This document shows positions 1 through 64,000 of a stretch of 64,000 nt of DNA, one piece after another (positions within the stretch are counted from its first letter, which is position 1; the number at the start of each line of letters is the position of its first letter). The notes beneath the pieces were generated by a model. The model ran no database searches. It was not told where the DNA came from and was given only the letters and a program-made list of their open reading frames with translations. The stretch is from a virus, in the IMG/VR virus record IMGVR_UViG_3300022752_000038, positions 31,042 to 95,041 of that record, one strand, 5' to 3'. The position numbers were made by a program, and so were the translations under genes.

Positions 1-1308
1 GAACCAGCAAAAGCCTTTGCTGAAGGTGGATATACCGGCCCCGGCAGTAAATATGAACCTGCAGGTGTAGTACACGCCGGAGAATACGTTGTTAATGCAG
101 AACAAACTAAACAATGGGCGCCGTTATTAGAAATGATTAATAGTGGTGACGCTACTATAGGAGCTATAAGTGCACAAGTAAATTATCCTCCTGTACCTGC
201 ATATGGTAGTGGCGATCGTATGCTCGATATGGAATCCATGGCTAGATTAGTTGACGTGCGTGACGGTAAAGTAGATTTAATGAATTTATCAGCTGACGCT
301 ATAGACTATGCTAATACAAAATTAAATGTAACAAAAGCTTGGGTAGAAACTGCAAAACAATTAGAGGATATGCAGGGACTAAATGAATTAGCTAATTTAA
401 CAGCATACGGACAACGATATAAAACTGCAAATTTAATACAAACTGGAACTACCCGTAAAGTTAATTTTGGATATGCTGATGGCGGGTTAGTAGAATCTAT
501 ACAAGCTGGATCAGAAATGTACGGTAACGTTGATGCAGCTAATACTGTATTATCCGGAGCAAAGGCAAGTACAGAGACTGGAGGATTCTTTAGTAGTATG
601 TTCTCCGGAGTAAAAGGTCTGTTCGGTAAAGCAACATCAGCGCTCAGTGGAGGATTAAATGTTGTACAAAAAATTACAAAACCAGTAACAAAGTTTTTAC
701 AGTCATCTGCCGGTAAGCTTTTAGGTCCAGTATTATCAATTGTATCATCTGTATCTGATGTAATGACAAAAATTAGTAGTGCTAAAGAAGTAGTAGCTTC
801 AGGCGGCACTGTAGACGCAACTACACTCGGATTAGATATATTACAAGCGGGTGCTTATCCAATAGCCAACGGTCTACTTAATTTTATACCTGGCGTAGGA
901 TCAATTATTTCAGCTTCAGATGCATTATTAAACATGTTCGGATTTTCACCTGTAAAATGGCTTACAGATAATTTGATAACTCTATTACCAGACAGTTTAT
1001 TTGATTCTGTAGGAGAGTGGGCATTAGATACTGGCAATAATCAACAAACTACTACGCCCGCAGGTGTTACTGTACAACCGCCTCCGGCTAGTACCGTAAC
1101 GGTTCAAGCTAATGACTTTATGATAGAGCCAAATGCTAATGATAAAATTGGCGGCGTGTTAGATAATAAATCTGTTGATGAAATGGTAAATCTGTTAAGA
1201 CAAATGGTAGGACTATTAGGTCAACGTCAGACTGTATCATTATCAAATCAAACGGCAATGGATATTGTAAAAGTAGCTACTGCTGATAGATCGTTTAGGA
1301 CTTTTTAA
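1..1308 (+). CDS. Tail tape measure protein, C-terminal part (5'-truncated by the window)
   Basis: Frame is open from base 1: EPAKAFAEGGYTGPGSKYEPAGVVHAGEYVV, a typical tape-measure C-terminal motif. Gly/Ala/Ser-rich amphipathic segments; precedes baseplate genes. Confidence 0.8.
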   Translation, partial: EPAKAFAEGGYTGPGSKYEPAGVVHAGEYVVNAEQTKQWAPLLEMINSGDATIGAISAQVNYPPVPAYGSGDRMLDMESMARLVDVRDGKVDLMNLSADAIDYANTKLNVTKAWVETAKQLEDMQGLNELANLTAYGQRYKTANLIQTGTTRKVNFGYADGGLVESIQAGSEMYGNVDAANTVLSGAKASTETGGFFSSMFSGVKGLFGKATSALSGGLNVVQKITKPVTKFLQSSAGKLLGPVLSIVSSVSDVMTKISSAKEVVASGGTVDATTLGLDILQAGAYPIANGLLNFIPGVGSIISASDALLNMFGFSPVKWLTDNLITLLPDSLFDSVGEWALDTGNNQQTTTPAGVTVQPPPASTVTVQANDFMIEPNANDKIGGVLDNKSVDEMVNLLRQMVGLLGQRQTVSLSNQTAMDIVKVATADRSFRTF

Positions 1309-1320
1309 AGGATATAAACC

Positions 1321-4038
1321 ATGGCATTAATTGATTTGAAATCTGATTTAAGTTGGTATGGTAAGACACCGCCACATGGCGTGTATCGCGATGATCGCAA
1401 CAATACAAAATTTACATATAATGACGATTTAACAGTAACCGCTGCAGTCACAGGCAATGCCGGGCAAAATTTAACACCAAAGACATCAGCCGATGAATTT
1501 AATGCGAGTAATGGAGTATCTAAACGTAAAACTCAACTCGGTGTCGGTACGCAGTTACCAATCGGGCCAACAGGCGGTTTGTTCAACTTTGATACTAAGC
1601 GTATCGGATGGCATGCAGACTCTAAATATGGAAGTGTATTTAACAAACTTTTAGATATTGGTTTAGCTAAAACATATGTCAATAACTCGCCGCTTAAAGA
1701 CATGTACAATAGATTTAAAGTACATGACGAAATATACGACGCATTTGGATACGCAAAAACAGTTATACTACGTGGTATACAACAAGATGATAGATCAGAT
1801 CCACAACGCTGGGGACTAAATTCTCCAACAATGGATGTGCCCCGCGATGGCGTAGTATCAACTGCGGAACGTATAGCTAATGATGCTGCACGATTAGGTA
1901 AATTCCTGATACGGCCTACCGGATTGCTATTTTTAGCTAAACAACAGCTGTTGCATTTAATGCAACCTAATCCAGAACAAGTAAGCGGAAATGTCGGTGT
2001 AATTGATCCTATAAAATTATTTAATCCTGTTAACTTTTTAGCATCTGCACTAGGATCGCCGTTAGGATTGCGTTTTAAAAACTGGGGATTGCAACCGTTA
2101 ATAAGTTTGTCTCCGACATATGAATCAACTAAAAAAGCACAAAATATAATATTAAGTTCTGTGCCTCCATTGCCGATTGCAGGTTTGGGTTTTAATAGAT
2201 TGCTAAATTTACATTTTCAACGCATTGGTAATTTTGTAAATCCATTAGGTTTCGTTGAATGGTTAGCTCCTAGCGCAGCTACAGGGCCTGATAGTGTTGC
2301 GGGAATTGGACGTACTAATTTTACTAAAAGACAAGAATACAATACGTTTACATATCCATCAGGTATAGGCGAAATTGAATCTATACCGATCGGTGATGTG
2401 TTGAGTTGGAGTAATACTTACGGCCGGCAAAACGCAATTCTAGACTTACCAGTACCAAGCGATGTGTATAATATAGGCGCACATCTCGTCAAGCCGATAT
2501 ATAACGCTAAACAATTGGAAGGTGCTAGTACAGATTTGGACACAAACTTTTACGTTAAGCAAAAGAAAAATCAAAGAATAGGATTCATGCGCTTCTCGGC
2601 TGACGGTGATAAGCGAGAATTATCTACACGTAAAATGATGATTAATCGTGTAAGTGACGATAACTTTGTATTAATAACAACGCCTGACGAGGGTACGAGT
2701 ACAGACCTATTTCCATTAACCGGATTACGTGCTCAATTTGATTGGCACGATGCAAATGGCGATACCACAGATTGGTACGGTAGAAATATTAAAGCTTCTC
2801 CGACAACATTAAGTTTTCTAGGTCCCGAATCAAGTAAGAATGCAGCTGTAATATATTTAGGAACACGTACGGCCGGTAAAAATACTGGAGAATATATTAC
2901 CGAAGATGCTAATGATGATGGAGATATTAAATCATTTAATCCAGGTAGACGATTTTCAGATGGGGATAAAGCTTTAGCCGAAAAACTTGCAGATACCGTT
3001 AAGGTAGATGATAAGATGAAAGGTAAGTTTTTTGGAGGAGTAAAAGAATTAGTAGAGAAAAAGTTTGACCGAGCCACTGCTCCAGAACCAACCACAATTA
3101 TAGATTATAGGGCAATGTCATATCCGCAGATACGTAAAACTACAAAAGATAGGGTATCAGGTACTAGTAAAGTATTAGATTTTCGTACATTACAGGACGG
3201 CGCTGCGAAAGAATGGGATACTACTAAAAAGCCTACATTAGAAAGTTTTTACGGATATACTTCGTATAATGCAGCAGATCGTAGAACAGCAAAGCCAGAT
3301 CCAGTACAAAATGCAGGATTTGGTACAGGCACGAACAATACGAGTAATATTAAAGATTTAATAAAATTTGAATTTGAAGGATTGGGCGGCCCGCAGCACG
3401 GTAAACGATACATGTTTAGAGCATATATAAATTCATTAGATGATACGTTTTCTCCCAGCTGGAGCGGACAACAAGACCAGGGCCGTGCTGACCAAAAATA
3501 TTTGTATGCTAGTTATGAACGGCAAATAAATGTAGATTTTAAAGTAGTTGTACATTCACATAAAGAAATGGGAACGGTATGGGATAAATTATCCGAACTA
3601 GCACAAAATACATTGCCAGTATATCCTGGTGGTGGATTTCATGGTCAATTTATACGTATAACAATAGGTGACTTATATGTTAGACAATATATGTTTATTA
3701 ATAGTCTAACATATTCATGGGATAATGAAACTCCATGGGAAATAACCGAAGGAATGCAATTACCATTATACACAGACGTTTCATTAGGACTTACACATGT
3801 GGGTGCAAGCAAACCGCAATCCGGGCAAAATCCGTTCCAGTACGACAGAAAAACTAGATTGTACGGTCCATTCGGCGATGAATTTACATATACCGCAGCT
3901 GCCGGCGTGTCCCAACCAGAAACTCGTGATAACATTACCGACAGTGTTCCATATGATTCTACAGAAAATAAAGCTACAGTTTATTCAGAAGAGCAGCCTG
4001 CAGAAGATAAAGCAGCAGCTGAAGCTGGAGCAGAATAA
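1321..4038 (+). CDS. Tail/baseplate protein with C-terminal tube-initiator-like domain
   Basis: C-terminal FRAYINSLDDTFSPSW..GRAD..Y.Y..YERQINVDF..ITIGDLY..FINSLTYSW..PWEI pattern typical of contractile-tail tube/initiator proteins; directly after the tape measure. Confidence 0.6.
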   Translation: MALIDLKSDLSWYGKTPPHGVYRDDRNNTKFTYNDDLTVTAAVTGNAGQNLTPKTSADEFNASNGVSKRKTQLGVGTQLPIGPTGGLFNFDTKRIGWHADSKYGSVFNKLLDIGLAKTYVNNSPLKDMYNRFKVHDEIYDAFGYAKTVILRGIQQDDRSDPQRWGLNSPTMDVPRDGVVSTAERIANDAARLGKFLIRPTGLLFLAKQQLLHLMQPNPEQVSGNVGVIDPIKLFNPVNFLASALGSPLGLRFKNWGLQPLISLSPTYESTKKAQNIILSSVPPLPIAGLGFNRLLNLHFQRIGNFVNPLGFVEWLAPSAATGPDSVAGIGRTNFTKRQEYNTFTYPSGIGEIESIPIGDVLSWSNTYGRQNAILDLPVPSDVYNIGAHLVKPIYNAKQLEGASTDLDTNFYVKQKKNQRIGFMRFSADGDKRELSTRKMMINRVSDDNFVLITTPDEGTSTDLFPLTGLRAQFDWHDANGDTTDWYGRNIKASPTTLSFLGPESSKNAAVIYLGTRTAGKNTGEYITEDANDDGDIKSFNPGRRFSDGDKALAEKLADTVKVDDKMKGKFFGGVKELVEKKFDRATAPEPTTIIDYRAMSYPQIRKTTKDRVSGTSKVLDFRTLQDGAAKEWDTTKKPTLESFYGYTSYNAADRRTAKPDPVQNAGFGTGTNNTSNIKDLIKFEFEGLGGPQHGKRYMFRAYINSLDDTFSPSWSGQQDQGRADQKYLYASYERQINVDFKVVVHSHKEMGTVWDKLSELAQNTLPVYPGGGFHGQFIRITIGDLYVRQYMFINSLTYSWDNETPWEITEGMQLPLYTDVSLGLTHVGASKPQSGQNPFQYDRKTRLYGPFGDEFTYTAAAGVSQPETRDNITDSVPYDSTENKATVYSEEQPAEDKAAAEAGAE

Positions 4039-4056
4039 ATTAATTAAAGATATACA

Positions 4057-4365
4057 ATGGAAGATAGAAATCGATACACAAAACAAACATCTTACAATGG
4101 ATTTAAAGCATATGCTACGTCTAAAATTTTTAAAACTCCGACTAGTCCTGACGATCAATATATAATTTCGCGGGAACGTGATCGTTTAGATTCATTAGCA
4201 TATGAATTTTACGGAGATGCTAGATTTTGGATATTAATAGCTGAGGCTAATAATCTAGGAAAAGGATCTTTTGCAGTACCACCCGGACTTCAACTACGTA
4301 TACCTAGTAGAACTTTTATACTAGAAGTGGACAATACATTGCGACGTACAGAGGAAGAACGTTAA
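4057..4365 (+). CDS. LysM-like baseplate wedge protein (gp53/tail X-like)
   Basis: YII..ERDRLDSLAYEFYGDARFWILIAEANNL...PGLQLRIP. Confidence 0.8.
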   Translation: MEDRNRYTKQTSYNGFKAYATSKIFKTPTSPDDQYIISRERDRLDSLAYEFYGDARFWILIAEANNLGKGSFAVPPGLQLRIPSRTFILEVDNTLRRTEEER

Positions 4366-4372
4366 TATTTAT
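4365..4372 (+). promoter_or_regulatory. ATATTTAT motif (class B, putative late promoter)
   Basis: Exact 8-mer upstream of ATG 4391; recurs before many putative virion genes. Confidence 0.55.
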
Positions 4373-4390
4373 CTAAAATAAAGTTATAGT

Positions 4391-6238
4391 ATGGCATCGT
4401 ATTTTAATAGAGGATCAGCACCTGGTGTACCGGGTCATGGTAAAGGATATTTACATAAAGCGGTACCTAACGCTAGCGTTAGTGTTAGCATGAACGGATT
4501 TGGTTTGCCTGCAAATGGAACTGGATTTGATATTTATGGCGGCGGCGGCCGGCCCGGCTATAAATTAAATAGTGTAACAGTAGAAACCGGCGATTCTTTA
4601 GGTATGGTTACACGCGCTGAAGCTAGTTTTACATGTTTTACATTAGGGGCATTTCAGGCAGCAAAATCCACGGCTATGAAATTCGGAAAACCAATGAGTG
4701 TTAGTATCGGATATGTATCTGGGGCAGGTAGTGGTGGACAAGGAATAAGTGTAAGTAATTTAATGATATATAGTTTTAAATGGAACTTAACTAAAGATAA
4801 CTTTTTTGATTGTTCGGTGTCTGGTATTGCTGCATCAACATCAATTCTAAAAGCTGAATTATCATCTACTGGTTGGTCAGGCATAACCTTTAAAGACGGC
4901 ACAAAAGATGCACCCGGATCAGATGTACCAGTTGGATCAATACCAGCATGGATACGACATACAGCGCAGGGCGGTGGTACGACTACAGATGATACTATTT
5001 TAACTGCCGGCGAAGGCGGCAAGTTAGTAGGTGATGTATTAGTAATGAAGAATCCATTATTAAATACAGAAGAAGCTCCGGCAGAACCAGATCCAGCCAC
5101 AACTGCATATGTAGATTCTAAATTAGCATCTTTACCAGGCGGTCCGCCAAAAGATACTCCTTGTTTTTATTACATTACATTAGCAAAACTTGTACAATTA
5201 ATTAATACATATTATTCTGTAACTATTAAACCATCGGATATAAATTCTTGTTGGCGAGGTCAGCCTAATTTTAAACTCGACGAGTCGGCTACAAATGCAG
5301 GAATAATTAGTCCGTCTATATGTAGTGCAGAACCATTTAAAATGTTAATTCCAGGTGTAGCTAATTACGGACTTAGTAGTCAAGGCGAAGGCCCGCCAGC
5401 GACTGCCGGTAAATATTTAGCTGATGATGCTGGTGCAACAACGGCTATTACAGGTACCGGTATAAACTGCGGAAACATTTTAATATCTGCAAACTGGTTA
5501 GCTTCAGATATAATGGGCCCAGGAAATGGGTTTGAAGCTCCAGATACTGCTACTGCTAATAAAGCTGCAGCTGATACGCCAAAAGGTACAAAGTTTTCAT
5601 TTGAATCATTTTTTAAAAAATTATTTGATGGTATTTCTTTTCTAACCGGTGGAGCTATTAAATTACAACTAGTTGCCCCGCATTCAGGAAATTCAGCTGA
5701 TATATTAATAATAGCATTAAATAGCGGTACTATCACTAGTGGTGCATCCGTTTTTGATCCGTTTAGTGGTAACCAAGCCATTAGACAACTAGATTTAGGA
5801 TGTGCTCCGGCATCTGCAGATGGATTTGCTATAGCAGTAAAACATCCATCTAATGCAGGCCCGGCAAAGTGGAATGGAGAAGCTGCTAGCGGTACTAACC
5901 AAGCTGCGGCATTAAAGTTAGTACAAGACATGTCTAATTCAGGATTGACAAACGATAAATACTCAGCTGATTCGTCCAAAACGTTACGTGAAGCATTAGC
6001 TGCTGTTGTATCGGGAGCTTCTGCAGAAGATGCACGAACAGGGAAAGTAGCTGTTACAGATGCACAATTTCCTATGACATTTAGAGCTACAATACAAGGT
6101 CATGGCGGATTTAAATTTGGACAACGAGTTACTGTTGCAGGTATAGGTGGCGGATCGTTTATGGTAACTAAAGTTACACATACAGCCGCGGAAAACGATT
6201 GGCAGTCAGTAGTAGAAGCAGTATGGTTAGGAGGTTAA
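4391..6238 (+). CDS. Putative baseplate hub protein (gp27-like)
   Basis: Follows the LysM gene; C-terminal FPMTFRATIQGHGGFKFGQRVTV..FMVTKVTHT..NDWQSVVEA resembles hub C-terminal barrels. Confidence 0.55.
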   Translation: MASYFNRGSAPGVPGHGKGYLHKAVPNASVSVSMNGFGLPANGTGFDIYGGGGRPGYKLNSVTVETGDSLGMVTRAEASFTCFTLGAFQAAKSTAMKFGKPMSVSIGYVSGAGSGGQGISVSNLMIYSFKWNLTKDNFFDCSVSGIAASTSILKAELSSTGWSGITFKDGTKDAPGSDVPVGSIPAWIRHTAQGGGTTTDDTILTAGEGGKLVGDVLVMKNPLLNTEEAPAEPDPATTAYVDSKLASLPGGPPKDTPCFYYITLAKLVQLINTYYSVTIKPSDINSCWRGQPNFKLDESATNAGIISPSICSAEPFKMLIPGVANYGLSSQGEGPPATAGKYLADDAGATTAITGTGINCGNILISANWLASDIMGPGNGFEAPDTATANKAAADTPKGTKFSFESFFKKLFDGISFLTGGAIKLQLVAPHSGNSADILIIALNSGTITSGASVFDPFSGNQAIRQLDLGCAPASADGFAIAVKHPSNAGPAKWNGEAASGTNQAAALKLVQDMSNSGLTNDKYSADSSKTLREALAAVVSGASAEDARTGKVAVTDAQFPMTFRATIQGHGGFKFGQRVTVAGIGGGSFMVTKVTHTAAENDWQSVVEAVWLGG

Positions 6239-6241
6239 TAT

Positions 6242-6808
6242 ATGCGTTTAAAATCTTTTTATCTAAAAAGTGAAATACAAACAGGTTTTTACGCAAATCC
6301 AGGTGAATGGGTATTAGAAGATGGCACTGAATATGTAGGTGTATATTGTTTAGCAGCTGGTATACCAGTAACCGGAGAAACGCCTACTAACAAATCTCAA
6401 GCGTTACGTAAGGGGGGAGCTGCTGGTATTTATCACCTGCGTCCGGAAAATATTGACTATTTTAATCTACGTAAAAAACGACCACAATATCATAATCATA
6501 AGTTGCCGGTTTATTATCAACCAGTGCCTACGCCTGATGATTACATTAAACGTCAATTCACACGATACTTTGTACAAAAGATTAATCAACTAGATTACAT
6601 TGTAGAAATTGATAAAGATCAATATAAAGATGCAAATTCAAACAATAAACCTGGTATTAATTTACTTTTGTTTCGTCGCGGACAAATTACATGGTCTATT
6701 AAAGGACAAGAGTCATTAGAGTATAATGAACGTGCTTTAATAGTTTTAGAAGATACCTTTCCAGGCATTCGTGAATATTTTTCATATTATGGCGAATATG
6801 TAATCTAA
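6242..6808 (+). CDS. Hypothetical, probably baseplate-associated protein
   Basis: 188-aa ORF at the end of the tail module; PTPDDY..FTRYF motif. Confidence 0.45.
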   Translation: MRLKSFYLKSEIQTGFYANPGEWVLEDGTEYVGVYCLAAGIPVTGETPTNKSQALRKGGAAGIYHLRPENIDYFNLRKKRPQYHNHKLPVYYQPVPTPDDYIKRQFTRYFVQKINQLDYIVEIDKDQYKDANSNNKPGINLLLFRRGQITWSIKGQESLEYNERALIVLEDTFPGIREYFSYYGEYVI

Positions 6809-6812
6809 ATAT

Positions 6813-6845
6813 TTGGATTCGTACGATAAACATCTTATAATTAAG
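6813..6845 (+). promoter_or_regulatory. Class A bipartite promoter
   Basis: TTGGATT at 6813, TTATAATTAAG at 6835 (offset 22); ATG at 6848. Confidence 0.75.
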
Positions 6846-6847
6846 AA

Positions 6848-8188
6848 ATGTTTATTGATTCCGAAATAGAGTTACAAGTTGTATATGACTGTTTACGAGC
6901 CGGAGATAGTTTCTGGATTCCAATATTTTCTGATAACTATAAACATTACACGCAAAACCGTTTAAGTGCGTTATACATATATAGTATAGCTCACGATAGA
7001 GACTTTGTCGTATCATTTCATAATCCAGATTGTAAAAACTTTAATATAGAACTTTTACAGAAGTTTACAAGTTCATATAATATCTTTGTACTTTCAAAAA
7101 AACGATTCGTTTATACGTATGCAAATAGTTGTTATGATGCTGATTTGTTTGCATGGTGGCACACTAACAAAATGTTGCCATTGGACAATACGGATACTAC
7201 GGCACATGATATGTGGAATAAATGGTGGTTTACAGAATCTAATAGTAATGATTGGTTTCCGATGACTAAGCATTTAGAAAGGTGTCGTAGCATGCGCGGG
7301 GTATTTATGAACATATATAACTCATATCAGATAACAGATGAATTTAAAGAATATGAAAAATATATTATCGATAATTTATTTGGTATTGAAGTAAATGGTA
7401 TACATGTAAATACGGCACTATTACAAGAACATTTTAATCAAACGACACGTTCTGGATTTATGCATAGCGAATACAATACATATACCAGTACTGGACGTCC
7501 TAGTAATAAGTTTGGTGGTATTAATTATGCTGCTTTAAATAAAGATAATGGCTCGCGTAGTATGATATGTAGTAGATTTAACCGCGGTATGTTATTAGAA
7601 TTTGATTACGATGCATTCCATGTACGGTTAATCGCCGATCTCATTGATTATAAATTACCAGATGAATCTGTACATACATATTTTGGTAGACAATATTTCA
7701 ATAAAACGGAATTGACTACAGAAGAATATGAACAAAGCAAACAAATGACATTTCATTTGTTGTATGGTGGTATTGATAAAGAGTTTGAAAAGATTCCGTT
7801 CTTCGGTAAAACTAAACAATACATTGCTGATCTATGGAAACAGTTTAAACGTGATGGATATATAGTAACTCCTAAGTTTAAACGTGCCATTAAATGGGAT
7901 AGCATTACGGATGCGAATGCCGGTAAATTATTTAATTATCTATTACAAGCCACAGAGACTGAACATAACATGCTAGTAATAAACGAATTGCATGACATGT
8001 TATCCGAGTATTCTAGTAAGTTGATATTGTATACTTATGATTCGCTATTGTTTGATTTTGATCTAAATGATAACAAAGATCTTATCCTAAAGCTAAAGAA
8101 AATAATATCTGCAAACGGATTTCCTGTAAAAATAAAAGCTGGCGTTAACTATCATGCCATGCAGGATATGACAAACAAAGTTTGTTGA
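6848..8188 (+). CDS. Short, atypical family A DNA polymerase
   Basis: TSTGRPS, motif A EFDYDAFHVR, motif B KQMTFHLLYGG, NYLLQATE, motif C YTYDSLLFD; no 5'-3' exonuclease domain. Confidence 0.85.
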   Translation: MFIDSEIELQVVYDCLRAGDSFWIPIFSDNYKHYTQNRLSALYIYSIAHDRDFVVSFHNPDCKNFNIELLQKFTSSYNIFVLSKKRFVYTYANSCYDADLFAWWHTNKMLPLDNTDTTAHDMWNKWWFTESNSNDWFPMTKHLERCRSMRGVFMNIYNSYQITDEFKEYEKYIIDNLFGIEVNGIHVNTALLQEHFNQTTRSGFMHSEYNTYTSTGRPSNKFGGINYAALNKDNGSRSMICSRFNRGMLLEFDYDAFHVRLIADLIDYKLPDESVHTYFGRQYFNKTELTTEEYEQSKQMTFHLLYGGIDKEFEKIPFFGKTKQYIADLWKQFKRDGYIVTPKFKRAIKWDSITDANAGKLFNYLLQATETEHNMLVINELHDMLSEYSSKLILYTYDSLLFDFDLNDNKDLILKLKKIISANGFPVKIKAGVNYHAMQDMTNKVC

Positions 8189-8218
8189 ATATTTATTAAT
8201 AAAGTTACGAATATTTAT
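8189..8218 (+). promoter_or_regulatory. Tandem ATATTTAT motifs (class B)
   Basis: Copies at 8189-8196 and 8211-8218 before the ferritin ATG at 8230. Confidence 0.55.
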
Positions 8219-8229
8219 AATAAACTCAT

Positions 8230-8778
8230 ATGATGACATTACCAAATTCAATCGTACAAAACGTAGTATCGACGCAAGAAAGTGTAATAAAACCAAAAAC
8301 ACTTACTCCAGAAATTGTTGATACGTTAAATTCAGCAATAGCTGAAGAATATGCTGCACATTATTTTTATCGCGGGGCAGCTAATTGGTGCCAAGGAGTT
8401 GGCTATACTAAAGCGGCCGCATTTTACTCAGGCGAAGCAGCTGCCGAACTAGAACATGCTGAAAAATTGCAAAAGTATCTTGTAGATTGGAACGCCACTC
8501 CGTTGTTACCTGCTATTAAATTTAACGGTGAATTTGCGCATTTAATTGATGTAGTTAACAAGTCATACGCTATTGAGTATCAGTTAGGTGATAAGTATAT
8601 GACATGGGCAAGTCAAATGTTTAATACACATTTAATGACATTTAATTTCTTGCAAGAGTTTGTAGATATTCAAAATGAATCAATTGCTGAGTCATCTGAT
8701 TTATTAAATGCCGCTCAACTAGTTGATGTTTCCAATAAACTTGATCTATTACATTATGAAGAAAGATACTTTGGTTAA
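8230..8778 (+). CDS. ftn: Ferritin (non-heme type)
   Basis: LN.AIAEEY.A.Y.Y, ELEHAEKL, E..E and F.D.Q..E ferroxidase-type helices. Confidence 0.85.
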   Translation: MMTLPNSIVQNVVSTQESVIKPKTLTPEIVDTLNSAIAEEYAAHYFYRGAANWCQGVGYTKAAAFYSGEAAAELEHAEKLQKYLVDWNATPLLPAIKFNGEFAHLIDVVNKSYAIEYQLGDKYMTWASQMFNTHLMTFNFLQEFVDIQNESIAESSDLLNAAQLVDVSNKLDLLHYEERYFG

Positions 8779-10570
8779 TATAATTGACTTAGATAATTTA
8801 CTGAATCCTAACCAAGAGTCGGTAACTAATATAGTTGTCGAGTCAATCCAACCTGAATCTAAACATGACATGTCTACAATGCCGATCGACATTGATTGGG
8901 ACGATATAATCTCAGAATGGTTTTATCGTTTACCAAAAGGCTATGCAGAACATCCGTATAGCGACGAAGAATTAGTCGTGTTAAATCAAGTTATATTTGA
9001 ACATGGTTATGATGTTACTAATAATATAATTGTAGAAGCTTCATTTACGCCATCTGAATTAAACCGTGACAAATATTTTCAAGCATTTATTGATCGTATA
9101 AGTGCCGGCGAGCCATTCACATTAGAGCCAGATAAAACAAAACAAGTGATTGACAAGTCATTCCTTGATACCATGACTCAAATTGCCAATGTAACAGATT
9201 TTGATGAGCGATTGGCATTGATTAAAAATACATTTAAGAAGCCAGTTATTCCATTGGCAAACAATACTATAGTTAAATTATCAGATATAAGTAAAGATAC
9301 ATTTACTGCTAAACAAACTACTAGTGGTTTAACGGGTACAGAAACTCCTGACTTCAAAGAAGGCTTGGTAGTATTCTTTTATACATGCCCTGAAAAGCTA
9401 TTAAATGTTGTTTATAACTTTCTTGTTGGTTCTGATGATTCGCCACCTGATTTTGGCAAACTAATTAATAATATGAATGTAGACCATTACGGTAGCAAGT
9501 CTCACGGCTTTGTGAAAACAGGTGTTGAGCTACTAGCATCAGGATCAGAATTAGATCAAAAAACAAAGAAACTATTTTTAAATGCTGTATCAGCTGCGTA
9601 TACAATTAAACAAAAATGGGGCGAAGGTTATGTTATTGACCGCGGCCCATTCTTTGAATCTATACGAAATGCAGCAAATGCAATTACTGGAATTCCTAAA
9701 GACAAATGGTGTCCAGGCGATGTATATCTTTATAAACAAAATGATAAAACAGAAATTGAACGTGTAGTAAAAGAGTCAGAAAAAACTAACTCAATAATTA
9801 ATATTGTTGATAAACGTAATAAAGTATTACAAGTTGGATTGAATTCATTATTTGATACTGAAAGTCCGTTGGTTATTGCTGTTTCATTGAAAGAAGAAAA
9901 TGCATTGAGTGGTAGAGCAAAAGATTTCTTATCTGTAAAAAAATTATCAAATACAGAAATGGGATCTGAGAAAGATGACTTTACTAAAGAAGAATTTGCA
10001 TTGATTTCTGGTAAGGTTAAAATTACAACTGAACTAGCGCAAAAATATCAAACACAGTATAATAGTAGTAAAAAAGCATATGCGGCACTTATTAAAAAGT
10101 TTGGATATACTCATAACTTTGCAGCAAGTAGATTCAAAGATCCAGAGCCGGCAGTTGCTATACGTAATACTATAATCAAGTCAGCAGCATATCGTCTAAT
10201 GTCTAAATACTTTAATTCATTTGATACATTGAAAGGTATTAATGATGTAATGAAAAACTACAAAGACCCATTCCTAGCATTGACAGCATATGGAGTTTCT
10301 TTGTCAGGATTCAATCCTACTTTTTACAAAGTGGTTGCAAGTGCATCCGGTGATTACGGGCATGTTACTGTGTTTGAAGGACGTGATAATTTAAAAGCTG
10401 ATTCAGATTCAGTTACAACTATTGATACGCCAACTAAAGCTGGTATTTATTTATCCTTTATAACAAAGATGGGCGAAACAAAATATCAAACCAAACTGGA
10501 TATACGTGAATCAAAAAGCGGAGCTAGTATAACAATTGCTATTATTGTTGATGAGTTCCATGAATCATGA
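8756..10570 (+). CDS. Putative virion-internal protein with restriction-endonuclease-like PD-(D/E)xK domain
   Basis: DKWCPGDVYLY...AVSLKE motif pair; N-terminal acidic segment ending IIVE; start uncertain (8723 or 8756). Confidence 0.45.
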   Translation: MKKDTLVNIIDLDNLLNPNQESVTNIVVESIQPESKHDMSTMPIDIDWDDIISEWFYRLPKGYAEHPYSDEELVVLNQVIFEHGYDVTNNIIVEASFTPSELNRDKYFQAFIDRISAGEPFTLEPDKTKQVIDKSFLDTMTQIANVTDFDERLALIKNTFKKPVIPLANNTIVKLSDISKDTFTAKQTTSGLTGTETPDFKEGLVVFFYTCPEKLLNVVYNFLVGSDDSPPDFGKLINNMNVDHYGSKSHGFVKTGVELLASGSELDQKTKKLFLNAVSAAYTIKQKWGEGYVIDRGPFFESIRNAANAITGIPKDKWCPGDVYLYKQNDKTEIERVVKESEKTNSIINIVDKRNKVLQVGLNSLFDTESPLVIAVSLKEENALSGRAKDFLSVKKLSNTEMGSEKDDFTKEEFALISGKVKITTELAQKYQTQYNSSKKAYAALIKKFGYTHNFAASRFKDPEPAVAIRNTIIKSAAYRLMSKYFNSFDTLKGINDVMKNYKDPFLALTAYGVSLSGFNPTFYKVVASASGDYGHVTVFEGRDNLKADSDSVTTIDTPTKAGIYLSFITKMGETKYQTKLDIRESKSGASITIAIIVDEFHES

Positions 10571-10971
10571 GAGAAAAGGATAATGTGAAGCCACAATTAT
10601 TATGTACATTTGCACACCGTAAGGATTTAAATATAATCGCTGATTACATTATATCAGCATACACAATTCCAGAACGACGGTTGTTTGTATTTTCCGATGC
10701 AGATGTACATAGTGATTCTTATATTACTTACAATGTCGAAACTGCTGATACTAAACGTATATCAAATACCATACTAATACATCGTAAAAAAGAAACCAAT
10801 ACTATGTATACCGTTAATGCATTGAATATGGTTATACGTGAAATGAATAACGGAGTATTAGATAAGACCTTTGTAATTAATTGGGCTGTATACAGTAATT
10901 CATTGTTATTAACAAACGGTGAATCATTACGGCATATAAAGTTACAATTATACAAAAGAATTGATTTATAA
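10567..10971 (+). CDS. Hypothetical protein
   Basis: 134-aa ORF with QLLCTF and TILIHRKKETNTMYTVNALN motifs. Confidence 0.55.
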   Translation: MREKDNVKPQLLCTFAHRKDLNIIADYIISAYTIPERRLFVFSDADVHSDSYITYNVETADTKRISNTILIHRKKETNTMYTVNALNMVIREMNNGVLDKTFVINWAVYSNSLLLTNGESLRHIKLQLYKRIDL

Positions 10972-10975
10972 TAAT

Positions 10976-10983
10976 ATATTTAT
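10976..10983 (+). promoter_or_regulatory. ATATTTAT motif (class B)
   Basis: Upstream of ATG 10991. Confidence 0.5.
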
Positions 10984-10990
10984 ATAAGAT

Positions 10991-11599
10991 ATGGCATATA
11001 GAATAGTAGCAAAATCACCCAAACATTTAAATGATATCATAGAAGATGTCATGACATGGTTTGAAACTGCACGCGATTATCGCACAGAGTTTACAGAAGA
11101 ACCACGTAAGTTTGTAGATCCAGCTACGAAACAAATTGTCAGTAAAAATATCGAAGTGTTGCATATCACTGATCCAGCTACAGGTAAAAAGACTGTAGTC
11201 AAATTGATTCCTATGCTTAAACCGGATGAACTAAAAATTGAAATGGGCGGCGAGAATGAGCATGTAATGAAAGGTAAACTCAAAAATATGATGAAAGGCC
11301 GCGGGGTATTTAAAACATACAACAAAGATACTCTAGTAAAAAAGGAAAGTGTAATGAAAAAAACAGAACTACAGCAAATCATTCGTGAAGAAGTTCGTAA
11401 AATGTTAACGGAAGGGTTATGGCTAAAAGAGACAGAACAAGATGCTGATTTACGCGCAGCTAAAAAAGATATCTTAACATGGATGCAAACAAATGGTATT
11501 GACAAACAGCAAATGAATCTATTAGATGATTATATTTTAGCAGTTTGTCAGGCATATGCTGTATGGTATCAGGATCAGGCTGATATGGAACGTATGTAA
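10991..11599 (+). CDS. Hypothetical protein with internal leader-like segment (MKKTELQQIIREEVRKMLTE)
   Basis: ORF track; internal in-frame ATG at 11354. Confidence 0.6.
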   Translation: MAYRIVAKSPKHLNDIIEDVMTWFETARDYRTEFTEEPRKFVDPATKQIVSKNIEVLHITDPATGKKTVVKLIPMLKPDELKIEMGGENEHVMKGKLKNMMKGRGVFKTYNKDTLVKKESVMKKTELQQIIREEVRKMLTEGLWLKETEQDADLRAAKKDILTWMQTNGIDKQQMNLLDDYILAVCQAYAVWYQDQADMERM

Positions 11600-11658
11600 T
11601 TTCGTTCCGTGCTAATTAAACAAATAACAATTGACAAATAACTTTTTCAACATTTCTC

Positions 11659-11691
11659 TAGGATTTGTTGATCATTTCTCTTATAATTAAG
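11659..11691 (+). promoter_or_regulatory. Class A bipartite promoter
   Basis: TAGGATT at 11659, TTATAATTAAG at 11681 (offset 22). Confidence 0.75.
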
Positions 11692-11728
11692 TAATTAATA
11701 ACAATTAACAATTTAAAAAGGTAAAATT

Positions 11729-12487
11729 ATGGATTTAGAAGCAATTAAAAGAAAGCTTAACGAGTTACAGTCACAGACTAAGCGCCAGGATGTACTTTGG
11801 AAGCCTGAGCCTGGTAAGCAACAAGTACGAATCGTGCCATATCAGCACAACAAAGACAACCCATTCCAAGAATTGTATTTTCATTATGATATAGGTAAGA
11901 AAAGTTTCTTATCGCCTATAACATATGGACGCCCTGATCCGGTTGTCGAATTTACAGAAAAACTTAAAACATCTGGCAATTCCGATGAATGGAAACTAGG
12001 TAAAAAGCTTGAACCAAAAATGCGTTGCTATGTTCCTATTATCATTCGTGGTAAAGAAAGTGAAGGTGTAAAGTTTTGGGGTTTTGGTAAAACAGTATAT
12101 ACTGAATTGCTGGGATTTATTGCTGATCCGGATTATGGCGACTTGACTGATCCGAGCAATGGACGTGATATTGTAGTCGAATTTACTCCGTCTGAAGGCA
12201 GCCAGTCTTATCCTAAGACTACAATACGTGTTAAACCTAATACATCGCCAATAACAACCGAAAAGGCGATTGCAGAAAAAATTGCAATGCAACAACCAAA
12301 TCTTTCAGAGATTTTTAAAGAACCTAGTTATGATGAATTAAAACAAGCGTTAGAAAATTGGTTGAATCCAACAGATGACGGCACTACTAGTGAAGGCTCA
12401 TCTGCATCAGCATCTAAGCCAATTGCAACCGGAGTTAACTCCGTTGACGATGTCGGCGATGCATTTGATGAATTGTTTGGTAAATAA
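11729..12487 (+). CDS. Single-stranded DNA-binding protein (T4 gp32-like)
   Basis: WKP..GKQ.VRIVPY, GVKFWGFGKTVY, DPDYGDLTDP..GRDI; acidic tail DDVGDAFDELF; next to recA. Confidence 0.8.
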   Translation: MDLEAIKRKLNELQSQTKRQDVLWKPEPGKQQVRIVPYQHNKDNPFQELYFHYDIGKKSFLSPITYGRPDPVVEFTEKLKTSGNSDEWKLGKKLEPKMRCYVPIIIRGKESEGVKFWGFGKTVYTELLGFIADPDYGDLTDPSNGRDIVVEFTPSEGSQSYPKTTIRVKPNTSPITTEKAIAEKIAMQQPNLSEIFKEPSYDELKQALENWLNPTDDGTTSEGSSASASKPIATGVNSVDDVGDAFDELFGK

Positions 12488-12502
12488 TAAAAGGAGTTAT
12501 AA

Positions 12503-13645
12503 ATGGCATCAGTATCAAAGAGCGAACTCTCCGACGAATTAGCGGGTGAGTTAGCAACTAACTTAAATAAAAAGTTTAAAGGCTCCGGATACAAGACGGC
12601 ATATTTTTTGGAGGGGGACGAAGATTCCCCCTCTAATGTGTCGGGCTGGGTAGGTACGGGCTCATCAATGTTAGATTTGGCTATATCGAATAGGCCTTTT
12701 GGAGGTTTTCCAATCGGTCGTATTACTGAAATAACCGGACTAGAAGCATCTGGTAAATCATTATTGGCTACACATGCATTAGCTGATACGCAACGACAAG
12801 GCGGCTTGGGAGTCTATATTGACACGGAAAGTGCTGTAAGTAGCGAGTTTTTAGAAGCTATTGGAGTAGATTTAACTAAAATGTTGTATGTTCCGTTGGA
12901 AACAATGGAAGATATATTTGAAGCAATTGAGTCTATTGTAGAATCAGTACGCAAATCTAACAAGGATCGATTGGTAACAATTGTAGTCGATTCAGTAATG
13001 GGAGCATCTACAAAAATAGAAATGGCTGCTGAATTTGATAAGGATGGTTGGGCTACAAGCAAAGCTATTATCTTATCTAAAGGAATGCGTAAAATTACTA
13101 ACATGATTGCACGTGAAAAGATTTGTTTGATTTTTACCAATCAATTGCGTTCTAGACTAGGTGTTAGTTTTGGAGATCCATGGACAACATCTGGCGGTAA
13201 AGCTATTCCATTCCACGCTAGTGTGCGTTTACGTTTAAAATCTATTGGTCAAATCAAAGCAAAAGATGCAAAAGGTATTGAGCAGATTATTGGTATTAAG
13301 ACTAGAGCGCAAGTGATAAAGAATCGAATGGGCCCACCATTAAAGTCAATTGATTATGATATCTACTTTGAATCGGGTATCGATAATTACGGAGGCTGGT
13401 TGGAAGTAATGAAAGAATATAAATTAGTAACTCAAGCCGGAGCTTGGTATACTTATACTAAGTTAGATGGCAATTCAGTTAAGTTTCTTTCAAAAGATTT
13501 CCAAGGTACATTAGAAAATGATACGTCACTTAAAGATGAAATTTATAAAGCCATATGTGATGCTTATATTTTTAAATACCAAACCGGATCTATTGGAATT
13601 GATGATATTGAAGTAAATGAAGATTTCATTAACGAAGAAGCATGA
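12503..13645 (+). CDS. recA: RecA/UvsX recombinase
   Basis: Walker A GLEASGKS, YIDTE, IVVDSV, IFTNQLR, SGGKAIPFHASVRL, KNRMGPP. Confidence 0.95.
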   Translation: MASVSKSELSDELAGELATNLNKKFKGSGYKTAYFLEGDEDSPSNVSGWVGTGSSMLDLAISNRPFGGFPIGRITEITGLEASGKSLLATHALADTQRQGGLGVYIDTESAVSSEFLEAIGVDLTKMLYVPLETMEDIFEAIESIVESVRKSNKDRLVTIVVDSVMGASTKIEMAAEFDKDGWATSKAIILSKGMRKITNMIAREKICLIFTNQLRSRLGVSFGDPWTTSGGKAIPFHASVRLRLKSIGQIKAKDAKGIEQIIGIKTRAQVIKNRMGPPLKSIDYDIYFESGIDNYGGWLEVMKEYKLVTQAGAWYTYTKLDGNSVKFLSKDFQGTLENDTSLKDEIYKAICDAYIFKYQTGSIGIDDIEVNEDFINEEA

Positions 13646-14688
13646 AAAACAGATATTTAGAATTATTTAAACAAGTTACGGAAGAACATGCTGAAAGTCA
13701 GGGACGTAGTAAAGATAGTCATATATTAGTTATTGACGGTCTTAATACTTTTATTAGAGTATTCTCTGCGGTACCTGCATTAAATGATGATGGAGATCAT
13801 ATCGGAGGAGTGACAGGCTTTTTACGGTCTGTTGCCTCCGTTATCCGTCAACTAAAGCCTACCCGTTGTGTTATTGTATTTGATGGTAAGGGTGGCTCTA
13901 AACGTCGCAAAGACATATATTCTAATTACAAAGCTAACAGAGCAGTAAAAACTCAATTTAATAGATATCAGGAGTTTGCTACATTAGAAGATGAATCTGC
14001 TAGTATGAAACGTCAATTTGGTCGTGTTGTAGAATATCTTAATTGTCTACCAATTACAACTATCGCAATCGATAATGTTGAAGCTGATGATGTGATTGCA
14101 TATATTGCTAACGAAATGTATACAGATCCTGAACATAAAGTTACGATTGTATCTACCGATCGCGACTTTTTGCAACTAGTAAATCATCGAATCAATGTAT
14201 GGAGTCCTATTAAAAAGATTCTATATACGCCCGAAGTGTTACAAGAAGAAATAGGATTACCTGTTGAAAATTATTTGTTATATCGGGCTATAACCGGCGA
14301 TAAATCAGATAATATTCCTGGCCTCAAAGGCATAGGATTGAAAACTTTAATTAAACATTTTCCTATATTACAGGAATCTAGGCAGTTAGAAATTGACGAA
14401 CTTGTTACATATTCAAACAACCTAACTAAAAAGCATAATGTTCATGAATCGATAATTGTTAATGAACAACAATTACGATTAAACATGGATTTAATGCAAT
14501 TAAAAGAAATTGACATTTCCGGTAATGCAAAATTATTAACGGTTAATCTAGTCCGTGACGGCGTCAATAAAACAAACGTATATGAATTTAAGAAAATGTT
14601 CATGGCAGATAAAATGTATACAACTATAAAAGATGTTGATACATGGTTAGTAACATTTAATTCACTAAATGCTTACGCTGCTATTTGA
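13642..14688 (+). CDS. 5'-3' exonuclease / flap endonuclease (T4 RNase H-like)
   Basis: IDGLN, FDGKGG, YKANR, EADDVI, STDRDF.QL, GDKSDNIPG.KGIG. Confidence 0.93.
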   Translation: MKNRYLELFKQVTEEHAESQGRSKDSHILVIDGLNTFIRVFSAVPALNDDGDHIGGVTGFLRSVASVIRQLKPTRCVIVFDGKGGSKRRKDIYSNYKANRAVKTQFNRYQEFATLEDESASMKRQFGRVVEYLNCLPITTIAIDNVEADDVIAYIANEMYTDPEHKVTIVSTDRDFLQLVNHRINVWSPIKKILYTPEVLQEEIGLPVENYLLYRAITGDKSDNIPGLKGIGLKTLIKHFPILQESRQLEIDELVTYSNNLTKKHNVHESIIVNEQQLRLNMDLMQLKEIDISGNAKLLTVNLVRDGVNKTNVYEFKKMFMADKMYTTIKDVDTWLVTFNSLNAYAAI

Positions 14689-14716
14689 TTTTTACAAATT
14701 TATTCTTATAATTAAG
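14684..14716 (+). promoter_or_regulatory. Class A bipartite promoter
   Basis: TTTGATT at 14684, TTATAATTAAG at 14706; ATG at 14718. Confidence 0.7.
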
Positions 14717-14717
14717 T

Positions 14718-16073
14718 ATGACAGATCGCTTAAGTAGTTATGGATATAGTTTCCAAATAAAAGTTATTACATCGTTATTAACTGACAAAGGATTTTTGCA
14801 GCAAATATCAGATATATTAATTCCTGAGTATTTTGAAAGTGATGCTAATGAATGGATAGTACAAACCATTTTAGATTATCACAAGGAGTATAAAACAACG
14901 GCTACATTAGAAGTAATGAAAGTTAAACTTCAAAACGTAGACAACGATGTATTAACTACACAAATCAAAGAACATCTTAAAGACGCATGGAAATATTCAG
15001 AGTCAGATGATTTAACATTCATTAAACAACAAGCTTTAGATTTTTGTAAAAATCAAGAAATTAAAAAAGCTATTCTATCATCTGTTGAATTACTTAAAAT
15101 TGGACGATACGATGACATTAAAGTTGCAATTGATAAAGCTTTAAAGTCCGGCGGAGATAAAGAGATTGGCCATGACTATATGTCTAGTATCGATGAACGA
15201 TATACTGAGTCTGTACGTTTTACAAAGGAAACGCCGTGGGAAATAATTAATGAATTGACCTCCGGTGGTTTAGGTAAAGGCGAGTTAGGAGTATTTGTAG
15301 CTCCTGCTGGAATTGGTAAATCTTGGGGTCTTATTAATATTGGAGCTCATGCGGTTAGAAAAGGTATGAGCGTAATTCATTATACTTTAGAATTAAATGA
15401 GGCATATGTTGGTTTGCGATATGACTCTGTTGTAACGGGTATAGCTAATCAAAATCTTAAACATTACCAAGATCAAGTTAAATCTGAATTGTCACGATTA
15501 CCTGGAAAGCTTGTCATAAAATATTATCCAACAAAGACATGTTCAGTAATGGGATTGCGTGCACATATTGAAAAATGTATCATGCAAGGTATGAAACCTG
15601 ATGTTATTATAGTAGACTATGCCGACTTGTTAAGAGGACATGGAACAGAAAAACGGCATGAATTGGAAGGCATTTATGAAGACCTGCGAGGATTAGCAGG
15701 CGAATATGAAGTTCCGGTCTGGACGGCATCGCAGGCAAATCGATCGGCATTAGAAGAAGATGTCATTGGAGCTGAAAAGATTGCCGAATCATATGGTAAG
15801 GTAATGGTAGCCGACTTTGTAATATCATTATCAAGAAAGGTACAGGATAAATTAGCGGGTACAGGTAGATGGCACGTAATTAAGAATCGATTCGGTCCTG
15901 ATGGAATTACGTTACCTAGTAAAATGAATACCAGTAACGGTCAAATCAATATCTATGCAGATACGTCTATACAAGGTAAGGATGCTAAAAAGCAAATGGA
16001 AAATGGAAATGAATTAGCTAGACGTATGCTGTCGCAAAAATATTCTGAAATCAATACGTCCGGCTTTGAATAA
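14718..16073 (+). CDS. dnaB: DnaB-family replicative helicase (gp41-like)
   Basis: Walker A APAGIGKS, YTLEL, IVDYADL, WTASQANR, KNRFG. Confidence 0.92.
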   Translation: MTDRLSSYGYSFQIKVITSLLTDKGFLQQISDILIPEYFESDANEWIVQTILDYHKEYKTTATLEVMKVKLQNVDNDVLTTQIKEHLKDAWKYSESDDLTFIKQQALDFCKNQEIKKAILSSVELLKIGRYDDIKVAIDKALKSGGDKEIGHDYMSSIDERYTESVRFTKETPWEIINELTSGGLGKGELGVFVAPAGIGKSWGLINIGAHAVRKGMSVIHYTLELNEAYVGLRYDSVVTGIANQNLKHYQDQVKSELSRLPGKLVIKYYPTKTCSVMGLRAHIEKCIMQGMKPDVIIVDYADLLRGHGTEKRHELEGIYEDLRGLAGEYEVPVWTASQANRSALEEDVIGAEKIAESYGKVMVADFVISLSRKVQDKLAGTGRWHVIKNRFGPDGITLPSKMNTSNGQINIYADTSIQGKDAKKQMENGNELARRMLSQKYSEINTSGFE

Positions 16074-16122
16074 AAAATAATTATTTTTGTTCTAAAAGCT
16101 ACATTGACTAGCCAACAGCAGT

Positions 16123-16130
16123 ATATTTAT
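16123..16130 (+). promoter_or_regulatory. ATATTTAT motif (class B)
   Basis: Intergenic, upstream of the RNR ATG at 16176. Confidence 0.4.
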
Positions 16131-16175
16131 GCATAAAAATACTAAAAATAAATTACATTATTAAAAGGATTACTA

Positions 16176-18038
16176 ATGAACGTATCAAACGAGATTCTAA
16201 GTTCGATTACTATCTATATGAAGTACGCGAAATACTTACCAGAACTACAACGTAGGGAAACATGGGAAGAACTAGTTACAAGAAATAAGGAAATGCATAA
16301 GCGTAAGTATCCTAAATTAGCACAGGAAATTGAATCTGTTTATGAAATGGTATACGATAAAAAAGTATTGCCATCGATGCGTAGTTTGCAATTCGGTGGT
16401 AAGCCGATTGAAATTTCTCCTAATCGTATTTACAATTGTGCCTATTTGCCGATCGATGATTGGCGCGCATTTGGCGAAGTAATGTTTTTATTGTTGGGTG
16501 GTACTGGAGTTGGTTATAGTGTACAACGACATCATGTAGATCAATTACCAGAAATTCATAAACCAAAAGCAGATCGTGAACGTAGATATTTGATTGCAGA
16601 TAGTATTGAAGGATGGGCAGATGCAGTTAAACTTCTAATTAAAAACTATTTTATCGGAGGATCAAAGATCAAATTTGATTTTTCAGATATTCGGCCAAAA
16701 GGCGCTCGTCTAGTAACGTCGGGTGGAAAGGCACCTGGACCGCAACCGCTAAAAGAATGTTTGATTAAAGTTCAAGGTATATTAGATGGCAAACAAGATG
16801 GCGATAAACTTTCGCCTATCGAAGTCCATGATATTGTATGTCATATTGCTGATGCGGTATTGGCCGGCGGTATTCGTCGTGCTGCACTAATCTCATTGTT
16901 TTCGGCAGACGATGATGAAATGATTGCCTGTAAATCAGGAGCTTGGTGGGAATTGAATCCGCAGCGTGGCCGTGCAAATAACTCGGCAGTATTGATGCGC
17001 CATAAACTTACTAAAGAATATTTTACAGATTTATGGAAACGAGTAGAAGCATCAGGAGCTGGCGAACCTGGTATTTATCTTAGCAATGATAAAGATTGGG
17101 GTACTAATCCATGTTGTGAAATTGCACTTCGTCCGTTTCAATTCTGCAACTTGTGTGAAGTTAATGTTAGTGATATTGTATCTCAAGAAGACTATAATGC
17201 ACGAGTTAAGGCAGCTGCATTTATTGGAACGTTGCAAGCCGGATATACCGACTTTCATTATCTTCGTCCAATCTGGAAACGTACAACAGAAAAAGATGCA
17301 TTGATCGGCGTATCTATGACAGGCATCGGATCGGGCGTTGTATTAGGATATGACATGAAACAGGCAGCTCGTATTGTTAAAGAAGAAAATTTACGTGTTG
17401 CAGAACTTATCAGTATTAACAAATCAGCACGTACAACAACCGTAAAGCCAGCTGGTACTACTTCGTTAACTTTAGGAACTAGTTCTGGTATTCATGCATG
17501 GCATAATGACTATTATATCAGACGTATTAGAGTAGGTAAAAATGAAGCCATTTACAGTTATTTGGCAATTTATCATCCTGAATTAATTGAGGATGAATAT
17601 TTCCGTCCACATGATACTGCAGTAATTAGTATACCACAAAAAGCACCGGATGGAGCAATTTTACGAAGTGAATCCCCAATTCAATTATTAGAACGTATTA
17701 AGCGAGTTCATATGGAATGGGTTAAGCCAGGACATCGTACGGGTAGTAATACTCATAATGTATCAGCAACCGTTTCATTACGTGACCACGAATGGGATGC
17801 TGTAGGTCAATGGATGTGGGAAAATCGCGATCATTATAATGGATTGTCAGTATTGCCCTTTGATGGTGGTAGTTATATTCAAGCGCCATTTGAAGATTGT
17901 ACAGAGGAACGTTTCAATGAAATGATGCAGTCGCTCAAAAATATTGATTTATCTCGTATTGTAGAATTGGATGATGCTACTAATTTGCGCGGGGAGGCAG
18001 CGTGTGCCGGCGGAGCATGTGAAATTGTGACCGCGTAA
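16176..18038 (+). CDS. nrdJ: Class II (adenosylcobalamin) ribonucleotide reductase, monomeric type
   Basis: RETWEE, YNCAY, GG.RR.A.I, TNPCCEI, FCNLCE, TVKPAGT, C-terminal CAGGAC; no small subunit gene nearby. Confidence 0.92.
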   Translation: MNVSNEILSSITIYMKYAKYLPELQRRETWEELVTRNKEMHKRKYPKLAQEIESVYEMVYDKKVLPSMRSLQFGGKPIEISPNRIYNCAYLPIDDWRAFGEVMFLLLGGTGVGYSVQRHHVDQLPEIHKPKADRERRYLIADSIEGWADAVKLLIKNYFIGGSKIKFDFSDIRPKGARLVTSGGKAPGPQPLKECLIKVQGILDGKQDGDKLSPIEVHDIVCHIADAVLAGGIRRAALISLFSADDDEMIACKSGAWWELNPQRGRANNSAVLMRHKLTKEYFTDLWKRVEASGAGEPGIYLSNDKDWGTNPCCEIALRPFQFCNLCEVNVSDIVSQEDYNARVKAAAFIGTLQAGYTDFHYLRPIWKRTTEKDALIGVSMTGIGSGVVLGYDMKQAARIVKEENLRVAELISINKSARTTTVKPAGTTSLTLGTSSGIHAWHNDYYIRRIRVGKNEAIYSYLAIYHPELIEDEYFRPHDTAVISIPQKAPDGAILRSESPIQLLERIKRVHMEWVKPGHRTGSNTHNVSATVSLRDHEWDAVGQWMWENRDHYNGLSVLPFDGGSYIQAPFEDCTEERFNEMMQSLKNIDLSRIVELDDATNLRGEAACAGGACEIVTA

Positions 18039-18046
18039 ATATTTAT
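18039..18046 (+). promoter_or_regulatory. ATATTTAT motif (class B)
   Basis: Upstream of ATG 18065. Confidence 0.55.
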
Positions 18047-18064
18047 TTAAAAAATAGGAACAAC

Positions 18065-18955
18065 ATGCACATAAAACTCAAATCATTAATTGAAGGCATA
18101 GTACGTGAAGATGCAACTGATGATGCATTAACGGATTTAACTAAAAAATTCGATGCTGGTAGTATTGAAGATTACGTAGCTGCATTACAAAAATATTCAG
18201 CTGATCCAAAAGTTGCTGCCGTAATTAAAGCAGGACAAACAGACGGCGACCCGGCTGATGAAAAACTTAACGTTGGTGGTGGATCTATTGCAGTAAAAGA
18301 ACTTAAGCCAACACAAAATGAAATCGGGGCACAGGAAAGCTTAAAAAATATTTTAACGGATGAATATGGCTCGTTAGATGGATTTCTAAAAGGAAATGCT
18401 AGTTTTCCAGACCCTATAATCACATATAACGGACAGTTTGTTATCGATGGCCATCATCGTTGGTCACAAGTATATGCAGCTAATCCAGATGCTAAAGTGC
18501 CAGTACTTGACATTAAAGGTAATTTAGAACCGGAACAAATACTTAAAGCTGTGCATGCAGCAATTGTAACTATAGCAGGGAAGAGTGATACAAAGGATGC
18601 TAATTTAAAGGCTGGTAATTTATTAGCGTTTAGTGAGCAAAATGTACGTGATATGGTTTCAAAGTTTCTAACTGATAACGCACGAGAGGTATGGGCTGCA
18701 AACGGTTATGATTCAGATGAACAGATTGCAGATCATATTGTAGCAAACGTAAATACAATGTTAGCAAATTCTAAACCAGAAAATTGGGCGCCTGCTAGAT
18801 CTTCAATGCCTCAACCGAATGATTCAGGTGCACCGAATTTTGCCGATGCTTTAAAGTCTGGTGCTGCAAATTTCTTAGCTCCGTCAGCTGGTGATGTTAA
18901 GACTGAATCGATTAGCAAAGACCGTTGGGCAAAACTTGCAAATATTAAAAAATAA
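18065..18955 (+). CDS. ParB/Srx-fold protein with leader peptide
   Basis: LKPTQ...PII...VIDGHHRW; N-terminus MHIKLKSLIEGIVRE. Confidence 0.7.
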   Translation: MHIKLKSLIEGIVREDATDDALTDLTKKFDAGSIEDYVAALQKYSADPKVAAVIKAGQTDGDPADEKLNVGGGSIAVKELKPTQNEIGAQESLKNILTDEYGSLDGFLKGNASFPDPIITYNGQFVIDGHHRWSQVYAANPDAKVPVLDIKGNLEPEQILKAVHAAIVTIAGKSDTKDANLKAGNLLAFSEQNVRDMVSKFLTDNAREVWAANGYDSDEQIADHIVANVNTMLANSKPENWAPARSSMPQPNDSGAPNFADALKSGAANFLAPSAGDVKTESISKDRWAKLANIKK

Positions 18956-19128
18956 TGCGTAGTGATGATTGGATTTCTAAACTAGCTTTAGAAGAACAAT
19001 ATAAAGATTATTATATAGATGAGAATGGGCGGCGAGTATTTACCGCCCACTTTCATCTTAAACGTGGATATTGTTGCGGTAATGGATGTCGACATTGTCC
19101 ATATGAACACGAAAATGTAAAGCGTTAA
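18955..19128 (+). CDS. Small Cys-rich protein (DUF5522-like)
   Basis: Hand-translated 57 aa containing RGYCCGNGCRHCPY; TAATG overlap with the upstream gene. Confidence 0.8.
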   Translation: MRSDDWISKLALEEQYKDYYIDENGRRVFTAHFHLKRGYCCGNGCRHCPYEHENVKR

Positions 19129-19129
19129 A

Positions 19130-19774
19130 ATGCCAGCATTAAATGCTAATCTGCCATACATAGAATGTTTTGTTAGAGAAAAGTATATTAAACCTGACGG
19201 TACTGGAATTATGCCAGGTTATATTTTCGGCGTTAAAGCGATGATTAATCGTCCGATGCATTTTCATTTCCTTTCTAATATTGGAGCTATCTTTTGGCAG
19301 TTACCTATAAGTGCATTTTGTCATAAAGAAGATTACGATACATTGTCAGATATCGAACAAACTCGTTTACAATTGTTACAGACATGGGATTGTCAGTCTA
19401 ATAGTATTGCTGTAACTACATTTTCTTTTTTACAAAATAAACGAGTTGATGTACATTGTCGTGATAACCGTTGGCGTACCGGTAGATATATTTGTACTAT
19501 AGATGATTATGATGGCGATCCTAACGAACTCAATGTCGGTTATGCCAATGACCAGGATAGCAAATGTTATCAGTTTATACAATTAGATGACGGTAATTAT
19601 TGCGTACAACCAAACAATTTGTTACGTTGGCACAACGCTGATTACATTGTTCCATATGATATTAACAATGTTCCTAAACTTAAACTCAATAAAGATCGTA
19701 TGTACAGTGAAGATATTGATCGTACATATGGAAACTCAGCATATTATTTTTATCAACAAAAAGATCAAAAATAA
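19130..19774 (+). CDS. Hypothetical phage protein
   Basis: 214 aa; LNANLP, QTWDC, QPNN motifs. Confidence 0.6.
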   Translation: MPALNANLPYIECFVREKYIKPDGTGIMPGYIFGVKAMINRPMHFHFLSNIGAIFWQLPISAFCHKEDYDTLSDIEQTRLQLLQTWDCQSNSIAVTTFSFLQNKRVDVHCRDNRWRTGRYICTIDDYDGDPNELNVGYANDQDSKCYQFIQLDDGNYCVQPNNLLRWHNADYIVPYDINNVPKLKLNKDRMYSEDIDRTYGNSAYYFYQQKDQK

Positions 19775-19775
19775 T

Positions 19776-19808
19776 TTGGATTCGTTGAAAGAAGTACTTA
19801 TATTAAAG
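19776..19808 (+). promoter_or_regulatory. Class A bipartite promoter
   Basis: TTGGATT at 19776, TTATATTAAAG at 19798. Confidence 0.75.
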
Positions 19809-19823
19809 TAATAATAAAAATAT

Positions 19824-19952
19824 ATGAGTAAGACCAAAGAGTTATTTATGCAGATCCGAGAACAAGAATTCTACGGATGGGACGCTATCGATGAAAGCTA
19901 TTTTTACGAACAGTACAAAAAAAGTTTAGAAAATTTGAGCGTTTGCAAATAA
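19824..19952 (+). CDS. Small hypothetical protein (42 aa)
   Basis: Hand-translated MSKTKELFMQIREQEFYGWDAIDESYFYEQYKKSLENLSVCK, directly downstream of a class A promoter. Confidence 0.55.
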   Translation: MSKTKELFMQIREQEFYGWDAIDESYFYEQYKKSLENLSVCK

Positions 19953-19958
19953 GTTTAT

Positions 19959-19966
19959 ATATTTAT
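19959..19966 (+). promoter_or_regulatory. ATATTTAT motif (class B)
   Basis: Upstream of ATG 19987. Confidence 0.45.
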
Positions 19967-19986
19967 CTATACAAAAATTAATAATT

Positions 19987-20283
19987 ATGTTTAAATTTAA
20001 AGACGTTGAAGTAACATTTGACTTTAAGACATTGCCGCAGTGTGATCAGGAATACCTCCGTACTATGGCATATGAAACGGTACAAAACAGATCTGTTAAG
20101 CATACCGGCTGGACATTTAATGATATGTATTCTGATGCCAGCAATTATACAATGTTTAACGACAAAGATTCTATGTGTACTTACATGGACGAATTTAGTG
20201 ACAATTATGATCATACAGCATCACATTTGTTGCACGGTAAGAAATACTATTTTGCTTGGACATATTCAACAAAGAACAGATAA
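19987..20283 (+). CDS. Hypothetical protein
   Basis: 98-aa ORF whose stop overlaps the queD start. Confidence 0.55.
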   Translation: MFKFKDVEVTFDFKTLPQCDQEYLRTMAYETVQNRSVKHTGWTFNDMYSDASNYTMFNDKDSMCTYMDEFSDNYDHTASHLLHGKKYYFAWTYSTKNR

Positions 20284-20759
20284 TGGCTAGATATATTTCG
20301 ACAAAACTATTCGATAACTATTCGGTAGCAATACGCCAATGGAAAGCTCAGCATTCGCATTGCCAGTTGTTACATGGATATGCTTTGAAATTTAAAGTAT
20401 GGTTTGCTAGTAATGAACCGGACATTGACAATCAATTAGATGATATGAATTGGATTGTAGACTATGGCGGCTTTAAGACACCGCCTCAAGGTAACGGATT
20501 AAAAGATTGGATGGACCATATGTGGGACCATACAACTTTAATTCAAAAGGATGATCCATATGCAGACATCTTTGAACAATTGGGTCAGATGGGTCTGGCT
20601 AAGGTACACTTCCTAGAAAAGATGGGTGCTGAAAGTTGTGCTCGTTTAGTATACGAACATTTTAATAAAGTGTTATCTAATACCGATGCGGGTCGTTGCA
20701 AATGTATTAAAGTAGAGTGTTTTGAAAATGATAAAAATAGTAGTATATACGAAGAATAA
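20283..20759 (+). CDS. queD: 6-carboxy-5,6,7,8-tetrahydropterin synthase
   Basis: HCQLLHGY, WIVDYG, WDHTTL, GAE, C-terminal FEND..S.IY; T-fold pattern. Confidence 0.88.
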   Translation: MARYISTKLFDNYSVAIRQWKAQHSHCQLLHGYALKFKVWFASNEPDIDNQLDDMNWIVDYGGFKTPPQGNGLKDWMDHMWDHTTLIQKDDPYADIFEQLGQMGLAKVHFLEKMGAESCARLVYEHFNKVLSNTDAGRCKCIKVECFENDKNSSIYEE

Positions 20760-20761
20760 TT

Positions 20762-21088
20762 ATGGAAACAGTTGATAAAGTTGTTAGTAGTTTTGTATCA
20801 AATGGCATGTATTATACAGTAACTTGCCGGCCTATAGTACCCGAAGATTTTATATCATTACGTACTTACTTAGGATATAAACCTTCTCGTGAAATAGCAG
20901 AACAAGTTGCACAAGTAGCACGACGATCTAAACAGCCGTTTATTACTGAACATGTAACTACTCCAAATTACACAGGCCTTATATTAAAATATTCGCATTC
21001 ATTTTTACAAGAGTTTTTTACTAGTAAACAACAGCAAGTAACGCAAGTTAATTCTAATACTATTGAAGATGACGATTTACCTTTTTAA
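20762..21088 (+). CDS. Hypothetical protein
   Basis: 108 aa ending DDDLPF. Confidence 0.55.
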   Translation: METVDKVVSSFVSNGMYYTVTCRPIVPEDFISLRTYLGYKPSREIAEQVAQVARRSKQPFITEHVTTPNYTGLILKYSHSFLQEFFTSKQQQVTQVNSNTIEDDDLPF

Positions 21089-21093
21089 CACCT

Positions 21094-21864
21094 ATGGAAA
21101 AAATAACAGATTATAATAAAGTATTGCCCATCAATGAATTGTATAGATGTGTGCAAAGTGAAGGTAGTAGAGCAGGACGTCCTACTATAGCAATCCGTGT
21201 AACCGGATGTACCCACCGTTGTTGGTTCGGAGAAGGTGGTTGGTGTGATAGCTGGTATAGTTCAATACATCCAGAAAAAGGTAAGTTTACTTTTAATGAT
21301 ATTGTGAAAATCTATGATGAAAATCCGCATATCAAAGAAATGATGATCACTGGAGGATCACCTACGATGCAACCAGCATTATTAAATAAATTAACTGAAT
21401 TTGCTTTTAATCGTGGTATTATTACTACTATTGAAACAGAAGGTAGTCATTTTGTACAAACAGATTTTCCTATTGATTTAATATCATTGTCACCTAAATT
21501 TAGTAACAGTGTTCCTAAATTAGGAATTCAAACTCCTAAAGGTAGTGTAGTAGATCAGCGGTTTATTGATCAACATAATAAATTTCGTCTCAATGAAGAA
21601 GCTATACGTAAAATGATTGCATATCATTCTGATTATCATTATAAGCCGGTATGGGATGGCTCTATAGAAAATTTACGTGAGATTGAAGAATTTCGAGTAA
21701 AATTTGGAATTCCGAAACATAAAACATATATTATGCCTGCAGGCGATACTAGGGAAGCATTGATTAAAATGTATCCGTTAGTATTTGATCTATGTGCAGA
21801 ATATGGATATAATATGACCGGACGTGATCATATTATTGCATTTGATACTCAACGAAATGTTTAA
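21094..21864 (+). CDS. queE: 7-carboxy-7-deazaguanine synthase (radical SAM)
   Basis: ELY..VQSEG..AG.P...IR..GCTHRC(x7)CDS, ITGGSP, IETEG, SLSPK, R.HI. Confidence 0.9.
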   Translation: MEKITDYNKVLPINELYRCVQSEGSRAGRPTIAIRVTGCTHRCWFGEGGWCDSWYSSIHPEKGKFTFNDIVKIYDENPHIKEMMITGGSPTMQPALLNKLTEFAFNRGIITTIETEGSHFVQTDFPIDLISLSPKFSNSVPKLGIQTPKGSVVDQRFIDQHNKFRLNEEAIRKMIAYHSDYHYKPVWDGSIENLREIEEFRVKFGIPKHKTYIMPAGDTREALIKMYPLVFDLCAEYGYNMTGRDHIIAFDTQRNV

Positions 21865-21881
21865 TTTAAAAAGGATAAGTT

Positions 21882-22181
21882 ATGAAAATGAAACCAGTAG
21901 GCGACATTGTAGTCGTTCTCGAAAGAGAAAAGCAAGACAAGACTAAAACAGGAATTTTGCTTATGGAAGGTACAGATAACTATGTACATGCAGATGTAAT
22001 TGCAGTCGGCGATGGATTGTTTACGCAAACCGGAGATCGTATTCCGATGACAGTTAAAATTGGAGATCATGTGTTAATTCATAAAAATGAAGTTTCAAAA
22101 CATAAGCGTTTATCTATTAATGATAAAGATTATTTAGTGATCCGCGAATCAGAAATTTCAATAATTAATATCGAACAATAA
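21882..22181 (+). CDS. groES: Co-chaperonin GroES
   Basis: KPVGD.VVV, TKTGILL, VIAVGDG, PMTVKIGD.V, YLVIRESEI. Confidence 0.92.
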   Translation: MKMKPVGDIVVVLEREKQDKTKTGILLMEGTDNYVHADVIAVGDGLFTQTGDRIPMTVKIGDHVLIHKNEVSKHKRLSINDKDYLVIRESEISIINIEQ

Positions 22182-22882
22182 TGGCTAAAATAATTAATTC
22201 AATTGAAACTGTAATGACTGGTTTTGCTAATGGCATATCAACTCAACTAGCAGAAAAACAATTGACAGATGGTCCTGATGCATCGCTTTCTAATTATGAA
22301 AAGGCAGAGATTATTAACAAAGCTGCTCATCATTTCGGAGAGTTCCTTACAGCATTAGGAGTTGATTGGGTTAACGATCCCAATTCCAGTGATACGCCCA
22401 GACGTGTAGCTAAAGCATATGTAACTGATCTATGGGCCGGTAGATTCAATCCGGCCCCATCGATCACTGCATTTCCTAGTGACGGCTATGATGGTATGGT
22501 ATTTGAAGGTGGTATTCCATTAACAAGTATGTGTAGTCATCATCATCAAACCATAATGGGTTTGGTACATGTAGCATATATTCCTGGAGACCAAAGCAAG
22601 GTGATTGGTTTAAGTAAACTTAATCGTATTGTAGAGCATTTTGGTCGTCGCGGTGCAATACAAGAACAATTGACAGTTGCTATTCATAATGCAGTTGATA
22701 CTATCATTGAAGATAACAAAGGTGTTGCTGTAATGATTGAAGCTACTCACAATTGTGTTCAATGCCGAGGTGTTAAACACGGAGGTGCCAGTATGAAGAC
22801 ATCTAAATTGACTGGGGCATTTAAAGATGATCCGTCTACTCGTAACGAGTTTTACGAATTCGTAAAAGGTTATAATGACTAA
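22181..22882 (+). CDS. folE: GTP cyclohydrolase I
   Basis: DTPRRVAKAY, SMCSHH, IGLSKLNRIV, QEQLT, H.C...RG. Confidence 0.96.
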   Translation: MAKIINSIETVMTGFANGISTQLAEKQLTDGPDASLSNYEKAEIINKAAHHFGEFLTALGVDWVNDPNSSDTPRRVAKAYVTDLWAGRFNPAPSITAFPSDGYDGMVFEGGIPLTSMCSHHHQTIMGLVHVAYIPGDQSKVIGLSKLNRIVEHFGRRGAIQEQLTVAIHNAVDTIIEDNKGVAVMIEATHNCVQCRGVKHGGASMKTSKLTGAFKDDPSTRNEFYEFVKGYND

Positions 22883-23390
22883 TAACATGGAAATACTTAT
22901 ACCGGAGTATAAAATTGAACGACGAGTACGTGCCATGGCACATCGACTTTCGGAGGAACATAAGTCTAGTGGTAATTCATTACCACCAGTTATGATATGT
23001 GTGTTGAACGGCTCCTTTATGTTTTTTTCTGATCTAGTAAAAGATATGGGAATTGATATCGAAGTAGACTTTATACGTCCTAAATCATATCATGGCAAGG
23101 ATAATTCTTCTGGTGTAACTTTTACTAAGGAATTAGAGATTGACCTTAAAGGTAAAAGGGTTTATATTATCGAAGATATTGTCGATACTGGTCAGACTAT
23201 GTTAGAAATTTTACAACGTGTTGATTCACGTATGCCGTCTGAAGTTAAAGTAGTAACTCTAGTGCATCGAAAAGACAATCCAGTAACTGTAGATCATTTT
23301 TGTTTTGAAATAGCAGATGAATGGGTAATTGGGTATGGCTTTGACGATAACGGACTAAAACGCAATTATAGAAACATTTATAAAATATAG
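22875..23390 (+). CDS. hpt: Hypoxanthine-guanine phosphoribosyltransferase
   Basis: CVLNGSFMF..DL, IIEDIVDTGQT (PRPP loop), WVIGYGFD. Confidence 0.93.
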   Translation: MTNNMEILIPEYKIERRVRAMAHRLSEEHKSSGNSLPPVMICVLNGSFMFFSDLVKDMGIDIEVDFIRPKSYHGKDNSSGVTFTKELEIDLKGKRVYIIEDIVDTGQTMLEILQRVDSRMPSEVKVVTLVHRKDNPVTVDHFCFEIADEWVIGYGFDDNGLKRNYRNIYKI

Positions 23391-23392
23391 TT

Positions 23393-23548
23393 ATGAAACA
23401 TCCAGATCCTAAACAACATCAACGTATAAGTTTTCTTAAATCGGCTTTAAGACTTATAGGTTATTTATTATTACTAACAGAGCCGATCGCTGCCGTTACT
23501 ATTTTAGTAGCGAGCGAAGGGTTAGGAATTTACGAGGAATTAGTATAA
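23393..23548 (+). CDS. Small membrane protein (51 aa)
   Basis: Hand-translated MKHPDPKQHQRISFLKSALRLIGYLLLLTEPIAAVTILVASEGLGIYEELV; TAATG overlap with polB. Confidence 0.65.
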   Translation: MKHPDPKQHQRISFLKSALRLIGYLLLLTEPIAAVTILVASEGLGIYEELV

Positions 23549-26019
23549 TGTATCAAGCAGTAGCATATCATCAGAAATCTAATACTGTACATATTTGGGA
23601 TGATGTTAAAGGTCATCTACAAATTAAATACAAGCCTTATGCATACCGCAAAGCGGCATACGGAAAGTTTGTAGCATTAGATGGGACATTACTTAATAAA
23701 GTTACAGATCACGAAAAAGACGAGCAAGGCTTGTATGAATCAGATATCAATCCAGAGACACGTACATTAATAGATATGTATACTGATTCAGATGATTTAT
23801 CTACAGGACACCGTACTATTTTTATTGATATTGAGGTTGATATTGCTAACGGATTTTCTACGGCTGAAGATGCATATAATGAGATTACATCAATTGCTAT
23901 CTATGATCAAGCAAATGATACGCGCCATGTTTGGATATTAGATAAGGCACGTGAAGTGCAGTCAACAGACATGATTCAGTCTTGTAGTGATGAATACGAA
24001 CTATTGCAAAAGTTTTTATATAGGTATCAAATAATTCAACCGACTATTATAACTGGATGGAATATTGATTTCTTCGATATACCGTATTTGTATAATCGTA
24101 TGGTACGAGTGTTAGGAGAAAATAAAGCTCGACAATTGTCGCCTATCAAAGACGTTATTTGGCTTAAGCATCGTAACCGATATCGTATATCAGGAGTTGC
24201 TTGTTTAGATTATATGGCATTGTATAAAAACTTTACATATTCAGAAGAGTCTAGTTATTCATTAGAAGCTATTTCGCAGAAAGAATTAGGTAAAGGTAAA
24301 ATTAAATACGACGGCAATCTAAACGATTTGATGCATGCTGATATACAAAAGTATATTGACTATAACATGAATGACGTAGATCTGGTAGTTGATATTGATC
24401 GTAAAATGAAATTGATTGATTTAGCCCGTGGTATTTGTCATAAAGGTCATGTGCCATATGAAGATGTTTATTTTTCTACTAGATATCTAGACGGAGCTTC
24501 ATTGACCTATTTAAAACGTTTAGGTTTAGTGGCTCCTAGTAAAAAAATACGTGAATCAGATGCTCCATTAGAATTGCTAGGAGCGTATGTAAAAGACCCG
24601 GATCCGGGTCGTTATAAATGGATATACGACCTTGACTTAACATCTTTGTATCCTAGTATCATTATGACACTTGGCATTTCGCCCGAAACAAAAATGTTTA
24701 AACTAGACAAATTTGACGGCATTGAATATGTTAAAGATAAAGGCACGCATTATTCTTGTAAAGGAAATGGATGGGCAACTGCTCAAGAACTACGTAATTA
24801 TCTTACAGAAAATCAATATTCAATTGCAGCTAACGGAGTTGTGTATGATACTAAAACAAAAGGATTTATTCCGTCTATTCTAGAAAAATGGTTTGCAGAG
24901 CGTGTAGAGTATAAGAATCTCAAAAAGAAATATGAAAAGGAAGGCGATGCTGCAAAGGCAGAATATTTTGATAGGTTGCAGTTAGTTACTAAAATTCTTT
25001 TGAATTCATTCTACGGCGTACTAGGAAATCCAGGATTTAGATTTTTTGATCCGGATAATGCCGTAGCTATTACTAGTACTGGACAGCAACTAATTAAGTT
25101 TACTGCTGATATCGGTAATCAATACTACAAGAAAGAATTAGGAGCTGAAAAAGATTATTGTATTTATACGGATACAGACTCGACATTCTTTTCTTCTTTA
25201 CCTATTATAGAAAAACGATTTCCTCAATTTGATATTACAGATGAAAAATGGATGGCCGAACGTACTATTGAAATTGCTAATGAAGTACAGGCGTTTATCA
25301 ACAAATCGTATAATGTCTATGCTGATAAGTTTCATAATGTGCAGAGCCATCGCTTTGATATTAAACAAGAATTTGTAGCTAAGGCTGGTATATGGATTGC
25401 CAAAAAGCGTTATGCACAATGGCTTATTAATCAGGAAGGGCATACAATATCACGATTGGATGTAAAAGGACTAGACGTTGTTCGATCTAGCTTCCCCCCC
25501 GCATTTCGTAAGTTTATGGCCGAAGTACTCAAAGATATTTTAAATGATATTGATAAAGAAACACTAGACAATAAGATTCTTAAATTTAAAGATCATATGA
25601 AAACATTGCCGGTATTAGATGTAATGGCACCTACTAGTGTAAAAGAATTATCTAAATTTACAACTAAGAAAGCAGCTCCATTTGCTCCTAGACCTAAAGG
25701 TACGCCAGTGCATGTTAAGGCAGCGTTAAACTATAATGACTTGTTAAAATATTACAAGATTAAATCTATTCGTGAAATTATTGACGGGGAAAAGATTAAA
25801 TGGACTTATCTACGTACTAATCCGTTAAACTTGGAGCAGTGTGCATTTAAAGGCTATGACGATCCAGCACAAATTGTAGAGTTAGTAACAACTTATATAG
25901 ATTATGATAAAATCTTTATATCGTCATTGTATAATAAGTTGTCTGACTTTTATGAGGCAATGAATTGGGGACGAGTGCCTGAGAATAACAATATTGGAAA
26001 ATTCTTTTCATTTTCTTAG
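23548..26019 (+). CDS. polB: Family B DNA polymerase (gp43-like)
   Basis: ExoI DIE, GWNIDFFD, YN..DV, DLTSLYPS, KILLNSFYG, YTDTDS, KKRY. Confidence 0.97.
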   Translation: MYQAVAYHQKSNTVHIWDDVKGHLQIKYKPYAYRKAAYGKFVALDGTLLNKVTDHEKDEQGLYESDINPETRTLIDMYTDSDDLSTGHRTIFIDIEVDIANGFSTAEDAYNEITSIAIYDQANDTRHVWILDKAREVQSTDMIQSCSDEYELLQKFLYRYQIIQPTIITGWNIDFFDIPYLYNRMVRVLGENKARQLSPIKDVIWLKHRNRYRISGVACLDYMALYKNFTYSEESSYSLEAISQKELGKGKIKYDGNLNDLMHADIQKYIDYNMNDVDLVVDIDRKMKLIDLARGICHKGHVPYEDVYFSTRYLDGASLTYLKRLGLVAPSKKIRESDAPLELLGAYVKDPDPGRYKWIYDLDLTSLYPSIIMTLGISPETKMFKLDKFDGIEYVKDKGTHYSCKGNGWATAQELRNYLTENQYSIAANGVVYDTKTKGFIPSILEKWFAERVEYKNLKKKYEKEGDAAKAEYFDRLQLVTKILLNSFYGVLGNPGFRFFDPDNAVAITSTGQQLIKFTADIGNQYYKKELGAEKDYCIYTDTDSTFFSSLPIIEKRFPQFDITDEKWMAERTIEIANEVQAFINKSYNVYADKFHNVQSHRFDIKQEFVAKAGIWIAKKRYAQWLINQEGHTISRLDVKGLDVVRSSFPPAFRKFMAEVLKDILNDIDKETLDNKILKFKDHMKTLPVLDVMAPTSVKELSKFTTKKAAPFAPRPKGTPVHVKAALNYNDLLKYYKIKSIREIIDGEKIKWTYLRTNPLNLEQCAFKGYDDPAQIVELVTTYIDYDKIFISSLYNKLSDFYEAMNWGRVPENNNIGKFFSFS

Positions 26020-26049
26020 GTTTTAAGTATAGTTGTACTTATATTAACA
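26017..26049 (+). promoter_or_regulatory. Class A bipartite promoter
   Basis: TAGGTTT at 26017, TTATATTAAC at 26039. Confidence 0.7.
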
Positions 26050-26063
26050 TTAAATAATAAGTT

Positions 26064-26513
26064 ATGATAGGACATAGAAAACATTGGTACGGCAAAGAAG
26101 TCGAAGGTCGATATACAGACTTAGAGACATTGTTTATAGCAGATTTAACAGATATTGCGACTGACGGTATAACATCGTTAGGTAAAATTCCGGCGCACAT
26201 TTATTTATGCGCTCCAGCTGTTCGACAGTTGATCAACGGCATTGATGGCTTTAGTTGGGAAACAATTTTATCTTTGAAAGATGATAATACGTTTTTTACA
26301 TTAGAAGTAAATGAAGATATGTTAGGGCTTACGCCGCCCATTGTTAGAATACATTGTCATATGCTGTTAATGTTTAATTGTTATGATGCTCGTTTGTTAA
26401 AGAAAACGGATAGTATTAAAATAGTTTATGATGATTATTCATTATATACATCTACCGTGCATAATATGCAGCACGTAACTCCCGATGATTATAAATTCGA
26501 TCGATATGAATAA
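26064..26513 (+). CDS. Hypothetical protein, first gene of the GT-TGT cassette
   Basis: 149 aa, WYGKEVEGRY..LETLFI; overlaps the next gene. Confidence 0.6.
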   Translation: MIGHRKHWYGKEVEGRYTDLETLFIADLTDIATDGITSLGKIPAHIYLCAPAVRQLINGIDGFSWETILSLKDDNTFFTLEVNEDMLGLTPPIVRIHCHMLLMFNCYDARLLKKTDSIKIVYDDYSLYTSTVHNMQHVTPDDYKFDRYE

Positions 26514-27582
26514 AGTTTGGATTGTAGATTTAGAAGCTGTTGATACTAGGTATACTGGTCAATGGAAAACCTGGATACCTGAGGTTGTTGCAAAGCATAT
26601 AACTAGCAACAATTTAAAGTATGAAGTTTCGATCATCGAAGGAGATACTGATATTCCAGAAGCCACTACTCCCGGTGCATTTTTGAACTTTGGTGGTACT
26701 AATGTATATAAAAGTTCTCAAATGGCTAAGATAGCTAGAGCATTTACAAACGGAGAAGTTCGTTCAGGTGATATCTTTTTATATACAGATGCTTGGAATC
26801 CTACCATTATACAATTAAAGTATATGAGTCAGTTACTAGGCATCCCAGTAAAGATACATGCTCTTTGGCATGCTGGTAATTATGATAAAAATGATTTTTT
26901 AGGTAGACTTATTAAAGATAGTTGGGTGAAAAACTTTGAACTGTCATTGGCTCAGGCTATCGATTATAATTGGTTTGCTTCGGATTACCATATTAAATTG
27001 TTTAGAGACACATACGGTTACGAAGATATCAAATGTTATCGTACAGGATGGCCAATGGAGTATCTAGAAACATATATCAAACCTAAACAAAAAGAAAACA
27101 TTGTATTGTTTCCACATAGGATAGCTCCAGAGAAACAGTTGGATATATTTAGAGAGATAGCAAAAGAAATGCCGGAATATGAATTTGTGATATGTCAGGA
27201 TCGTAAACTTACTAAAGATGCATATCACGAAATGCTAGGTAAAGCTAAAGTAGTATTTTCGGCTAACTTACAAGAAACGTTGGGTATATCGTGCTATGAA
27301 GCTGTATTAGCAAATGCAGTACCGATGGTACCTAATCGTTTAAGTTACGATGAAATGTATTCGGCGACATTTAAATATCCAAGTGAATGGACTGAATCTT
27401 TAGAGTCGTCTCGTAACTATCGTAGCTTCTTGAAAGCTACAATACGGTTTCATATGGAATGCTATGATAATAATAGTAATTATTCATATCATTCTGTAAT
27501 GAACGAACTTAAAACAAAATTGACACAAGAATATTTTAGTTGTAATAATTTATTAAAGGTAATGTTCAATGACAAATACTAA
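26506..27582 (+). CDS. GT-B (GT4-like) glycosyltransferase
   Basis: FPHRIAPEKQ, QETLGISCYEA, PNRLSYDE; overlaps the TGT-like gene. Confidence 0.8.
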   Translation: MNKVWIVDLEAVDTRYTGQWKTWIPEVVAKHITSNNLKYEVSIIEGDTDIPEATTPGAFLNFGGTNVYKSSQMAKIARAFTNGEVRSGDIFLYTDAWNPTIIQLKYMSQLLGIPVKIHALWHAGNYDKNDFLGRLIKDSWVKNFELSLAQAIDYNWFASDYHIKLFRDTYGYEDIKCYRTGWPMEYLETYIKPKQKENIVLFPHRIAPEKQLDIFREIAKEMPEYEFVICQDRKLTKDAYHEMLGKAKVVFSANLQETLGISCYEAVLANAVPMVPNRLSYDEMYSATFKYPSEWTESLESSRNYRSFLKATIRFHMECYDNNSNYSYHSVMNELKTKLTQEYFSCNNLLKVMFNDKY

Positions 27583-28762
27583 ACCAAAAAGATTTATATA
27601 CTTCCCGTCATTATCAGCGGGCGGCTCGGCAGACGCATTTAAAAAGAATAAAGATGTTCAGCCTGGATTGACATGTAGATTTTATGCAGAAGATTTTCCA
27701 GAAGAATGGAGACATCCGTATTTTCTAGTGACCGCGGGTCATTATTATAAAAAGCCAGAGACTAGAAAAGACTTTGGACTGGAAGATTCATTTGTATTCG
27801 GCGACTCGGGCGGATATCAGTTAGCCCGCGGAGCTCTAAAGTGGAGTCCGGAGATTCGTGAAACTATTTTTCATTGGTTAGAAAACAATGCAGATATTGC
27901 TGCAAATTTAGATATTCCGCCTAGAACTACATATGCTAATCGATTTGAAGATTCTTTAAAGATTAGTTTAGAAAACTTTCAGTGGTTTGAAAAACATCAA
28001 TCCGGCAAGTGTACATTTCTTAATGTACTGCAAGGATCCAATACGCATCAATATTCATATTGGTATGATCAAGTCAAGGATTTTGAATTTGGAGGCTGGT
28101 GTGTTGGTGGTCCTCAAAAGCTTGTAGACTTTTTCTATGCATTGGCAGTAATGTTAAAGAATCGAGAGTTTGAAAAAAAGCGTAATGGATATATTCACTT
28201 GTTAGGCATTTCTAAAATAAGTGATTTTTATTTGTTAAGTACACTACAAAACAACTTTAATAAGCATTTTGATAGTAGAATACAAGTATCAACAGATAGT
28301 TCATCGCCAGGACAATATCCAGTATATGGAACATATCTTCATTCACCTCAATTGAGTAAAATGACGTTTAGCCATTTATATTTTCCAAAAGGAGATAATC
28401 TCCCATATAGGGCAGATGATAAAGTACCAAATCCGTTCGGTCATCCGATTGATATGACATTTGGAGAAGTAGCTAAATATGACGGTAATTGTACTTTAAA
28501 AATGGTATTGAATAATGTGTTTGCATTTAACAAAACTATTGATATGGTTAATGAATTATGTGATGCGCATTTAGAACTATTAGAAACAATTGTGCCGACC
28601 GATTTCTATCAGATACTTAAAAGTATGAATGAAATGTTTGAAGACCCGGATCAGGCATTAGTTATTTATGAAAAGTATCGTCATTACTATATGAACTATG
28701 GCGGTACTCATGTAACATCAACAAACGAAAATACATTTAACAAATTTTTTGAACTAGTATAA
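27569..28762 (+). CDS. tRNA-guanine-transglycosylase-fold protein (DpdA-like 7-deazaguanine transglycosylase)
   Basis: GDSGGYQ, NLDIPP, NVLQG, GWCVGG, IHLLG, STDSSS; folE/queD/queE nearby; no CxCxxC zinc site. Confidence 0.8.
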   Translation: MTNTKPKRFIYFPSLSAGGSADAFKKNKDVQPGLTCRFYAEDFPEEWRHPYFLVTAGHYYKKPETRKDFGLEDSFVFGDSGGYQLARGALKWSPEIRETIFHWLENNADIAANLDIPPRTTYANRFEDSLKISLENFQWFEKHQSGKCTFLNVLQGSNTHQYSYWYDQVKDFEFGGWCVGGPQKLVDFFYALAVMLKNREFEKKRNGYIHLLGISKISDFYLLSTLQNNFNKHFDSRIQVSTDSSSPGQYPVYGTYLHSPQLSKMTFSHLYFPKGDNLPYRADDKVPNPFGHPIDMTFGEVAKYDGNCTLKMVLNNVFAFNKTIDMVNELCDAHLELLETIVPTDFYQILKSMNEMFEDPDQALVIYEKYRHYYMNYGGTHVTSTNENTFNKFFELV

Positions 28763-28764
28763 TT

Positions 28765-29481
28765 ATGAAAAAGACAGACCTTTTAAATTTTATTAGTCGT
28801 TATCATCTAGCAGGAGCGACTACATCAGTTAAGTGGAACGGAAGCAATGGTTCCACAGAAACTAAGTTTATCACCGATGACCAAAATGTCATTGGAAGTG
28901 TAACTTCTAAAAACATTGACTTAGGTAATTGTGAGCTAGGAGTTTATGCTACGCCTCAATTGACTAAAATGTTATCGGCAGTAAACGATGACCTAGACGT
29001 TTCCGTGAATAATTCAAATGGAACGGCTGTAAGTATTGACATTTCAGATAAGGAAGTTGATATGACATTTATGTTAGCTGACCTATCCGTTATTCGGCAA
29101 GTGCCTGAGTTGAAGCAACTTCCAAATTGGAATGCAGAGATTACAGTTGATAAAGATTTTGTTAATCGCTTTATCAAAGCTAAAAATGCATTACCTGAAT
29201 CAGAAAACTTTGGAGTAACTGTTAAGTCAGGTAAGATAGAATTTATTGTAAATTATTCATCGATCAATACTAACCGAATTAAATTTGAAGTAGCTAATAG
29301 TTCAGCTAAAGATATGGATGTTATTTGCTTTTCTAGTAACTTGTTTAAAGAAATTTTGCAAGCTAATAAAGATGCTGATACTGGTAAGCTTGAAGTTTCG
29401 TCTGCAGGACTAGCGCGAGTATCATTTACATCTCAAACATATACATCGACTTATTATCTAGTACAATTACAAACAACCTAA
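28765..29481 (+). CDS. DNA polymerase sliding clamp (gp45-like)
   Basis: 238 aa, clamp-like alternating beta/alpha pattern, C-terminal GL.RVSF...YYLV; near the clamp loader. Confidence 0.7.
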   Translation: MKKTDLLNFISRYHLAGATTSVKWNGSNGSTETKFITDDQNVIGSVTSKNIDLGNCELGVYATPQLTKMLSAVNDDLDVSVNNSNGTAVSIDISDKEVDMTFMLADLSVIRQVPELKQLPNWNAEITVDKDFVNRFIKAKNALPESENFGVTVKSGKIEFIVNYSSINTNRIKFEVANSSAKDMDVICFSSNLFKEILQANKDADTGKLEVSSAGLARVSFTSQTYTSTYYLVQLQTT

Positions 29482-29918
29482 TGAAAGTACGATTTAAAAA
29501 ATTAACAGACCAAGCTACAATGCCAAGCTATGCAAAGCCTGGCGATGCTGGTTTAGATATGACAGCGTTTTCATATGTAACAGACCCAAATAATCAAACT
29601 ATTAATTATCATACGGGTATTGCAGTAGAAATACCTGAAGGATATGTGGGTCTGTTATTTCCTAGAAGCTCTGTATATAAAACAGATTTGATCTTATCTA
29701 ACTGCGTAGGAGTAGTAGATTCAGGATATCGCGGCGAAATTGTCTTTAAATATAAGATGCCAACCAAAGCATATTTTGCATCACTGCGTAGATTTGAAGT
29801 AGGAGATCGAGTAGGTCAATTAATAATTTTACCGTATCCGCAAATCGAATTAGAAGAAGTACTCGAATTATCCGAGACGGAACGTGGCGTTGCAGGATTT
29901 GGTAGCACAGGAAAATAA
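29481..29918 (+). CDS. dut: Trimeric dUTPase
   Basis: AGLD, PRSS, GVVDSGYRGE, GDRVGQ, RGVAGFGSTG. Confidence 0.96.
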   Translation: MKVRFKKLTDQATMPSYAKPGDAGLDMTAFSYVTDPNNQTINYHTGIAVEIPEGYVGLLFPRSSVYKTDLILSNCVGVVDSGYRGEIVFKYKMPTKAYFASLRRFEVGDRVGQLIILPYPQIELEEVLELSETERGVAGFGSTGK

Positions 29919-29919
29919 T

Positions 29920-30129
29920 ATGCCAAGAAAAAAAGTAGTAGCACCAGTTACAGAAAATGTAGAAAATCCGTGGAAGCAGTTGTTATCTACGGCCGAAAGT
30001 TTATATATTAGCGTAGATGAACAATACAAGATAGCTCCTAAAAACGAATTATCTAGTATGTTAATTTCGTTATCATCAGTAATTAATTCTTTTAAGAAAC
30101 AAAACGATGTTTGGGAATCAAGAAAATAG
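29920..30129 (+). CDS. Hypothetical protein
   Basis: MPRKKVV...; fills the gap between dut and the clamp loader. Confidence 0.45.
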   Translation: MPRKKVVAPVTENVENPWKQLLSTAESLYISVDEQYKIAPKNELSSMLISLSSVINSFKKQNDVWESRK

Positions 30130-31042
30130 TTTATGGGTCGAAAAGTTTCGGCCGTCGACATTAGAAGGATATGTCGGTAATGAACATATTATAGAAAAAG
30201 TAAAACTATATATTCAAAGTGGAGATGTTCCGCATTTGTTGTTTTACGGATTAGCAGGTACAGGTAAAACTACTTTAGCTAAAATTATCGCTAATAACGT
30301 TGATGCTGATGTATTATATATTAATGCCTCAGACGAAAACAATATTGAAACGGTACGTACAAAGATAAAAAACTTTGCTAGTACTGTAGGATTTCGTACA
30401 TGGAAGATTTGTATATTAGATGAGGCTGATTACATGACGCCTAATGGTCAAGCTGCGTTACGTAATCTTATGGAAACGTTTAGTAAGACAACAAGATTTA
30501 TTTTGACATGTAACTATGTAGAAAAGATTATTGACCCGATACAAAGTCGATGTCAGACATTTTCTATTGAACCGCCTAGTAAAGTCGATGTAGCAAAACG
30601 CATATCAGCAATCTTTACAGAACTAAATGTAGAGTATGACAAAAAAGATCTAGTTACTATAGTTAACTCTGGATATCCAGATATACGTAGAATATTGAAT
30701 TCTTGTCAGCGTCAGGTAATTGACAATCGGTTAAAAATAGATAGTACAAGCTTAATTCAAGCTAATTACATGACTAAGATTCTAGATATATTTGTACAAC
30801 AAGAATCTAGAAAAGATGCATTCACTCAAATACGTCAGGTTATTGCCGATAGCAAAGTAAAAGATTTTACGGCATTATATCGATTTTTATTTGATGAAGT
30901 AGATAATTATGCAAAAGGTCATATTGCTAACGTAATTCTAATTCTAGCAGAATCTCAATATCAAGATTCTTTTGCTATTGATAAAGAGTTACATGTTATG
31001 TCAATGATGATTAAGTTAATAAACGAGTTAAAAACAAAATAA
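30107..31042 (+). CDS. Clamp loader large subunit (RFC/gp44-like AAA+)
   Basis: [31 protein letters not shown]. Confidence 0.93.
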
Positions 31043-31050
31043 AAAAGGTT

Positions 31051-32670
31051 ATGGCAAAACAAATTTTCTTTGATTCTCACAGTCGAGATGGCTTAAAGCG
31101 TGGAATTGATACGCTAGCAAATGCAGTAAAAGTAACATTAGGACCTAAGGGCCGTAATGTAGTTATTGACAAACCAGGCATGCCGCCCATTGTAACAAAA
31201 GACGGAGTATCTGTAGCTAAAGAAATTGATCTTAAAGATCCTTTAGAAAACATTGGCGCCCGACTAGTTAAGGAAGTAGCTAGCAAAACTGCCGATATTG
31301 CAGGAGATGGAACTACAACCGCCACGGTATTGGCACAGTCAATTATTACATCTGGTATTAAACATGTAGCAGCTGGAGCTAATCCTATAGAAGTAAAGCG
31401 AGGAATAGATAAAGCTGTAGCGGCCGTCGTTAACGAATTAGATAATATTGCAACTAAGATTGATAATGAACATGAAAAGATCAAACAAGTAGCTTCAGTA
31501 TCTGCTAATAACGATGATGCTATTGGTACATTGATTGCTGATGCAATGTCAGAAGTTGGATTAGAAGGAGTTATTACTGTTGAAGAAGCAAAAGGAATTG
31601 AAACGGAACTTAAGACCGTAGAAGGAATGCAATTTGATAGAGGCTATATTTCGCCCTATTTTATCACGGATAATGCTAAGATGGAAGCCGTGTACGAGAC
31701 TCCGTATATTCTAATCTTTGATAAGAAAATCAGCCATGTTAAACAATTCTTGCCGATACTAGAAAAGGTAGTACAGACCGGAAAACCATTGGTTATTATT
31801 GCCGAAGACGTTGATGGAGATGTGTTAGGTACATTGGTATTGAATCGTGTACGTGCTGGACTTAAAGTTGTAGCAGTTAAGGCACCAGGATTCGGTGATC
31901 GTAGAAAAGAAATGTTGATGGATATTGCAACACTTACCGGTGCTAATCTTGTATCTGAAGAATTAGGACGTACGTTGGAAGATACTACAATTGAAGATTT
32001 GGGTATCGCTGAAAAGATAATTGTAGCCAAAGACACTACTACAATTGTCAATGGTTACGGGGCAGCTGAAGATATCAACCAACGTATTGAAATTATTAAG
32101 AATCAAATCGATGGCAGTACTTCAGATTATGACCGTGAAAAGCTACAAGAACGCTTAGCTAAAATGGTAGGCGGAGTAGCTGTATTATCTATCGGCGCTG
32201 CAACAGAAGTTGAAATGAAAGAGAAGAAAGACCGAGTCGATGATGCAGTTAGTGCAACCCGCGCTGCGGTAGAAGAAGGAATTGTTCCTGGAGGAGGTGT
32301 TGCCTTTATACGAGCACAAAAAGCACTTGATACTATTAATGTAGACAACGATGATCAGTCGTTTGGTGTTAATATTATTTATAAAGCTATCGAATCACCA
32401 CTTCGACAAATTTGTGAGAATGCAGGAGTTGATGCATCGGTTATTATACGTGATATTAAAAATAGTAACGAGGTTGGTTACGGATATAATGCTCGTACAG
32501 AACAATTCGAAAACCTATTGACATCAGGCGTTATTGATCCAAAGAAAGTTACACGTGTAGCGCTTCAACATGCAGCGTCAATTGCATCAATGGTATTAAC
32601 AACCGAGTGTGCTGTTATTAATATTCCAGAAGAGAATACTAAGCAACAAGCACCTCAATATGATTTGTAA
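31051..32670 (+). CDS. groEL: Chaperonin GroEL
   Basis: [38 protein letters not shown]; no GGM tail. Confidence 0.97.
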
Positions 32671-32692
32671 TTTATAAAAAAGGAATTATATT

Positions 32693-32932
32693 ATGGCTAA
32701 CAAGGATATGACTAAAGTAGGTCTTGATACTGGCGCGCAACCTAAGTTGCGTGCTCAAGATCTCGAAAACATCGTTTGTGAAAACTGCGGTGGTAGATTT
32801 TTTAGACAGGTACATGGATTTAAGCGTGTGCCAAAATTATTATCGCAGTCTGGTAAGGAAGAAATTATTCCGATTCCAACATTTCGTTGTGATGACTGTG
32901 GACATATTAATGATGAATTTATGTTAGCGTGA
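32693..32932 (+). CDS. Zinc-ribbon protein
   Basis: CENC...CDDCGH. Confidence 0.7.
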   Translation: MANKDMTKVGLDTGAQPKLRAQDLENIVCENCGGRFFRQVHGFKRVPKLLSQSGKEEIIPIPTFRCDDCGHINDEFMLA

Positions 32933-33372
32933 GTACAAAAGCAGCAACCATATTCGATCACTTATCCCATATAACGGAGAAAAAAACTCCGTGGGATAAG
33001 TTATCGGAATTAGATCAAAAATCTTTTAGTCCATATCTAATTAATAGATGGCTATCGATGCATCCTGATTATATTGAGCTAGTTGATATGTTCCAACAAT
33101 ATACAATCGGCGGAATGGATCGTAAACATGTGTATCAATTATATTCGGATATACTACCTAAACGAAAAGTATTTGCTAAATATATAAAAGGCAAAGACTC
33201 TGATAAGTATAACAAAGAATTGATTGAGTTCATGGCTATGCACTATAGTGTATCTCAACGAGAAGCTTTAGAGTATGTTAGCATACTGATGGAATTAGAT
33301 GCGGATTCTATTGTAGAGTTATTACGTAAATACGGTAAGACTGATAAAGAAATAAAAGTATTAATGAAATGA
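32929..33372 (+). CDS. Clamp loader small subunit (gp62-like)
   Basis: GTG start; IFDHL, FSPYLINRWLS, LPKRKVFAKYIK, S.REA.EY. Confidence 0.75.
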   Translation: MSTKAATIFDHLSHITEKKTPWDKLSELDQKSFSPYLINRWLSMHPDYIELVDMFQQYTIGGMDRKHVYQLYSDILPKRKVFAKYIKGKDSDKYNKELIEFMAMHYSVSQREALEYVSILMELDADSIVELLRKYGKTDKEIKVLMK

Positions 33373-33623
33373 AAGACTTAATTACAGATGCGGTAATCGA
33401 GGATTTGCGTTCACGTAGTCAACGTGGGATTGCAAAATATAACACTACATTAGATCAGAATAACAAAGATGATTTCATGAATCATTTATACGAAGAGTTA
33501 TTGGATGCTGCTCAGTATGTTAAAAAAGAAATGTCTGTTATACCAGAACTTCAAAATCTTATACGTCAATATCCTAACGATATAGATTTAGGGCGTATTA
33601 TACGTGCAAAATATTATAAATAA
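33369..33623 (+). CDS. Small all-alpha NTP-pyrophosphatase-like (MazG-like) protein
   Basis: G..KYNTTL...HLYEELLDAAQY acidic EExxD motif. Confidence 0.45.
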   Translation: MKDLITDAVIEDLRSRSQRGIAKYNTTLDQNNKDDFMNHLYEELLDAAQYVKKEMSVIPELQNLIRQYPNDIDLGRIIRAKYYK

Positions 33624-33626
33624 AAT

Positions 33627-33659
33627 TTGGTTTTTTGAAGTGTAGTACTTATAATTAAG
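33627..33659 (+). promoter_or_regulatory. Class A bipartite promoter
   Basis: TTGGTTT at 33627, TTATAATTAAG at 33649; ATG at 33661. Confidence 0.75.
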
Positions 33660-33660
33660 T

Positions 33661-34599
33661 ATGGATAAGTTTATTAAGTATAGTATACGTGAACCTAAAG
33701 AAGGCGAACGTAAGATATCGTATTCACAATATTCAATGTATTCTACATGTCCCAAGCAATGGGAGTTAGCATATGTTAAAGGACTACGTACATTTTCGCA
33801 AAGTATACATACATTGTTCGGTACAGCGTTGCACGAAACATTGCAATTGTATTTAACTACAATGTACAATGATTCCGTTAAACAAGCTGATAATTTAGAT
33901 TTACATGGCATATTACGTGAAAAATTGTTTACTGGATATAAACAAGCCTATGAACAAATGGGCGAGAGACATTTTTCCTCTAAACAAGAGTTGTCTGAAT
34001 TTTATTTAGACGGCGTTGCTATACTTGACTATTTCCGTAAACATCGTAGTAAGTACTTTTCAACAAAGACAGAAGAGTTAGTTGGTATTGAAGTACCTAT
34101 ATATCATCCGGTATCAGATAAGCATTCTAATATATTTATGGTATCATATTTAGACGTTGTAATGCGTAATAAAAATACTAATCGATACAAAATTATTGAT
34201 ATCAAGACTAGTACTAATGGATGGAATAAGTATCAAAAAGCTAACAAGGTAAAGGCATCACAGTTAGTTTTATATAAGCATTATTATGCACAACAATTTG
34301 GAGTTGATGTAGACCATATAGATATTTTATATATGATTGTTAAGCGTAAGCTTATTGATGGAGCATTGTTTCCGCAAAAACGTATACAAGAGTTCAATCC
34401 AGCTAGCGGCAAACCTACACGTAACAAGCTTATTAATGAAATAACTAATTGGGTAGAATCTAGTTTTGATGCATTAGGTGAGTACAATACACAACGAGAA
34501 TATCCTGCCATAGCAGGTAAAAATTATAAAAATTGCAAATATTGTGAGTTTGCAGAAGATGATGAATTATGTCCGTTAAAAAACAGAATCAAGCTATAA
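33661..34599 (+). CDS. PD-(D/E)xK exonuclease (Cas4/AddB-like, probable Fe-S)
   Basis: ISYSQ..CP, FGTALH, YLD, IIDIKT, QLVLY, CKYC...C. Confidence 0.85.
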   Translation: MDKFIKYSIREPKEGERKISYSQYSMYSTCPKQWELAYVKGLRTFSQSIHTLFGTALHETLQLYLTTMYNDSVKQADNLDLHGILREKLFTGYKQAYEQMGERHFSSKQELSEFYLDGVAILDYFRKHRSKYFSTKTEELVGIEVPIYHPVSDKHSNIFMVSYLDVVMRNKNTNRYKIIDIKTSTNGWNKYQKANKVKASQLVLYKHYYAQQFGVDVDHIDILYMIVKRKLIDGALFPQKRIQEFNPASGKPTRNKLINEITNWVESSFDALGEYNTQREYPAIAGKNYKNCKYCEFAEDDELCPLKNRIKL

Positions 34600-34601
34600 A
34601 A

Positions 34602-35003
34602 ATGAAATGTGCGATTATCGGCAGTCGTGAATATGAAAACGTTAGTAAAGTCAAAGACATACTAACAGATCTTAAGAAACGATACGGTCCAGAATTAGTT
34701 ATTATTTCGGGAGGATGTCCAGATGGCGCAGATAAGTATGCTAAAAAGTATGCACTAGAGTTTGGTATTAACTATAAAGAATTTAATCCTGCACATACAC
34801 CTAGAAATTTGCATAGTGCCATGTCAGATAATTATTACGGCAAACCATATCATGTATCTCAGTTTCATCATCGTAACATGCTTATTGCAAAAGACTGTGA
34901 TGTTATGATAGCACTAATACCTAAAGGTATATCCTCAAAAGGTAGTGCTAGTGCAATAAATGCCGCAAAACGTTTCAATAAAAAAGTAGTTATACTAACG
35001 TAG
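34602..35003 (+). CDS. SLOG/YspA-like protein
   Basis: IIGSREY, ISGGCPDGAD, RN..IA, SKGS. Confidence 0.8.
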   Translation: MKCAIIGSREYENVSKVKDILTDLKKRYGPELVIISGGCPDGADKYAKKYALEFGINYKEFNPAHTPRNLHSAMSDNYYGKPYHVSQFHHRNMLIAKDCDVMIALIPKGISSKGSASAINAAKRFNKKVVILT

Positions 35004-35007
35004 TAGC

Positions 35008-35015
35008 ATATTTAT
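35008..35015 (+). promoter_or_regulatory. ATATTTAT motif (class B)
   Basis: Upstream of the first glycan-island gene (ATG 35047). Confidence 0.5.
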
Positions 35016-35046
35016 ATTAAATAAAAAGAACGGTTATAGGAGTTTA

Positions 35047-36501
35047 ATGCAACAGTTACAATTACCAAAGCTTAGGAAGATCGATCCTAACAAACCAAAG
35101 AAAAAGAAAATTTTATTGTTGTCAGATGACCTGCGTATGCATTCAGGTATCGCAACAATGTCACGTGAAATTGTCCTTAATACATGTAGCGAGTACGATT
35201 GGGTTCAATTAGGCGCAGCAATCAAACATCCGGATTACGGAAAGGTATTTGATATAAGTGCTGATGTAGCTAAAGAATCTGGAGTAGCTGACGCTAGCTG
35301 TAAAATTTATCCGTACAACGGATATGGCGATCCACAAATTCTACGTCAACTAATAGATATAGAGAAGCCCGATGCTATTCTGCATTTTACAGATCCTAGA
35401 TTTTGGGGATGGCTATATCAAATAGAACATGAGATCCGTCAACAGATTCCATTGATGTACTATAACATATGGGACGATCTTCCATATCCGTTTTGGAATG
35501 AGCCATTTTATGAGTCATGTGATTTGTTAATGAATATATCACGTCAAACGCAAAACATTGTAAAAAATGTAATACGTAAACATCCAAAGCAAGATTGGGC
35601 AGTACAATGGGTGCCACATGGTATCAATGAGCGATATTTCTTTCCTATAACGGAAGATATGCCAGTATGGAATGATTATGATAAATTTGTTACTGAGTTT
35701 AAAAAGGCGCATAATGCTGAATTTGTAATCTTTTGGAATAACAGAAACATACGTCGTAAACAGCCTGGCGATGTTATTTTAGCTTATAAGCGTTTTTGCG
35801 ACTCATTGCCAGCAGATCAATCTAGTAAATGTGTATTATTTATGCATACACAGATTGTAGACGAACATGGTACAGACCTAATGGCAGTTAAAAACACGGT
35901 ATGTCCTATGTATAAGATTGTATTTAGTGATAAACCAGTGCCAGCAAATATTATTAACTATTATTACAATATGGCTGATGTAACTGTAAACATCGCTAGT
36001 AATGAAGGATTTGGATTGTCTAGTGCAGAATCTATTATGGCAGGAACGCCTGTAGTAAATAATGTAACTGGTGGATTGCAAGATCATTGTAGATTTCAAA
36101 CCGAGGATGGTGAATGGATAGAATTTACGTCAGAGTTTCCTAGTAACCATAACGGCGATTATACGCAATGTGGCCAGTGGGCATATCCAGTATTTCCGAG
36201 TAATAGATCATTGCAAGGTTCACCATTAACTCCTTATATATTTGATGATCGCTGTAAATTTGAAGATGTAGCTGATGGCATTAAATATTGGTATGATATG
36301 AGCCGCGAACAACGTAAGAATGCAGGACGAATTGGACACGCATGGTTACGTAGTACAGAGTCAAATATGTCGGCTCGTAGAATGGGTAAACGATTTATCG
36401 AGTGTATGAATACGTGTTTCGAAAATTGGACACCTAGAAAAAAATATTCTTTTTATAAAGTTACAAAAACAACATATCCAGAACAAGTAGGAATTATATG
36501 A
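35047..36501 (+). CDS. GT4-like glycosyltransferase
   Basis: HSGIA, NRNIRRKQ, NEGFGLSSAE..MAGTP. Confidence 0.88.
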   Translation: MQQLQLPKLRKIDPNKPKKKKILLLSDDLRMHSGIATMSREIVLNTCSEYDWVQLGAAIKHPDYGKVFDISADVAKESGVADASCKIYPYNGYGDPQILRQLIDIEKPDAILHFTDPRFWGWLYQIEHEIRQQIPLMYYNIWDDLPYPFWNEPFYESCDLLMNISRQTQNIVKNVIRKHPKQDWAVQWVPHGINERYFFPITEDMPVWNDYDKFVTEFKKAHNAEFVIFWNNRNIRRKQPGDVILAYKRFCDSLPADQSSKCVLFMHTQIVDEHGTDLMAVKNTVCPMYKIVFSDKPVPANIINYYYNMADVTVNIASNEGFGLSSAESIMAGTPVVNNVTGGLQDHCRFQTEDGEWIEFTSEFPSNHNGDYTQCGQWAYPVFPSNRSLQGSPLTPYIFDDRCKFEDVADGIKYWYDMSREQRKNAGRIGHAWLRSTESNMSARRMGKRFIECMNTCFENWTPRKKYSFYKVTKTTYPEQVGII

Positions 36502-37826
36502 AACCATTTATTGTAATACAAGGACCAGTAGCTACCAGATCTGGCTACGGTGAACATGCAAGAGATCTAGCATATAGCTTAATTCAATCAAACAAATACG
36601 ATGTAAAGATTGTATCATTGCCATGGGGAGCAACGCCTATGAATGCATTGGATTTAAATAATCCTAAACATAAAGCAATTTCAGATTGTATTGCTAGACA
36701 AAACATAACAGTACGTCCAGATGTATTTATTCAAATATCAATTCCTAACGAGTTTCAGCCAATGGGTAAATACAATATTGGAGTTACTGCAGGAATAGAA
36801 ACTGATACAGTATCGCCGCAGTTTTTGGAAGGCTGTAATCGTATGGATTTAATTATTACAACGTCAGATCATTCCAAACAAAGTTTTGAAATGACTAGTT
36901 ATGAAATGCGCGATAAAAATACTAATCAGGTTACAGGTACACTTAAACTAGAAAAGCCTGTTAAAGTATTGTTTGAAGGATTAGATCTAGATGTCTATAA
37001 AAAACACAAATATGATTACAATACAATATTGCCTGAGTTAAATGATATTAAAGAATCATTTTGCTATTTATTTGTAGGGCATTGGTTAAAAGGAGACTTT
37101 GGAGCCGATCGTAAAGATATCGGATCTTTAATTAAAACCTTCTGTGAAGCATTTAAAAACAAAGCCAAACAGAATCGTCCGGCACTTGTACTTAAAACAA
37201 GTCATGCAACATTTAGTATCATGGATAGAGATCATATCATGCAAAAGGTGGAACAATTGTTAGCTCCATATGGCATTGATGCTCCTAGTGTGTATTTGAT
37301 ACATGGGGATCTGAATGAAAATGAAATGAATGCTTTGTACAATCATCCCAAAATCAAAGCGTTAGTATCATTTACTCACGGAGAAGGATATGGCCGACCA
37401 TTACTAGAATTTACAGTAACTGAAAAGCCAGTTATAGCTCCAAATTGGTCTGGACAAGTTGATTTCCTTAAGCATGCAGTATTGTTACCAGGAGAAGTTA
37501 CTCAGGTACATCCGTCAGCAGCAGATGATTGGATCTTGCGAGAATCTAGGTGGTTTACTGTTAATTATGGTCATGCTGCAGCTGTCTTGCGTGACATGAT
37601 GGAAAATTATAAGAACTATACAGATAATGCCAAGCGGCAGTCATATTTAAGCAAGACACAATTTTCTATAAATCAAATGTCAGCAATGTTTTGTAATATA
37701 GTAGAGGAGTCGTTAAATACAATGCCTAAACAAGTACAATTGCAATTACCAAAACTAAAGAAAGTCGGAGAAACAACGGACGCTCCTAAAATTACATTAC
37801 CAAAATTAAAAAAGGTTGAAGCATGA
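36498..37826 (+). CDS. GT4-like glycosyltransferase
   Basis: SGYG, DRKD, GEGYGRPLLE, WSGQVDF. Confidence 0.88.
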   Translation: MKPFIVIQGPVATRSGYGEHARDLAYSLIQSNKYDVKIVSLPWGATPMNALDLNNPKHKAISDCIARQNITVRPDVFIQISIPNEFQPMGKYNIGVTAGIETDTVSPQFLEGCNRMDLIITTSDHSKQSFEMTSYEMRDKNTNQVTGTLKLEKPVKVLFEGLDLDVYKKHKYDYNTILPELNDIKESFCYLFVGHWLKGDFGADRKDIGSLIKTFCEAFKNKAKQNRPALVLKTSHATFSIMDRDHIMQKVEQLLAPYGIDAPSVYLIHGDLNENEMNALYNHPKIKALVSFTHGEGYGRPLLEFTVTEKPVIAPNWSGQVDFLKHAVLLPGEVTQVHPSAADDWILRESRWFTVNYGHAAAVLRDMMENYKNYTDNAKRQSYLSKTQFSINQMSAMFCNIVEESLNTMPKQVQLQLPKLKKVGETTDAPKITLPKLKKVEA

Positions 37827-38326
37827 AATTAGAATACGATAGCATATCGCCGATCACAAAAAACTTATGTGTATTGTCTGAGCCAGATGACACTACGGGC
37901 GTTATGAGTTACATGTGTATGGAATCTGGATATGTCACAACAGACCAATTGATTGAAGGTTCTCAACAAATCGAAGAGTTCGAAAAGGGCATTACAACAT
38001 TGATGCGACAAATTAAATTTACAGATCCTGAAACTAAATTAGTTTGGTATCCTGCTTTTTTAAGATCTCCATATGCCATGTTGTTTTGTACCGGCACCAA
38101 TGAGCATGACATGTTATGGCAAGTAGCTAAAGTAGTAGATCTGCCCAAAGAATTGCGTGCACAAGTACCTGGTAAAGAAGGGGAATATTATACATCGATG
38201 ATTGATACGGCAAATGCTACGTCATATGATAAGGCTTTGTTCGAAAATGCGCTCGATTTATTTTATGAGATTATTTTTAAAGAGACACAAACAGACCCAA
38301 TTGAATTGAATCAAGATGAAAATTAG
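37823..38326 (+). CDS. Hypothetical protein
   Basis: 167 aa, overlaps both neighbours. Confidence 0.55.
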   Translation: MKLEYDSISPITKNLCVLSEPDDTTGVMSYMCMESGYVTTDQLIEGSQQIEEFEKGITTLMRQIKFTDPETKLVWYPAFLRSPYAMLFCTGTNEHDMLWQVAKVVDLPKELRAQVPGKEGEYYTSMIDTANATSYDKALFENALDLFYEIIFKETQTDPIELNQDEN

Positions 38327-38939
38327 TTACGCAGTTACAGTTTGTAATGAATTGGAAGAAATCAAACGTCTAATTAGTTTTCTCCATCAACACAAACGCC
38401 CTGAAGATGAAATTTGTGTTTTATTAGATAAACCAAAAGCCCCCCCAGAGTTATTATACCAATTAAGTGTATATTCTTCTGAAGGTTTTATTGTCTTAAC
38501 AGAAAGTGAATTTAAAGGACATTTTGCTGATTGGAAAAATCAATTAATGGATATGTGTTCTGGTGATTACATCTTCCAAATTGACGCTGATGAAATTCCT
38601 CATATTAATCTAATTGAAAACTTACCTGCGTTACTACGAGACAACCAAGCAGCTGACATGATCAGAGTACCTAGAGTAAATACTGTAGAAGGTTTAACTC
38701 AAGCACATATAGCAAAGTGGGGATGGAATGTAAATGAAAAAGGATGGGTAAATTGGGCTGATTGGCAAACGAGGATCTATAAGAATAACGGAATTGTTAA
38801 ATGGAAGAATAAAGTTCATGAAGTACTAGAAGGATTTAATATCCACGGCATGCTTCCAATGGAAGAAGAATGGGCTTTATATCATCCAAAAACAATAGAA
38901 CGCCAGGAACGTCAAAATAATTATTACAATACTTTATGA
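38316..38939 (+). CDS. GT2 glycosyltransferase
   Basis: ISYAVTVCNE, FADWKN, IFQIDADE, VHE. Confidence 0.88.
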   Translation: MKISYAVTVCNELEEIKRLISFLHQHKRPEDEICVLLDKPKAPPELLYQLSVYSSEGFIVLTESEFKGHFADWKNQLMDMCSGDYIFQIDADEIPHINLIENLPALLRDNQAADMIRVPRVNTVEGLTQAHIAKWGWNVNEKGWVNWADWQTRIYKNNGIVKWKNKVHEVLEGFNIHGMLPMEEEWALYHPKTIERQERQNNYYNTL

Positions 38940-39664
38940 AAAATGTAGTTATATTTCAAGACTGGGTTCAAGGGAAAACATATGGGCATGAATGGCAGCA
39001 AGATGAATTATTTTCATATTTTAGAGCACAGATTGATAATAGTTTAAGATTGGGCTGGAATCCTAAAGATATTGTTATATGTACTAACTTAGATTTTAAA
39101 TATAAAGATGTTACGATTATACAATTAAATGACATATGCCAGTACAATAAATATTTTAATAAACAATACGGTATCGCCGAAATATTACGACGTGAGTTAA
39201 TCACAGAACCGTTCTGGTTTCATGACTTTGACGATTGGCAGTTAAACGCATTCGAGTTTCCAGGCTTCACTGGCGATATTGGCGTATGTAGATATATAGA
39301 TGATTCGCAATGGAATACAGGATCTGTATTTGTCAAACCTTCAAGTATTGATATATGGGAACTAATTGTTGACTTCATGAAAATAAATGACGGGCATCCG
39401 GATTTATTGCAATCAGGAGATGAAAATATTTTTAATTTTATATATCAACAATATCCTTCAATACAACATAGATTTTGTTTATTAAATAATCAATATAATG
39501 TTGGATGTACACAATTCGACTATAGATATAAATCATCTAACTTGCCAGTGTATGTAGGAGCGTTTAAACCTAATGATATAAGTAATTATAAGAAGTTTTA
39601 TAGTCAAAATTTAATTGACAGTGAACTACATAATATATTTAAAGAACATGGATTATTATCTTAA
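38936..39664 (+). CDS. GT-A nucleotide-diphospho-sugar transferase-like protein
   Basis: WFHDFD (DxD), WNTGSVF, GDE.IFN, QYN. Confidence 0.6.
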   Translation: MKNVVIFQDWVQGKTYGHEWQQDELFSYFRAQIDNSLRLGWNPKDIVICTNLDFKYKDVTIIQLNDICQYNKYFNKQYGIAEILRRELITEPFWFHDFDDWQLNAFEFPGFTGDIGVCRYIDDSQWNTGSVFVKPSSIDIWELIVDFMKINDGHPDLLQSGDENIFNFIYQQYPSIQHRFCLLNNQYNVGCTQFDYRYKSSNLPVYVGAFKPNDISNYKKFYSQNLIDSELHNIFKEHGLLS

Positions 39665-39718
39665 ATTTATTAAGATAAATTGAAAATAGTTTATATATTG
39701 CTATAAATAAAAAATACT

Positions 39719-40147
39719 ATGAGAATAACTAATATTGACACTTTAAGTGCATACTTAGACAGACTTATTACAGAAAATATTAAATTATATTTTTTTAAGA
39801 AAGATGGTTTAGCTGATAAAGTAGAGCATCAATTAATAATAGTTTCTGAAATTAAGAAAAAAATATCTGAATTAATGTATGAAGTTGTTACTAACAGCTC
39901 ATATGAGTATGTGGAAGAATATCGTACTTTTAATGAAGATTCAATTATTGAAGAATTAGAAGAATTAATACAAAATGATATTAATATTGGAGAAGCTGAT
40001 AGAGCTAGACTAGAAGAAACAACAAAAGATATTCCTAATGTGGATCGTATGATTGTAAATGAAAAGCGATTACGTAAGGCTAATGAAGGTCGGGCTAGAA
40101 ATAAAAACAAAATCGATGATTTATTTAAAACGGCATTTAAAAAATGA
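39719..40147 (+). CDS. Helical hypothetical protein (DUF4254-like)
   Basis: LDRLI.ENIK ... N..R...KNKID coiled-coil pattern. Confidence 0.5.
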   Translation: MRITNIDTLSAYLDRLITENIKLYFFKKDGLADKVEHQLIIVSEIKKKISELMYEVVTNSSYEYVEEYRTFNEDSIIEELEELIQNDINIGEADRARLEETTKDIPNVDRMIVNEKRLRKANEGRARNKNKIDDLFKTAFKK

Positions 40148-41157
40148 GTCTGAATAAAACAATATTGATTACAGGTGTAGCTGGCCTGTTAGGAAGTAGA
40201 TTAGCTGATTGGCTTATAGAGAATAAGCCCGAGTATCGAATTGTCGGTATAGATGATTTAAGCGGCGGATATATAGACAACGTACATGTAAATGTAGCAT
40301 TTAATCATATTAATATAGCAACAAACGTATCATTACTTAGCGAGTTGTTCCAACGTGAAAAGCCTGAATATGTATATCATATGGCAGCCTATGCCGCCGA
40401 AGGATTATCTCCGTTTATTAGAAACTATAATTATCAAAATAATTTGTTAGCTACCGCGAACATTGTTAATGAATGTATCAAACACGATGTTAAGCGATTA
40501 GTATTTACATCTACAATGGCAGTATACGGCCATGGCGAAGGTGGAGTATTTGATGAACTACAGATGCCTAAACCAATTGACCCATATGGAGTTGCTAAGT
40601 ATGGTTGTGAAATGGATATACAAATTGCCGGAGAACAACATGGATTAGATTGGTGTATCATACGTCCGCATAATGTATATGGAGCTAAACAAAACATATG
40701 GGATAAATATAGAAATGTATTGGGTATATGGATGTATTATCATATACATGGGCAGCCTATAACAATATACGGCGATGGTACTCAAAAGCGTGCATTTTCA
40801 TATATCGATGATTCATTAGAGCCATTATTTAATGCATGTATTGAAGCAAAGGCATCTAAACAAATTATTAACCTCGGAGGCATTAAAGAATATAGTATTA
40901 ACGAGGCAGCTAATATATTATCAGATATATTAGGTGGCGCTAATAAAGTTTATTTAGAAAAACGTCATGAAGTACATACAGCCGTACCTACATTTCAAAA
41001 GTCGATTGATATATTAGGATTCGAACATCATACAGATCTTAAACAAGGATTATCTAAAATGTGGGAATGGGCACGACAACAGCCGAAACGTGATCGATTC
41101 ATATGGCCTGAATATGAAATAGAAAAAGGAATTTATAATTTTTGGAGTAAAAAATGA
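40144..41157 (+). CDS. NAD-dependent epimerase/dehydratase
   Basis: TGVAGLLG, STMAVYG, YGVAK, RPHNVYG. Confidence 0.92.
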   Translation: MSLNKTILITGVAGLLGSRLADWLIENKPEYRIVGIDDLSGGYIDNVHVNVAFNHINIATNVSLLSELFQREKPEYVYHMAAYAAEGLSPFIRNYNYQNNLLATANIVNECIKHDVKRLVFTSTMAVYGHGEGGVFDELQMPKPIDPYGVAKYGCEMDIQIAGEQHGLDWCIIRPHNVYGAKQNIWDKYRNVLGIWMYYHIHGQPITIYGDGTQKRAFSYIDDSLEPLFNACIEAKASKQIINLGGIKEYSINEAANILSDILGGANKVYLEKRHEVHTAVPTFQKSIDILGFEHHTDLKQGLSKMWEWARQQPKRDRFIWPEYEIEKGIYNFWSKK

Positions 41158-41741
41158 ATATAGAAGAAGTAGTAGATAGAGCCTTTAGTTTATATATGCC
41201 ACAGGAACGTGATGAGATTGTGCAATTAGCTAAGTTTGTTTATGAGTTACAACCTAAGGTTATAGTTGAAATAGGAACAAAGTTTGGTGGCACGTTTATG
41301 ATATGGAATGAAATAGCTCCCGGAATTAAAATAAGCGTTGATTTAGTTGAAGGTATACATGGCGGAGTATCTAGATCAGATACAGATGCGCGTAATGCTA
41401 GATTCAAAGAGTTGTATAATGATTCGTGTATTTTTATTGAAGGCGACTCGCATGATAAATCTACATATGATTTACTAGTTAAGACTTTAGGCGGTAAGAC
41501 AATTGATTTTCTATTTATCGATGGCGATCATACATATGAAGGTGTGAAAGAAGATTACGAAACATATTCTACATTGGTTAGACAATCTGGATATATTGGA
41601 TTTCATGATATTAATGATACGCAACGCCATAGAGATCGTAATGTGTATGTAGGTAAGTTATGGAATGAGTTAGTCGGGGAAAAAACTGAATTTAATGTTA
41701 ATGCTGATTGGGCAGGTATAGGAGTAATTAAAAAAGGTTAA
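41154..41741 (+). CDS. Class I SAM methyltransferase (Methyltransf_24-like)
   Basis: VEIGTKFGGT, GDS, FIDGDHTYEGV..D, FHD. Confidence 0.88.
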   Translation: MNIEEVVDRAFSLYMPQERDEIVQLAKFVYELQPKVIVEIGTKFGGTFMIWNEIAPGIKISVDLVEGIHGGVSRSDTDARNARFKELYNDSCIFIEGDSHDKSTYDLLVKTLGGKTIDFLFIDGDHTYEGVKEDYETYSTLVRQSGYIGFHDINDTQRHRDRNVYVGKLWNELVGEKTEFNVNADWAGIGVIKKG

Positions 41742-41742
41742 T

Positions 41743-42636
41743 ATGTCTAAACGTATTGTAATTATACCAAATTTCGGAGAATCACATTTAATTAAATGCC
41801 AGATACCAAATTTAGTATCGACATTGAATCCGGATATTGTAATCTATAACGAAGGCGTATTTCCGACAGGGCCGGAAAGTCGTACATTAATCGATTCGGA
41901 GTTTAGAAAAAAATATTGTTATAAAGATACTAATTTAGCATGGGATACATTAGAAACACAACAATTAATACGACAGGCTCAATTAGATTATACGAATATA
42001 CAATGGATACATAACGAAATGACATTTCCTATAGGCATGAAAGCTTCAGATGCCTATACATATGCAGTTTCCAATTGGGATGAATTAGGTATTAATGTAG
42101 AGTATGGGGATTATATTTTTCCATATGAGCCTGATATTTTTCATATGGAAACTATGGGCGACGGAATTTCTTCGTTATTAGAACAGTTACAACCAAACGA
42201 AGGGTTTACTAGTATATGGTTAGATTTTTTAGAAACTCAGTATTATATAGAAGCTTGTAATAATCCATTAAATGGACATGTAAAACGTAGGAAAATTGCA
42301 TTACGATTCGGCGATATAGATTTTTATCGACATGTTGTAAGCCAATTCGAATCGCAACGATATAACATGTTACATGAAAGTGATTTAGTTACATATCATT
42401 ACAATTGGTTTAGATTTGACAAAAATAAAGAGTTGCGTTACGATCAAATAGTGAGAAGCTCTGAATATTGGGACGCGTTCGAACAAGGATTATCTAAAAT
42501 AAAATATAATTCAGTGCATAATATACAGGAAGATGTGTTATTACGACCTTCACGTGATAATATAACTAGAATGGCATCATATATTAATATCGATCACCCA
42601 GCGGCTATAAAATCGCATACAAATTTTATTAAATAA
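41743..42636 (+). CDS. GT2-like glycosyltransferase
   Basis: IIPNFGE, YEPDIF, HYNW; island context. Confidence 0.5.
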   Translation: MSKRIVIIPNFGESHLIKCQIPNLVSTLNPDIVIYNEGVFPTGPESRTLIDSEFRKKYCYKDTNLAWDTLETQQLIRQAQLDYTNIQWIHNEMTFPIGMKASDAYTYAVSNWDELGINVEYGDYIFPYEPDIFHMETMGDGISSLLEQLQPNEGFTSIWLDFLETQYYIEACNNPLNGHVKRRKIALRFGDIDFYRHVVSQFESQRYNMLHESDLVTYHYNWFRFDKNKELRYDQIVRSSEYWDAFEQGLSKIKYNSVHNIQEDVLLRPSRDNITRMASYINIDHPAAIKSHTNFIK

Positions 42637-42644
42637 AGAAATAC

Positions 42645-43226
42645 ATGAAATACATATTTTTATTTTTTGGGGCACATGACGGCCGCGTTGTTAGTCAGTT
42701 AGATAAACTTACTATTGACAAAGTTTACGGAGAAGCTACCCATTGGGATGAAATACATTTATTTGAACCGCAGACAGAGCACGAATCAACATTAAAAACT
42801 TTAGCATTAAATGATAAAAGAATTAACTACCATAAATGTGCAGTTAGTACAGAAAATAAGGCCGGTACTCTATATGTAAAAGGCGATTTTGGTTATTGTA
42901 GTAGTACAATCGATCAATATAAGCATGCCGGCCATCTTCATTTTACAGAAACTGTACAAATTATTGATATTGTAGACTGGATTACAAAAAATACCTCTGC
43001 ACAAGACTATGTATGTATTGATATGGATATAGAATGTGAAGAATATAACATTTTACCTTATATTATTGATTCAGATATTATGGATAGAATTAAATTTATT
43101 AGTGTAGAATTTCATGAAGGTAAATCTCATTATTGGTCACAAGAAGGATACGATAGACAGGTACGATTATTTACTTACCAACGATTAGGAAATAAATTTA
43201 TAGATCATGATACGTATTACGCGTAA
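42645..43226 (+). CDS. FkbM-family methyltransferase
   Basis: GAHDG, FEP, AVS, MDIECEEY, VEFH. Confidence 0.8.
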   Translation: MKYIFLFFGAHDGRVVSQLDKLTIDKVYGEATHWDEIHLFEPQTEHESTLKTLALNDKRINYHKCAVSTENKAGTLYVKGDFGYCSSTIDQYKHAGHLHFTETVQIIDIVDWITKNTSAQDYVCIDMDIECEEYNILPYIIDSDIMDRIKFISVEFHEGKSHYWSQEGYDRQVRLFTYQRLGNKFIDHDTYYA

Positions 43227-43237
43227 ATTTTAATTAT

Positions 43238-44026
43238 GTGGAAAATTTAGATATGGAAAATAACAAGCCGATAAAAGTTTTATTTTTAGTCATGTACTCT
43301 GGAGAAGGAGATTATGATAAATGTATCGAATCTGCTAAAAATCAGATTGGTATAGAACCGTATTTTTACGAGGTGAGACACCAGCCGTTAATGAATGCTC
43401 ATTATGAAATATATTCTTATTGGAATGAACATAGAGATGAGTATGATATGTTCGTAAAATTAGATGCCGATTTTGTTTTATACAATGATACAAAGATTAT
43501 TGACGTATATAACGCTATGAGTAAAACAAATTTAGCAATACTATGTGTATGGGCTGATGATTTTTTACGTAAACGTCTAATTCCCGGAATGGTTTTTGGT
43601 AATAAGCATTGTACATTTAACGTTAATAATGTAATTAACGGCGAAAAGGCAGTCTATGACACAGGCATGTATGTCATTGAAGACGGATATCGTTTTGACG
43701 ATACTTCTATAGCCCAAAGTTTAGCTCCATCGGCATTGCACGGTCATTATTCATATCCTATACAATTATTTGCGCAAGGTGTTAAACGTAGATTACGTAG
43801 AGGGGGTCAGTGGGATATATATCAAATAGTGCAGCATGAATTTAATAATAATCCGGATAAATTAAGATTTATGTTTTTAATCGGCTGGGCTTTAGCTGAA
43901 AATGTATTATCTAACGACTATAACTACACGGATAAGAAATTTAATGAATATTTTACCAAAGTTAATGAGTTAGTTAATACAACAGACCATGGGTATAAAG
44001 TTTCCAATATACTTAATAATCTATAG
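43238..44026 (+). CDS. GT-A-like glycosyltransferase
   Basis: FVKLDAD DxD motif; start may be the ATG at 43253. Confidence 0.6.
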   Translation: MENLDMENNKPIKVLFLVMYSGEGDYDKCIESAKNQIGIEPYFYEVRHQPLMNAHYEIYSYWNEHRDEYDMFVKLDADFVLYNDTKIIDVYNAMSKTNLAILCVWADDFLRKRLIPGMVFGNKHCTFNVNNVINGEKAVYDTGMYVIEDGYRFDDTSIAQSLAPSALHGHYSYPIQLFAQGVKRRLRRGGQWDIYQIVQHEFNNNPDKLRFMFLIGWALAENVLSNDYNYTDKKFNEYFTKVNELVNTTDHGYKVSNILNNL

Positions 44027-44033
44027 TTAACGG

Positions 44034-44066
44034 TTGTTTTTTAATAGAAAAGTTATTATATTAACC
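44034..44066 (+). promoter_or_regulatory. Class A bipartite promoter (degenerate)
   Basis: TTGTTTT at 44034, TTATATTAAC at 44056; ATG at 44069. Confidence 0.55.
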
Positions 44067-44068
44067 AT

Positions 44069-44812
44069 ATGAAAAAGAATGTAGTATTTTTTACTGTGAT
44101 GGATCAGGCTCCGGATAATATGGAGTATAAACAATGGTGTTTCGAAAGTTGGAATTATTGGGCTAAAAAGCATAATGTAGAAATATTTGTACTAGATACA
44201 CCATTATACGATAAAGCTTTAATGAAGCCTACTTGGCAGCGTTGGCACGTTTTAGAGATTCTAGAAGCTAACGATATTAATTATGATCAAGTAGCATTAG
44301 TCGATGCTGATACATTAATTCATCCAGACGCTCCTAATTTCTTTGAGTCGACTGATCACGAATTCTCGGCAGTTCAGGATGATATAATGGTAGAATGGGT
44401 ACATAATAGTATTGAAGGATATAAAGATTTCTTTACCGATACTAATATTGATTGGACTACATATTTCAATTGTGGATTTGTAGTTATTAACGAAAAACAT
44501 AAAGCTCTATGTAAACAAATTACTGAATTTTATTATGCTAACTTAGAAGAACTTCGTAATAGGCAGCATAATACAGTAAAGAAAGGTTCAGATCAGACTC
44601 CTGTTAATTATATGGCAAATGCATTTGGTAAAGTTAATTTGTTAAATAAGAAATGGAATTTTACTCATCTTCATTTAAGAGGAGTGCTTAATCAAATGCT
44701 ACCTAAAGTCGGATATATATATCACTTTAATGGATTTGATAAAACTCAAAGAGATTCGATAATGAATCAATGTTGGACTTTATTAAAACAATATTCTAAT
44801 GTACAAAACTAA
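44069..44812 (+). CDS. GT8-like glycosyltransferase
   Basis: VDAD, YFNCGFVVIN, DQ..VN, WN, HF. Confidence 0.82.
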   Translation: MKKNVVFFTVMDQAPDNMEYKQWCFESWNYWAKKHNVEIFVLDTPLYDKALMKPTWQRWHVLEILEANDINYDQVALVDADTLIHPDAPNFFESTDHEFSAVQDDIMVEWVHNSIEGYKDFFTDTNIDWTTYFNCGFVVINEKHKALCKQITEFYYANLEELRNRQHNTVKKGSDQTPVNYMANAFGKVNLLNKKWNFTHLHLRGVLNQMLPKVGYIYHFNGFDKTQRDSIMNQCWTLLKQYSNVQN

Positions 44813-45761
44813 ATTCGCAATAGGATGCTTGGTTCAGTGGTATGAGCTCGATATTATACCATTGTATATACAAAGTTTACATGAAGCTATACAATCATAT
44901 AAAGGTGAAGTTATAGTCGACGTAATTGTTTCTATGAATCAAAATTTAGAAAAAACAAATTTAACTGAAGATGAATTTTGGCTAATAGAAGAAAAAATTT
45001 ATGATGCGTTTAAAAATTCGTTAGGCATAAATAATTACCAAATTAAAAGCACTGAATCGTTATATACGATTGCTGATTATAGAAGAGAGTTTAATGAAAA
45101 ATATTGCGAACATGTCGATGTATTAATTTGGGGTGAGTCTGACATGTTAGTACCTAAACAAATGTTTATTGTATTAGATAGTTTACACCAATCACAATCA
45201 ACTGCGACTCCTAAATATTTAGCGACATTCGGAATTTGTAAAATGTGGGACGAATCTTGGAAAGTGTTAGAACATCCCGAGTTTACTAATATGAGTCATT
45301 CAGACTCTAAAAATGATTGGTGGGGTGTAAATTATGATATGAATATTGACGAAATGAATTCATTTAATGATAAAATTTCTGAATTAGACGTTAAGATAAT
45401 CGAGACACATAAATTTAATGGATGTGGGTTGGTAATATCATCAGAAATAATTAAATCGGGTGTCAATATTCCTAGGTCAGCATTTTTTGTTCATGAAGAC
45501 ACTGCATTTATGCTTATGACTCAAAAAGTATTAGGCCATATACCCCAATATCACTTTAAAAATATTTTATTAGTTCATAACAGAAAGCATAGAGACAAAA
45601 GATCGTATATCGCAGGAGAGTCTGGAGAGACTGTCGGTCAGCGGCGAAATAGTAATAAATGGTATACGGTTGCAAATCGGATGTGTGAGCAAAATGTATA
45701 TAACATATTCAATCCAAAATATAAATCATTTACATGGGAGGATGTATGGAACTCAATTTAA
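44799..45761 (+). CDS. Glycosyltransferase-like protein
   Basis: WGESDML, FNGCG, HEDT; island context. Confidence 0.5.
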   Translation: MYKTKFAIGCLVQWYELDIIPLYIQSLHEAIQSYKGEVIVDVIVSMNQNLEKTNLTEDEFWLIEEKIYDAFKNSLGINNYQIKSTESLYTIADYRREFNEKYCEHVDVLIWGESDMLVPKQMFIVLDSLHQSQSTATPKYLATFGICKMWDESWKVLEHPEFTNMSHSDSKNDWWGVNYDMNIDEMNSFNDKISELDVKIIETHKFNGCGLVISSEIIKSGVNIPRSAFFVHEDTAFMLMTQKVLGHIPQYHFKNILLVHNRKHRDKRSYIAGESGETVGQRRNSNKWYTVANRMCEQNVYNIFNPKYKSFTWEDVWNSI

Positions 45762-46414
45762 CTGTAGCGATTGATGATATACATCCAGAGAAAGATTGGG
45801 GTCTACCTGGCGATGAATGTATGGAATACTTAGATTCTTTACATAAAGAGTTTGGTACTAAATTTACATTATTCATACCTAGTAACTATCATAGGCAATA
45901 TCCTTTAAGTGAACATAAGGATTGGATTGATTGGCTCAAGTCATTAGGTTATTTTGAACTAGCAGCCCATGGACATTATCATGCATGTAGACGTACTGAT
46001 ATAGGCGAATGTGAATTTTTTGAATTAGATAATGACATTAATGTCACGGAACGTATACAAATGATACTTAACGAATGGCAAAAAGTCAATCATATACCAG
46101 TCGGCTGGAGAAATCCTGGATGGTTAGCTCACCCGACAGCCGTTAAACATTTAGGTAGGCATTTTAAATATGCAGCTGTACATTATGAGCATAACCATAA
46201 TTTAGTATGGGATTGTAAGATGATATTTGGAGCAGACGGTATACATGAATCAGATATTGGTATACATGACGGAGCTTTAATGTTTCAAAGCCATATAGCT
46301 GGCGATTGGAATAAAAACTCATGGAATCGTGCTAATTACGAACAATTTAGACATTCTTTGTTACATATACATAGCCAGCATAAAATAACAAACAAATTTA
46401 TCATGGAACTATAA
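45746..46414 (+). CDS. Polysaccharide deacetylase-like protein (CE4 fold)
   Basis: IDD, HGHYH, RNPGW, H. Confidence 0.75.
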   Translation: MELNLTVAIDDIHPEKDWGLPGDECMEYLDSLHKEFGTKFTLFIPSNYHRQYPLSEHKDWIDWLKSLGYFELAAHGHYHACRRTDIGECEFFELDNDINVTERIQMILNEWQKVNHIPVGWRNPGWLAHPTAVKHLGRHFKYAAVHYEHNHNLVWDCKMIFGADGIHESDIGIHDGALMFQSHIAGDWNKNSWNRANYEQFRHSLLHIHSQHKITNKFIMEL

Positions 46415-47226
46415 TGAATACTAGAATATTGGTTATCGGTAACGGTTACATAGCAGACAACTTTATTTGTTCTGTTAAGGATAAATATGATGTAACGGTA
46501 TATGCTCGTTTAAAAAATATAGAGTATAGTAATGTAACATACATTTATGATTTAGTAGAACATATTAATATGTTAACGAATGATTTTGATCATATCTATA
46601 TTTTATTCGGGCATTCTAGACCAAACACTACGTCAACACTCAACGAAGTTATATATTCGAATGTATATCTCATATCAAAAATACTAGATTTTGCTAGTAC
46701 TAACATGTCTAAGATATTCTATCCAGCTACGTCCTTAGCTCTGACTGAATCGACACGTAAGTTAAATTATTATTCGTATTCGCATACGATAGCAATTGAT
46801 ATGATACGTCAGTCTAAGCTTATATATACTATTTGCTATTTGCATAACATATACGGCAGTCTAACAGGAGCGCCAAAAAAGAATAAAATGGTAATTGATA
46901 ATTTTATAGATTGTTATCACGATGGCCGGCATGTACAACTAATTAATGACGGCATTCAACGACGTATATTTACGCATATATCAGATGTTATAGATTACAT
47001 GATATTAAATTTAGACTGTACTACTAATAAAGAGGTTAATTTAGTTAAAGATAATGTAGTGTATTCTGTTAAAGAAATTGCAGAACTGTTAGAACTACAA
47101 ACTGTAAGTGTAAATAATACGTTATATTCATTAGATGACCCATATACATTAGCAATTGACGACTTAGGTATATGGAAAGAACAAATTGATATTAAAGATT
47201 GGATTACAAATAAAGTAAAAATATGA
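46414..47226 (+). CDS. Divergent NAD-dependent epimerase/dehydratase
   Basis: IGNGYIA, NIYG, QRRIFTHISDV; YxxxK appears degenerate (YSYSH). Confidence 0.65.
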   Translation: MNTRILVIGNGYIADNFICSVKDKYDVTVYARLKNIEYSNVTYIYDLVEHINMLTNDFDHIYILFGHSRPNTTSTLNEVIYSNVYLISKILDFASTNMSKIFYPATSLALTESTRKLNYYSYSHTIAIDMIRQSKLIYTICYLHNIYGSLTGAPKKNKMVIDNFIDCYHDGRHVQLINDGIQRRIFTHISDVIDYMILNLDCTTNKEVNLVKDNVVYSVKEIAELLELQTVSVNNTLYSLDDPYTLAIDDLGIWKEQIDIKDWITNKVKI

Positions 47227-47957
47227 AAACAATAGCTTATTTCTTTTGGACTGGAAAAATTAATGATATGTTTACGAATTGTATAGATTCGTATAAAAAG
47301 TTAAACTTTTTCGATGAATGGTATATATTAACAGACAATGATTCTATTTTAGAGTATTATCCTGATTTTAAAATTATTAGAGTGCCTGATGACTGGACAA
47401 CTAAGCGTTTTTATCTTAAAATGAGCGAATTACGTAAGATACGAGCTAATACAGGAGATCGTATAATGGTATTGGATGGCGATACCATGTGTTTAAAACC
47501 AATCGATGGATTCTTTGTCGATGGATATGATATTATTTTAACAACTCGTCATAGAGTCGATACATTTAAAATTAATGCAGGCGTATGGGGTTACATTAAA
47601 AATAATGTAACAGATGCATTTTTAAATCATGCTGCTGTTACAATAACAAATCCAATTAGTTGGTATCCATATTATAACTTAAAAATTAATCATCCATGGG
47701 ATCGTGCTAGATCATTAACTAATATTGATTGGCCCGTCGATCAAGATTATTTAGAGATAGTATATAATCATCGGGATGATTTGTTAACTAATATCAATAT
47801 TGATGCTAAAGTATATGTACACGAAAAAGGTATATACAATTGCATTGTAAGTCATTTAGAACATCCTGCAGTAGCAGAAGTTGATCCTTATATTGTACAT
47901 TTTAAAAATATGTCAAGCGTAAAATGGAAAACTGAAAATAACATGTTATATAATTAA
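47223..47957 (+). CDS. GT-A nucleotide-diphospho-sugar transferase
   Basis: LDGD, INAGV, DQD.L, YN, IVHF. Confidence 0.75.
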   Translation: MKTIAYFFWTGKINDMFTNCIDSYKKLNFFDEWYILTDNDSILEYYPDFKIIRVPDDWTTKRFYLKMSELRKIRANTGDRIMVLDGDTMCLKPIDGFFVDGYDIILTTRHRVDTFKINAGVWGYIKNNVTDAFLNHAAVTITNPISWYPYYNLKINHPWDRARSLTNIDWPVDQDYLEIVYNHRDDLLTNINIDAKVYVHEKGIYNCIVSHLEHPAVAEVDPYIVHFKNMSSVKWKTENNMLYN

Positions 47958-47960
47958 ACT

Positions 47961-48761
47961 ATGGAATTAAAAGATAAACTTTCGGTTATGGTTATGACAC
48001 ATATTATTAATGTGGCCACAGACCCATATTTAGATAATGAAATGATTATAACTACTATTCGTACGTCACACGATCGTATGAAGTTGCTAGGTGTCACATA
48101 CTACATTTATATAGATTCATTTTTTAAAGAAAACTATCCAGAATATTATGATATCTATAAACAAAATTTGTTAAAGAGATTCGACAAAGAATTATCAGAT
48201 ATCAATATAGTAATTGTACCTGATGCTACATCTACACAAAAGGGCAATTGGATCCATATGATAAATAACTGTAATACTCCGTATTTCATGTTTCTAGAAC
48301 ACGATTGGGAGTTTATAAAAGATATACCGACGGATACTATATTATCAGAAATGGATCGTTATGAAAATTTTTCGTATATACGATTTTCTAGGTGGCCCGC
48401 AGGACATGGGCAAGAACTAAGATGGGATAGGGCTCATGGGGCTATTTATGAAAAAGAAATGGTGATAGGGGCTGACGTAGATCTTCCATTAACAAGAGTA
48501 GGATTATACTCAGGCAATCCACATATTGTTAAAACAAAAAAATGTAAAGATTTTTATTTGCCTGTGATCTTAAAGCATTTTCCTTATATTGGCGATAGAA
48601 ATACATATTTAGAAAAAGAATTTTTAGGTATTATAGTACGTGATATACAAGTCCATGGACAACTTAAATCGCACGAAATATGGGGTACATTTTTATATGG
48701 ATCACTTCCAGCATTTGAACCAGTAATTACACATTTAGGCGATTGGTGTAGAAAATCTTAA
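47961..48761 (+). CDS. GT2-like glycosyltransferase
   Basis: FLEHDW, SGNPH, HLG. Confidence 0.6.
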   Translation: MELKDKLSVMVMTHIINVATDPYLDNEMIITTIRTSHDRMKLLGVTYYIYIDSFFKENYPEYYDIYKQNLLKRFDKELSDINIVIVPDATSTQKGNWIHMINNCNTPYFMFLEHDWEFIKDIPTDTILSEMDRYENFSYIRFSRWPAGHGQELRWDRAHGAIYEKEMVIGADVDLPLTRVGLYSGNPHIVKTKKCKDFYLPVILKHFPYIGDRNTYLEKEFLGIIVRDIQVHGQLKSHEIWGTFLYGSLPAFEPVITHLGDWCRKS

Positions 48762-48774
48762 TAAAAAGGATAAT

Positions 48775-49632
48775 ATGATTAAAATCGAAAAAGGTAAAAA
48801 GTATTTAGTAACAGGCGGCTCTGGATTTTTAGGCGTACCGTTAGTTAAATATATTATTGATAATGGCGGGGACGTACGTGTTATTTCACGTGATGAAGGA
48901 AAGTTAATAACTCTACGCGAATTATTTCCGTCTATAGAAATATATCCCGGGGACATTGCCGATGCATACGAAGTTAAACAAGCTATGCAAGGCATTAATG
49001 GCGTATTTCATTTAGCTGCATCTAAGCATGTTGGATTAGCAGAAACATTTGTCAGAGAGAATGTGAAAACTAATACTTTAGGGTCATTATATATTCTTGA
49101 AGAATCGTTACATATGGATTTAGACTTTGTATTAGGAATATCAACAGATAAGGCTGCACAAGTCTCTGGTGTATACGGAGCTACAAAATTATTAATGGAA
49201 CGTTTATTTACGCAGTATGAAAAATTAAATACAACCTGCAAATATAGAATTGTGAGATATGGCAATGTTTTATACTCAACAGGTTCAGTTCTATGTAAAT
49301 GGAAAGAATTGATCCGGCATGGCAAAGAAGTTATAGTCACTGAACCTAAAGCTACTAGGTTCTTTTGGAACGTAGATCAGGCTATAGAACTTATCGTAGA
49401 TTGCATGGAGAATGCGACTGATTCAACCCCGTACTGCCCGATAATGAAATCAATGAGTGTAGAAAATTTACTATATGCTATGATTGAGAAATACAGTAAC
49501 GGACAAAATATACCTATCAAGATCATTGGTTTACAGCCTGGCGAAAACATGCATGAAAAGGTTCTAGAACAAGGTCCATATTCTAACGAAGTCGATCAAT
49601 TTACTATCGAAGAAATTAAGCATTTGATATGA
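48775..49632 (+). CDS. UDP-GlcNAc 4,6-dehydratase-like (PseB/CapD family)
   Basis: TGGSGFLG, SRDE, HLAA.KHV, ISTDKA, YGATK, RYGNV..S.GSV, GENMHE. Confidence 0.9.
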   Translation: MIKIEKGKKYLVTGGSGFLGVPLVKYIIDNGGDVRVISRDEGKLITLRELFPSIEIYPGDIADAYEVKQAMQGINGVFHLAASKHVGLAETFVRENVKTNTLGSLYILEESLHMDLDFVLGISTDKAAQVSGVYGATKLLMERLFTQYEKLNTTCKYRIVRYGNVLYSTGSVLCKWKELIRHGKEVIVTEPKATRFFWNVDQAIELIVDCMENATDSTPYCPIMKSMSVENLLYAMIEKYSNGQNIPIKIIGLQPGENMHEKVLEQGPYSNEVDQFTIEEIKHLI

Positions 49633-50537
49633 AAATAGCTTTCTTTACAGAGATGGAGTTCAATGGTAAGATATCTAGAACTCATGATAATATGAGAGTT
49701 GAATTCGCATGGATGTGTGCGTTAAATGCGGATCATTATAATATCAGACAAATTCCTATTGACAAATATGATTTAGGTATAGTTATCATTCCTAAAAAGA
49801 ATCCTAATTTTAATATCGATGATCTAAAGTTAAGCTGTTTGAAGGTCGCGGTGATGCAAGAAGGGCCGAATTGGTACTGGCAAGATTATGATTTATCTAA
49901 ACAAATTTGGTATTTTAATACACTGACATCTGCAGATATTATTTTTACTCATAACAAGTCTGATCAGAAATATTATCAAGGACTAACAGCCCATCCGGAT
50001 GTGCGAGTAATGCCTTCATTAATGATTGAAGAGTCAATCGGTAAATTAACACAAGAAAATCGAAAGGGAGTTATTATTGGAGGTAATTTTGTATCTTGGT
50101 ATGGGGGATTTGATTCATTTATTATTGCACAAGAATTTGATAACGGTATAGTACATGCCCCTTCAATGGGAAGAAGGCAGCCTAGTGAAGAGCAATTGAT
50201 TAAACATTTACCTTATTTAAATTGGAAAGGATGGATGCACGAACTTAATAAATTTAAGTATGGCGTTCATTTAATGCGAACTCATGCAGCCGGTACATTT
50301 GCTCTTAATTGTGCATATCTAGGAATTCCTTGTATTGGATATAAAGGATTAGATACACAGGAAATATGTCACCCAGATTTAACTGTTAATGCGGGGGATT
50401 TATCGACGGCTAGAAAAATTGCTACAGACCTTAGGAATGATGAACAATTTTATTTATATTGTGCAGAGAAATGTCGACATCAATATCAATCATTTTACAC
50501 GGAACAAACGTTTTTAGAAAAATTTAACAATGAATAA
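49629..50537 (+). CDS. GT-B-like glycosyltransferase
   Basis: AAGTFALNCAYLGIPCIG nucleotide-sugar binding segment. Confidence 0.6.
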   Translation: MKIAFFTEMEFNGKISRTHDNMRVEFAWMCALNADHYNIRQIPIDKYDLGIVIIPKKNPNFNIDDLKLSCLKVAVMQEGPNWYWQDYDLSKQIWYFNTLTSADIIFTHNKSDQKYYQGLTAHPDVRVMPSLMIEESIGKLTQENRKGVIIGGNFVSWYGGFDSFIIAQEFDNGIVHAPSMGRRQPSEEQLIKHLPYLNWKGWMHELNKFKYGVHLMRTHAAGTFALNCAYLGIPCIGYKGLDTQEICHPDLTVNAGDLSTARKIATDLRNDEQFYLYCAEKCRHQYQSFYTEQTFLEKFNNE

Positions 50538-51702
50538 AATTACATTTGTAATACCTAGTCGTAATAATCTAGAATTTTTGCGTTTAGCATATCAATCAAT
50601 ACGTAATTTGCGTACTAAGCATGAGATTATTATTTTAGATGATGCCAGTACAGATGGAACACTAGAATGGATAATTACGTTGCATGATGAGGATTTAATT
50701 CATTATCATAATCCAGGACCAACGCGTGTTGGTATAGTTGGTATGTTTGATAGAGGTATTGCAATGTCACGTACGGATATTATATTTGCTTTCCATGCAG
50801 ATATGATTGCGGGCCCGAATTTAGATACTAATATTTTAAAATATCTACAAAGAGGTATGGTCGTGTCTGCAACTCGTATAGAGCCTCCGTTACATCCGCC
50901 TGGCCCCGAAAAGATAACTCAAGCTTGGGGTAATGAGCCGCATGAGATTGATTTTCCAATACTTATGAATTCTATCAATCACTTTGAACGTGAGAATGCA
51001 AATAAAACTACGGAAGGTATTTTTGCTCCATGGTGCATGTATAAATCTGATTATTTAGCTATCGGCGGGCATGATGAGCTCTTCGCACCGCAAAGTAAAG
51101 AAGATTCTGATTTATTCAATCGTTTTGTACTGAACGGATATAACGTTATTCAGTCATGGGATGCATTAGTATATCATTTCACTAGTCGTGGTAGTAGATT
51201 TAATACATATGCAGGCGGCGCAGCGGGTAAAGATAGTGCAGAATGGCAATATACTACTAATAAAAATGCTCGTAACTTTATTCGTAAATGGGGACATTTT
51301 GTTAAGCACGATCAATTTATGAAGCCTATTATACCGCCTAAGTATGATATTGGATTCATAATTCATAACTGTACTGATCAATTGTTAAATGTTCTAGAAC
51401 CATGGTGTACTGATGTATATATTGATATGATACCAGATGAGTATATTGCTAAAGAGCAGATTAACACAAAATTTAAATTATCGGACCGTATACATAGCAC
51501 TCGATTAGGACCTAAACTCAATGATATTCTGGTTACAATTGACGGATCTAGATTTACTAATGAAGATTTTTATGTTATACAAGAACTAGCTACAATCATT
51601 AAACAAACAAATGATATAGGTGAATTTGCTATAGGCAATCTTAACATACGTATTAATAAGTTAACAACATACGAACATAATCTAATTAAAGCAAAAATAT
51701 GA
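50530..51702 (+). CDS. GT2 glycosyltransferase
   Basis: VIPSRN, DDASTDGT, HADM, EDSDL. Confidence 0.88.
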   Translation: MNKITFVIPSRNNLEFLRLAYQSIRNLRTKHEIIILDDASTDGTLEWIITLHDEDLIHYHNPGPTRVGIVGMFDRGIAMSRTDIIFAFHADMIAGPNLDTNILKYLQRGMVVSATRIEPPLHPPGPEKITQAWGNEPHEIDFPILMNSINHFERENANKTTEGIFAPWCMYKSDYLAIGGHDELFAPQSKEDSDLFNRFVLNGYNVIQSWDALVYHFTSRGSRFNTYAGGAAGKDSAEWQYTTNKNARNFIRKWGHFVKHDQFMKPIIPPKYDIGFIIHNCTDQLLNVLEPWCTDVYIDMIPDEYIAKEQINTKFKLSDRIHSTRLGPKLNDILVTIDGSRFTNEDFYVIQELATIIKQTNDIGEFAIGNLNIRINKLTTYEHNLIKAKI

Positions 51703-52547
51703 ATATATTAGTTACGGGAGGAGCTGGATTTGTTGGTACCAATCTAATAAAAGAATTATTGAAACAAGGTCATACAGTCGTGTCAATTGACAATTACTCA
51801 ACTGGACTTAAATCTAATCATCAACAAGGATGTGTATATTATGAATATGATATACGTACAATAAATGATTATCGTGCATTTGGAAAATTTGACGTTGTAT
51901 ATCATTTAGCCGCTATTGCTCGTATACAGCCTTCATTTGATAATCCTGAAGAATATTTTACTACAAATGCAGCTGCTACAATGAAATTGGCTAAGTGGTG
52001 TAGTGCTGATAATATTCCGATTGTATATGCTGGCAGTAGTTCGCATCATTCCGGCAAGTTTAAAAACCCATATACGTTTAGCAAAGATATTGGCGAGGAG
52101 ATTATACGTTTATTTCAGATACATTACGGGTTGCAAGCTAGTATTGCTAGATTTTACAATGTATATGGCCCATATCAATTGACTGAAGGTAACTATTGTA
52201 CATTGATAGGAATATGGGAACGTTGTATACAAGATGGTCGACCATTAACTATATATGGCGATGGTACTAAACGCAGAGACTTTACACATGTAGAGGATAT
52301 TGTTAATGGTTTAATTAGTATTAATACAAAAAAAGCTTGGGGACATATATTTGAATTAGGCAGAGGAAAAAATCACTCGGTATTGGAAATAGCGCATATG
52401 TTTCAAAATGCGACTATAGCGTTTGGTCCGGATAGACCTGGCGAAGCACGAGAAACATTATGTGTAGATACAACAGCTCGAGATGTTTTAGATTGGCATC
52501 CAATTCGGGATATTCAAGACTATATTCATAATATTTATAACAAATGA
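51699..52547 (+). CDS. NAD-dependent epimerase/dehydratase
   Basis: TGGAGFVG, YTFSK, RFYNVYGP, RDFTHVED. Confidence 0.92.
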   Translation: MNILVTGGAGFVGTNLIKELLKQGHTVVSIDNYSTGLKSNHQQGCVYYEYDIRTINDYRAFGKFDVVYHLAAIARIQPSFDNPEEYFTTNAAATMKLAKWCSADNIPIVYAGSSSHHSGKFKNPYTFSKDIGEEIIRLFQIHYGLQASIARFYNVYGPYQLTEGNYCTLIGIWERCIQDGRPLTIYGDGTKRRDFTHVEDIVNGLISINTKKAWGHIFELGRGKNHSVLEIAHMFQNATIAFGPDRPGEARETLCVDTTARDVLDWHPIRDIQDYIHNIYNK

Positions 52548-52789
52548 GATATTACATATTATATCCAGATTCAACAACAGATGATCTGATTCGGGATGAT
52601 CATCAGTTAGGCGAAGATAATGGTTTCGGAGTCTTTTGGCCAGCCACAGGGTTTCAAATCTTACAACGCGCCGTTAACAATAATCCTGATATTCTCAACC
52701 ACTTCGACATAGTAAATGACCGCGGGAAGCATATGTCAGTCGAAGAATTTCTAGATGCGATCGCAAAGTTAAAAGTTAGACAAAATTAA
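52544..52789 (+). CDS. Hypothetical protein
   Basis: 81 aa; ATATTTAT at 52531 upstream. Confidence 0.55.
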   Translation: MRYYILYPDSTTDDLIRDDHQLGEDNGFGVFWPATGFQILQRAVNNNPDILNHFDIVNDRGKHMSVEEFLDAIAKLKVRQN

Positions 52790-52792
52790 TGT

Positions 52793-52933
52793 ATGGGAAG
52801 AATTGATATTCGTCAGATCGAACAATACGATGACGAATCTGTCTGGTTTCAAAAGATCAAAAAGAAGAAACCAGCTTCAGAACAACAAGACAATCAACAG
52901 CCTAAAGTAAAGCCAGATAAACGTAAAAAGTAA
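52793..52933 (+). CDS. Small basic protein (46 aa)
   Basis: Hand-translated MGRIDIRQIEQYDDESVWFQKIKKKKPASEQQDNQQPKVKPDKRKK. Confidence 0.5.
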   Translation: MGRIDIRQIEQYDDESVWFQKIKKKKPASEQQDNQQPKVKPDKRKK

Positions 52934-52934
52934 C

Positions 52935-52942
52935 ATATTTAT
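52935..52942 (+). promoter_or_regulatory. ATATTTAT motif (class B)
   Basis: Upstream of ATG 52955. Confidence 0.55.
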
Positions 52943-52954
52943 AGATAAAAGAGT

Positions 52955-53509
52955 ATGATACGTTTAAAAGATCTTATCACAGAAGCTCAAATCACAGAGC
53001 ATTTACGATACCATATTAGCAAGGGTATATCTATACACGATAACGTATTCCGTTACGGGTCAGAAGCATATTGTAATTTAATGCTAGAAGCCAAACGTTT
53101 GTTGCGTGAAGGTAAATTGGAAACTGATGTGTATGACCGAGAGGTATTGTCTACCGATATCGGCGAATTTGGTTTATACGAGGGAGTGCGTGTACCATTA
53201 GACCTGCCAATGACAGAAGCAGAATATCAAGGTAAAGACGTGGACCTCAATAAACCAAAACGCGGCGGAGCTCGTAAATACTATGTGTATGTACGTAATC
53301 CAAAGACGGGCAATATCAAAAAAATATCATTCGGCGATACTACCGGATTGAGTGCCAAAATACGTAATCCAGAAGCACGTAAATCTTTTGCTGCACGCCA
53401 TCAATGTGATAAAAAGAAAGATCGTACCAAAGCTGGATATTGGGCATGTAATTTGCCTAGATATGCAAAGGGATTGGGTATGGGTTCTAACATGAATACT
53501 TATTGGTAA
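52955..53509 (+). CDS. Putative head-internal protein with leader
   Basis: MIRLKDLITE leader; basic C-terminal domain KYYVYV...SFGD...RKSFAARHQC...GYWAC. Confidence 0.6.
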   Translation: MIRLKDLITEAQITEHLRYHISKGISIHDNVFRYGSEAYCNLMLEAKRLLREGKLETDVYDREVLSTDIGEFGLYEGVRVPLDLPMTEAEYQGKDVDLNKPKRGGARKYYVYVRNPKTGNIKKISFGDTTGLSAKIRNPEARKSFAARHQCDKKKDRTKAGYWACNLPRYAKGLGMGSNMNTYW

Positions 53510-53787
53510 TGCATCCATATACAGAACGTGTTAAAGGTTTAGTTTCTTATCGTACATTTGCAGCTGATACTGATGAAATGGATTTGATCTGGCATCGGGA
53601 CGCTGAAGATCGTTACGTAGAAGCACTACATGAGACGGATTGGCAATTTCAAATGGATAACGAATTGCCGGTACCGTTTAATGGTATAATCTATATTCCA
53701 AAAGAAACTATACATCGTGTAATAAAAGGAACCGGCGAATTACGTATAGCTATACATCGATGGGATGCTAGTTTTCAATACGATTAA
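53509..53787 (+). CDS. Cupin-like small protein
   Basis: WHRD.EDR, WQFQMDNELP, IP....HRVIKG. Confidence 0.6.
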   Translation: MHPYTERVKGLVSYRTFAADTDEMDLIWHRDAEDRYVEALHETDWQFQMDNELPVPFNGIIYIPKETIHRVIKGTGELRIAIHRWDASFQYD

Positions 53788-53794
53788 CTTTTAT

Positions 53795-53827
53795 TTGTTA
53801 ATTTAAATGAAAGTTCATATATTAATG
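53795..53827 (+). promoter_or_regulatory. Class A bipartite promoter (degenerate)
   Basis: TTGTTAA at 53795, ATATATTAAT at 53817; ATG at 53829. Confidence 0.5.
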
Positions 53828-53828
53828 T

Positions 53829-54167
53829 ATGAACTATATCATTGCAATACTATACGGCATATTAGCCCAGATAATTACTTTTTTACAATTACAAGGGCCG
53901 TATCGATTTGAATCTTTACGCAATCATCCCAACTTGTTACTGCTTGTAGCAGTACCGATAGCTTGGCTGTTTACCAAATCAACACATTACTTTTATATAG
54001 CCTCTGGAGGCGAGCTTTGGCCCGGTAGGCTTATCGGATTTGGTATTGGTATGATTGTGTTTAGTTTAATGACAAACTTGTTATTTAAAGAGGTATTAAC
54101 GGCTAAGACATTGGTAACTATTGGTCTATCAATCATTATAGTCTGTATACAAATCTATTGGAAATAA
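53829..54167 (+). CDS. Small four-TM membrane protein (SMR/DMT-like size)
   Basis: 112 aa, four hydrophobic segments. Confidence 0.65.
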   Translation: MNYIIAILYGILAQIITFLQLQGPYRFESLRNHPNLLLLVAVPIAWLFTKSTHYFYIASGGELWPGRLIGFGIGMIVFSLMTNLLFKEVLTAKTLVTIGLSIIIVCIQIYWK

Positions 54168-54176
54168 TGTACATGT

Positions 54177-54184
54177 ATATTTAT
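54177..54184 (+). promoter_or_regulatory. ATATTTAT motif (class B)
   Basis: Upstream of ATG 54200. Confidence 0.55.
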
Positions 54185-54199
54185 AAGAAAGGATAACAC

Positions 54200-55084
54200 A
54201 TGCCGAATACATCAAATTATTTTGATAATGTTACTATAGGACAATTTGTGTTAACAGGTGTACCTGTAAAAGTTTATGTCGATGGCACATATCTAACAAT
54301 TACAGATCCTGATGATATTGAAGATTCTATTTACGGGTTTGGAATTGATGATGACGGCGCTGTGCATAATTTCGATTATCGTATGATCGATCATCTGCTA
54401 GTGGCCAATCAGCATTTAGATTTTGAAACATATAAAAAGGCGATGGAGCCAAAAGCTCCTGCCGCTCCTGCATCAGCTGCAGAAAAAAAGCCTGAAGAAG
54501 AAAAGACGGGAACACCGGAAGAACCTAAAAAAGAAGAGAGTGTAATGAAACTTAAATCCTTGATCAAAAACAATGTACTTGAAGATGTCGCTGCAGATAA
54601 AAAGAAACTAGTGGATCTTAAAAAACAAAAGACAAAATTAGCTAAAGATATAGCAACACTCACTTTAAGTGTTGCCGATGAGGAAGCTAAAGCAGCTGAA
54701 GCTGGCGTCACTGAAAATAGCATAACTAGTTTATCTGAACCGTATACTATTAACGTAGGCGATATGATTCAAAACACTAATACAAGTTGTCAACATTACG
54801 GATCGACAGGCATTGTACAAAGCGTAACAGCGCTGCCAGATGATATGGGCGTAGTAGCTAAATACGTCGTAACTAATTCGGGCGACACATATGCTCCAGG
54901 TGATATTTTAACAAAGACCATAGACCAATTAGAACCTATGGATTACGAAGAAGAAGATTATGATGATATGAGTGATGAGATGGATGACTGGGACGTGACC
55001 ATGGCAGACGGACTAGATGATGATGATGACTATGTCGACTACGAAGAAGAAGATGAAGATTACGAAGAAGAGGATGAAGATTAA
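54200..55084 (+). CDS. Modular hypothetical protein with internal leader and highly acidic tail
   Basis: Internal MKLKSLIKNNVLE at 54545; DYEEED repeats at the C-terminus. Confidence 0.65.
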   Translation: MPNTSNYFDNVTIGQFVLTGVPVKVYVDGTYLTITDPDDIEDSIYGFGIDDDGAVHNFDYRMIDHLLVANQHLDFETYKKAMEPKAPAAPASAAEKKPEEEKTGTPEEPKKEESVMKLKSLIKNNVLEDVAADKKKLVDLKKQKTKLAKDIATLTLSVADEEAKAAEAGVTENSITSLSEPYTINVGDMIQNTNTSCQHYGSTGIVQSVTALPDDMGVVAKYVVTNSGDTYAPGDILTKTIDQLEPMDYEEEDYDDMSDEMDDWDVTMADGLDDDDDYVDYEEEDEDYEEEDED

Positions 55085-55764
55085 TGATTCGTTTACGTGA
55101 CATAATAACCGAATCGGCACAGCCGCAGTTTGAGCCAATAAAACTAGGATTCAAGTTTGATGACTATGAGCCACATTTTGATGCCGAGACTATGCGTACG
55201 CATTACAATAAACATTACAAAGGCTACATAGAAAAACTAAACAAGGCCGTAAAGGACGAACGTATACCGATAGTAGTTAATCATGATGAACTCGATATAC
55301 GGCCAATGTTATCATCAGTTAGTCAATATAGTGCTACGGTTCGTAACAACGGCGGCGGATATTACAATCATACGTTATTTTTTAATAACCTCAATCCAGA
55401 ACATAAAGGTAAGATACAAGACGGACAACTTAAAACGTTAATTGAAAAGCAATGGAAATCTGTTGATAAGTTTCAAGAGGCGTTTACGCAAGCGGCACTA
55501 GACTTGTTTGGTTCTGGTTGGGTATGGCTAATGTATAACAACGGTATGTTAAATATCGCTACTACTGCTAATCAAGATAATCCATATATGGATATAGTAC
55601 GTATATCAGGCGATATATTATTAGGTTTAGATGTTTGGGAACATTCCTATTATCTCAAATACAAAAACGACCGCGAACGATATGTTAACGCATTTTTTAA
55701 ATTAATATGCTATCAAGCAGCTGAAGAACGTTTAGAACGTAGTATTAACAAATCTACATATTAA
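55084..55764 (+). CDS. sod: Fe/Mn superoxide dismutase with leader peptide
   Basis: HYNKH, NNGGGYYNH, FGSGWVWL, NQDNP, DVWEHSYY; N-terminus MIRLRDIITE. Confidence 0.95.
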   Translation: MIRLRDIITESAQPQFEPIKLGFKFDDYEPHFDAETMRTHYNKHYKGYIEKLNKAVKDERIPIVVNHDELDIRPMLSSVSQYSATVRNNGGGYYNHTLFFNNLNPEHKGKIQDGQLKTLIEKQWKSVDKFQEAFTQAALDLFGSGWVWLMYNNGMLNIATTANQDNPYMDIVRISGDILLGLDVWEHSYYLKYKNDRERYVNAFFKLICYQAAEERLERSINKSTY

Positions 55765-55770
55765 TGGACA

Positions 55771-56004
55771 GTGATAGTAAAACGCAGCAATACAAAACGA
55801 AAATGGTGGACAACAACGGCATTAATGCTCGCGATGTTTTTCAATCCATTCGGTTTCGACGCATTATTTGCGCTCATCATGGACTGGACGGGTTCATATT
55901 GGATTACGGACGCCGTGTTCTATGGCCTCTCGGCATTATGCTTTGGATGTTATTTACTGCTCTCACGTAACACAGACTATGAAACTACACGAAGCACGCG
56001 GTAA
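55771..56004 (+). CDS. Small membrane protein
   Basis: GTG start; two hydrophobic segments, FFNPFGFDALF. Confidence 0.55.
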   Translation: MIVKRSNTKRKWWTTTALMLAMFFNPFGFDALFALIMDWTGSYWITDAVFYGLSALCFGCYLLLSRNTDYETTRSTR

Positions 56005-56494
56005 GAGACTTTTCGTCTTTGATTTTGATGATACATTAGTACATTCAGAAGCATTTGTCTATGTTAACAAGCAAGACGGAAGTAGAATACAAATGACACC
56101 CGCAGACTATGCAGTGTATCGTCCAGAGTCTGGAGATCAATTTGATTATTCTGATTTTAATCGTATGTTACGTAATCCGAAAATTATCAAAGACAATGTA
56201 CGACTAATGAAATTGGCTATGCGAAATCCTACAAACAAAGTTACTATATTAACGGCCCGGGCGTTAGCATTTCCTATACGTCATTATTTTAAAATGGAAC
56301 ATGGTATACAGCCGTATGTAGTTGCGTTAGGTACTGGAAATCCTCAAGCAAAGTCTGGATGGATTGCCGATCACTTAGACAAAGGATATACAGACGTATT
56401 TTTTATAGACGATTCGCCTGCTAATGTAGCGGCAGTACGATCACTATCAAAACAATATCCAGACGCTAGAATTAGATCAATAATTGCTAAATAA
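55979..56494 (+). CDS. HAD-superfamily phosphatase-like protein
   Basis: VFDFDDTL, ILTAR, K, FIDDS..N; likely start MKLHEARGK at 55979. Confidence 0.8.
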   Translation: MKLHEARGKRLFVFDFDDTLVHSEAFVYVNKQDGSRIQMTPADYAVYRPESGDQFDYSDFNRMLRNPKIIKDNVRLMKLAMRNPTNKVTILTARALAFPIRHYFKMEHGIQPYVVALGTGNPQAKSGWIADHLDKGYTDVFFIDDSPANVAAVRSLSKQYPDARIRSIIAK

Positions 56495-56508
56495 AAATAA
56501 AGTGCTAT

Positions 56509-57648
56509 ATGAAACTAAAAACAATTGTTAAGGAGATACTTTCAGAAATTACTTTAATGTCTGGTGATGCGAGCACTGATACATCATGGAGTGCACTGAG
56601 ACAGTTATCACGTGAATGGCCAGGATTTAATAAAACTATGGAGATAGCATATAGCCGAGATTGGACCAATATGGGCACGGGCTGGGATGATGATGTGGAT
56701 CGTTCGTATGATCCTACACATGCCAAAGTACGAGCTTTCATAAAAGATGCAGCAGTTGATAGTCAAGGATCGTTGTATATTTGTAGGTATAAATATGATG
56801 ATCGTATAAATCATGTATTATTTAATTTAGCGGCTCCTAATCTACGTACGATGTATGTCGGGAAGATTGAAACAAATGCTAGTACTGGCGAATACAGTAT
56901 GAAGACATTGTTTGGTATAGATTCGCAAGTAGTGCACTGGAGTATGGTCACTGATGAATATAAAGGTAAAAAGTACGGTGCATTTTTATATGATACACTG
57001 TTGTACATGTACGGAGTGTTAGAAAGTGATACTATTTTATACTCAGGAAGCCTCAAGATGTGGATGCATCATTTGTTTAATAAGGGACGATTAGGTGCGG
57101 CCACAATTAATTATTCCGTTAGTAGCGGAACGCAATCAGGCGATAAAGTATTAGTATTACCAATATCGGCACGTGAAGTACAAGACAAATCAATATTAAA
57201 AGATATAGGATCTATAGTAGTATTTCATTCGAACATACCACCACAATTATCCAAATTAATTAAACTTACCAAAGGACTTAGCGTCTTTAATGATTCATTG
57301 AGTATCATGTATGCCAATATCAATATAGATGAATTAGGATTTGTAGTTTCAATTGAACGTACCCGAACCAATGCTCCATTGTATTCTGATCAGGCAGATG
57401 CAAATCCAGAAGAAAACTATTCATTGTTAGACTATCTGGAAGTTTGTAGTTTTTCAGAATTATTGTCGGTACATAACGGCATACGACTTAGTAAAGATAG
57501 TACGGTTACTGAAGAACTAATAGCTCCCGATGTAGAATATTGGAACGAGCCTAAACAAAACAAAACAAAAAAATTGATTGTTTATGCAAATAATGGCATC
57601 TTGGTAGTAGAACCTAACGGTGATAATGTTAAATATACGTTGATATAA
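56509..57648 (+). CDS. Putative head-internal protein with leader and GNAT-like segment
   Basis: MKLKTIVKEILSE leader; YKGKKYGAFLY..ESD....GS.KMW. Confidence 0.5.
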   Translation: MKLKTIVKEILSEITLMSGDASTDTSWSALRQLSREWPGFNKTMEIAYSRDWTNMGTGWDDDVDRSYDPTHAKVRAFIKDAAVDSQGSLYICRYKYDDRINHVLFNLAAPNLRTMYVGKIETNASTGEYSMKTLFGIDSQVVHWSMVTDEYKGKKYGAFLYDTLLYMYGVLESDTILYSGSLKMWMHHLFNKGRLGAATINYSVSSGTQSGDKVLVLPISAREVQDKSILKDIGSIVVFHSNIPPQLSKLIKLTKGLSVFNDSLSIMYANINIDELGFVVSIERTRTNAPLYSDQADANPEENYSLLDYLEVCSFSELLSVHNGIRLSKDSTVTEELIAPDVEYWNEPKQNKTKKLIVYANNGILVVEPNGDNVKYTLI

Positions 57649-57692
57649 TGCTATAAATTTGGTAGGCCTAACATGAAAACAAAAAGTAATGT

Positions 57693-58262
57693 ATGATAAA
57701 GCTAATTAAAATAATACAAGAGTCATCTAGGTCTGGCGCAATGACTGGTACACAGGAAAAAGGTCTGAATACCGGACTACGTGTAATACACACGAAGTAT
57801 GCAGATGAATACAGAGATCCTATAACACCACAAACACCTCACAGTGAAATTAACTACGGCGGATGTGGGATATTTGCAAAACTACTTTATTACAATCTAC
57901 GCAAATATCTATCTGTCACTCCGGACATCGTATGCTTTGATTTTCCTTCATCACGTCCGTTACCACGTGGAGGAATAAACGAGTACAAAAGTTTAGGTGA
58001 GTTTAACCAGTATGGGTTTACATGCGTTCATATAGCATTAAAAATTAAAGATTATTATATTGATTCCTCTGGGGTACATAAACTTCAGTGGTTTAAAAAG
58101 CAATACAATATGAATTTAGTAGAACATACAGGAATGTCTATACAAACATTAAGCAGATGGGTTGCTACTGGAGATGATTGGAATAATACTTTTGATAGAT
58201 ACACAATTGGTGATATTAATACGGATTTAGTAACTCTATTCAAAAAAATAACCAACAAGTAA
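57693..58262 (+). CDS. Putative head-internal protein with leader; possible papain-like C/H/D triad
   Basis: MIKLIKIIQE leader; INYGGCGIFA...HIAL...YIDSSG. Confidence 0.5.
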   Translation: MIKLIKIIQESSRSGAMTGTQEKGLNTGLRVIHTKYADEYRDPITPQTPHSEINYGGCGIFAKLLYYNLRKYLSVTPDIVCFDFPSSRPLPRGGINEYKSLGEFNQYGFTCVHIALKIKDYYIDSSGVHKLQWFKKQYNMNLVEHTGMSIQTLSRWVATGDDWNNTFDRYTIGDINTDLVTLFKKITNK

Positions 58263-58263
58263 C

Positions 58264-59796
58264 ATGCCGTATACATATAAAAAACAAGGCAATAAATACT
58301 GCGTCTATAAAAAGGATGGTGGAAAGCAAGTAGGATGTACTACAGGCACTAAAGCCGCGTTGAAACGTTACTTATCAGCACTTCATATGGCAGAGACTAG
58401 CGAATCATTGCAACAGACATTAATAGAAACAGAAATGATTCTAGAAGATCTCCGCGCCTGGTTTGGTAAAGGTGGTAAAGGTGGAGTAGGCGGAGGCGGA
58501 TGGGATCGTTACAATAGCAAAGGTGATCGAGTTGGTAAATGTGGTGATGCTGATGAAGGCGATGCATATGCAGCTTGTCTAAGCAAAGAAAAGGCGCGTA
58601 AGTTAGGAAAAGCTGGTCGAGCCGCATTTGTTAAACGTAAAAGAGCTGCACAACGCAAAGGTGGTGATGCCGTAAAGGGTGGAGAACAATCAAAAGGTCA
58701 AAAACCAATAAAAGTGAAAACAGGTATAAATGAAATCGGCGAAGCATCAGCGAGGCCATACAAATATAAAGTAGATTTTGAGGAAACTGATCCTGAATTT
58801 TCAGAGATACAGTACAAGTTTAAAACTGACTCAAATCTAGAATATCAAATAGCAATAGCTCAGGTCAAACCGCTACGCAATAGTAAAAACGTTCGATTAG
58901 TAGTAGCTTTTAGGACTACTCAAGGTACTTATAACACTGATACAAATAGGAACGAACAATTCAGAATAATGGCTACTGTGGTAGCAGCAACTAAAGAGTA
59001 TTTGTCCAAAACACCAAATGTTACAGAAATAAGTTTTACACCATCAAAAGCAGATATGGGTGATATGCGCCGGGCAAACTTATATAAAGCATATATTGCA
59101 AAACAGATACCGGGCGCAAAAATAAATATATTTAGTGATGGTAGATATGTAGTAACTTTACCAAAAGTAAAAAAAGAGAATTTAGATCCCAAAACATTTA
59201 AAGATACAGGAAAATCATCTCCATATGGATCCGGCTATCAAGCCATAAGAGAATATACTCCTAGTAATCCAGGTAATATCGATAAAGCTATACGAGAAAT
59301 AGAAGCATTAGGTATACGCAATCCAATCAACCCTAAAGAAATAGTAATAGATAATTCGGTTATAATCGAAGTTTCGAATTGGGACAAACGTTTATGGTTT
59401 TCTAGTTTGTATTCAATTGAGCGCGGACAAGGTAATGCAACTCGAATAATGCAGAAAATTGTAGATATCGCTGACAAATATAAAGTTACTATTGCATTAG
59501 ATCCACATCCGTTCGGTACAGGTACGGGAAGATTATCTAGGTCACAGCTAGTTAAATTTTACAAGAAATTTGGATTTGAATTCGAAGATGGTCAAGAAGA
59601 TTTTGGTGACATGGAACGTATAGCTGAACGCATCAATTTATTTGTTGAACGTAATATTCCCACTAACCCAGAGAAATGGTCTTACTATAAATCACAAGCC
59701 AAAAAGAAATTTGACGTATATCCATCGGCATATGCTAATGCATGGGCCGCTAAAATGTATAAAAAGGCAGGCGGCGGCTGGAGAAAAGGAAAATAA
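58264..59796 (+). CDS. Multi-module putative head polyprotein including a GNAT-like domain
   Basis: Modules separated by hydrophobic-x-E sites; RGQGNATRIM...LVKFYKKFGF; C-terminal YPSAYANAW..K.YK..GG. Confidence 0.65.
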   Translation: MPYTYKKQGNKYCVYKKDGGKQVGCTTGTKAALKRYLSALHMAETSESLQQTLIETEMILEDLRAWFGKGGKGGVGGGGWDRYNSKGDRVGKCGDADEGDAYAACLSKEKARKLGKAGRAAFVKRKRAAQRKGGDAVKGGEQSKGQKPIKVKTGINEIGEASARPYKYKVDFEETDPEFSEIQYKFKTDSNLEYQIAIAQVKPLRNSKNVRLVVAFRTTQGTYNTDTNRNEQFRIMATVVAATKEYLSKTPNVTEISFTPSKADMGDMRRANLYKAYIAKQIPGAKINIFSDGRYVVTLPKVKKENLDPKTFKDTGKSSPYGSGYQAIREYTPSNPGNIDKAIREIEALGIRNPINPKEIVIDNSVIIEVSNWDKRLWFSSLYSIERGQGNATRIMQKIVDIADKYKVTIALDPHPFGTGTGRLSRSQLVKFYKKFGFEFEDGQEDFGDMERIAERINLFVERNIPTNPEKWSYYKSQAKKKFDVYPSAYANAWAAKMYKKAGGGWRKGK

Positions 59797-59798
59797 AT

Positions 59799-59831
59799 TT
59801 GGATTCGTATTCCAAATTACTTATATTTAAG
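59799..59831 (+). promoter_or_regulatory. Class A bipartite promoter
   Basis: TTGGATT at 59799, TTATATTTAAG at 59821; GTG at 59834. Confidence 0.75.
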
Positions 59832-59833
59832 AA

Positions 59834-60049
59834 GTGAATATGGACAATTATATAGATCTAACTATAGAAGAAATTTACGAGATTATCACCTCAGGAAAAC
59901 AGTACTGGCCGAAGCATATGTCAACTACAGATAAGCTTGAATTGCTAGATACCATTACAAGTTATTTTGCAGACCGCGATGACTTTGAAAAATGTATACA
60001 TTTACAAAAGATAGCCGATGAAATACGAGATACGAGCAAAGCAAGTTGA
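59834..60049 (+). CDS. Hypothetical protein (UvrB/C-motif-like C-terminus)
   Basis: YF..RDDFEKC..L. Confidence 0.55.
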   Translation: MNMDNYIDLTIEEIYEIITSGKQYWPKHMSTTDKLELLDTITSYFADRDDFEKCIHLQKIADEIRDTSKAS

Positions 60050-60200
60050 TGTTTTAGAATATGAAAATGATGATCCGTACGCCGTTTATGAATTATCAGT
60101 ACTCGAATATAGTACTGGTAAAACCGTACGGCAATTAAAGGTTATAGGAGATGCTGAACTCGATAATGCATTAGAAGTATTAGTTAATAGTTATGTCTAA
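60018..60200 (+). CDS. Hypothetical protein
   Basis: 60 aa bridging its neighbours with overlaps. Confidence 0.4.
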   Translation: MKYEIRAKQVDVLEYENDDPYAVYELSVLEYSTGKTVRQLKVIGDAELDNALEVLVNSYV

Positions 60201-60435
60201 ATCTAGAACACGTAAGATAAAAATATTTTTACATGATGATTCGGTCAATTCATTTACCAATGTCATCACTATCTTGACACATGTACTGCCACATTGCAAT
60301 CCATTACGTGCAGAATCTATTGCAATGATTACACATACTGCTGGTAAGTGTCAAATATTTTACGGTCGATTCGATGAATCTATTTATCTGTATTCGCAAC
60401 TAGTTAAACATGGATTACATGTCTCGGTACAATAA
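60193..60435 (+). CDS. clpS: ClpS-like N-degron adaptor
   Basis: IFLHDDSVNSF..VI..L...A..IA..TH..GK..I..G......L...GL. Confidence 0.78.
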   Translation: MSKSRTRKIKIFLHDDSVNSFTNVITILTHVLPHCNPLRAESIAMITHTAGKCQIFYGRFDESIYLYSQLVKHGLHVSVQ

Positions 60436-60436
60436 T

Positions 60437-60469
60437 TTTGAAGTTACATATAAAGTTTATATATTAAAG
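60437..60469 (+). promoter_or_regulatory. Class A bipartite promoter (degenerate)
   Basis: TTTGAAG at 60437, ATATATTAAAG at 60459; ATG at 60471. Confidence 0.55.
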
Positions 60470-60470
60470 T

Positions 60471-60821
60471 ATGATTACAAATATTATAGTAAATTTACAA
60501 GTAGAAGGAATGCATAACTGGCCAAATGCCAAACGCGTGTTCCCGGATGTAGGATTTTTATCTGATCTTCATAGACATATATTTCATTTTCAATTAAAGA
60601 AACGTGTTAATCATGATGATCGTGATGTAGAATTCATTAGGTTCAAACGAGACGTGCAAGACTATTTGCATCTTAAGTATTTCACAGAAGAACATCGATG
60701 TCATTATTTTGGACCTATGTCATGTGAAATGTTAGCTAAGGAATTAGTAGAATATTTTGATTGTGTATATGTCGCTGTATACGAAGATAATGAAAACGGC
60801 GCAGAAGTTATCGTAGATTAA
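60471..60821 (+). CDS. QueD-paralog T-fold protein (DpdL-like, putative CDG decarboxylase)
   Basis: EG.H.W, FLSDLHRHIF (LxxxHRHxF), RDVEF, SCEM.A, V.EDNENGA; lacks the QueD CxxxHG motif. Confidence 0.75.
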   Translation: MITNIIVNLQVEGMHNWPNAKRVFPDVGFLSDLHRHIFHFQLKKRVNHDDRDVEFIRFKRDVQDYLHLKYFTEEHRCHYFGPMSCEMLAKELVEYFDCVYVAVYEDNENGAEVIVD

Positions 60822-60822
60822 T

Positions 60823-61344
60823 ATGCCATTCGGTAAAGGAAACGGACGTAAATCATTTAATTTATCAGAGTCTGAAATTAGATATGCTATGATGAATACC
60901 AAATCTAATCAGGCTGCTGCTCGATTCATGAATGTTTCATACGAAACTTATCGTAAATATGCAAAACAATACCGAGATTCGGCTACTGGGAGAACGTTAT
61001 TTGAACTCCATAAGAATGTTTCCGGTAAAGGTATTATCAAAACACCTAAGGTCAATACACGTGTTATATCAACATTAAACGATATATTTGACGGCCTTAA
61101 ACCAAATTATTCTATATACAGACTCAAACATAGATTAATTCATCATGGCTTTATGGAAGAGAAATGTAATCTATGCGGATTCCAAGAACGACGTGTATAT
61201 GATTATAGCGTACCTTTATTATTAGATTTTATTGATGGAAATAAATCTAATTTTAATTTAAGTAATTTACAATTATTATGTTATAATTGTACTTATTTAA
61301 CATCGCATAATATTAAAGGGCGCCCTAAAAAGTTAACATGTTGA
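60823..61344 (+). CDS. HTH plus HNH-like zinc-finger protein
   Basis: SNQAAARFMNVSYETYRKYA helix-turn-helix; CNLC...LDFIDGN..N..LSNL.LLCYNC. Confidence 0.7.
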   Translation: MPFGKGNGRKSFNLSESEIRYAMMNTKSNQAAARFMNVSYETYRKYAKQYRDSATGRTLFELHKNVSGKGIIKTPKVNTRVISTLNDIFDGLKPNYSIYRLKHRLIHHGFMEEKCNLCGFQERRVYDYSVPLLLDFIDGNKSNFNLSNLQLLCYNCTYLTSHNIKGRPKKLTC

Positions 61345-61378
61345 AAATCAATGAGTTACAACTTTTTTAACTTTTTTC

Positions 61379-61411
61379 TAGGATTTATGCAAAAACGTAC
61401 TTATACTTAAG
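61379..61411 (+). promoter_or_regulatory. Class A bipartite promoter of the ncRNA-tRNA operon
   Basis: TAGGATT at 61379, TTATACTTAAG at 61401. Confidence 0.75.
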
Positions 61412-61553
61412 TATATAGTAAGTATAAACCAAAGGTTTGGAACGTATGCCGAATCTAGGAACGGTTGGGGCTCGAATACCGTTTTGGACCGAGAGCTGAC
61501 TAATTAGGAGTCGCGACCTATTAACGACAAAATAATGGTTACTTACTGTATAT
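61411..61553 (+). ncRNA. Candidate structured ncRNA (multi-branch, ~143 nt)
   Basis: 13-bp + 5-bp closing stem (61411-61431 with 61536-61553) enclosing three hairpins; begins at the promoter and ends one base before tRNA-Leu. Confidence 0.65.
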
Positions 61554-61639
61554 GCCCAGGTGGCGAAATAGGTAGACGCAAGGGACTTAAAATCCCTCGG
61601 ACAGAAATGGCTGTGCCGGTTCGAGTCCGGCCCTGGGTA
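61554..61639 (+). tRNA. tRNA-Leu(TAA)
   Basis: GCCCAGG/CCTGGGT acceptor, AGGGA-CTTAAAA-TCCCT anticodon arm, long variable arm, GGTTCGAGTCC T arm; no encoded CCA. Confidence 0.95.
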
Positions 61640-61651
61640 CTTTTTTTATAT

Positions 61652-61726
61652 GGCGGGGTGGACTGGAGGTGGTTCCAGCTTGGTCTCATAAGCCAAATGA
61701 CGTAGGTTCGACTCCTACCCCCGCAA
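61652..61726 (+). tRNA. tRNA-Met(CAT), initiator-like but atypical
   Basis: G.GCGGGG/CCCCGC.A acceptor with 1:72 mismatch, TTGGT-CTCATAA-GCCAA, GTAGG-TTCGACT-CCTAC. Confidence 0.85.
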
Positions 61727-61733
61727 CTAATAT

Positions 61734-62214
61734 GTAGGCGTTCTTTGACATTTCAAAAAGGATAAAATTATGGAAACAATGTATTTTGTTTTAGGTATGC
61801 TCTCGATCATCGCTGCAGCGATTGTAAGCGTATTGGTTTGGGGTATAGTTAAGATTAACAAACAACAACAAAGTCTTAATGACATAAATCGTCAATTGGA
61901 AACACAATCTCGTGAACTTAACGAAAGATTCATTGAAATGCATCGTGATATGGATCAACGAAGTAGCTGGATTCATCAACGAATAGATGAATACCATGCT
62001 AAACTACACGATCGCATAGACCGAGAAAGTGCAGAGGTTAATAGACGAATAGAGGAAGATGATGCTAACGCATCTCGTGAGTATGAACGAATTTATAATG
62101 AGATAGCCGAGGCTCGTTCGTATACGGATTCACGTATAGATAAAGTATTAAGCACAACCGGTGCTAAACAAGTAATTAAAGGATAATAAACATTAACCGT
62201 CAAAGAATGCCTAC
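61734..62214 (+). repeat. 16-bp inverted repeat flanking ORF 61770-62186
   Basis: GTAGGCGTTCTTTGAC (61734-61749) and GTCAAAGAATGCCTAC (62199-62214); 15 Watson-Crick pairs plus one G.U. Confidence 0.85.
61770..62186 (+). CDS. Membrane-anchored coiled-coil protein
   Basis: N-terminal TM segment followed by a heptad-rich helix; AAAGGA upstream. Confidence 0.7.
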   Translation: METMYFVLGMLSIIAAAIVSVLVWGIVKINKQQQSLNDINRQLETQSRELNERFIEMHRDMDQRSSWIHQRIDEYHAKLHDRIDRESAEVNRRIEEDDANASREYERIYNEIAEARSYTDSRIDKVLSTTGAKQVIKG

Positions 62215-62233
62215 TTCTTTTAAAAATAAACAT

Positions 62234-62725
62234 ATGAAAACACTTTTAACAATTTTTAGTGCAGTACTGGCTTATATAGTCATCACTGCGTTCTATGTAG
62301 AAACGGAGCCGAAGAAATGTATTCCATCTGAACGAATGTTTGAATCTATTATACAATATGCTGATACATTCGATATTCCATTATGGCTAGCATTTAATGT
62401 CGCAGCTTTAGAAAGTGATTATCGTGGTCCGTTAGATTCTGCATATAAGCATAATGTAGTCTCGCGAGCAGGCGCAGTAGGACCGATGCAGATCATGCCA
62501 CAATATGCTACATGGTTTGCCGGATTTGAAGTCGGCCGACAAGAACTTAAAGATAGTATTGAGCTTAATGTATGGCTAAGTATGAAGATATTGAGATACC
62601 TGTACGATAAATATCATGACTGGACTAAAGTATTGGGCGCTTATAATACAGGTAAACCTATCAAAAACAAATACGCTGTTCGTGGAAGCGACCCAATGTG
62701 GCATCGTCGTAGATGGATAGTTTAA
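62234..62725 (+). CDS. Lytic transglycosylase (SLT domain) with N-terminal signal/anchor
   Basis: ALES, GAVGPMQIMP, AYNTG; hydrophobic N-terminus. Confidence 0.88.
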   Translation: MKTLLTIFSAVLAYIVITAFYVETEPKKCIPSERMFESIIQYADTFDIPLWLAFNVAALESDYRGPLDSAYKHNVVSRAGAVGPMQIMPQYATWFAGFEVGRQELKDSIELNVWLSMKILRYLYDKYHDWTKVLGAYNTGKPIKNKYAVRGSDPMWHRRRWIV

Positions 62726-62742
62726 TAAAATAATATAAATTT

Positions 62743-63270
62743 ATGATACTTTTATTCCGTTACTATTTTTATCCAGTGCGCCAATTCGTATATCGAATTA
62801 AAAATGTATGGCGATGGTTGCCTATTATCTGGAAAGATAAAGATTATGATCATCATTTCATCAGTGAAATTCTAATCAAGAAACTTGAGCATACTCGTGA
62901 TTTCTTTTTGTCTGATGATACACATATTGCCGAAGCCTCGCAAGTTGCTGCTCAGATTCAAGAAGCAATTGATCGTCTCCATATGACTCGAGACAGCTGG
63001 GAATTTTATGAAGACCCGGCTATGGAACAACTTGAACAAAAATGGGGCAAAACAACATTTGAACACATACCCTACCAACATACAAAAGATGGTAAAGTAC
63101 TTAGTTATGAATTAAAATCAAAAACCGAAAAAGTAATTACAGAGGAAGATGAAAAACAGTACAAGGAAGAGTTCCGTAAAACACTCAAAGATGTTAGGAA
63201 AAAATACATTAAAGACAAAATCGCAGCGTATGAGTTTATTGGACGAAACATGGACACTTGGTGGGACTAA
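62743..63270 (+). CDS. Hypothetical protein
   Basis: 175 aa; W.PIIWKD.DYD, ends TWWD. Confidence 0.6.
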   Translation: MILLFRYYFYPVRQFVYRIKNVWRWLPIIWKDKDYDHHFISEILIKKLEHTRDFFLSDDTHIAEASQVAAQIQEAIDRLHMTRDSWEFYEDPAMEQLEQKWGKTTFEHIPYQHTKDGKVLSYELKSKTEKVITEEDEKQYKEEFRKTLKDVRKKYIKDKIAAYEFIGRNMDTWWD

Positions 63271-63619
63271 GTTTTATTGGTTTCGTAAACGTATCCTAAA
63301 AAAAATAACTTCATGGTGGGAACGTGTTACAGGGTTCAATCCATATAACGTTCAACCTCATGGACTATGTCCTGTACAAGCCGATGGATTTACCAAGGAC
63401 GGTAAATGGTATTATTTTCGATCACGCGGCACGACGGCTAGTATAGTTATATGTGAATCAGAAGAAGCATATACGGAATGGCCCGATGTCGAGTTTGCTT
63501 TTGATAGACAACTAACATACGGATATAGCTTCGAAGCTGGATATTTACCGAGGGCAGACGCTATTCGGTTGGCAACTATTTGGCTTAACGAGTATTATGA
63601 AGAAACAGACCAAATCTAA
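63149..63619 (+). CDS. Hypothetical protein (start uncertain)
   Basis: GLCPVQADG...YFRSRG motif; the long overlap suggests a later start. Confidence 0.5.
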   Translation: MKNSTRKSSVKHSKMLGKNTLKTKSQRMSLLDETWTLGGTKFYWFRKRILKKITSWWERVTGFNPYNVQPHGLCPVQADGFTKDGKWYYFRSRGTTASIVICESEEAYTEWPDVEFAFDRQLTYGYSFEAGYLPRADAIRLATIWLNEYYEETDQI

Positions 63620-63824
63620 AATAAAAAAAATGAGTAATCTTGTATTAGGATTAGTACTAGCTGGGACGGCAGTACTAATATTTTTATCGTTTTATAATTT
63701 ATATTGTCAAATAAAAAAGATGGACCGTCAAGTACATGAATATACAGGTACAGCAGATGAACCCAATGACAACAAACAAGTAACAAGTGTACCCGAAAAA
63801 CAAATTGAAGATTTAGAAAAATAA
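63597..63824 (+). CDS. Small membrane protein
   Basis: One TM segment. Confidence 0.5.
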   Translation: MKKQTKSKIKKMSNLVLGLVLAGTAVLIFLSFYNLYCQIKKMDRQVHEYTGTADEPNDNKQVTSVPEKQIEDLEK

Positions 63825-63827
63825 ATT

Positions 63828-64000
63828 ATGGAAAAAACATTTACAAAAGTTACTGAAGAGAAATTAAACGCTATGACTTGCAAGCATTATGGTGCTGGTA
63901 AGGAATTACAAATTGATGATGTGATTTGTAGTGGATTCACAATTAATTATGCAAATCTTTATGGTACACCACCATCTGAATATCGTTCGGATGAAATATC
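63828..64000 (+). CDS. Hypothetical protein (3'-truncated)
   Basis: MEKTFTKVTEEKLNAMTCKHYG... open to the window end. Confidence 0.45.
   Translation, partial: MEKTFTKVTEEKLNAMTCKHYGAGKELQIDDVICSGFTINYANLYGTPPSEYRSDEI

Follow-up and report, generated by a model that had tools for sequence, protein, structure and literature searches.

A covarying four-way-junction RNA element carried in the tRNA clusters of freshwater phages

We describe an element of ~130-143 nt that is probably a conserved, independently folding, gene-like non-coding RNA, one that would be co-transcribed with tRNAs, receive its 3' end from RNase P and have its termini locked in a terminal helix. It was observed in a 64,000-nt stretch of viral DNA (the window), the final 64 kb of an IMG/VR record that is 95 kb long and has an estimated completeness of 54%. 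As judged from comparative sequence analysis, the element is a four-way junction in which the terminal helix P1 (9-14 bp) joins both ends and encloses the hairpins P2, P3 and P4. Besides its own lineage (A), represented by the window, alignments and covariance-model matches indicate further copies in two related lineages (B and C), again within tRNA clusters; the carriers belong to a clade of large freshwater phages.

Genomic setting and parts of the element

A blastn search against 50,697 phage records found no close cultured relative of the window at the DNA level; matches to the locus were confined to tRNA-Leu, with none within the element. All the features around the element are on the + strand: an HNH gene, a 209-nt non-coding gap, tRNA-Leu, tRNA-Met, a membrane-type ORF of 138 aa and an SLT-domain transglycosylase gene. 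No ORF of at least 30 aa was present in the element region. The HNH gene is context, lying directly upstream and outside the RNA element; homologous HNH genes occupy the same place in the related contigs L016/L024 and L033. The features are as follows.

60823-61344, + strand: HNH homing-endonuclease gene (PHROG HNH endonuclease families, E 2e-14 and 2e-11; weak Pfam HNH_3)
61347-61368, + strand: conserved 22-mer ATCAATGAGTTACAACTTTTTT, with exact copies in kin contigs and in unrelated viral contigs
61381-61407, + strand: putative 'class A' promoter, with -35-like TAGGAT (61381-61386), 17-nt spacer and -10 TATACT (61402-61407)
61411-61424, + strand: P1 5' arm; inner 10 nt (61415-61424) conserved, with compensatory changes in lineages B and C
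61428-61431, + strand: P1b 5' strand ACCA, pairing with TGGT at 61536-61539 (base-pair probability 0.77-0.96, ViennaRNA)
61433-61456, + strand: hairpin P2, stem 61433-61440/61449-61456, loop L2 AACGUAUG at 61441-61448 (base-pair probability >0.9)
61458-61485, + strand: hairpin P3, stem 61458-61465/61478-61485, 12-nt loop L3 UGGGGCUCGAAU with self-complementary GRGCUC
61486-61503, + strand: junction J3/4, with CCGAGAGC at 61489-61496, invariant in 7/7 distinct sequences
61504-61521, + strand: hairpin P4, stem 61504-61508/61517-61521, loop L4 AGUCGCGA, palindrome GUCGCGAC at 61510-61517
61522-61539, + strand: A-rich junction J4/1 (UAACGACAAAAUAAUGGU), including the P1b 3' strand (61536-61539)
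61540-61553, + strand: P1 3' arm, its last base being position -1 of tRNA-Leu (G1 at 61554)
61554-61640, + strand: tRNA-Leu(UAA) (ARAGORN; Rfam tRNA, 57.9 bits)
61652-61727, + strand: tRNA-Met(CAU), second tRNA of the unit (ARAGORN and Rfam tRNA)

Helix P1 (61411-61424/61540-61553) comprises 14 bp, one more than the initial annotation had counted, with the two G.U pairs that it had named. P1b, which it had drawn as a continuation of this stem, is present here but is private to this phage, as lineages B and C have no counterpart.

Across the lineages, P1 was longest in A (14 bp) and shorter in B (10 bp) and C (9 bp), with 9-10 bp in the part conserved in B and C. J1/2 had 6-8 nt; P2 had a stem of 5-8 bp with an 8-nt loop A-N-CGUAUG; P3 had a stem of 7-8 bp with a loop of 12-14 nt holding GRGCUC; J3/4 had 17-22 nt; and P4 had a stem of 4-5 bp with a loop of 8-9 nt that varied between lineages. 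A purine-rich stretch resembling J4/1 and ending in GG was present in all lineages. Three single-stranded motifs were fixed across lineages: the P2 loop holds CGUAUG, the P3 loop GRGCUC and J3/4 CCGAGAGC. Within the window, an antisense target for the invariant J3/4 motif was matched only at chance level.

The palindrome GRGCUC of the P3 loop was kept in all lineages and was lengthened to UGAGCUCA in lineage C. The palindrome GTCGCGAC that the initial annotation had pointed out in the P4 loop is real: it reads GUCGCGAC in lineage A and GUCAUGAC, still palindromic, in L026 and L218, while it is wobble-only in L163 and lost in lineage C. With such loops a kissing-loop dimer, mainly through the P3 loop, is possible.

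By visual inspection, UGACU (J3/4) could pair with AGUC (P4 loop) as an H-type pseudoknot in lineages A and B; L218 disrupts this pairing, and lineage C lacks it.

Downstream of the tRNAs, positions 61734-61749 pair with 62199-62214 in a 16-bp long-range helix with one G.U, which brackets the entire 138-aa ORF. L025 and L026 keep its 5' arm (GTAGGCGTTCTTTGAC) behind their last tRNA, and L033 keeps part of it.

Folding of the single sequence

The 143-nt element had a predicted minimum free energy (MFE) of -41.3 kcal/mol (z -3.3 against shuffles, with 0/200 shuffles folding as well), and its folding energy ranked about 50th among 4258 overlapping 143-nt windows of the same DNA (top ~1%). Helices of 14 bp with at most two G.U pairs within 700 nt numbered 7 in the window, compared to ~11 expected by chance in a rough hand calculation. 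Given this energy rank and this chance frequency of helices, the single sequence is suggestive, not decisive; the homologues are decisive.

In the ViennaRNA ensemble, P1, P1b and P2 had base-pair probabilities above ~0.8-0.9 (P1b minimum 0.77), in agreement with P2 as first proposed. For a transcript of positions 61413-61730 (the element, tRNA-Leu and tRNA-Met), the element was predicted to fold as an autonomous domain beside two cloverleaves. The MFE structure contained a long-range helix, 61463-61473/61508-61518, in place of P3 and P4. This central helix was rejected as the true fold: only 71.6% of its cells were paired across the homologues, and it was broken throughout lineage C. Since it is broken there and P3 and P4 covary, P3 and P4 constitute the conserved fold. 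Both hairpins, absent from the MFE structure, are thus present as the initial annotation had written them.

Homologues and covariation

The initial annotation had proposed collecting homologues upstream of the tRNA clusters of related phages, and the search yielded two further lineages. Kin loci were fetched via the SLT protein and via alignment of homologues of the 138-aa protein. Among them, L026, a 146-kb freshwater metagenome contig, matched at E 9e-12 (nhmmer; the non-coding gap was also run by blastn against all fetched loci). A motif scan of IMG/VR led to L163 and L164, and a later scan to L218. A covariance model built from the lineage A and B sequences, and used to search further loci, scored 156-159 bits on L026, L163, L164 and L218. 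The same model detected L029, L031, L033 and L035 over the full length at only ~21 bits; in these four, the four helices and the motifs CGUAUG, GAGCUC, CCGAGAGC and AAAGG-ACUUGCU all occur in order. Lineage B therefore comprises L026, L163/L164 and L218, and lineage C comprises L029, L031, L033 and L035.

Among the closest homologues of the 138-aa protein was P0002 (ENA or Logan), with 72% identity.

Covariation was counted over 7 distinct sequences from 3 independent lineages, in an alignment that is model-fitted and hence biased towards pairing. For the four-way junction together with a candidate GCUC/GAGC pseudoknot, 90.5% of the pair cells formed standard pairs. Changes on both sides were observed in 14 pairs (31 cells), compared to 0-3 pairs when the 3' partners were slid by 1-3 columns, and 0/500 shuffles reached as high a count. 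The pairs of the candidate pseudoknot never vary among the homologues, hence they give no covariation signal either way. By helix, the pairs changed on both sides were distributed as follows.

P1: 3/7 pairs
P2: 5/8 pairs; the inner 5-6 bp covary
P3: 4/8 pairs; 94.6% of cells paired
P4: 2/5 pairs; 88.6% of cells paired

A hand-anchored table agreed with these counts; for example, the innermost pair of P3 reads U-A, U-G, C-G, G-C and G-U across the sequences. The multi-branch layout of four helices drawn in the initial annotation was therefore borne out by comparative covariation. It had also read G.U pairs as a signal of selection on RNA. Two such pairs occur in P1 and they are frequent among the homologues, which identifies the + strand as the one that carries the RNA.

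The covariance model detected no copy in 48 whole kin virus records other than the three of lineage B, so that the element is absent from most kin, including L025 (the closest by the 138-aa protein) and 45 other whole kin records. No second copy was found in the 95-kb source record by BLAST or covariance model, and a search of IMG/VR with one exact 26-mer had no match. Gapped-motif scans, of which two covered IMG/VR and one GTDB genomes, were filtered with the covariance model and returned only the lineage B copies L163, L164 and L218, with no bacterial copy among the GTDB matches listed. The family is therefore rare and patchy, and its absence from most kin indicates that the element is dispensable.

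Promoter and 5' end

The box GTACTTATA at 61397-61405 is a recurrent part of the 'class A' promoter. The full promoter-like motif, YTWGGWTT-N11-GTACTTATA (TWGGWT, 17 nt, TATAMT), has four copies in the window (at 19775, ~26017, 33626 and 61381) with fixed spacing, and its -35-like half is unlike TTGACA. The same box lies 5' of tRNA-Leu in L016/L021, L024 and L033.

Given the -10 element at 61402-61407, transcription is expected to start at ~61412-61416, which is more likely than the start at 61411 assumed in the initial annotation. That annotation had equated the 5' end of the RNA with the transcription start and its 3' end with the base before G1 of tRNA-Leu; the second of these boundaries stands. 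The outer 2-4 bp of P1a (here called P1) probably lie upstream of the start. With a start at ~61412-61416, the transcribed P1 would have ~10-12 bp, matching its length in the homologues.

The 22-mer ATCAATGAGTTACAACTTTTTT is located upstream of the promoter here and 5' of the tRNA-Leu promoter box in the kin contigs L016/L021, L024 and L033. A short TTGAn-n-ATCAA palindrome precedes it, and exact copies are also present in viral contigs that are not related in other respects (L017/L019, which are high-GC, and L020/L023). In L018/L022 it stands at the head of three iteron-like repeats, ATCAATnnGTTA. The 22-mer may be a protein-binding site or a sequence associated with the homing endonuclease.

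Genomic context of the copies

All copies are on the tRNA strand, inside tRNA clusters and upstream of a homologous 138-aa gene. In lineages A and B, the 3' arm of P1 runs up to the base (position -1) just before the next tRNA or tRNA-like gene. In lineage B, the ~150 nt upstream of the element hold a 12-bp long-range pairing (found by eye) and a chimeric tRNA-Leu-like sequence. In lineage C, the element follows tRNA-Leu and a 42-aa ORF, and is itself followed by a 119-nt piece and then a tRNA-like gene. The description of the element as fused to the 5' end of a tRNA operon is thus accurate for this phage; in lineages B and C it sits inside the cluster, in C at 119 nt from the next tRNA-like gene. 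From these differing positions we conclude that the element behaves like a movable gene of the cluster and not like a fixed leader.

Kin that have no element at this locus show other arrangements. In L016 and L024, the slot between the promoter and tRNA-Leu is filled by an ORF for a 38-aa hydrophobic peptide, and in L025 the locus has only tRNA-Asn. The peptide (MKKDPVDVF...WLFS) is conserved between these kin (L016:1476-1592; L024, minus strand). In L033, a 70-nt unrelated leader precedes tRNA-Leu.

These observations bear on the main rival explanation, namely that the element is a cis-acting leader whose fold stabilises the 5' end of the transcript, insulates the folding of the tRNAs or guides their processing, and which is degraded after cleavage. 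Such a role would suit an element that is promoter-proximal in this window and that, in lineages A and B, directly abuts the tRNA or tRNA-like gene that follows, and a 5'-terminal helix is a known stabiliser of bacterial RNAs. On the other hand, lineage C places 119 nt with a predicted structure of their own before the next tRNA-like gene, and a 42-aa ORF upstream; a simple clamp has no need of invariant loop and junction motifs; and most kin have the same tRNA-Leu with no element, its place being taken by the 38-aa ORF or the 70-nt leader. We therefore regard a cis-acting leader as unlikely, though it deserves serious consideration.

Other RNA-like sequences lie close to the element. The non-coding pieces that flank it in lineage B (L163:1955-2075, with the 12-bp long-range pairing CAGAAGAATGGGT/ACCCATCTTCTG) and in lineage C (L033:1952-2070, with modest predicted structure, z -2.0) had no Rfam match; they may be additional RNA modules of the clusters. 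A family of tRNA-like genes was also found near the element (L026:1820-1938 and 2215-2288; L163:2213-2320; L033:2071-2172; L031:928-1024). Its members share a constant acceptor stem AGTCAGG/CCTGACT, a class-II-type D arm and a T arm (CAGGTTCGAATCCTG), and have a hypervariable middle of 30-80 nt, with a canonical anticodon loop in 0/5. Four of the five scored above the Rfam tRNA gathering score (31-43 bits), while L163:2213-2320, scanned through its L164 twin, had no match at E<=0.1. In its tRNA-like character with a long insert this family resembles T4 rnaC. A group I intron (RF00028, 53.2 bits, above the gathering score) is located at L164:3483-3698, ~2.4 kb upstream of the element.

The tRNA-Leu locus also carries traces of rearrangement. 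On the minus strand of L024 (~2270-2900), a 5' fragment of tRNA-Leu (GCCCGGATGGTGGAATCGGTAGACACGC...) is followed by a second endonuclease-like ORF and then by an intact tRNA-Leu; this insertion with partial target duplication marks the tRNA-Leu site as a hot spot of homing endonucleases. The chimeric tRNA-Leu(UAA)-like sequence L163:1852-1937 (= L164:5823-5907) has a 5' acceptor strand GCCCAGA that cannot pair with the 3' strand CCGACTA, and is rejected by ARAGORN. This 3' strand matches the AGTC-type tRNA-like genes, and the chimera looks like a recombination product.

Could the element itself be non-functional, a chance inverted repeat or debris of endonuclease-driven rearrangement at tRNA-Leu? 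The insertion hot spot, the tRNA fragments in L024 and the chimeric tRNA in L163 are what such a history would leave behind. Moreover, the P1 3' arm is similar to the spacer between tRNA-Leu and tRNA-Met, helices of 14 bp are no rarity in this AT-rich genome, and the folding energy is only in the top ~1%. Still, three lineages keep the element at differing cluster positions, with 14 covarying pairs and invariant loop motifs. By this comparative evidence the reading appears largely refuted, and we give it hardly any credence.

Proposed maturation and action

We return to the reading that we prefer, a gene-like RNA of the tRNA transcript. The order of the unit would be class A promoter, element, tRNA-Leu and tRNA-Met, with the RNA as the first unit of a transcript starting at about 61412-61416. 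An RNase P cut at tRNA-Leu +1 (61553/61554) would make the 3' end of the element. The released RNA would have both termini in P1, where they would be shielded from end-dependent RNases, so that it could be stable and accumulate. Stable RNAs that act in trans, among them 6S, Y RNAs and tRNAs, likewise have their ends paired in a terminal stem. The invariant nucleotides of the loops and the junction could provide a tertiary core or a binding surface for action in trans, the partner being, as our best guess, a protein or another copy of the RNA.

Two points count against parts of this scheme. By textbook rules, RNase P acts poorly on a leader whose pairing extends to position -1, and in lineage C RNase P cannot set the 3' end because the element is not flush with a tRNA there.

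Searches against known RNA families

The initial annotation had recognised no known family, and the check with Rfam covariance models agreed: with Rfam 15 (4227 models), there was no match on 61345-61553 at E<=10. On the homologue loci L026, L164, L033 and L031, there was no match to the element at E<=0.1. When the whole window was scanned at the gathering score, and 61200-61800 at E<=10, only the two tRNAs were significant; the remaining E<=10 matches fall outside 61411-61553 and far short of their gathering scores. As far as these models tell, the element is a member of no known RNA family.

The same searches bear on the idea of a small self-cleaving ribozyme or ligand-binding aptamer within the tRNA precursor. 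A four-way junction whose single-stranded junction and loop positions do not vary is what one typically sees in catalytic or ligand-binding cores, and a location at a processing site would fit. However, no Rfam ribozyme or riboswitch was matched (at E<=10 for the window and at E<=0.1 for the homologue loci), an expression platform is missing, as a tRNA comes next, and RNase P would already account for the junction with the tRNA. We judge this proposal to be very unlikely.

Several other known types were considered and rejected. A tRNA or tRNA-like RNA has a cloverleaf with a 7-bp acceptor stem, a 5-bp T-stem and a 7-nt UUCRANY loop; ARAGORN and Rfam tRNA found only the flanking tRNAs, and the loops of the element have 12-14 nt (P3) and 8-9 nt, variable (P4). 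A processing stem for RNase III requires a near-continuous duplex of ~>=20 bp and no conserved loops, whereas the conserved P1 has only 9-10 bp (14+4 bp here) and the distal loop and junction motifs are conserved. MITE-like mobile elements with terminal inverted repeats have multiple copies per genome and target-site duplications; here the 95-kb record has a single copy, and the arms covary as RNA pairs, including G.U.

Comparison with known systems

Y RNAs and YrlA combine a Ro-binding terminal helix with a tRNA-like module, and co-occur with a Ro60/Rsr (TROVE) protein. The element is like YrlA in its long terminal stem formed from the 5' and 3' ends and in its multi-branch module; it differs in having neither a T arm nor a D arm of the tRNA kind, and neither a model match nor a Ro/TROVE gene was detected. 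The initial annotation had suggested a Y-RNA-like or tRNA-like decoy, which would bind Ro60/Rsr or tRNA-directed enzymes, and the long terminal stem, the cloverleaf-like topology and the location in a tRNA cluster do recall such RNAs. Yet there was no match on the element to Rfam Y RNA, YrlA or tRNA-clan models, and no TROVE (PF05731) or RtcB gene was detected in the source record (54% complete), with positive controls. The sequence CTCGAAT, described as T-loop-like, found support in no test. The 12-14-nt P3 loop and the variable P4 loop leave no T-arm. Tests favoured neither the likeness to Y RNA nor the decoy role, and we consider this explanation highly improbable.

In MALAT1 and MEN-beta, among other RNAs, RNase P generates the 3' end by cleaving at a tRNA-like structure that lies downstream (mascRNA). 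Here, similarly, the 5' maturation site of the adjacent tRNA would set the exact 3' end of an upstream non-coding RNA. MALAT1 and MEN-beta are long nuclear RNAs of eukaryotes to which a triple helix gives stability, whereas the element would be a small RNA of a bacterial virus with a terminal helix and a presumed RNase P cut.

GOLLD and ROOL often adjoin tRNAs and are possibly co-transcribed with them (PMC5737381). Several RNAs of the GOLLD/ROOL/manA type assemble into RNA-only multimers, and recent reports of RNA-only assemblies include short RNAs (bioRxiv 10.1101/2024.12.08.627333; 10.64898/2026.07.01.735769). The element is similar to GOLLD, ROOL and manA as a structured phage- or prophage-associated RNA of unknown function. 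GOLLD and ROOL, on the other hand, are 4-6x larger, the element has no Rfam match to GOLLD, ROOL or manA, and its self-association is suggested only by palindromic loops. We also considered that the RNase P-released RNA might self-associate via GRGCUC of P3 (UGAGCUCA in lineage C) and GUCGCGAC/GUCAUGAC of P4 (in A and in L026/L218) into a defined RNA-only dimer or multimer, a miniature counterpart of GOLLD, ROOL and manA borne by a tRNA operon. This more specific proposal is rather doubtful.

Since T4, additional small stable RNAs have been known from the tRNA clusters of phages, and we know of no function established for them after fifty years. The element would be a second, unrelated example. 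With its compact covarying fold, a putative promoter at one end and RNase P at the other, and motifs that can be mutated, it offers a tractable model for such RNAs, which might act as a protein sponge, as a processing factor, as a self-assembling particle or in counter-defence. RNA databases and the annotation of freshwater jumbo-phage genomes also gain a new family.

The closest known kind is represented by T4 rnaC (species 1, 139 nt) and rnaD (species 2, 119 nt), which are not homologous to the element: the covariance model, run with filters off over the T4 tRNA region, gave only fragments of <=10 bits. The predicted fold of rnaC is tRNA-like, with a GGUUCGAAUCC T-arm, while the element is modelled as a four-way junction that has no T-arm and carries other conserved motifs. 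The resemblance is one of kind. In both systems, a phage tRNA cluster with a homing endonuclease (segB in T4, HNH here) encodes RNAs of ~120-140 nt on the same strand as the tRNAs. The element keeps this character: its copy in the window has no ORF, and it lies on the tRNA strand and in a cluster in 3/3 lineages, with its boundary at a tRNA site in lineages A and B.
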